NCBI RefSeq assembly: GCF_001194135.2
Contig: NC_068992.1
Location: forward strand, 8,851,018-8,889,796
Length of the DNA stretch: 38,779 nt
Reading direction: 5' to 3'
Source of the DNA: Octopus bimaculoides
Lineage: Eukaryota
In this document: in pieces, positions 1 through 38,779 of the stretch
How positions within the stretch are numbered: position 1 is the first letter of the stretch
Layout: the number at the start of each line of letters is the position of its first letter
The notes under the pieces: model-generated
What the model saw: only the letters and a program-made list of their open reading frames with translations
The model's database searches: none
Told to the model about the DNA's origin: nothing
Translations under genes and position numbers: made by a program

Positions 1-120
1 ACATATACATATAGGCGGGTCGGTGTTGTAAAAAGTTTACTTCCCAACCACTTGGTACTGGGTTCAATTCCACTATAACATTTTTGTATCAGTAAAGAAA
101 TTCTTCAATTTATTTATTAT

Positions 121-420
121 TGGCGATGAGCTGGTAGAATCGTCAGATCGTCGGACAAAATGTTTTGCCGTATTTCGTTCGTCTTTACATTCTGAGTTCA
201 AATGCTGCCAAGGGTGAACTTTGTCTTTCACCCCTTTCAGTACCGGTTGAGCACAGGGGTTGATGTAATTGATTAGACCCATCCCCTGCCACCTCCTACA
301 AATTTCAGGTCCTTTCGGGGTCGATAAATTAAGTACCAGTGAAACACTGGGGTCGATATAATCGACCAGTCCTCTCCCCACAAATTTCAGGCCTTGTGTC
401 TATAGTAAAAAGGATGATTA
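121..420 (+). mobile_element. SINE family A (tRNA-like head plus ttcatcctttcggggtcgataaaataagtaccag core)
   Basis: The same head and core recur approximately at 1974-2210(+), 11070-11275(-), 12070-12520(-), 13220-13435(+), 17970-18390(-), 18680-18900(+), 19470-19660(-), 28200-28800(+), 31410-31620(+) and 34280-34490(-). The core recalls the Meta/MESC SINE domain (from memory). Confidence 0.9.
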
Positions 421-426
421 TTATTT

Positions 427-1200
427 GACGGAGCTAACAGTCCTGGATCAAGCGCAGATCCAGAAAGAGCGCTTGGCACCTTAAGTGTCGGCAAGCGCTC
501 ACAGCTTTCTGCCAGTCGGGCAACGCGGTCGGTGGAAATTCCACTATGGAGTTCCATAGGGAATTAGTGGATGGAAAGAGCTACGACGTCCTCGGGGAAA
601 CTCTAAGCGTCGGGAGGGATCAATTAACTGGTCTTTTCCGGAGGACTTTCGGGCCGAGACCTATGGATAACTTCCCGAAATCCTTGGCCTGACAGTGGTA
701 CCGGGGGCTCTGCCGGTTCGAGACAAGCTCTACAGACACAGAAGTACTGTCAGATGGATTTGTCCGAGGTGTGCGTAGGGCGACGAAACCGCCCTGCATG
801 CACTTGTCCAGTGTCCGTGCATTATTGACTTGTGGAGCTTTGTTGAACAGCTGTTGTCGAGTGTAGGATTGTTCTGGTTATCAGCCAAGTCCATCGTGAA
901 GATCACCCCGCTACCTTTCTTTGGCCGGGAAGGAAAGGCAATTCTTCTCTGTCTGGTGGCTATGGCGAAAGAGGCAGTGTTGTGGACGAGATTGAAAGGA
1001 CTGAAGACAGATACTTTCCTCTTCGGTCAAGCCTTCATTGACTCTTTCAAGTGGAACTTGAAAAAGACCATGAGAGTAGATCGGGAAATCCTGAGCTAGT
1101 AAATTTGTTGAAAGGTGGGTGAATGTAGCGAGGATGGCCCGTGTGAATGGGCCCACTCTGCACTTTCGTTTGTAAACCGGAGGATTTGAGAAGGAGAGAG
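427..1200 (+). mobile_element. Tx1/L1-clade non-LTR retrotransposon, decayed 3' end of ORF2
   Basis: Reads LPVRDKLYRH...CPRCA*GDETALHALVQCPCIIDLWSFVEQ...KFVERWVNVARMARVNG, a C-terminal CxxC-HC zinc knuckle (zf-RVT type). Contains stops and frameshifts. Confidence 0.75.
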
Positions 1201-1720
1201 ATGCCTGCTGTTCAGTTTCCAGGCTTCTATTCTACTCCGATCTTGTCTTAAAGTCTTCACTTTATTTTGTAGTCGCCTTTTCCATATATCCTCTTTTTTA
1301 ATCTTTCCCTGTGAGATATCTAATCTTCTGGTGACTGCTACCCCTTCTGCATAGATCAGTAAATTAGTGTCTCCTATATTTTTAGCATCTATCCTACTGA
1401 TAACAGAATCTACTTCCTTAGTCATATCTAGCAGCTTCCTTCTGTTGGTACCTTTTAATGCTGGCAATCTTTTTCTTACTTCTTTGCTCATTACTTCCAG
1501 CAAATCATCTAAAATCTTCTAATCTTCCTCAATTAACGCTAGTTGTCCCCTCCTTATTGGTAGCACTATTATTATGTTTTCCTTTAGATACTTCTTTGGT
1601 TTGAGCTGTAGTTGCAAAGCGAGCTTCTTAACAATAAACCCGTGCCTGCACCCATCTTGGTTTTCTCCGAACTTACTTAACGTTTTACATTATTCGTTAT
1701 GAAGTAACACATAATATTGT
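1200..1720 (-). mobile_element. R4/Dong-clade non-LTR retrotransposon fragment (N-terminal region)
   Basis: ORF 1096-1503 RKRLPALK...DTNLLIYAEGVAVTRRL...WKRRLQNKVKTLRQDRSRIE resembles the TNxLIYAGA / WKRRL motifs upstream of R4/Dong RT. Left boundary from the junction; right boundary approximate. Confidence 0.7.
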
Positions 1721-2730
1721 ATTAAAGTCATTAATAAAAACATTGTTAGACTGTTTATCTCCAGGCCAGCCCTTGTCGTGCAGATATCGTATAATGAAAT
1801 GGATTCTAACCGAAATCATTCCGTCTTTTATTTCAGAGATACTGTATCTAGGAATACATCCATCAATGTTAGCTTTTGTAATAACTGATTCCAGCTGTTT
1901 GTTTGTTTGTTTGTTTGTTTGTTTCTTTGTTTCTTTGTTTCTTTCTTTCTTTCTTTCTAATTTTAATATTTTAATAGCGGTTTTCGTTGTGAAGGCCGCG
2001 AGCTGGCAGAATCGTTAAGCACGCCGAGCTTAGCGGTATTTCGTTCGTTATTACCTTCTGAGGTCAAATTCCGCCGGAGTCGACTTTGCTTTTCATCCTT
2101 TCGGGGTCGATAAAATAAGTACCAGTCGAGAACTGGGGTCAATGTAATTGACTTAACCCCATCCCTCGATCTTCCTGGCCTTATGCCAAAATTTGAAACC
2201 AATAGTGGTTTTCGTTGTTTAGTATCACCTTCTGTGTAGACCCTGATCAGAGACGTTCTGACCGTGACCATCCAATCTTTTCAGATGTGATTTATCTCAG
2301 ATATAGTGAACGTAAGATTAAATTATCCAATGACCTTCCATTTTTAAAGAAGCAGATAGAATATAATTTGAGGTCTGATTGGCAGAGTCGTTAGAAAGTT
2401 GGATAAAATGCCTCGCAGCAGTTTTGCGATACTCACCACCCACTCTGAGTTGAAATCCCACTTTGCGTTTTATCCTTTCGAAATCGATAAAAACATTACA
2501 GAAGTCCAGAGAAGTGGGTTGGCGCAATTGTTAGAGTATCGGATAAGATACATTTTGGTATCTGTTTCGGTGCTGTCCGTTCGGTCCCCTCGCTGAAAAG
2601 CGGTGACACCTCAGTTAAGAGTTGCGAATGACAAATAGCATGAGCAATTGGAAAAAACCAATGGAAACATTATTTCCTTGCTTTGATCGGAAGATTGACG
2701 AGCTTCTTTTCACAATAAAATGTATTTAAG

Positions 2731-2885
2731 CAGTAGTGTAGCTATGGAACGATGGGAGAACAAGGGAGAGGTTCGCTTCGAGCGGCGCTTTTGGGTCTGC
2801 TGTATAAGCGTACATAAGTTTGTAGGTCCGGTGGGGTGGAGCAGTGTGTCTACAAATTCAAGAGCCGCTCCGGGCGGCACATAGA
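2731..2885 (+). mobile_element. Possible hAT-MITE 5' fragment
   Basis: cagtagtgtagcta resembles the CAGTGGCGTAGCT TIR, and a GC-rich gccgctccgggcggcac lies internally. No matching right end found. Confidence 0.3.
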
Positions 2886-3500
2886 AAACAGCTCAAAAGA
2901 CCGAAAATAGTTTTAGAATAATTCATAAAACATTTTTGATAAAAGTAGCAACGTAAGCGTTTGTACTATGACTCTTAGGTTGTTAATTATAATACATAAT
3001 TAGATACACGTCCTTACGTCAAACATGACGACAGTTATGTCAATGATAGAAAACGGCATATCCATTCAAAACAATGAAAGAAACCATTGATAAAATTCTT
3101 AAAGTCTTTGCTCTTGTTATTTATCAGAAAAATATGGCAGTAATTCGTCATTGTGATACTGCCTTTTACGTAAATGTTCACCATTCATAACACAATTTTT
3201 AAATACAAAAACGTATGATTATATATATATATATATAAAGGGTAAAGCCTCTCATCAGTTATGAATGTCTATGGGATGTACCTAGAAAGTTCCCTTCCGA
3301 GGTACAAGTCTAGGTAAGGTCCTTTTTTTTTATGGAAGTCTAGCACTCGCCCATGCATACCAGCCTTTCCTCTCCACGCTACTGATGTTATCCAAGGGAA
3401 AGACAGGTGACGTCGCAACTCATTTCTACAGCCGAGTGAACTGGAGCAACATGAAATAAAGTGTCTTGCTCAAGAACACAATACAAAGGTCGGTCCGGGA

Positions 3501-4017
3501 AAAACGTTTTCCTTTCAGGACTTTTTTCATTCGGGGGAACAAAAAAATGTTGTAGAGAGTATGAACGGGTGAATAGGGAGAATAGGTAAACAGAGTTATA
3601 CCAGCTTTGGTCAAAAACTGTCTCACACTCAAGGCGGTGTGCAAAAGTGTATTGTCGTCATGAAACTATTACTCTCCACTTTGCCACTGGTCGGGGTGTT
3701 TTTGTCTCGCCGTGTCTCACAAACGCTTCAGAACTTCCAAGTAAAATGCCTGGTTAACAGTTTAACCAGGAGGAACAAAATCTGTGTAGACAATTCCTTT
3801 CGCATCGATGAAACAAATAAGACATCGTCTTGACATTGGACTTCACTTGACGCACTTTAGGGGGCGTGGTGAAATTGAATGCTTCAATTGACCTGATTGC
3901 TCCTTCGTTTCCGAGTCGTAGCCTTAGCACCAGCGTTCGTCACCAGTGATGACCTTCGAAAAAAGGTTTGGCTCAACTTCTCACCGTTGTTTCAGTTCAC
4001 GATACACCTTCCGTGAT
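3501..4017 (-). mobile_element. Mariner transposase remnant
   Basis: KVITGDERWC*GYDSETKEQS...SPRP...KSNVKTM and HTALSVRQFLTKAGIT...PYSP...FLFPRMKKVLKGKRF. Confidence 0.85.
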
Positions 4018-4093
4018 AAGTGACTACTTTTGATCTTCAAGAGACAAGTGACTACTTTTGATCTTCAAGAGACAAGTGACTACTTTTGATCTT
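4018..4093. repeat. 28-bp tandem repeat x2.7
   Basis: Unit aagtgactacttttgatcttcaagagac. Confidence 0.95.
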
Positions 4094-4689
4094 ATAAATA
4101 AATTAAACAATAGGGTAAAAAATTGGATATTAATTAATATCAATTTAATACCAGGGAACAAGCACATTAAAAGAATCAGGGAGATTCAGAAAAAATATCT
4201 GAAATCTCAAAGGATTATTGTATATGTATATATAGAAATATATATAAAGTACAGCATGTCGTTTCCAAATTTCTGCAAAAAGAAAAAGCAAAATGGTGTT
4301 GTTACAATTTACGACATTTTTGTTTGTAGGCCTGTTCTATCAGAGATGATGTGGAGCTAAACAACAACAAAATTACAATTTCTAGCATTTGTACAAAGAC
4401 ACAGAGAGGACAAAAATCAATTAAGTGTGACCGCAATTCATTACTGGTACAATTATGATTGCCACTGGAAGGATGAAAGAGAGACTCGATTCAACCGAAT
4501 TTAGCCATCCCAATTCTTAAAGTGTAACTTAAGATTTGATAAACTTCTTGTCATTGATAAATATATCTATTTGGACTTTGGTGATTCAAATGTCACCTTC
4601 TCGTCATACCACAAAAGGACTTTCTTTGTGAGAAGGTCTTTTTGTTTAAGCTGCTTGCTAGAAGGTGACTTTTATCGTCAGATTTTAAA

Positions 4690-5070
4690 GGTATGTATCT
4701 ATGGTAGAGCACTCGCCGGTATCTGAGGGGTACAGTTTCGACTCCCGTGACCGCCTGCTGGCAACTTTTTCCATCTTATAAAGATAAATATTCAATCTCC
4801 TTCTGATGTTCTTACAGACTCAATGCATTCGAAATTTTGTTTCTTGTTTGTAAAATACCGAACTCAGTCGACGCTTCCAAATTTTGTTTATAAAATGTTG
4901 TCGCATTCGAAAATCTGTTATTTAGCTTTACAATTGACAACAATTGTTGTCAGGGGCCGTTTAGCTCAGTAGTAGCACACTCAGCCGGTATCTGAAGGAT
5001 ACAGGTTCGAATTCCGTAGCCACCTTCGAGCAAGTTTTTTCCTCCTTTACAAGGATAAATACCCAATCTT
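4690..5070 (+). mobile_element. Two tandem tRNA-derived SINE copies of a fourth family
   Basis: 4690-4800 and 4953-5070 share gcac.c.gccggtatctga.gg.tacag.ttcga.t.ccgt...gcaa.ttttt.c.tc.tta.aa.gataaata. The second copy has a clear A-box (tagctcagtagtagc) and B-box (ggttcgaattcc). No complete cloverleaf acceptor stem. Confidence 0.7.
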
Positions 5071-6369
5071 ACAGTGTCTTATATATGTATATATATATAT
5101 GTATATATATATATGTATGTATATTCATTTAAAGTCATTTATGCATGTAAGTATACATGTAGATGTATAAGTATGTGTGTGTGTGTGTGTGAGTGAGTGT
5201 GTGTCTTTATGTCTGTGTCTGTTCTCCCCACTCATCACCGCTTGACAACCTGTGTTGATGTGCTTGCGTCCTCGTAACTTAGTGGTTCAGTAGAAGAGAA
5301 TGATAGAATAAGTACTAAGCTTTAAAAAAAGAAGTCTCGGAGTCGATCAGTTCGACTAAAAACCCATCAAGATGGTGCTCCAGCATGGCCGCAGTCAAAT
5401 GACTGGAACAAGCTAAAAAATATAGAATAAAAAAGTAAGATATTTTGAAGTTAATCTTTTGTTCTTGAATTACAAAACAGACACATCGAAATATAATCTG
5501 ATGTAGTGATCTCGATCCAGGATAAAATTAACTACATCACAATGCTGGCATTGTTTACAGTGTACAAATTTACATTTAAAATACTATTTTCCTCGTTGTA
5601 TAATGTTTTCACCACCACGTTCTTATTCAAATAGATTTGTCCAGCAAGACTAAAGTCGTATGAGATAACATCAGCGACTGAGTACTTATGGAGTCATTCA
5701 CTTTCAACTCCAGATTCGTACGTCTCTTCATGTTTGAAAATTTTATGTATTAAATTCTGACGTTGGCATCCAGCAGCGATGGCTGAGTCTTTCTGTAAAA
5801 AAGGCTTTCTCAACCGATCATAAGCCGCCTCATCTCACCTTCACTTCTGAAAGTAACGCCTGTCAATATCCCTATTGCTGTGAAAGCTTCCTCTTGAAGA
5901 TAGAACCGTATCGATTTTATTATCAATAGAATGACTTCTGTCTTTAGTCCAGTTGAATAACTCAGATGTTAGCAACAACGCTTATATATGCTTATTATCT
6001 TTTATNNNNNNNNNNNNNNNNNNNNNNNNNNNNNNNNNNNNNNNNNNNNNNNNNNNNNNNNNNNNNNNNNNNNNNNNNNNNNNNNNNNNNNNNNNNNNNN
6101 NNNNNNNNNNNNNNNNNNNNNNNNNNNNNNNNNNNNNNNNNNNNNNNNNNNNNNNNNNNNNNNNNNNNNNNNNNNNNNNNNNNNNNNNNNNNNNNNNNNN
6201 NNNNNNNNNNNNNNNNNNNNNNNNNNNNNNNNNNNNNNNNNNNNNNNNNNNNNNNNNNNNNNNNNNNNNNNNNNNNNNNNNNNNNNNNNNNNNNNNNNNN
6301 NNNNNNNNNNNNNNNNNNNNNNNNNNNNNNNNNNNNNNNNNNNNNNNNNNNNNNNNNNNNNNNNNNNNN

Positions 6370-6398
<29 letters not shown>

Positions 6399-6401
<3 letters not shown>

Positions 6402-6618
6402 GGTTGGCCAAAATTCAATGACAGTAAATCAAACCCATTTTAGTTCCAAGATTTATTTATCTTTAACAACTGAATGGATGTAATAAAAGCATCTAAATAC
6501 GAAACATCATTAAAATTGTTCAAACTGAAGTCCTTCTTGAGCGACATATTTTTACAGAATTACAAATGGTATTTTATGGAATTTTGATTTACTGTCGGGC
6601 GACTTTCGGCCAACCCTG
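6399..6618. mobile_element. Tc1/mariner-type MITE, 220 bp
   Basis: TIRs cagggttggccaaaa / tttcggccaaccctg with one mismatch, flanked by TA on both sides. AT-rich non-coding interior. Confidence 0.85.
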
Positions 6619-6938
6619 TATATTATATTATCATCTATCTTTTATTATTTTGCCTTTCTATTCGTTTCAGTCATTTGACAGCAGCCATGCTGGGGCACTG
6701 CCTTGAAGAATTTTTGGTCAAATGAATTTTTAAACCTGGTACTTTCTCTATCGGCGTCTTTAGCCTGACTGCTAAGGGACATGACACATCAACGCCGGTT
6801 GTCAAACGGTGGTGGGGGACAAACACAAACACACACATATACGACGGGCCGTATGGTAGAAGACACATGTCCAAGGTGTCACACAATGGGGCTGAACCCG
6901 GAACCATGTAGTTGGGAAGCAAGCTTCTTACCATACAG

Positions 6939-7013
<75 letters not shown>

Positions 7014-7502
7014 ATGAAGTTAAAATAATAGACCGAGAACACCACTCATATTGGAAGTGGGGCGTATCCTGTTAGTTCGATATCCATGTTTGAATACACA
7101 GAAGAAAAAAAGTAAACATAATTCGCCCCTAAACAGGGGGAATTAACGAAAAACAAACCTGCTAAAACAGGCAATGTGTCAAAAAGATAAAGAAAACAGC
7201 AAAAATTGGTAACAATTCAGCGAAGTGGTAACATTCCAATAACAACGGTAATTTAAAACGATACACCTACAATCAACATGGCAGCAGCAAAACAAATGAC
7301 ACGTCTGTTAAGTGGCAAGGCTTTAAAACAGAATAACTCACCTCAGACACAATATTATAAATACAGCCCCCCAACACACACACACATGACAGAAGTAAAT
7401 AGACACCCCACAAAACATCGTTTCATGTTTAACTTGAAAAGGTTTATATTATCTATTAATTGACATTTTTATGTTTCAGGTTCTGTAAGTGACTGTTTAA
7501 AC

Positions 7503-8510
7503 ATGCCATGTACAAAAGAAGCCTTGGAACTGTCCGAATTTCAAAGAGGCTGTATAGTGGGTCAACCTGAAGGTGGACTTAGTCAACATAAACTCGCAAA
7601 AAAACATTGGGATCCCACTTTCTACAGTTAATTGAGTGATTGTGAAATTCCCCAGAGAGAGGAAAGAGTCCATATCATATTGCTCAGGTCGACCAGGACC
7701 CTCTGACAGGATCCTTTGCTCTGTTAAAAGAAGTGTGGAGGATAATCCACGCTGCGAGGCCTCTGACAGAGCAAAATATGTTGATGTCAGTCCCAGAACA
7801 ACTGTCGGGTATCTTCACAAATTTGGCTACTATGGCAGGGCAGCAAGAAGGAGGCCACTTCTTCAACCAGCCAATATAAAGCGGAGAAAAGATTGGCCCA
7901 GTGAGATGGTGGAGAGGTCACTAGCATTTTGAGACACTGTCATATTCTCTGATGGCTCCAAATTTGCTGTATTTTCTGACAGTAGTCGAGCGTGAGTCTG
8001 GAGACTCTGTGATCAAGAAATTGATGTGAAAAGGTTGCAGCCAACAATGAAACATGGTGGCTATTCTGTGAATGTCTGGGGAGCAATTTGGAGCAATGGT
8101 CGATCAGAGTTGGTGGAGTGTGCGGGAGGGAAAAATAACTCAGATAAATATGTGTCTATATTGCAGAAAGGACTCCTTCCAATCTTCTTCAGTGGTAAAA
8201 TGATTAAAGAAGACTATTTATGGAAGATGGGGCTCCTTGTCATACAGCTGAAAATACCCAAGATTGATTGGAAGAGAATGGCATTAGAAAGCTTCCATGG
8301 TCAAGCCAGTCACCATATATGAGCCCTATTGAACACCTCTGGGGCATAATGGACAGGACACTTTGTAAAAAGAACAAGAAAGCATCCTCAAAACCAGATC
8401 TTTTGAGACTGCTACGTGAAAAATGGCATGAAATTCGTTAAGAAAATATTCGCCATCTGATCAGTAGCATGCCTAATAGGGTCCTTGCACTGAAAAATGC
8501 AAAGGGCATT
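7503..8510 (+). mobile_element. Tc1 (DD34E) transposase pseudogene, nearly full length
   Basis: From ATG 7503: [51 protein letters not shown], then exactly 34 residues to SPIEHLW, ending LISSMPNRV. Several stops and frameshifts; TIRs not found. Confidence 0.92.
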
Positions 8511-8560
8511 TTAGATTTAAACGCGTATATGCAAAGGGCATTTTAGATTTAAACGCGTAT
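8497..8560. repeat. 32-bp perfect tandem duplication at the Tc1 breakpoint
   Basis: atgcaaagggcattttagatttaaacgcgtat x2. Confidence 0.95.
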
Positions 8561-8581
8561 ATACACACACACACATATATA

Positions 8582-8989
8582 GGGGCAGGCGTGGCTGTGT
8601 GGTAAGGAACTTGGTTCCCTAACACATGGTTCCTCGTTCAGTCCCACTACAGAGCACCTTGGACAAGTGTCTTCTATTATAGCGGGCCGACCAAAGCCCT
8701 GTGAGTGGATTTGGTAGACGGAAACTGAAAGAAGCCCGTTGTGTATACATATGTATGTATGTGTGTGTGTATAGATTTATATCTTTGTGTTTTTGTTTGT
8801 CCCCCAACCATCGCTCGACAACAGATGTTGGTGTGTTTATGTCCCCGTAATTTAGCGGTTCGACAAAAGACCGATAGAATAAATACTAGGCTTACAAAGA
8901 ATAAGTCCTGGGGTCGATTTGTTCGACTAAAAACCCCTTTGGGGCGGTGTTCCAGCATGGCCGCAGTCAAATGACTGAGACAAGTGAAA

Positions 8990-8990
<1 letters not shown>
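8582..8990 (+). mobile_element. SINE family B, full length
   Basis: Head ggcgtggctgtgtggtaag with B-box-like gttcagtccc, ccttgg.caagtgtcttct core, internal (TG)n and tail ccagcatggccgcagtcaaatgactga. Other copies at about 12-75, 5160-5430, 6655-6938(-), 9375-9550(-), 13810-13888, 14270-14490, 16907-17065, 33190-33330 and 37570-37830(-). Confidence 0.9.
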
Positions 8991-9039
<49 letters not shown>

Positions 9040-9377
9040 CTCTTTTAGTCTCACTAAAACATTAGTCTATGATTCTCAAAGACATCTAATAGTTAAGAAA
9101 ATGATTATAACTAAACCAGTGTAGAAGGTAGGGTAGGCTATGCAAAATAATGGAAAAATATTAGTTTATTCTGTAGACACTTCAGAATGAGAATAGCTTA
9201 TCTACCTACCATTTGTATTGTTTGAGATAACATTCAGTCATGAAAAGAATGTTGCAAATGATAAAAGATGTTTTTATTTATCGTCAAGAAATGTCAATTT
9301 AGGTTAAAAGCGGAATGATACCATCTCAGTGAAAGTGCAGTGAATTGTTTGGGGACGGGGAACGCGTGAACAGTGTT

Positions 9378-9410
<33 letters not shown>

Positions 9411-10679
9411 ATGGGTTTCTTTCAGTTTCTGTCCACCAAATCCACTCACAAGGCTTTGGTCGGCCCGAGGTTATAATAGTAGACACCTATCCAAGATGTC
9501 GCACAGTGAGATTGAACCCGGAACCATGTGGCTGGGAAGCAAGCTTCTTACTACATATTCAAAGATGGCCAAAGCTCCTTCACAAGCCATAGGTTCATAA
9601 GGTCAGTTTACTGGATTCTGTGGCATATATACTCTTCTCTGGGCGGGACGCCGATCCGTCACAGTCGTNNNNNNNNNNNNNNNNNNNNNNNNNNNNNNNN
9701 NNNNNNNNNNNNNNNNNNNNNNNNNNNNNNNNNNNNNNNNNNNNNNNNNNNNNNNNNNNNNNNNNNNNNNNNNNNNNNNNNNNNNNNNNNNNNNNNNNNN
9801 NNNNNNNNNNNNNNNNNNNNNNNNNNNNNNNNNNNNNNNNNNNNNNNNNNNNNNNNNNNNNNNNNNNNNNNNNNNNNNNNNNNNNNNNNNNNNNNNNNNN
9901 NNNNNNNNNNNNNNNNNNNNNNNNNNNNNNNNNNNNNNNNNNNNNNNNNNNNNNNNNNNNNNNNNNNNNNNNNNNNNNNNNNNNNNNNNNNNNNNNNNNN
10001 NTGCTTATCATAAACAACTATGTCCTTCAATAAAACCCAGTCATTTAAACCAATAACAGTCTATAACTTATTACAACATATTCCACTGACATCGAAACTA
10101 TATTTAAACAATATATTTATTCTTCGAGAGTATATCTTTGTCCCCTTTTTCTCATAATCCCATTTTACCAGTTTTGATATTTTCTCACGCTTGCTATCAT
10201 TAACTATCCTGAATGATGATGGACTTTCTAGTCGAAGACGACGAATGCGTATCCAGCTTTTGCCGAACGGCCTACACAGATGATACGTTTGTAGTGATCA
10301 AACGTATGTGCTGTACATTAGTCCACTCTCTCCATTAAATCGACATTGCCTGAACAGGTGCCGAGTGTACCACGTGTCAAAAGACGGAGCGATCGTAGAG
10401 CAACGTGAGACGAAGTGTTTTGCTCAAGCGTACAACACACAACCTGGTCAAGAAACTAAAAGCACGATCTCGCGATCGTGAGTGCTGGGCCCTAATCACT
10501 AGGCAACGCGTCCTCCAGAATACGTATTTGATAAACCATATTACGACCACTTCACTGGCTTTTCAAAACCACTGTTCTTATTAATCTGTTATAGTTTATT
10601 TTTTCTACATCCTTTACATTAATGAACTTGATTTCTATATTTTTATATAATTTTTTTAATATGTCATTGTTATTGAAAC

Positions 10680-10880
10680 CTAAACCCGTTGTATGGTTTT
10701 ATCAGCGGGCATTGTGCGTGTAATACTTCTGCCTTGAATTTTGAATAAGAAGACAGGTAACACTAAAGGCCAGATCAAGCGGAACGCAAAACGTGAATAG
10801 CGATGTAGTAAGGCTCTGCTTTCAATAGATATTATTTCGCTCAACTCCACCGTATTGAATGCTTTTTCACTGAATTGCAT
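10680..10880 (-). mobile_element. Possible Helitron/Pif1 helicase fragment
   Basis: PLDLAFSVT/..KIQGRSI across a frameshift resembles the Pif1 motif P.xLA(F/Y)AxTxxKxQGxT. Single motif only. Confidence 0.3.
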
Positions 10881-11348
10881 TCACACTAGCATGATCTTAT
10901 TAATTTATAATATGTCATCAGATATATTGGACAACGAAGACAAAGCGCCGCCGAGAATCGAACTTACGACCTCACGATCGTGAGCCGAAAACCCTAACCA
11001 CTAAGCCATGCACACACATACACACCATCACCACAAGGGAGGTGTTCATCCATTGAAAATTATGATTTCAAATTTCAGCACGAGGCCAACAGTTTCAGGA
11101 AGGGGTTAAGTCGATTACATCGACTCCAGTACTCGACTGGTACTTATTTTATCGACCCCAAAAGGATGAAAGGTAAAGGTGACCTCGGCGGAATTTGATC
11201 TCAGAACGTAAAGGCGGACGAAACGCCGCTAAGCATTTTACCGGGTGTCCTAACGATTCTGCCAGCTCACCGGCTTACCCGCTGGAAATAATGCCAGCAT
11301 TATTAAATACCTATAGAAAGAATATGATATAACAAACACCAGAAACCC

Positions 11349-12072
11349 CAATTGTTCTTACCTGGGGTCCATATAAGATTTCTGGATGTCCGTGCAAGTA
11401 AAATAGTAAACTGAGGACCCACATTAGTATTTTAAGGGTTCATGAAAAATTTTGATTTAGAGGTATTTATTACGTTGCTTTCTCTAACATTTTACATAGT
11501 TGGACCTACACAAGTTAACGAGTAAAAAGCAAAATAGGAATTTTGAAAGAAGCATCAATAAAACTAGTTTTTAAATATTCTTTTCTACTCTAGGCACAAG
11601 GCCCGAAATTCTGGGGAGGGGGACAGTCGATTAGATCGGCCCCAGTATGCAACTAGTACTTAATTTATCGACCACGGCGGAACTTGAACTCAGAACGTAA
11701 AAGCAGACGAAATACCACTAAGTATTTCGCCCGGCGTGCTAACGTTTCTTATTTCTTTATTGCCCACAAGGAGCTAAACATAGAAGGGACAAACAAGGAC
11801 AGACAAAGGGATTAAGTCGATTACATCAACCCCAGTGTGTAACTGGTACATAATTTACCGACCCCGAAAGGATGAAAGGCAAAGTCAACCTCGGCGGAAT
11901 TTGAACTCAGAACGTAACGGCAGACGAAATACTGCTAAGCATTTCGCCCGGCGCGTTAACGTTTCTGCCAGCTCGTCACCTAGTTTTTAAATATTGAATG
12001 GCTATGGTGGTCTACCAAAATAAAATAGTAATCTAAGTGGTCCAAAGGGGGAAAAATGGTTGAGAACCACTG
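11349..12072. mobile_element. hAT (Charlie-like) MITE interrupted by a SINE dimer
   Basis: Right TIR ggttgagaaccactg followed by ctcta; degenerate left end caattgttctta-cctggggtcc. Split by the 11580-11979 insertion. Confidence 0.6.
11580..11979 (-). mobile_element. Dimeric family A SINE with 16-bp TSD
   Basis: Two tandem monomers with different tails, bracketed by ctagtttttaaatatt at 11564-11579 and 11980-11995. Confidence 0.85.
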
Positions 12073-12699
12073 CTCTAACAATTCTGCCAGCTCTCTGTCC
12101 TACCATGTCATCTTAAACGCAATAAAAAATGTTTTCAGAGAGGGACCAAGTCAATTACATCGAATCCGGTATTCCATTGCTATTTATTTTATCAACTCCG
12201 AAACGACGGTGGGATTTGAACTCATAACGAACTTAGCCGGAAGAAAAACTGCTAAACATTCATCTGACGTGCTAACGAGTCTGCTAACTCGTCGCTTTAC
12301 ATGCACTAGAAATAATAATTTCTTTCTATTATAGCTGTAAGGTCTGTAATTTTGGGGGTGAAAGCTCTAGTCGATCATATCGAACCCAGTGCTCTACGGG
12401 TTATCAACTCGGAAAGATAAAAAGCAAGGTTGATCTCGGCTGGATTTGAACTTAGAAGAAATGCCGGAAGAAATGCGCTAAGCCTTTTGTCCGTCATGCT
12501 GACGAGTCTGCCAGGTCACTTTAAATGCAATGAAAATACTTCTGTTTAAAAATGTATAATTATGTACAAATAGAAAGGTTAACAATGTCGTAGCCGCTGC
12601 TGTTTAAAAAACAGAGCACCATTTTAAAACGCAAAGAAAATAAAAGACACCATGAAAATAGCTTTATAATATATGCAGAGACATATGAGAAAGCAAACA

Positions 12700-12915
12700 T
12701 CTTCACATAAACTACATTTACTAAACTCCAACAAAAATAAGAAAAGGAAATGTAGAATGTGCAGTGAGTACAAGATAACAATCGATCACATTTTTAAGGT
12801 CAAGTCAGAGTACACAAGCCGGCATGATTGATATATGATATGCAAACACTACGAAATTAGGGTAGACAACAAATGGTACAAACATTCACCGAAAACTGTC
12901 AATGAAAATTCTAAA
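12700..12915 (+). mobile_element. R4/Dong-clade fragment (zinc knuckle and start of RLE region)
   Basis: KCRMCSEYKITIDHIFKVKSEYTSRHD*YMICKHYEIRVDNKWYKHSPKTVNEN matches CRxC..ETxxHI..C....Y..RHD...KWYEH.P..V.EN. Confidence 0.7.
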
Positions 12916-13644
12916 AATGATTATGTCACAAACATCACTCTTGGCTTTACGTGTCTAAACGAAGAGGAAGGAAAAGGAAACTCCGTGGCATTTTCAGTGA
13001 AAACAGAGCCAAAGAAAGAGTTTGTTTTGACGTAATAGTCTACTTACCCTGACAAGAAGATTTCTCGGAATTAGGTTGAGAATTTCTCGGAATTAGGTCT
13101 AACAACAGGACCTAGTCAAATATAACACGACATATATATTTATTCATAAATTTGTCCTGCATTCATACTCTTGCAATAAACACCGGCTCTTCAATATTGT
13201 AACAATAAGTAAAAGAATGAATAAGGCGGCGAGCATGCAAAATTGGTAGCACTCCGGACGAAATGCTCTGTGGCATTTCGTCCGTCTTTCTATTTTGAAT
13301 TCAAATTCCGTCGAAATCGACTTTGCCTTTCAGCCTTTCGGGGTTCATAAAAAAAGTACCTGTTGAGAAATAAGGTGAATATTATCTACTAGACCCCGCT
13401 CCCCACAAATTTCAGGCCTTGTGCCTATAGTAGAAAATATTACGAAGTAAAAGAGTTTCGCTGATGAGAAGGAGACAAAGCAGCGAAAATATTTGGAGAG
13501 ATTTCTCCGATCGTGACTGGAAAAAATGAAAACGTGACTGATTCCTAACACGCGCGCGCATGCAAGGCTAAAGTAATACTTATTTACTAATTTCGATTTT
13601 TCCTTGCAACGTACACTTTGTGCATTAAATGTGTTAACACTAAG

Positions 13645-13646
<2 letters not shown>

Positions 13647-13706
<60 letters not shown>

Positions 13707-13750
13707 TTATCTATCTATCTATCTGTCATTTTGTCTGTCTGTCTATCTAT
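13647..13750. repeat. (TATC)n microsatellite
   Basis: Direct reading. Similar tracts at 37070-37101 and 38577-38607. Confidence 0.95.
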
Positions 13751-15189
13751 CTACTTCTCGGGAAACTCCATGCGTTTAATATCTTAAATTTACCTATCGT
13801 AGACGCTGGCTTGGCTACGTGGCAAGAAGTTTTCTTCCCAACCACGTTATTCCGGGTTCAACTCCATTGTATGGCGCCTTGGGCGAGCNNNNNNNNNNNN
13901 NNNNNNNNNNNNNNNNNNNNNNNNNNNNNNNNNNNNNNNNNNNNNNNNNNNNNNNNNNNNNNNNNNNNNNNNNNNNNNNNNNNNNNNNNNNNNNNNNNNN
14001 NNNNNNNNNNNNNNNNNNNNNNNNNNNNNNNNNNNNNNNNNNNNNNNNNNNNNNNNNNNNNNNNNNNNNNNNNNNNNNNNNNNNNNNNNNNNNNNNNNNN
14101 NNNNNNNNNNNNNNNNNNNNNNNNNNNNNNNNNNNNNNNNNNNNNNNNNNNNNNNTATATATATATATATATATATATATTACAGTTCTATTTTTAAGAC
14201 ATGAGGAATTATGTACAATATTTACATTATTTACATTTGATGGATATTTGTCCTCATCTTGTTTGTTTGCGTGTGTGTATCTTTGAGGCTCTGTCTCCAA
14301 CCACTGCTTGACAACCAGCGCTGGTTTGTTCATGTCCCCGTTAACTAGCAGTTCGTCCAAAGAGACCGATAGTATAAGTACCACACTTAAACACTTATCC
14401 GGCTCGATTCGTTCGCATAAAGAAAAAAAATTCTTCAAGGTTCTACTCCAGCATGGCTGCAGTCTAATGGCCGGAACAAATAAAAGATAAAAAATATTGT
14501 GCAATCTCTGATTGGTATCGGATTTGACTTTTGCTCGCATCAGTTTGTTGTCCTTACAAATATATGTTGAAAGCTTGCTTCATGCAGACAAGAAATCCTC
14601 TAAAAAAGAAACAAGATAATAAATAAACCGCAAACTCCTTGAAAATTGCGCAAAAGAAAGAGTTGTTATTATTGTTCTTGTTGTTGCTTCGTTGCCTCAG
14701 GTCATGAAGTCGTGACATAGTTCACTTTAGACGACAATATCTAGTAGCAGCAACGTCTAGAATGTGCCCTGGGAAGGGATGGTACGGCGAAAGGAATATG
14801 ACGGTGATAGAGACGAGAAGAAGAAAAAAAAATGGGTGTGTGAGATAAGCAAAAGTACATTAAAGTGTGAAAGCTTCAAGATACAGTTTGAAAAAGGGAG
14901 GTCGTGAAGGTAATGAAGCTATATGCAAAAGAATAAAGCAAATGTTAGGAAGAAAATGAAAGGTGAAATACAAGCTGATCGATTTGAGAGGATCGATCTG
15001 GTAACAAGAAAAGGAGTTGTAAAATTTATGGCGACAGAAAGTAATTACGTCTCAGAATTTGCTTAGGAGAGAGTTTTCATCCCCGTGTAATATTCATAGG
15101 GATTCTCGACAACATAATTGGTTTCAAATTTTGGCACAAGGCCAGCAATTTCGGTGATGGGGAAAGTCGTTTACATCGACCCCAGGTGG

Positions 15190-15750
15190 TGATATTGATA
15201 ACCAGCTCCTCTTTGTTTTGGGATATGTCATCAAGAGATTCAGATGAATTGTTTTCGAGAGATTGTAAATTTTGAGTATTGACTCAGCAGTCAAGAACTG
15301 AGCTGTTCAGTATCGGAGGTAGGCCTAGTCACTTTCTAATGAGCACATTGCGCTTTTGCTCAATGATTTGAACTTGTAACAGTGCCACCTTGTATATTAA
15401 AAGTGATCACGGAAGACGCTAATATAAGACAAACTGTAGGCACCATATTTTATACTTCTCTGGTAGCTTTGAACCATCAATTACTGTTAGTTCATCCTCG
15501 GCTTGTTTCATAATCTGCATCCCGCAACTCCTATCTGACAATGTTCCTGCATATTCTTTCTCCTGCTATTTTGAATTTTACTTGTTTTTGTACTCCCCTA
15601 ATAAATGTCAGACTACATGACTTTTTTGCTCTAAATAACATCTTTAACCACTTTGTCAGCTTGTCTAGCCTCGGGAGGGCACTCTGCAAGATTTCTGGTC
15701 TATCGACAGAAATATCAGGTTCGTCCATGAAGGCATTCTTAGGCGATTGC

Positions 15751-15755
<5 letters not shown>
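15190..15755 (-). mobile_element. Hero-like (RLE-type) non-LTR retrotransposon RT fragment
   Basis: PKNAFMDE...WLKMLFRAKKSCSL...FKIAGERI...IDGSKLPEKYKIWCLQFVLY...VQIIEQKRNVLIRK*LGLP matches RAFMDD...W..M.FKP.KSRSL...ID.S.LPGKYK.WC.QF...RKWLGLP. Degenerate. Confidence 0.7.
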
Positions 15756-15782
<27 letters not shown>

Positions 15783-17067
15783 GTTACAGACATTAAAGTA
15801 AATTTCGAATGCAGTATAGCTGTGAAAACAGCCGAGAGAAAGATTGGATATCTACCTCTTAGAAGACAAAAAAAGTTGTCTGCTGGTAACTCTCCCGGTC
15901 CTTTTAAAGTTTGTTTGCAATGTAATATACATACATTCTTACATGCATACATACATACATACATACATACATACATACATACATGCAATGCATATTGTTG
16001 TTATTGCGTTAAACTATATCCAAATTTGGTCAAATGCGCTTTTTTTTTCGATATTTATTTTTGCATGCAATAGCTGGTTCTTTTGGTCAAACTATCGTAT
16101 CTCCAGCTGCTTCAGATGTCAAGAAATGAAAATTGTCAAAAATGTAGTACAACGGTTTTGCTATGAAATGGTGAAACTATTTTTTCGTTTTCTGCAAAAG
16201 TAACGTTTTGGACTTACGGCACTTTTGCATAATAGCAACGATATATATGTATACACATACATGCATACATACATATATNNNNNNNNNNNNNNNNNNNNNN
16301 NNNNNNNNNNNNNNNNNNNNNNNNNNNNNTATATATATAGATATATAGATATGCGCGCGCACGCACGCACGCACACACGCGTACACAGACATATATATAT
16401 ATCAATGTTGACTTTCAAAAGTTTATATAATTTCAGTATTTCAGTAGTCATTGCTTTATACTATACAACTTGGTATGTTACTCTACTCTTATGTCTATAT
16501 TAGATAAACAAAGATTGCATTGTTTCGTCCAATTTCATTTCAGCTTTCTATTCTAATCTGTAGTGTTACCAATAGGATTTTGTCCTTCTAATCTCTAGGT
16601 TTTTTCGTTTTCTTCTTTTGACCCAATTGTATCTTGTTTTCTGCTCAGTCGCTTTCAAAGTATTTGTTTTTCAAGTGATAGAACAATAAGTAAAGTAGAT
16701 ACCAAATGTCTTTTTTTTTTCCTATATCATGTTTCCTAAAACACGTTGCCTCGGTGTGTATGTGTGTGTGTGTTTCACGTACATAAAATCTCTACTCATG
16801 GTGGGGAGACAATGCTTTGCTCTTTAAGAGGTTTTAAATTCGAGCGTGAGTGGAGGTTCACTCTAACTTTATGCAGGAGTACCAAGATAGATTCGCCGAT
16901 AAAATAGGCGCAGGCGTGGCTGTGTGACAAGAAGCTTGCTTCGCAACCACATAGTTACGGGTTCAGTCCCACTGCGTGGCACCTTGGGCAAGTGTCTTCT
17001 ACTATAGACTTGAGCCGATCAAAGACTAGTGAGTGGATTTGGTAGACGGAAACTGAAAGAAGCATGC

Positions 17068-17102
<35 letters not shown>

Positions 17103-17434
17103 TTCTTTATTGCCCACTAGGGGCTAAACATAGAGGGGGCAGACAAGGACAGACAAAGGGCTCTTATAACATAAATGACATACAATTCTCACTACTAAAG
17201 CAAATCTTCCAAAGTGGCCGGAGATAATTCGAAGGATTGATTTGGTACAACGTTGAACGTCTGTCATGTTTACAGAAGATGCGGGTTCGAGTCTCACGGA
17301 CAGCATTCGATTTTTTTTTGCCAACCCAAATTCTGCACGTTATAATTTATAGCTTTATCTACTTCGAATTATTCCCACGTTAGAAACTAAAGCTATTTAT
17401 TAATACCACCCCCATACAATATATGTGTACGTGT

Positions 17435-17469
<35 letters not shown>

Positions 17470-18395
17470 GAGTGGTCTTCCGCACAGTTTCAATCGATCG
17501 AATTTCACTCAAAAGGAATTGATTGAGTGGTGACTGAAAACAAGGCAAGACATTTGCCAATGATGTTTCACAGCTGGATCAAACTAGAAAAATGTAGTCT
17601 CAAAGCAAATTCCAAAACCTCACTGCCATGCAGACATATTTTCTAACAAGTTTTATATTGTCTCTAATAAGAAGAAATATGTCAAATATTAGCCATAAAG
17701 AAACCGATTTTGAGTGTCATTAACAACTAGAAAGCGTTTTCAATGAGTTGGCAAATTTATGTTTATTACTCCTCGTTTTGGGAAAAGAAAAGTAGGAGAA
17801 AAGAAAAGCAAACCCTTGATAGTAAATTGGTGCATTATGACATCTCATTTCTTAACTATACATCATTAAATTATTCCTATTAATACACATTCGACCCACT
17901 TTTTCATACATTTGATAAACAGCGGGAAGTATTGACCAGGTCGTAGAAGTACGACATAAAACTTAGATATCTAATAATAGCAATAATCCTTTCTACTATT
18001 GACACAAGAACTGACATTTGAGGGAAGGGAGCAAGTTGATTACATCGACCCCAGTGTTTCACTGGTACTTAATTTATCGACCCCGAGAGGATGAAAGGCA
18101 AATTCAACTCAAAACGTAGCGACGGGCGAAGCTAAACGATTCTGCCAGCTCACTGCATTAATGATAATAATCCTTTCTGCTGGATGCTCAAGGCCTCAAA
18201 ATTGTGGGCAGGGTACTAGTCGATTATATCGACCCCGGTGCTTCACTGATACTTAATTTATCGACTCCGAAAGGATGAAAGGCAGAATCGACCTCGGTGG
18301 AATTAGAGAGAACTCAGAACGTGATGACAGACACAATACTGCGATACGTTTCGCCCGGCGTGCTAACGATTCTGCCGGCTCGCGGTCTTAATAAC

Positions 18396-18426
<31 letters not shown>

Positions 18427-18679
18427 ATGATAATAATTTCTTTTATTTACCACCAGGGCGAAGGATGAGGAGTACACCACAAAGACGGGCTTAACGTGTG
18501 GGGGTTTACATATAATAAAATGATAAAAGAAAAGGAATATATACGATAAAACAAAGAAAGGAAGTACACATAATATACAATAGTAAAAGGATCCTCCTGT
18601 ATTTTCCTTTACTCAAAGCCTGGAACTTTTCACCACCCCTCATATGTATGTATATGTGTGTATGTGTGTGTGTGTGTGC

Positions 18680-18900
18680 AGAAACGTTAGCACACCGGGC
18701 GAAATGCTTAGCCGTATTTCGTCTGCCGCTACGTTCTGAGTTCAAATTCCGCCGAGGTCGACTTTGCCTTTCCTCCTTTCGGGGTCGATTAAATAAGTAC
18801 CAGTTACGCACTGGGTCGATATAATCGACTTAATCCGTGTTTGTCTGTCCTTGTTTGTCCCCTCTGTGTGTAGCCCCTTGTGGGTAGTAAAGAAATAACA
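18680..18900 (+). mobile_element. Well-preserved family A SINE with tail ...gtttgtcccctctgtgtgtagccccttgtgggtagtaaagaaata
   Basis: Near-consensus head, gagttcaaattcc B-box and core. The same tail occurs reversed at 11745-11810 and 17100-17160. Confidence 0.9.
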
Positions 18901-19873
18901 CATATATATATATATGTATAAATGTGTGTGTGTATATATTATTCATATATAAAAATCTTTAATAATAAATAATAAATCTTCAAATAATAAATAAAATATT
19001 CAAAACCACATTGTGATAAAAATATATTGAAATTTGAATTTTTAAGAATCTTTTTGACAGTGTAGATTTTAATAGTTGCTCTTATTTAGTGAAAAGTTAT
19101 ACACTCCAATCTAATTGATAAGTAGTTTTCTTTATTATAATTCAATAAACCTTACGTGAAACTTCACGTATGTGGTTTGTAAAATACGGTAGTGACAAAT
19201 AAGTAAATAAATTTAAACATGGAGATCTCCCAATGAATAACTGATTTTACGATTTGATTGGAAAAGGATGACCATAACACCAAAAATCAAAACAGGCCAT
19301 AAAAATTACATCTTTATGAAAACTTTCAGCTTGGAATTATTAAGAATTCTACTATACATTTTAAACTGACTAGGAAGGTTACTGTAGCTTTGGTCACATA
19401 TTTTTCTTAAACCCTGGTACTCATAAGATCAGTTACCTGGTTTCCATGACGTATAAGTAACCAATATTTTGAAGGAAGGGGACAAGTCGATTACGTCGGC
19501 CCCAGTACTGGACTAGTACTCTATTTTATCGACCCCTAGGGGATGAAAGACTCAGTTGACTCTAGGGGATTTGAGCTCGGAACGTAAAAGTCCTGAACAA
19601 ACGCCGACTCGCCGCTAAGCATTATGTCCGACGTGCTAACAATTCTGCTTGTTCATCATGTTTATTTGGAGATGTTTTAACTGCTTCTCTCTCCGTTATA
19701 ATTAAGTGTGTGTATGCAAGTGTGGATGCCTATACGCATGAAGTTTCTTGGAGAAATTGACTCAATATAAGAATAATCCGAGAAAAATATGGAAATAGAG
19801 AGAGAAATCATACTTGAACATATATGCATAATTATAATGTAATTAATCTTTTTTTTTTTTTTTACAATTTCAG

Positions 19874-19936
19874 AGTATACCTGTGCGTGGATAATATTAA
19901 TACAAATGCTTCACCTATCAGTATTCCATCTTCAAG
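19874..19936 (+). CDS. Probable upstream exon of the 3CxxC gene (coding or 5' UTR)
   Basis: Long poly-T tract plus acaatttcag acceptor and perfect aag|gtaagt donor. 63 nt, phase 2/2, open in frame with the next exon (VYLCVDNINTNASPISIPSS|S-MEMVW), but with no in-frame Met. Confidence 0.65.
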
Positions 19937-20052
19937 GTAAGTGAAGTACATATTTCAATATATTTCAAAGGATTAAGGCGGCGAGCTGGCAGAATCGTTA
20001 ACATTTCGGGGCAAAATGCTTCGAGGCATTTCGTCAGTCTTTACGTTATGAG

Positions 20053-20418
20053 AGTGCGGAGGTGCAATGGTCCAGTGGTTAGGGCAGCGGACTCGCGGTC
20101 ATAGGATCGCGGTTTCGATTCCCAGACCGGGCGTTGTGAGTGTTTATTGAGCGAAAACACCTAAAGCTCCACGAGGATCCGGCAGGGGATGGTGGCGAAC
20201 CCTGCTGTACTCTTTCACCATAACTTTCTCTCACTCTTACTTCTTGTTTCTATTGTACCTGTAATTCAAAAGGTCACGCTGAATATCCTCGAGAACTACG
20301 TTATGGGTACACGTGTCTGTAGAGTGCTCAGCCACTTGCACGTTAATTTCACGAGCAGGCTGTTCCGTTGATCGGATCAACTGGAACCCTCGACGTCGTA
20401 TGCGACGAAGTGCCAACA
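20053..20418 (+). mobile_element. SINE family C inserted into a family A SINE
   Basis: A-box tggtccagtggttagg and B-box ggtttcgattccc. Flanked by acgttatgag at 20043-20052 and 20419-20428; the host SINE resumes afterwards. Related heads at about 10330-10510(-), 10935-11010(-), 27310-27620(+) and 32440-32575(-). Confidence 0.85.
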
Positions 20419-22062
20419 ACGTTATGAGTTCAAACTACGCCGAGGTCGAGGTCGACTTTGCCTTTCATCCTTTCAGGCTCGATAAATGTGATTGCGTCGC
20501 ATTATGAAGAGGTGCTGACTGAGTCATTTAAGCATTAATGTGAGACTGATTTTCCCCAATGTTTTCAAAATGAAAATTAACCGCAGTCACTCATGTGCAA
20601 ACCGTAATCTGCGCGACTTTCAAAATGGCGTGCTTAACGAAAAATTATTTTGAATTTTTATTTAATGTTGCGGCCCGCCTGGTGATGAGCGCGCTTCTCG
20701 ATAAAGATTGCCCATGCCTGTTTTAAATTCAAGGAGGAAAATATAAGCAGTAAATCCGCTCTCTCTGTTTTCTTTATTGTTGAGCAATTAATGATCTAGG
20801 ATCCAAAAGAAGAAATCAAGAAAGCCTTTTAAGCTATAAACTGTCTTCTCTCCTTAAGAAATGCGTAACTTTGTAAAATGTAGAATTTATTTGTCTCAAG
20901 TCATTCTATGCTGATATCTCTAAGGAAGATGAAATAGTGCTATACGTGGCTACCAACAAGGTTGTAATGTGTAGGGACAAAATTATATGCATATGAATTA
21001 TATGTATATGCTCTATACACCTTAACTCTGATGTAAATTCCAAATTTTCAAATATGCCTCAACTTAATTTAGAAGTCTTTGTATCCCTTATAATAGTTAG
21101 CTGTCAAGGGTACACACTATCTTAGAGGAGATAACTCGAAAATTTTTCTGATTTCCTAAATGTCGTCGTTTCCTATTCGTCGTTTAAACCCTACTGTGAT
21201 TGTTTCTGATGTTGAAAATACTGGATGTAATCAAATCCACTATATTTATGATCGATACTGTCATAATTTAGACTCTTTAAATTGCCTCTGAAATAGTTGG
21301 CAAATTTTTTTTGGGGAACATTGGAAAATGATTTTCTTTTCTTAAATTTTGTAATATGTTGAAAATGTATTTCTAATTCAATGGAGTGAATTGCAATAGT
21401 TTCAGGGTAACAAGAAACTTTAGGATTACATTACTTTAGTACAGATTACGTTTCAATGCTGTACAGGTGTTAAGGTCGTTAACCGTATGTTATTAATACC
21501 CAAGATATACATTACCAACTAAAACACTACATATTTGTGTAAAGTGTCTCTGTTTTTTAAATTTTTTACCCAGTATGCTTATGCGCTCGCTCCACTTCAT
21601 TTATTTATACAAACCTATAAACAGATAAATATACTTATATACGATAGCACATTTGCAAAGTACATTTAGTAATGGAATTTTGTTAGTATATTGCTGCAGG
21701 TATAATAGGTTGACTTCCGGGGGCCATTATATTTTGCCAACAACACTACCCTCTGTTGGGCAATACGTACATTCACTTTTTGTGTTTGGTAACATTGCAC
21801 TTCGAAAATCTAAAAGTAAAGATAAATGGTAATGATGTTCAATCTTGCTTCGGAAATCGTTACGTAATCTTTATCACATCTTTGTCTCTTGAGGTCTGTT
21901 GTAGAAAATTAATTTGAATGTTTATCATAATATACAGGAAACAAAGGAAAATAAAATGCAGAAATGTCGGACGATCTTCTTTAATCTCTTTAGTATACGA
22001 ATGCTTTAAATCTGAGGCTGAAACTTTTTAGAAATCAGTATTTATATAGAATAGTGTTTGTG

Positions 22063-22097
<35 letters not shown>

Positions 22098-22377
22098 AAT
22101 GGGTTGCAACGTAATAAGAATTACGCGGTTTCTTTACTGGACGAAATCAGGCGTTTGTATTCACATATATGTATGCATGTATGCAAACTCATGTGTGTCT
22201 AAACATCTCTAACTTGCCATTACCGCTGCTCCCATGCTGTCACACCACCACAAACGTAACAGCTGGAAGTAATATTGATAACAATTTTAAACTGAGATGT
22301 TTTACTTTCATTAAAAATATTTCTTTTCGATCTGCAACGAAAAAATATGGAAACATTTTTTCATTTTCTTTTCTTAG

Positions 22378-22522
22378 TATGGAGATGGTATGGCATGGGG
22401 AATTCGATCGGCTGTTTTGTCAATACTTCCCAGACCAATGGCACCTCTTGTCCACTCATTACCCACCAAGTAATCGATGGAGAACCTTTAAAGACAGTGC
22501 GAAAGTCAGATTTTCTTGTCAG
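22378..22522 (+). CDS. Exon of 3CxxC zinc-finger (RTP-like) gene, N-terminal part of domain
   Basis: Acceptor ttttcttttcttag, donor cag|gtaaaa. From ATG 22379 it encodes MEMVWHGEFDRLFCQYFPDQWHLLSTHYPPSNRWRTFKDSAKVRFSCQ, matching the W..F / D.W.L / W / A..RF.C start of RTP-type 3CxxC domains. Ends in phase 0. Confidence 0.9.
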
Positions 22523-22963
22523 GTAAAAGAGAAAATTATTTCTTCATTAGTTTGTCAAGTTTTTTTTTTGTTTCTTTTTTCTTCGAATTTTTAGTCTTAA
22601 TCAGTGAAGATAAGGTAACGCCCACGAGCTTCGAAAGTGATGAAGTGAAGGAAGGAAGCTATCCTCGAACCAGAAACTCTAGCTTGAATGCTTGCAAAAG
22701 TTACATGATGTGTGTGTGTATGTGTGTTATACGGTGAGGGATTAATTTATCCTCTTTAATAAATATTTCTGAATATCAATTCAAATAATTGTAATTAAAT
22801 AGTTTAATGAATACTGAAGGGATAACAAATGAGTAACATATAATACTATTTTAAAATAGCTTTTAAGACTTTTACTAACAATCAATTTCTTAAAAATACA
22901 TATTTGCAGGCCTGTTTTTATCAGATACTATTTGGTATCCGTCGCTATGGAAATAGTATGATA

Positions 22964-23563
22964 TTTTTACCTCTGCCTTAACAAAGGCGGAGGTATTGTT
23001 TTCAGTCGCGTTTGTTTGTTTGTTTGTTTGTCCATGGACAAGATATCTCAAGAACCACTGGATGGATTCAGATGAAACTTTCAGGGATGTTTGGTACCGT
23101 GACTGACACGAACTGATTAGATTTTGGGATCGATCTGGTACCGGACAAGGATTCTGGATTATTTGTTATATTTACTTTACATGATTATGATCTTACGTTA
23201 ACTTTCAAGTCTTTCTCAATTATCTCTCTTTAGGCTGTAACTCTTTAGAATGGTGAATTTGTTAACTTTGGCTTGTATTAGATAAGGATAAACTATTTAT
23301 TACTGTTACTAAATTTTCTACGGCCACCTTCACATTCCATGACTACCATTAGAATAGAATAATCCAGACAGGATTTTGGATTACTTTTCCGAGTTTTTTA
23401 CTTAATTGTTTTTGAGCGGTCGCGTTCGTTTTTAGTATTCTCGTTAGTGAGAACAGTCCAGTTTATTTCAGATATTCTCATTTTAAAAATAATCTCTGGC
23501 TAATCATTGAGAGGACATTAGTGTTGCCTTGGAAGAGGTTTGCGCTCTCTGAGTGTTCTTGTT
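22964..23563 (+). mobile_element. DINE-1/HINE-like non-autonomous Helentron
   Basis: T-run, 5' inverted repeat acctctgcctt-aaca-aaggcggaggt (22969-22994), (GTTT)n, internal repeated ggattctggatta unit, 3' sub-TIR ttggaagaggt, hairpin gcgctc-tct-gagtgt and terminal TT. Confidence 0.75.
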
Positions 23564-24864
23564 CATATTCTATCTTTCTAAACTAAATTAGTTATTCAAT
23601 GACGTCACTCTTGGTTGGATGAATAAATGTCTAAAGTTAAATTTGGTTTGGGGTTTCTTTTGGTTAGCGTTTATTAAGAGCTAAAATTCTTCAGATGTTC
23701 AGTTAGAATTTCACCTATTTGGATAACCTTGATAATGTTGTGTTGACATAATTTTTCGTATATGTTATTATTAATTTTAATAATATTATGCATATACATA
23801 TATATCGGTATGTGTGTNNNNNNNNNNNNNNNNNNNNNNNNNNNNNNNNNNNNNNNNNNNNNNNNNNNNNNNNNNNNNNNNNNNNNNNNNNNNNNNNNNN
23901 NNNNNNNNNNNNNNNNNNNNNNNNNNNNNNNNNNNNNNNNNNNNNNNNNNNNNNNNNNNNNNNNNNNNNNNNNNNNNNNNNNNNNNNNNNNNNNNNNNNN
24001 NNNNNNNNNNNNNNNNNNNNNNNNNNNNNNNNNNNNNNNNNNNNNNNNNNNNNNNNNNNNNNNNNNNNNNNNNNNNNNNNNNNNNNNNNNNNNNNNNNNN
24101 NNNNNNNNNNNNNNNNNNNNNNNNNNNNNNNNNNNNNNNNNNNNNNNNNNNNNNNNNNNNNNNNNNNNNNNNNNNNNNNNNNNNNNNNNNNNNNNNNNNN
24201 NNNNNNNNNNNNNNNNNNNNNNNNNNNNNNNNNNNNNNNNNNNNNNNNNNNNNNNNNNNNNNNNNNNNNNNNNNNNNNNNNNNNNNNNNNNNNNNNNNNN
24301 NNNNNNNNNNNNNNNNNNNNCATACATACATACATACATACATACATACATACATACATACATACATACCTTAAAATAATTTTATTTTCAACTCAATGTT
24401 TAGTTTTTCTTTTTAAACGGTTTCTGTTTATTTCTCTATTATCCTCTCCATATTTGTTACTGTCCTTGAAGACAGTTTTGTTTTTAATTTTGTTCGTGTT
24501 TTGTATCTTTCTTGTATTAGTTTCCATTTATTCATTGCAAGTTTTTATTATAGTCTTGCAATTAATAGCTTTATAGTTGCATAAGGACGCTACTCTCTTT
24601 GTATTTATGACAAATATATTATATCTACAGTCATTATTTTCCTTCTTTTGCTCTCGTGTCCTGCTAATTCATTTAGATTCCAGTAGAGAATAATATAGCT
24701 ATACTTTATTACTGGGATAGATAAAATCTTGATACCCGTTACTTTTTTGCAGTAATTTTTATTTAAAGTATTAACGCAACACATTTATAATATTTCTTCT
24801 TTTCTTTAATTTATGACGAGTTCAGTAATTCCTAGATATTATTTTTTTCTTATATTTGTTATAG

Positions 24865-25035
24865 CAATGTGGTCATGGTTGGACTTCGATGAAAGGCAGA
24901 GTTATATTTTGGTTTCATTTGAATTTCGCAACTAGTTCTGGTTATGTGATGTTTAAATTATATGGCCAACAATGCATGCGATGTAAAAATGGTTGTTATG
25001 AACCAGCAATGTGGTACCCTGAAGAAGTTGTAAAA
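24865..25035 (+). CDS. Exon of 3CxxC zinc-finger (RTP-like) gene, core of domain
   Basis: Acceptor tatttgttatag, donor aaa|gtgagt, 171 nt, phase 0/0. Encodes QCGHGWTSMKGRVIFWFHLNFATSSGYVMFKLYGQQCMRCKNGCYEPAMWYPEEVVK. Joined to the previous exon it gives CQQC-x-H-x-WTS ... G-x-V ... GQQCMRC, which aligns with RTP CxxCxHxWxS...GxV...QxCxxC. Confidence 0.92.
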
Positions 25036-25402
25036 GTGAGTGAATTAACTTTCCATTATTACATTTGTCTCTGCTTCTGTTTTCGTCTCGGTCTGTCTGT
25101 CTCCACTCTCTATTCTCCCTCTGTCTATATATATATATATATATATATATNNNNNNNNNNNNNNNNNNNNNNNNNNNNNNNNNNNNNNNNNNNNNNNNNN
25201 NNNNNNNNNNATGATAGATCGCTAGCCACTATGCCTTTTTCTATTTTCACTCCCTGTTTATTTCTTTATTTCCTTTCTGTCGAAGAGTGTAAGCTCGAAA
25301 CGTAAAAGACTTTCTCACTTCCCGAGTGTTAAACTAATACATCTGTTTGTTGTTTATATACCCGTCTTCGTCTTTTGTGTTTTTTTTTTTGTAAATTCTC
25401 AC

Positions 25403-25444
<42 letters not shown>

Positions 25445-25450
<6 letters not shown>

Positions 25451-27290
25451 CAGTAACATTGTAGACATATTGCTGAAGCCTATTCTAAAATACATACCAA
25501 GCGTTGTAAGATGTGACTGAGGCCTGTTAAACCACCTCTCAGAAAATATGTAAACCGTCTCACATATATAATAAAGTAAATCTCTATCCTACTATCTCAT
25601 GCACTATAGATCAGAAGCCATACAATTCCTCAATGAAAATTTCCTCAATGAAATACCAGAGCGAATAGATAAAAATAAATTACTGCAGGAATTAAATTTA
25701 TCGCACAAAATGATTTTTTCAACTTTAGTGACAACATTTACGAACAAATACCTCGAACTGCAATGAGAATGGTGGTTGCCCCAACGTACACCAATTTGGT
25801 CATGGCATCCGTTGGCGTCCAAATATGCGAACAATCCAGACTGAAGTACCACATCGACTTCTCCAAATTATCTATTAAAAAATTGGAGAGATAACTTAGA
25901 TGACTACTTCATTCTGGTTTTGACCAACTTATTGATTTCAAAATTTTGATTAATAAACAACGGGAATAATAAACACTATGGAATAGAAAATCGACTGTCC
26001 TTCCTGGATATCTTAAAAATAAAAAAAGGATATAAATATTGAAACTGACAGCCACTACAAATATACAGACTCTTAAAAATGCTTATTAAACTCTTGCGAT
26101 GCAAAACATACGAAAACGAATGTAACTGTTTCATCTATAACGAAGAATATATTCATTCATTTCGAATTTTGAAACTCAAAATATAAGACTCCAAGAATTA
26201 TACCAAATTCTACTTGAAACCCAGTCTTCGAAAAAATTATTAATGTAATAGAACGTGACAAGGCAAAAGAGGTTTAAGAATCACATATTACAAAAATAAT
26301 GCGCCAAATATTCTGCCTTACGTCACAACAGATAACTCGAGAAAAACAGAAACATTCAATGCAAGATCGAAGAATGAAACAAGCACTCGAAATACACAAA
26401 ATAATCAAAAGCAAAAAACAACCTAAATTTCTAAAAGTATTGCTTACTAACGCCAAATTATCCACCGCTTACACAACACCTATACTAAAAAAAAAATGCG
26501 GTCAGCCTGACTGCAGAATTTGCATCAACATTATAGAAGACATTATAAATTCACATCAGAACATATTTCACTGGAAAAAAAATCTCTTCATTTGTACATC
26601 AAAAATCTTAATTTATACTACAAAATGTAACAGCTGTAATGAAGATTTCACAAGGTAAAAGAAGCGCTCCGCAAGAAACAAGACTGGGTATTCATAGGCA
26701 GTAAATACTAAATTCTAATGACGGGACAGATTCTGCTAAGTGAACACCTAAGATTTACGTGCAACAAACAAATCACCAAAATTCCTAGCATGGCAATTTA
26801 AGCCAGAATTTCTCTATAAAAAGGAGTAAATGTTTTAATTCCAGTCAGACTCGAGACAATACGACATTGTTCTCAGTCCTTTCATTTACAGTATTTCCAG
26901 TATGATGGAATTGTAAAATGGTTAAGTAAATGTAAATAAATATTTTGAAAGACTTCAAGCGCATTTTTATTTTTTCCTTTCTTTATACTGCACGTCTATA
27001 TTCCTCTGTGTGTGTATTTGTGAATATGTTAACTAATATATACTAACTTTACTAATTTGCTTTTATTAACTAACATACAAAACTATATCATTCTGTACAT
27101 CTTACTTAACACGGATATTCTATCAAAAGCCACAAATATTATCATCAATGTGTTCACTAACGTGAGTCAACGGTTATCATGTATTAGTAGTTGTGAAGAC
27201 GATGGCTAGAAGAATGCGAAGAATCTCATGTATTTCATTCGTCATAAGAGATATGCACACACTAGATTATGCAACCCGCCTGAAACTAAC
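25445..27290 (+). mobile_element. Penelope-like element remnant (RT plus GIY-YIG)
   Basis: Degenerate TAMxxxVAPTYTNLVM (~25758-25806), W-R-x-LDDYFIL (~25884-25915) and LSFLDIL (~25990). Followed by CGQPDCRIC...FICTSKILIYTTKCNSC, the Cys-rich linker and start of a GIY-YIG endonuclease. Confidence 0.75.
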
Positions 27291-28110
27291 AGAAAAATAG
27301 CTCGAATTGAGAAAAGATATGGCTCAGCAGTTTGAGCTTCAATCGTGAGATAGTGAGTTTGATTCCTGGACCGGGCTGTGTGTTGTGTTCTTGAGCAAGA
27401 CACTTTATTTCACGTTTCTCCAGTTCACTGAGCTGCAGAAATGAGTTGCGACGTATCAGGTTTTCCCTTGGACAACATCGGTGGCGTGGAGAGGCGAGAC
27501 TGGTATGCATGGGCTTCTACCGGTCTTCCACAAACAAACAACCTTACCGGACTTGTGCTTCAGAGGGGAACTTTCTAGGTGCAATCCCATGGTCATTCGT
27601 AACTGAAGGGGTCTCTTTCGCCCTTCTCTTTATATATNNNNNNNNNNNNNNNNNNNNNNNNNNNNNNNNNNNNNNNNNNNNNNNNNNNNNNNNNNNNNNN
27701 NNNNNNNNNNNNNNNNNNNNNNNNNNNNNNNNNNNNNNNNNNNNNNNNNNNNNNNNNNNNNNNNNNNNNNNNNNNNNNNNNNNNNNNNNNNNNNNNNNNN
27801 NNNNNNNNNNNNNNNNNNNNNNNNNNNNNNNNNNNNNNNNNNNNNNNNNNNNNNNNNNNNNNNNNNNNNNNNNNNNNNNNNNNNNNNNNNNNNNNNNNNN
27901 NNNNNNNNNNNNNNNNNNNNNNNNNNNNNNNNNNNNNNNNNNNNNNNNNNNNNNNNNNNNNNNNNNNNNNNNNNNNNNNNNNNNNNNNNNNNNNNNNNNN
28001 NNNNNNNNNNNNNNNNNNNNNNNNNNNNNNNNNNNNNNNNNNNNNNNNNNNNNNNNNNNNNNNNNNNNNNNNNNNNNNNNNNNNNNNNNNNNNNNNNNNN
28101 NNNNNNNNNN

Positions 28111-28729
28111 AATCCAGTACCGGGATTGATTTAATCAACTTTCCTCTTCCCTTAAAAACTGCTGGCCCTGTGCCAAAATTTAAAACCATTGTTCTGTATA
28201 AGGTGACAAGCTGGCAGAATCATTATCATGCTTAGCGACCCTACATTCTGTGTTCAAATACTATTGAGGTCAACTACAACTTTCATCCTTTCGGAATCGA
28301 TAAAATAAGTACCAGTTGAGTACTGGGTCGATATAATTGACTAGCCCCTCCTCACACCCAAATTTCAAACCTTGTGCCTATAACAGAAAGGATTATTTGC
28401 TTTGTGTAAGACGACGCCCTGACAGAATCGTTAGCATTCCGGACAAAATGCTTAGCGGCATTACGTCTTTCTTTACGTACCGAGGCAGACTTTGCCTATT
28501 ATCTTTTCGGGGTCGGTAAAATAGGCACCAATCCAGTACCGGGATTGATTTAATCAACTTTCCTCTTCCCTTAAAAACTGCTGGCCCTGTGCCAAAATTT
28601 AAAACCATTGTTCTGTATAAGGTGACAAGCTGGCAGAATCATTATCATGCTTAGCGACCCTACATTCTGTGTTCAAATACTATTGAGGTCAACTACAACT
28701 TTCATCCTTTCGGAATCGATAAAATAAGT
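28111..28729. repeat. 200-bp identical direct repeat (28111-28310 = 28530-28729)
   Basis: Base-for-base identity at offset 419. The first copy begins immediately after an N gap. Confidence 0.9.
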
Positions 28730-29399
28730 GCCAGTTGAACACTGAAGGCGATGTAATCGATTTACTCCTTTCCTTAAAATTGCTGGCCTTGTGCCAACAT
28801 TTGAAACAATTATTTCTTCTGAGTTTTTCAAAAATTCCGTACTCGCTCATTCACTGACACTCAAATTCAATGAGTGAATCGCTATGATTTATCGAACATC
28901 TGGAACATTCACTCCTCCGTGAGGTGGGTAGATGATCAATGCACTTGATGTTAAATTGATATATTGTAGATTAGTTACCAAAATTGTTGAATGTAAGAGC
29001 GGTGCTCCAGTTTGGCTTTAGCTGTGATGGCGAAAAGAAACTAAAGAACAAAAAAATAAAAAGGCACACACACACACATCTATGATTCATAAGCAAGCTT
29101 CTAACATCTGGTTGTTTGAATTTCATCATTCCTTTCATCAGTCTGTATAAGAATGCACTTCATATCCAATCTAATCATCAGAAACGCCCAATAGGAATAA
29201 CTAGCTGTGAAGAGCCAGTTGTTTGATAGTCAGAAATAACATTCTCCCTTTACTGTTGAGTGTTGTATTACTCTTCTGGACTGACATCGTCCAGTCCATC
29301 CGGCGTTTCTCGAGAGTTACGTCTAACCAATTACACTGTGTAACAGAATCTAAAATATACATTTTTTTTTCTTGTCTTTGGTCAGTAAGTGTTATTTCC

Positions 29400-29700
29400 T
29401 ATTTGCTTCTGTTTAGGAAATGACTACTTTCCCCTTCAAACTTTGCTTTTGTGACCTGGACATCAATGTTTTTAATGTCAGAATCTTGCGTGTTTTAATG
29501 TCTATGGAGTGGATTTCTTCTATAGACCAGTCAAGTATCCAAATGTTGGAATCAGCGCTGGTACTACAAATACATTATGGGATAGTGTCTTGTTGTAAAC
29601 GGAGAGTTCCGACTGCCATATTTTTCTGAGCCTGGTATAATATCCTTGGATCACTCTATCTTTGTTCACAGTACATTCGTATGATATGTGTTCTTCAATG
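29400..29700 (-). mobile_element. R4/Dong-clade fragment (post-RT region)
   Basis: Minus strand reads YYTRLRKIWQSELSVYNKTLSHNVFVVPALIPTFG/LDWSIEEIHSIDIKTRKILT with one frameshift, matching RLRKI..SEL...NK..AIN..AVP...FG...W...E...D.KTRK.LT. Confidence 0.75.
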
Positions 29701-29804
29701 TTTAAGTGGTAATATGGAACTGAGATGACAAAGGAAATAAACTGTTATGTTATGAACGAAAATAGCTAACAGCTGTTTCTGCTGTATCGTCAAGTACTCA
29801 TATA

Positions 29805-30262
29805 CGAGCGGGTACCCAAAAGAAACCGGAATTTTGCAGTATTATTTTATTCACTTAGTTTTACATGTTTACCCTTTTACCGCCTTCAAAGTATTATCCA
29901 TTTGAAGCAATGCATTGGTCCAGAAGGATTTTCATTTGTTCGAAGCAGTCGTGGAACTCTGTCGTTTTTTCCTTCACCTCTTCCACATCTGCAAATTCCG
30001 TAGCACCAGCTTTCTTCGAAGAAAGGTCCGGATGAACTTCCAACTATTCTTTCGGTTCACGACACGCATTCAGTTGTGACTGCTTTTGACCTTCCGTGAG
30101 CAAGCGAGACAAATTTTGCTGCCACTCTTTTCATTTGCAATTCCTCGCTCAAAATCCGTTGGCAGGAGCTCTATGATACATCAGTCACATCAACAAGTTC
30201 GTCAGTTGTTTGGTGACGGTTCTCCAAGCTCAGTTCATGAATTTTCGAGATGCTTTCAATCG
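29805..30262 (-). mobile_element. Mariner remnant retaining the 3' TIR
   Basis: TA followed by cgagcgggtacccaaaagaaaccggaa (mariner-type TIR). Minus strand reads FADVEEVKEKTTEFHDCFEQMKILLDQCIASNG*YFE, the mariner C-terminus. Confidence 0.8.
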
Positions 30263-30724
30263 TTATTATTATTATTATTATTATTATAAACATTGGGTCA
30301 ATGATGAAATCCCGTTATTTTTGATAGAGAAACTGTTCACACGATGATGTAGTATTAACGATTTCTTCGTTCAGCAATTATATAAATGTGAATTTCAAAC
30401 AAAGGATAATTTTAGCTTTATACAAATACACCTGAACTTACATAATTACGAAAACTGGTCGATAACCTGTTGGCTTTGTAGACAATAGATTGAGTTGCAA
30501 ACGAATTAGAATAGTTACGTTGTTTCCAAATCCACTCTATATAAAAGAAGCCTTTTAACAAACATACCTTTACTTATATATACAGCTATTGAGATTAAAA
30601 CGTTATCAGAAGGCATATTAAAAGTTTACGACAGATATTTGTTAAATAGATAAAATTAGTCTATTGTAAGTAAGCTGCTAAAGACACGTAACTGTAAATA
30701 CATTTATATTCACACAGAACAAAA

Positions 30725-31055
30725 CGCTGGTATGGTTATGTAGCTAAGATGTTTTCTTTGCATGTGGGAACAAGCAAACCAGCAATTTATCGAAATCCAG
30801 ACGAAGAGAAGGAACTAGGGTTGACTGGGACACATCCAACGGAAACTTGTATCTAATATTACAAATCAAGTCTTCCGATGGACATTCCTATGGAGATGCA
30901 AGCGTGGTAGACTAAAATCAATATAGAGAAGGTCTACAGAAACTGAAGCACTGGCAGGCGGTCACACATCGGGACAACTACAATCCATTGCTAAAGACCA
31001 TGGCAGACGGAGTTCTACTGTTGGTGCCCTATGTTTCTCATAGATTTTAAGGATT
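30725..31055 (+). mobile_element. RTE/RTE-X-like LINE, decayed 3' end
   Basis: SNITNQVFRWTFLWRCKRGRLKSI*RRS...SIAKDHGRRSSTVGALCFS* resembles ITKQAL.W.P...RKRGRPK.TWRR...AQDR..WR..V.ALC. Confidence 0.6.
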
Positions 31056-32639
31056 AAGAAGCAGACTAGCTCCAAGTCGACCAAGGTCTTGTGTGAGAAA
31101 TTTGTTAGACAGAAATTTGCTAGACATCATCACCCGGTCCTTGAATACTTTTAACAGATTTCAATCAGCTGTAAGCGTTCGAGCCAGGTTTAACAGTACG
31201 AAGTACTTCCTTCTTTCCATCCACAAGTTTTGAAGGTTCTTACAAGTGGCAAGAACATTGCCCTTCCAATCAATAAATAAAAAAAACTGTCGATCGGCAA
31301 ATGGATTGATTCATTGTAAATGTTTTCGGTGGTCTTATCTATTTGAATCTGAAAACATCTTATATAAAACAAGTTACAAACTTGCAAATTTTATATTAAG
31401 GTAGTGAGTTGACAGAGAGAAAGAAAAGGGAGAGAAATAGAGAATGAGAGAGATGGGGGAGAAGAAATAGAGAGAGTTGAGTTGTTAGAACGTTGGACAG
31501 AATGTCATGCGGTATTTATTGTTACCTTTACGCTCAGTTCAAATTCCACCAATGTCGACTTTGTTTTTCATACTTCAGGAGTCGTTAAATAAATCACCAG
31601 TGAAACACCAAAGCTGATCTTTTTCTCTCAAACTCAAATACGTTTCGCTTCGAAAAAATCGTGGGAACAACTTGCAGTGTTCTTTTCTCCAGAAACGGAG
31701 AAGGATTGAGTTAGGGACACGAAACAACTTCTCATAGAACTTGTAGTAACGCCGTGCGCATGCGTAGAATTAAACAACCAAGCGTTCCCGCTCAATTCAT
31801 TCTCTTTCTCGCTGGCCAGCGATTGAGCATGGACGTATTAAAGCTGTCTCTCTACATCTTTCGGACTTACACTCGACAGCTCGCTCGCAACTGCATACCC
31901 ACGTCCCAACAACTATGCTCATACACACAGAAGCTGTAACAACAAGAACTAAAGATGTATATATTTACCACCTAAATAAAATGTTGTTTAAGTTGATAGT
32001 CTGGAGTTCAGCGTTCCGTTATATTCTAAGTTTATAGTAGGAAAGTCAGGTATACAATCTAAAGATGTATAACCCACTTTCTACTATAAACTAATATGTT
32101 GTACAAAATCTATATTAACGATTAAGAGGTAATATTTATCTTCACTTCAACGCGGATGTTCCATTTGAACAAACTATATTGCAGTAATTACTATGAGAGA
32201 AACTCTCATATTGGATCTTAGGTGCAAAATGCACTCTTGTTTATACGACTAGCGAGGAGATAAATCCCCGCCATTTCCAGCGCCGAGACCACCAGATCAC
32301 ATGATTTCGACCTTGTTGTTCAAGGCGAAAAATATACCACAGAGCACGGAATGAAAAGGTAATACCCAACTACTGGGTAGGCCTATGGCCCGTCAGTCCA
32401 GAAGTTTCCTACTGCCTGCTCTTTTGGCAGGTCTACCATCCATTGACGGCTTGCTAGGTCTGTTACAACTGGAAGTGTTATGGTCAAGAACACGACGCAT
32501 TTCCCAGTCCAGGAATCAAAACCACAACCATGCAATCATGAGGCCCAACACCCTTAAACACTGAGCCACACGCTTCCACCATCGGGCACGGAATTTGAAT
32601 AAAAAGTTTTATTGGAATTGTATTTTAATATTGTTTAAA

Positions 32640-32900
32640 ATCTTTAAAATTTCTTTTATCATAGGATTGTTCTTTCAAGAGGCACACTTACGTAATCTGA
32701 TGTAATTACGTCTGTTTACATCAATATAAAGATGTGTATACGTATAAGGATCCTTTCTGTTGAACTGATTGCCAACATTTACAGAACATACAATACCAAC
32801 TTTAGATATATCGAAGAACAAAGGCTACACTTATTAACTTTTCCTCGGTAAGTTTTCTAAGTGTAGCATTACAAACTGGGAAGGTGTACGTTCTATAACG
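32640..32900 (-). mobile_element. Possible second Penelope-like fragment
   Basis: Minus strand IVCSVNVGNQFNRKDP...LYIDVNRRNYIR weakly resembles IVF.S.KIGN.F..KD...YIG.T.R.L. Confidence 0.35.
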
Positions 32901-35222
32901 TGAAAATAAGCCAAGAAGAGCATAAGTAAATAAATATTAAGAACAGATTTCATCAGCTGATTAAAACAATAGGTTTCCTATATATCGCTCTTTTGTTTGT
33001 CTTTATTTCCTGTAAATTTTGTCATTGTTAATTACAATTTATAAACCATTGTTTCTTTATCATAATAATGTATATTATATTCCAGTAGGTAGACGTATGC
33101 ATGAGAGAGAGGTGGTGAGGTTAACAAAAGTGTCTTTGTGTCTGACTATGTGAATGAATGAATTATGAACAAATATGATTGTATGGTTAACAACATTTGT
33201 TTTGCAACCCTATGATTCTGAGTTCAGTCCTAGTGTGCGGTAGTACTAGCGGCAAAAGTCTACAACTTTAGCCTCGAGTTAGGCCAATACATTGTGAGTG
33301 GAATTTGATAGATGGAAACTACCCGGAAGACCGTTGCACGCGCGGTATGTTGTCGAATTAGCAGCGTCGTTAATTGGGTAGATAGATGCTTTGCGATATT
33401 TTCTCCGGCATCTGGGCTGTAAGTTCTAAACCTACATAAGTCAACTTTGCATTTTATCCTTTTCGGGTCCATAAAAAGTAAAGCATCGGCCTGTAGCAGA
33501 GGATTGGCAGAATGTTATACGTCGAGCGAGATGTCTTGTAGCTCTGTACGTTCTGAGCGTATCATTGGAATGGTGATAAACTTAGGATGTACCCCAAGTA
33601 TTTCAATTGATACCATCTGACCATCAGCGTACCATATGACAGGAAAAATTCAAGTGAACTTTTATCAAACAATATTGAACGATATATGTGGTGGGGGGGG
33701 GGGAGAAAGAAAGAGAATGAGACTTATCTGCTGGTAACAACGATCCCATTAGAGGTGGGTGTATTGGAATGCCATAGCTGACGATGGGCAAGCACACACT
33801 GAAGTTTAACAACTGCAGATATTTCTGGGCAGAGACGGTGACGAATACAACGGACAGTGAACAGACATCTCCATGAAATTATGTAGAACTGCTGAGCAAG
33901 TTGATTATGGCTTATGTCATCAACAATTAATTCAATGGAAATTACCTCATGCGATAAATTGCGAGAGTTTCTCTTTAACCTCACTCTGTGACGAAGATCA
34001 AAAGCTCGAAACGTTAAATAAACTATTTACTCATCACGGCAATTAAACTTTTGAGCTCATATTATAATACACATAAGATAGAACCAGCTGGCAGCCAAAC
34101 CACATCAGCAGCAAAAATCTCCTGTGTCGCGTTGTTTGTTGCGTTGTTTGTCGTTAACATTTGAGGAACTGGAACAAACCGTGAGATGATGGCCTCCTCT
34201 CCGACGGACGACGATCTCGTGGAGTTTTATCCTTTTCGTGTCCAAAGTCACAATGCCAGATATGTATGTTTCATACATAAGTCTTTTTAGCATAGGCACA
34301 ATGCCAGAAATTTTGATGAAGGGCCAAATGAATTACATTGACCTCAGTGTTCAACTGGTACTTATTTAATCGACAGCGAAGGTATGACAAGCAAAGTAGA
34401 CCTCGGCCGAATTTGAACTCAGAATGCAAAACTGGAATAAATGCCGCTAAGCATTTTGTCCAGCACGATAACGATGCTACCTGGTCGTATTTATATATAA
34501 TGACCTTATTTCACAAACATAAAACTAATGAATGTAGAAATACAATTATGTATATTATAGCTGCTGAATTTTTTTACTTTGTAATATGAGAGATATGAGT
34601 ATGCATTTACGCAAATCGTTTATTGATAAAACGGAATGCCAGGGATGAACTAAGGATCAATGCCCTACATCAAATTATCATAATATAATATATTCTTGTC
34701 GTTTACTGATATCTTTCGTTGTGACATAAACAAACATAATTGCTTCATGAACTTCTGGTACAACACAAAGATCTCATAAAACAATTTATGATTGTCTAGT
34801 TGTAGGTTACTCTCTATTATATATTGCATTTTATTAGGAGGACGCTATGAAAATTACCATATACGCTTTTTCTGATAAGGAAAAACCAAAAAGAAAAATA
34901 GTGACGAAAAGAGAGTATCTAGATAGAACGCTCGAGAAATTTAAAAATTGAGAAAAAGAATCGTTTGTATATTAGAAATTAGTGACCTACGTTTCATTCG
35001 GCAAGAGTACGCCCGTTGGGCTAGAGATAGAACTTTCTGAAGGCTTGCTAGCTGCCTTCAGCTCTGGAAAATGAAACGGTTCTCAGTCTGTTAAGGTGAT
35101 ATCTGAGGTAGGATTCTAAAAACTTGCAACTGCCTACTTTCCTCTGAGAGTATGGTGAATTACCCTGGCTACATAAGTGGAAGAAGTGGAGCCCGTAGAA
35201 GACGCTCTCATTTTATTTCAAC

Positions 35223-35272
35223 GATCGGCAAAAAAGCAAAGATCGGCAAAAAAGCAATGATCGGCAAAAAAG
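35223..35272. repeat. 18-bp tandem repeat x2.8
   Basis: Unit gatcggcaaaaaagcaaa. Confidence 0.9.
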
Positions 35273-35701
35273 AACCGATTGATTGTTTAATCAGCACATT
35301 AAGCAAAACGATCAATTAGTTGGTTAGATATATCACCAATTGACTATTAATAAAGAAGTTGTATTGAACCAGTGCGTGTGTTATTATTATTGGCGTAATG
35401 GCCCTCCCAAGATACAACAAAATAAAAGATATGAACTTTTAGTGCATTTGATCCCAACACCTGGCGAACAAATTAGAATTTTTAGCAGACACATAATTAG
35501 ACATCGACCGCAGTAAAATTGAATTCGGTCGAGAGAGTCTTTTATTCAAAGACACGTACAAAGAGATAGTAAGTTCTAGCAGTATGATAAATTGAGGTGT
35601 CGAATAACTGACCCCCATCAATTTACTTAAATTCATAACCACCAATGTCATGTGTTCCATTTATTCTAACCTTTCTACGTTGTACTATGGCTTTCTAAAC
35701 C

Positions 35702-35754
35702 TTAGATATAACTGTCATTGTTAGATATAACTGTCATTGTTAGATATAACTGTC
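35702..35754. repeat. 19-bp tandem repeat x2.8
   Basis: Unit ttagatataactgtcattg. Confidence 0.95.
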
Positions 35755-37070
35755 GTAAAACGATCCTTTAACCGACGTAAGTACATAAAATCGAACCTTT
35801 GTTCTATAATGAGTGACAGTAGACTGTCTGGGTTAGCTAGGCTCTCTACTGAAAGACTATTGACCACAGAGGAAGGTTATAAAAAAATTAATATATTTAA
35901 GACTAAATGCGAGACGAAAAAAGTTGTATTGCTGTGTACGGTTTTTGAAGTGTTTCGTTTTGTTTTTATTTTATATTCAAAATGTGAAATTAAATAACTC
36001 TCATGTTTCTCCCCCCCCCCTCTCTCTCTCTCATGGTTTGAATACAATGGTTGAATACAATTATTAGTTTATGTGTTACTAAATAGTTACAATAGCTATT
36101 TCATATTGTAATTCTTCCAGTTTCAACACAAGTTTCAAGCATTTTCTTTGGATTTCCCTTTCCCATTAGTCGTAATTGATTTTGTTGATTCGTCCTGGTC
36201 GGCTCTGGCCAAGCAAATCTTATGATCAAAGGCGGTTATTCTAGCTTTGGCTATTCCTTCTGATTAATGTCCTGTGAGACTACGTTCGACAAAACACTTG
36301 TAAATGAAATGACCCATATATATACACACACAACCTGAACGTTACTTAATGTTACAGGTTCAATGGCTGTTTTATTGCATGTATGGACTAAACAAGTCTT
36401 TTAAATCATACTTTTGTTTATAATTTACATGTATTGGTGGCATGTATTCGGTTTTGCTTATTTACATATTTACATCTTGAAGTTGGCTTTTCTGTTGCTA
36501 ATGTTACAGTTGTTGTTGCTGTGATTGGGGCAAACATTGTTTACAATAACATTACATTTGAATATCTTAAATGAATATTTAAATAGGTGATAAAAACTAA
36601 AAAGAAAAAACTGTATAAATGCATTTATCTCCCTTTTTGTCATGAGCATCCATGTAAATTTTCCACTGCTCCCCTCCGTGGGGGGAGGCGATACTCTCCC
36701 TTTTGAGAAGCATTGACGTAAAGGTTTCTTGTCAGCATTAACTGTACAAACGCACACACATACATATATTTAATATATCACGTGATCGACCAGACTATCG
36801 GATGTTGTAATACATCGGTGGTCACAGTGTGTTTTGCATAGTTTTAGCTTTCGAATGATGCTATCCTATTAGCTAAGCGAGCAGGACAACAGACTCTCTG
36901 TTCGGAGAGCTAATCCATAGCAGGGTTACCCGTTCGCAGTTGAGTTGATTGGAGCAACGTAAAATGAAAAGGTTTTCTCAACAACACCCTAGCCACGAGG
37001 CCACACGCCTTCATATATTCATATATANNNNNNNNNNNNNNNNNNNNNNNNNNTATATATATATATATAT

Positions 37071-37143
<73 letters not shown>

Positions 37144-37488
37144 TTTCGGTGATCTGATAACTTTGCTTTCTTTAGTTGCCTTAATTTGTTCATAGACAGC
37201 TGTATTATATAACACTGAGCATACATATTGATGCAAACATGTACGAATAAATGTTCTTACTGCAATTGACACCACACTAAGAAGGTTATGAAACGGCTCT
37301 AATCATATGGAAGTCATATGGAAATATATGTGTGTGTGTGTATGTAATATATATACTTGATGCGACCCTCAAGGATCAGCCTGCGACCGACGTCGTCGAG
37401 TAAAGTCGTTCTGCCAAGTAGTGCGTCTTTTCTTTTGCAGTGCTTCTCCCCTGTTTGTTGATTTTTGCGATAGCTGAAACGAAGGAAC

Positions 37489-37530
<42 letters not shown>

Positions 37531-37654
37531 CGTGTGTGTGTGTGGGGGTATCTTTTGCTTTATATCTATTACTTGTTTGTCATTAGACTGCGTCCATGCT
37601 GGGGCACCACCTAGAATTTTTTTCTAGTGGAATGAATCGACCCCACTACTTTTA

Positions 37655-37668
37655 TTTATTATTATTAC

Positions 37669-37716
<48 letters not shown>
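37655..37716. repeat. (ATT)n microsatellite
   Basis: Direct reading. Many other tracts exist, e.g. (TA)n 8991-9037, (TG)n 6974-7010 and 37492-37544, (CATA)n 15945-15984 and 24321-24369, (TAG)n 18396-18425, (GTTT)n 1896-1925. Confidence 0.95.
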
Positions 37717-37717
<1 letters not shown>

Positions 37718-37857
37718 AATATTTTATTTTCTTAGCCAGGTACTTATTCTATCGATCTCCTTTTCCGAAACGCAAAGTCACGGGGACATAAACACACGAA
37801 CACTGGTTGTCAAGCGGTCATGGGGGACAAACATAGACACACACACAAACACACACA

Positions 37858-37892
<35 letters not shown>

Positions 37893-38575
37893 ACACACAA
37901 ACACACACACACACACAGAGTCATCTTTTTTTTTATGGCTTAGTGGATCTCGAAGCAGATTCTATATGGCAGCGATGGTGATTGTGGTATTTGCAGTAGT
38001 AGTAGCATATCAAATGCGATGTCACATCCCGCTATCTTCAATAAGCCCTCTTGTGATATAAGGGTCATCAGTAGAGAATGGTTATTTTAAAACTTGTTCT
38101 TTCATGAAAAGTCTTCTGACGCTCTTCTGTGGCTACCGTCAGTTATTTTATATCGTAAATATAATTACCAGTAGTCTTTTCTTTTCCATTTACTTCAAAC
38201 TTGCATAGTTTTATCGTAATACAAGTATGCCGTAATGGTGTTTTTTTTCTTTTGGCATTAATATCCGTAATGCTAAAAAGTGATAGAAATAAAAAATAAC
38301 AATCATAATATCAAACCAATACACAAATAAAATAAAAATAAAATAAATACACAAATAAAATAAAAATAAAACAAACAGAAACAATACGATTTTTTTTTTT
38401 TTACGTGACATTTTGTCGACGGCGTTATCGATAGCCGTTGCGATGTTACTGACGGCATTTTAATATTAGAGCAACCTTCCACAAATCACTATCAGATATA
38501 AAGAAATGTCAAGTAAACATAAACAACGTACAAATTTATATCTTCAGACTCGTGTCACCTAATTAAAAGTAAGCT

Positions 38576-38607
<32 letters not shown>

Positions 38608-38779
38608 TTTTCATTCATATTTTTATTTTTATTTCTACGTTTGTAGAAATAAGTATTCTTGTATTTTTCTATTATTCAATTGATTTTTAATGATAATTTA
38701 ATAAACGTTTTTGTTTTAAATAGTATAGCTTTAACTATTATACCGGCTAAATATGTACTAATTTTATCTTTATTATTAT

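What the first reader, a model, noticed from the sequence alone, without database searches (positions are those of the whole stretch)
19874..25035. Spliced 3CxxC zinc-finger (RTP-like) gene hidden across introns
Seen: three exons with canonical splice sites and compatible phases build MEMVWHGEF...RFSCQ|QCGHGWTS...GQQCMRC...WYPEEVVK, and a phase-0 intron splits the first CxxC itself. Established: 3CxxC domains define vertebrate RTP1-4, which traffic odorant, bitter-taste and opioid receptors (RTP4 is also an interferon-induced antiviral RNA binder), and ZAR1. Inference: a cephalopod member could be a chemoreceptor chaperone or an antiviral factor. The ORF track shows it only as two unrelated fragments.
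Basis: partly seen in the sequence, partly recalled or inferred. Interest (0 to 1): 0.75.

Follow-up and report, generated by a model that had tools for sequence, protein, structure and literature searches.

The report
Annotated octopus 3CxxC zinc-finger gene, truncated
The three exons are real and form the middle of an already annotated Octopus bimaculoides gene for a small, very conserved zinc-binding (3CxxC) protein, whose last exon is missing from the assembly and which is only a distant relative of the vertebrate receptor-transporting proteins.

Summary
Exons 19874-19936, 22378-22522 and 24865-25035 have canonical AG/GT sites and compatible phases, and a phase-0 intron splits C-Q|Q-C. The spliced peptide hits Pfam Zn_ribbon_3CxxC (E 3.6e-12). 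The 23818-24320 gap lies inside intron 2. Argonauta's gap-free gene, cephalopod mRNA contigs and orthologues from many phyla join its two sides the same way.

The gene is not hidden. The window is O. bimaculoides chromosome CM046612.1, and the gene is public as XP_014780923.1, XP_014780924.1 and UniProt A0A0L8GHR2.

The window holds coding exons 2-4 of 5. The start exon (MHLVNEI...) lies upstream of the window. The last exon, which carries the third CxxC, is absent from the assembled letters and is probably in the gap at 25151-25210 or 27638-28110. All three public models therefore end wrongly and cover about half the domain.

The protein belongs to a pan-bilaterian invertebrate family (57-94% identity, dN/dS about 0.01). 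It has no membrane anchor and no vertebrate among the named top hits. "RTP" is an automatic name, not shown orthology. The likeliest activity, by analogy with RTP4 and ZAR1, is zinc-dependent RNA binding. This is inferred. RNA-seq junction reads could not be obtained.

The parts
19874..19936 (+). Coding exon 2 of 5 (63 nt, phase 2 in and out). It encodes (P)VYLCVDNINTNASPISIPSS(S), part of a disordered N-terminal extension.
   Evidence: AG/GT sites and open frame. Included in XP_014780923.1. The peptide is conserved in Argonauta (IYLCVENNVNTNTSPVSIPSS) and in an mRNA contig of another cephalopod.
19937..22377 (+). Intron 1 (2441 nt). It contains a tRNA-like SINE-type repeat near 20056-20130 and a (GT)21 array at 22054-22095.
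22378..22522 (+). Coding exon 3 of 5 (145 nt). It encodes MEMVWHGEF...AKVRFSCQ, with an internal Met at 22379 and the first Cys of CxxC-1 at 22517-22519. It ends in phase 0.
   Evidence: Its boundaries match Argonauta exon L002:13817-13960.
22523..24864 (+). Intron 2 (phase 0). It splits C-Q|Q-C and contains the assembly gap 23818-24320, which is flanked by (CATA)12.
   Evidence: Exon-level ORFs from mollusc-, spider- and echinoderm-like genomic contigs show an intron at the same position.
24865..25035 (+). Coding exon 4 of 5 (171 nt, phase 0/0). It encodes QCGHGWTSMKGRV...GQQCMRC...WYPEEVVK, with Cys50 at 24868-24870, Cys85 at 24973-24975 and Cys88 at 24982-24984. It has no stop codon; the donor GT is at 25036-25037.
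   Evidence: It equals Argonauta exon L002:15608-15778.
25151..25210 (.). Assembly gap 115 nt after exon 4, flanked by (TA)12. It is the first candidate site for the missing last coding exon (VIGNVYNR.GQ..YGF.RPPLRIDRR.GKPRNQHN..LCQACKEG.C...).
   Evidence: In Argonauta the last exon lies only 666 nt after the equivalent exon. No trace of it exists in the assembled letters of the window or of the 55-kb locus L001. The location is an inference.
27638..28110 (.). Second candidate gap (473 N) for the missing last exon.
   Evidence: Inference only.
25610..25636 (+). Terminal coding piece of RefSeq isoform X2 (IRSHTIPQ*). It is not conserved and is probably an artefact of the missing true exon.
26331..26426 (+). 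Terminal coding piece of UniProt model A0A0L8GHR2 (DNSRKTETF...*). It is not conserved.
32665..32700 (+). Terminal coding piece of RefSeq isoform X1 (DCSFKRHTYVI*). It is not conserved.

Best explanation
Shown: window 19874-25035 holds coding exons 2-4 of a five-exon, already annotated Octopus bimaculoides gene (XP_014780923.1, XP_014780924.1, UniProt A0A0L8GHR2). The gene is the octopus orthologue of a small (about 150-250 aa) 3CxxC zinc-binding protein found across invertebrate bilaterians: molluscs, brachiopods, annelids, nemerteans, bryozoans, chelicerates, myriapods, crustaceans, nematodes, echinoderms, hemichordates, amphioxus and tunicates.

Shown: the start exon (MHLVNEIVRYVPAGV...) lies about 2.5 kb upstream of the window, beyond a 1261-N gap. 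The last exon is not in the assembled sequence. In relatives that exon encodes a long helix, a basic RR.GKPR..HN loop and the third CxxC. The three public octopus models are therefore C-terminally wrong and cover only about half of the Pfam domain.

Inferred: the missing exon sits in the gap at 25151-25210 or 27638-28110.

Inferred mechanism: the complete protein is soluble. It has a disordered Pro/Ser/Thr-rich N-terminal tail and a compact core in which eight invariant ligands could bind two zinc ions. These ligands are the three CxxC pairs plus one His and one Cys. In both characterised clades of this domain, RTP4 and ZAR1, the 3CxxC domain is the RNA-binding module. The core here is basic (pI about 8.9) and under extreme purifying selection. 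The most likely activity is therefore zinc-dependent binding of RNA, or of one conserved partner, in a conserved cellular process. I put this at about 0.45. I rate it above receptor trafficking and above pathogen-driven defence.
For: Gene structure: exon coordinates, splice sites and phases. Pfam PF13695 scores 47.1 bits, matching profile positions 2-55 of 100 only.

Identity: the window equals L001:12492-51270 of GCA_001194135.2 CM046612.1. P0001, P0054 and P0055 contain these exons at 100% identity.

Orthologues: 57-94% identity over 105 aa. An exhaustive HMMER search found 811 representatives at E<=1e-3 and 105 at E<=1e-30.

Missing last exon: the Argonauta gene has five exons with identical boundaries, and its last exon lies 666 nt after exon 4. 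Pfam covers profile positions 2-100 of 100 in Argonauta, against 2-55, 2-56 and 2-78 in the three octopus models. No exon-5 sequence is found in the window or in L001.

Junction: mRNA contigs from five runs join exons 2 and 3 directly.

Constraint: pN is 0.027-0.05 against pS of 0.75-0.86. None of 19 orthologues has a hydrophobic segment (maximum 19-residue Kyte-Doolittle score 1.43). Most end 8-14 residues after the third CxxC. The core pI is 8.9.

Ligands and fold: invariant C92, C95, C130, C133, H184, C189, C192 and C197 in Argonauta numbering. The AlphaFold core has pLDDT above 90.

Analogy: the RTP4 zinc-finger domain binds viral RNA (PMC10470548), and the ZAR1 ZF-3CxxC domain is its RNA-binding domain (PMC12799850).
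Against: Transcript support is therefore cross-species plus the RefSeq models. The location of the last exon in a gap is inferred from its absence and from Argonauta's short intron. The first gap is nominally only 60 N. RNA binding is by analogy only: there is no solved structure or structural neighbour and no experiment on any member of this invertebrate family in the searched literature. An amphioxus gene labelled 'RTP3' was among the top 15 genes induced by poly(I:C) (PMC5752451), so an immune role for some invertebrate 3CxxC genes is not excluded.
Confidence: 0.78

Rival explanations
1. One reading: an RTP-type chaperone that escorts cephalopod chemoreceptors or GPCRs to the cell surface.
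For: The gene has the same Pfam domain as RTP1-4. The whole domain aligns with RTPs, though that rests only on a human RTP4 sequence recalled from memory and unverified (about 23% identity). The TM anchor of mammalian RTPs is reported to be dispensable for trafficking, and fish RTPs lack it (PMC8172065).
Against: The family is about 60-80% identical between phyla with unrelated chemoreceptor repertoires, and dN/dS is about 0.01. None of 19 orthologues has a membrane anchor. Only one O. bimaculoides protein cluster appeared among the hits. No receptor gene is evident in the 38.8-kb window. The literature dates the RTP family to jawed vertebrates (PMC8172065).
Confidence: 0.08
2. One reading: an inducible antiviral RNA-binding effector like RTP4.
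For: The 3CxxC domain of RTP4 is its antiviral, RNA-binding core (PMC8172065, PMC10470548). An amphioxus gene annotated 'RTP3' is strongly induced by poly(I:C) (PMC5752451).
Against: Extreme purifying selection and apparent single-copy conservation are the opposite of the arms-race pattern described for RTP4. Amphioxus also has divergent 3CxxC paralogues (P0224), and which gene was induced is unknown. Molluscs have no interferon system (established knowledge).
Confidence: 0.12
3. The octopus gene really lacks the last exon, either as a truncated or decaying gene or as a genuine short isoform with two CxxC, and the RefSeq C-termini are real.
For: Three independent public models end without the third CxxC. 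No exon-5 sequence exists in 55 kb of assembled letters.
Against: Exons 2-4 are intact and under strong constraint against Argonauta and another cephalopod. Both of those relatives have the last exon. Two gaps lie exactly where the exon is expected. The three public C-termini disagree with each other and none is conserved.
Confidence: 0.05

Closest known systems
RefSeq XP_014780923.1 / XP_014780924.1 ('receptor-transporting protein 4 isoform X1' / '3 isoform X2') and UniProt A0A0L8GHR2, Octopus bimaculoides
   Same: This is the same gene. The three window exons are present in all three models at 100% identity with the same junctions.
   Different: The public models add a start exon outside the window. 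They end in three different, non-conserved C-termini (window 32665-32700, 25610-25636 and 26331-26426). None has the third CxxC.
Argonauta hians 'receptor-transporting protein 4-like' (P0076, 204 aa) and invertebrate orthologues (Lingula, gastropods, bivalves, chiton, ticks, spiders, horseshoe crabs, centipede, echinoderms, hemichordates, amphioxus, Styela)
   Same: Identity is 94% (Argonauta) down to about 57% over the 105 window-encoded residues. Argonauta has the same five-exon structure and phases. The family shares invariant CGHGWTSMKGR, KLYGQQC..C and MWYPEEV.KV motifs.
   Different: The relatives carry the final exon with the helix, the basic loop and the third CxxC, which the octopus assembly lacks. 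N-terminal extensions vary in length. The family is uncharacterised in the searched literature.
Vertebrate RTP1-4 (odorant, taste and opioid receptor chaperones; RTP4 is an interferon-induced RNA-binding antiviral)
   Same: They share the Pfam domain PF13695, placed at the N-terminal end of a short protein. In RTP4 the domain is the functional core and binds RNA (PMC8172065, PMC10470548).
   Different: Similarity is distant: no vertebrate appears among the named top hits, and identity to a recalled, unverified human RTP4 sequence is about 23%. The octopus family has no C-terminal TM anchor and no variable central region. It is extremely conserved rather than fast-evolving. The RTP family is dated to jawed vertebrates (PMC8172065).
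ZAR1 / ZAR1L (maternal mRNA-binding proteins)
   Same: They carry a 3CxxC domain that acts as the RNA-binding module (PMC12799850).
   Different: In ZAR1 the domain sits at the C-terminus after a long disordered region that drives condensate (MARDO) localisation. Here the N-terminal tail is only about 46 residues, and the protein also has an N-terminal helix (MEMVWHGEF...) that is part of the conserved core.

Membership tests
Pfam PF13695 Zn_ribbon_3CxxC superfamily | Profile-HMM match above the gathering score | tested here: met
   47.1 bits against a cut-off of 23, E 3.6e-12, for the 105-aa spliced peptide.
Pfam PF13695 Zn_ribbon_3CxxC superfamily | Three CxxC motifs with full-length domain coverage | tested here: inconclusive
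   The window encodes only CQQC and CMRC, matching profile positions 2-55 of 100. The third motif (CQAC) is present in Argonauta and all full-length orthologues. Its exon is absent from the assembled octopus sequence.
Conserved invertebrate-bilaterian 3CxxC family (MEMVWHGEF...CGHGWTSMKGR...MWYPEEV.KV) | High identity across the core to members from many phyla, including the invariant motifs | tested here: met
   57-94% identity at 100% query coverage, E 1e-36 to 1e-72. The invariant columns are listed.
Conserved invertebrate-bilaterian 3CxxC family (MEMVWHGEF...CGHGWTSMKGR...MWYPEEV.KV) | Shared gene structure (intron positions and phases) with a close relative | tested here: met
   All boundaries match the Argonauta hians gene. 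Exon-level ORFs from other taxa show the CxxC-splitting intron and the intron after EEV.K.
Vertebrate RTP1-4 | Orthology or monophyly with vertebrate RTPs | tested here: inconclusive
   No vertebrate appears among the named proteins in the top 120 or among the 20 representatives that were looked up. No verified vertebrate sequence was available for a tree. A recalled human RTP4 sequence gave about 23% identity, and more to a divergent amphioxus paralogue; this is a lead only.
Vertebrate RTP1-4 | C-terminal transmembrane anchor (amniote RTPs) | tested here: not met
   None of 19 full-length orthologues has a hydrophobic 19-mer above 1.43. The proteins end 8-14 residues after the third CxxC. Caveat: fish RTPs also lack a TM (PMC8172065).
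Vertebrate RTP1-4 | Promotes surface expression of GPCRs, or is interferon- or virus-induced | not testable with these tools
   Needs cell assays or expression data.
ZAR1/ZAR1L | 3CxxC domain at the C-terminus of a protein with a long conserved N-terminal disordered region | tested here: not met
   The N-terminal tail is only about 46 residues, and the conserved core starts with its own helix.

The most novel reading that the evidence does not exclude
The octopus gene belongs to an uncharacterised, ultra-conserved 3CxxC family that is a separate and older lineage than the vertebrate RTPs. Amphioxus keeps both a conserved orthologue and divergent RTP-like paralogues. Vertebrates appear to have lost the conserved lineage or let it diverge beyond ready recognition. 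The family would then be a core bilaterian RNA-binding or partner-binding zinc protein whose function nobody has studied, mislabelled 'RTP3/4-like' across hundreds of genomes.
Probability: 0.4. Interest if true: 0.5.

Novelty: already known. Interest (0 to 1): 0.25.

Why it matters
As a gene discovery it adds nothing, because RefSeq and UniProt already hold the gene with the 3CxxC domain flagged. Two modest points remain. First, all public O. bimaculoides models of this gene are C-terminally wrong because the last exon fell into an assembly gap. Anyone using them, for example in RTP phylogenies or domain counts, inherits a half domain. Second, the 'RTP-like' label hides an invertebrate-wide, very strongly constrained family. 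It has no membrane anchor and no studied member. It may also lack a vertebrate orthologue. That makes it a reasonable target for a first functional study of what the ancestral 3CxxC domain does.

Tried and rejected
RNA-seq junction test. One run search worked: about 20 runs from several organisms hold exon 4 exactly.

Search for the missing last exon.
- tblastn and blastn with Lingula, Nucella, Argonauta and cephalopod-mRNA C-termini against the window and the 55-kb locus found nothing, even at E 1000.
- A database search with the Argonauta exon-5 peptide returned only two bivalve-like genomic fragments.

Intron positions in other phyla. Look-ups for the Lingula, amphioxus and Pycnogonum genes found no record. 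Exon-level ORFs were used instead.

Structure. There is no PDB sequence match and no significant Foldseek match for a confident AlphaFold model (best E 0.23).

Literature. 'Bombystatin', the name NCBI gives a Sarcoptes member, appears in no paper. '3CxxC' appears in 16 papers, none on invertebrates. One broad search was badly designed and uninformative.

Readings considered and rejected.
- A second gene or paralogue in the window: none found.
- A tRNA gene in intron 1: ARAGORN finds none.
- Coding sequence running through the 23818-24320 gap: rejected, because the gap is intronic.


Full report
**What is in the sequence.** Each is bounded by a polypyrimidine-AG acceptor and a GT donor. One frame is open through all three and reads VYLCVDNINTNASPISIPSS-S-MEMVWHGEF...AKVRFSCQ|QCGHGWTSMKGRV...GQQCMRC...MWYPEEVVK. 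The exon 2/3 junction is phase 0 and falls between the two middle residues of the first CxxC (C-Q|Q-C). The mechanical ORF list shows the gene only as two unrelated fragments. The 105-residue peptide starting at MEMVW hits Pfam PF13695 (Zn_ribbon_3CxxC) at 47.1 bits against a cut-off of 23, E 3.6e-12. The match covers only profile positions 2-55 of 100.

**The assembly gap.** The 503 N at 23818-24320 lie entirely inside intron 2 (22523-24864), so no reading frame has to cross them. The real question is whether the two sides belong to one gene, and three results say they do. The Argonauta hians gene (L002) has no N and has the two exons 1.65 kb apart, in the same order and with the same boundaries. 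mRNA-like contigs of another cephalopod, from five independent runs (L003-L007), place exon 2 and exon 3 sequence directly next to each other. Orthologues from many invertebrate phyla read through RF.C..CGHGW without a break. I could not obtain O. bimaculoides junction reads.

**The gene is already annotated.** The window is identical to L001:12492-51270 of Octopus bimaculoides assembly GCA_001194135.2, chromosome CM046612.1. The gene is public in three models:
- XP_014780923.1, 'receptor-transporting protein 4 isoform X1'
- XP_014780924.1, 'receptor-transporting protein 3 isoform X2'
- UniProt A0A0L8GHR2, '3CxxC-type domain-containing protein'

**The true N-terminus.** The public models begin with a further exon, MHLVNEIVRYVPAGVTIPTSLSPPTP, at L001:10001-10078. 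It has an in-frame stop 13 codons upstream. It lies about 2.5 kb upstream of the window start, beyond a 1261-N gap. This N-terminal extension, and the exon-1 peptide, are conserved in Argonauta and in the other cephalopod's mRNA. An MHL[VIL]N motif also recurs in bivalve orthologues. Exon 19874-19936 is therefore coding, and MEMVW is probably an internal methionine in cephalopods. In many other phyla the protein does start at that Met.

**The missing C-terminus.**
- Full-length orthologues continue after EEVVK with V.GNVYNR.GQ.YYGF..PP.R.DRR.GKPRNQHN..LCQAC..G.C and end a few residues later.
- In Argonauta this is one exon, 666 nt downstream of the exon equivalent to 24865-25035.
- Nothing like it exists in the assembled letters of the window or of the 55-kb locus, even with very permissive protein and DNA searches.
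- The three public models instead end in three different, non-conserved pieces at 25610-25636, 26331-26426 and 32665-32700.
- Pfam covers profile positions 2-55, 2-56 and 2-78 of 100 in those models, against 2-100 of 100 in Argonauta.

Two gaps lie just downstream: 25151-25210 (115 nt after the exon, flanked by a TA microsatellite) and 27638-28110. I infer that the last exon is in one of them. My estimate is about 0.4 for the first gap, 0.35 for the second and 0.25 for elsewhere. This inference is not shown.

**The family.** A profile search found 247 relatives. The named ones among the best 120 are all invertebrates: molluscs, a brachiopod, annelids, a nemertean, a bryozoan, chelicerates, myriapods, crustaceans, a nematode, echinoderms, hemichordates and amphioxus. 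Styela, a tunicate, was added. Identity to the octopus peptide is 94% (Argonauta), 74-82% (other molluscs and Lingula) and 57-67% (arthropods and deuterostomes). An exhaustive HMMER scan of 1.84 billion representatives gave 811 hits at E<=1e-3 and 105 at E<=1e-30. None of the 20 representatives whose names I looked up was a vertebrate.

**Selective constraint.** Between octopus, Argonauta and the third cephalopod, synonymous sites are near saturation (pS 0.75-0.86) while pN is 0.027-0.05. The one computable dN/dS is 0.012.

**Architecture.** None of 19 full-length orthologues has a hydrophobic segment (maximum 19-residue Kyte-Doolittle score 1.43), and most end 8-14 residues after the third CxxC. 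The core pI is 8.9. Eight potential zinc ligands are invariant: three CxxC pairs, one His and one Cys. That is enough for two zinc sites; this is an inference. AlphaFold gives a confident core (pLDDT above 90): an N-terminal helix, four long beta-strands carrying CxxC-1 and CxxC-2, a long helix and a C-terminal loop. The N-terminal tail is disordered. The window encodes the helix and the strands. The missing exon encodes most of the long helix, the basic loop and the third CxxC. There is no PDB relative by sequence or by fold.

**Comparison with known families.** The domain is shared with vertebrate RTP1-4 and with ZAR1. In RTP4 the 3CxxC zinc-finger domain is the antiviral core and mediates binding to viral RNA (PMC8172065, PMC10470548). 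In ZAR1 it is the RNA-binding domain (PMC12799850). Boys et al. date the RTP family to jawed vertebrates. They also report that fish RTPs lack a TM domain and that the TM domain is dispensable (PMC8172065).

The octopus family has no membrane anchor and no variable central region, and it evolves very slowly. That is the opposite of the arms-race pattern described for RTP4. It gave about 23% identity to Argonauta and amphioxus orthologues, and 29-30% to a divergent group that includes an amphioxus paralogue. Because that sequence is unverified, this is a lead and not a test. It hints at two ancient lineages.

An amphioxus gene labelled 'RTP3' was among the 15 genes most induced by poly(I:C) (PMC5752451). 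Which lineage it belongs to is unknown. The searched literature contains nothing on the invertebrate family.

**Verdict.** The gene is neither hidden nor new. It is incomplete in this assembly, and the functional suggestions are unsupported. The best reading is a soluble, two-zinc, probably RNA-binding protein of a conserved invertebrate-bilaterian family. The 'RTP' name is an automatic label based on the shared domain. Interest is low for the finding as stated. Modest interest attaches to the mis-annotated C-terminus and to the uncharacterised conserved family.

Noticed in passing
window 6006-6369, 9669-10001, 13889-14155, 16279-16329, 23818-24320, 25151-25210, 27638-28110, 37028-37053: There are eight assembly gaps in 38.8 kb. 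The gaps examined are flanked by microsatellites: (CATA)12 at 24321-24369, (TA)12 at 25126-25150, and IYIYIY-type ORF edges at several others. Repeat-induced breaks are therefore the likely cause of the lost exon.
   Followed up: partly
window 20056-20130 (intron 1); related pieces at about 11847-11912, 18734-18912 and 28243-28521; Argonauta L002:2286-2347, 6259-6378, 18347-18503: A tRNA-like head sequence (ARAGORN calls no tRNA) and a dispersed repeat that translates to ...RP.RK(D/E)ERQSRPRRNLNSE recur in the window and in the Argonauta locus. This is probably a SINE-type family shared by octopods.
   Followed up: partly
proteins P0165, P0167, P0169, P0172, P0173 and others: Many unnamed proteins of 600-1200 aa from Logan assemblies carry a well-conserved copy of this family's domain at their extreme C-terminus (E about 1e-60). 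Pfam detects no other domain in the two scanned, P0165 and P0167. Their taxon and the function of the long N-terminal part are unknown.
   Followed up: partly
proteins P0076, P0075, P0062, P0065; L001:10001-10015: A short MHL[VIL]N motif at or near the N-terminus is shared by cephalopod and bivalve orthologues, although the rest of the N-terminal tail is variable and predicted to be disordered.
   Followed up: no
L003:698-1423 (P0075): The 241-aa database protein reads through a stop after ...EEWSFT. The standard-code translation shows '*' there and the database protein shows W, as if it were called with a TGA=Trp code. The real product is about 194 aa.
   Followed up: yes
protein P0147 (Sarcoptes scabiei): NCBI names this family member 'bombystatin'. 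The word occurs in none of the 8.3 million searched papers, so the origin of the name is unclear.
   Followed up: partly
protein P0056 (Ixodes scapularis, 222 aa): This model contains one full copy of the protein followed by a second partial copy (MEQVWQAEF...VRFCCE). It is either a tandem duplication or a mis-joined model.
   Followed up: no
proteins P0224, P0223, P0233, P0235, P0225, P0244: A second, more divergent 3CxxC group has a GWKQF motif, and some members have a C-terminal hydrophobic anchor. It includes an amphioxus 'RTP4-like' paralogue. It looks more like vertebrate RTPs than the octopus family does.
   Followed up: partly
window 26299-26658 (+): A 119-aa ORF with a Cys-rich stretch (CGQPDCRIC...CNSCNEDF) overlaps, in another frame, the terminal exon of the UniProt model. 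It may be a mobile-element remnant.
   Followed up: no
Simple repeats or the tRNA-like element are the likely cause.
   Followed up: no
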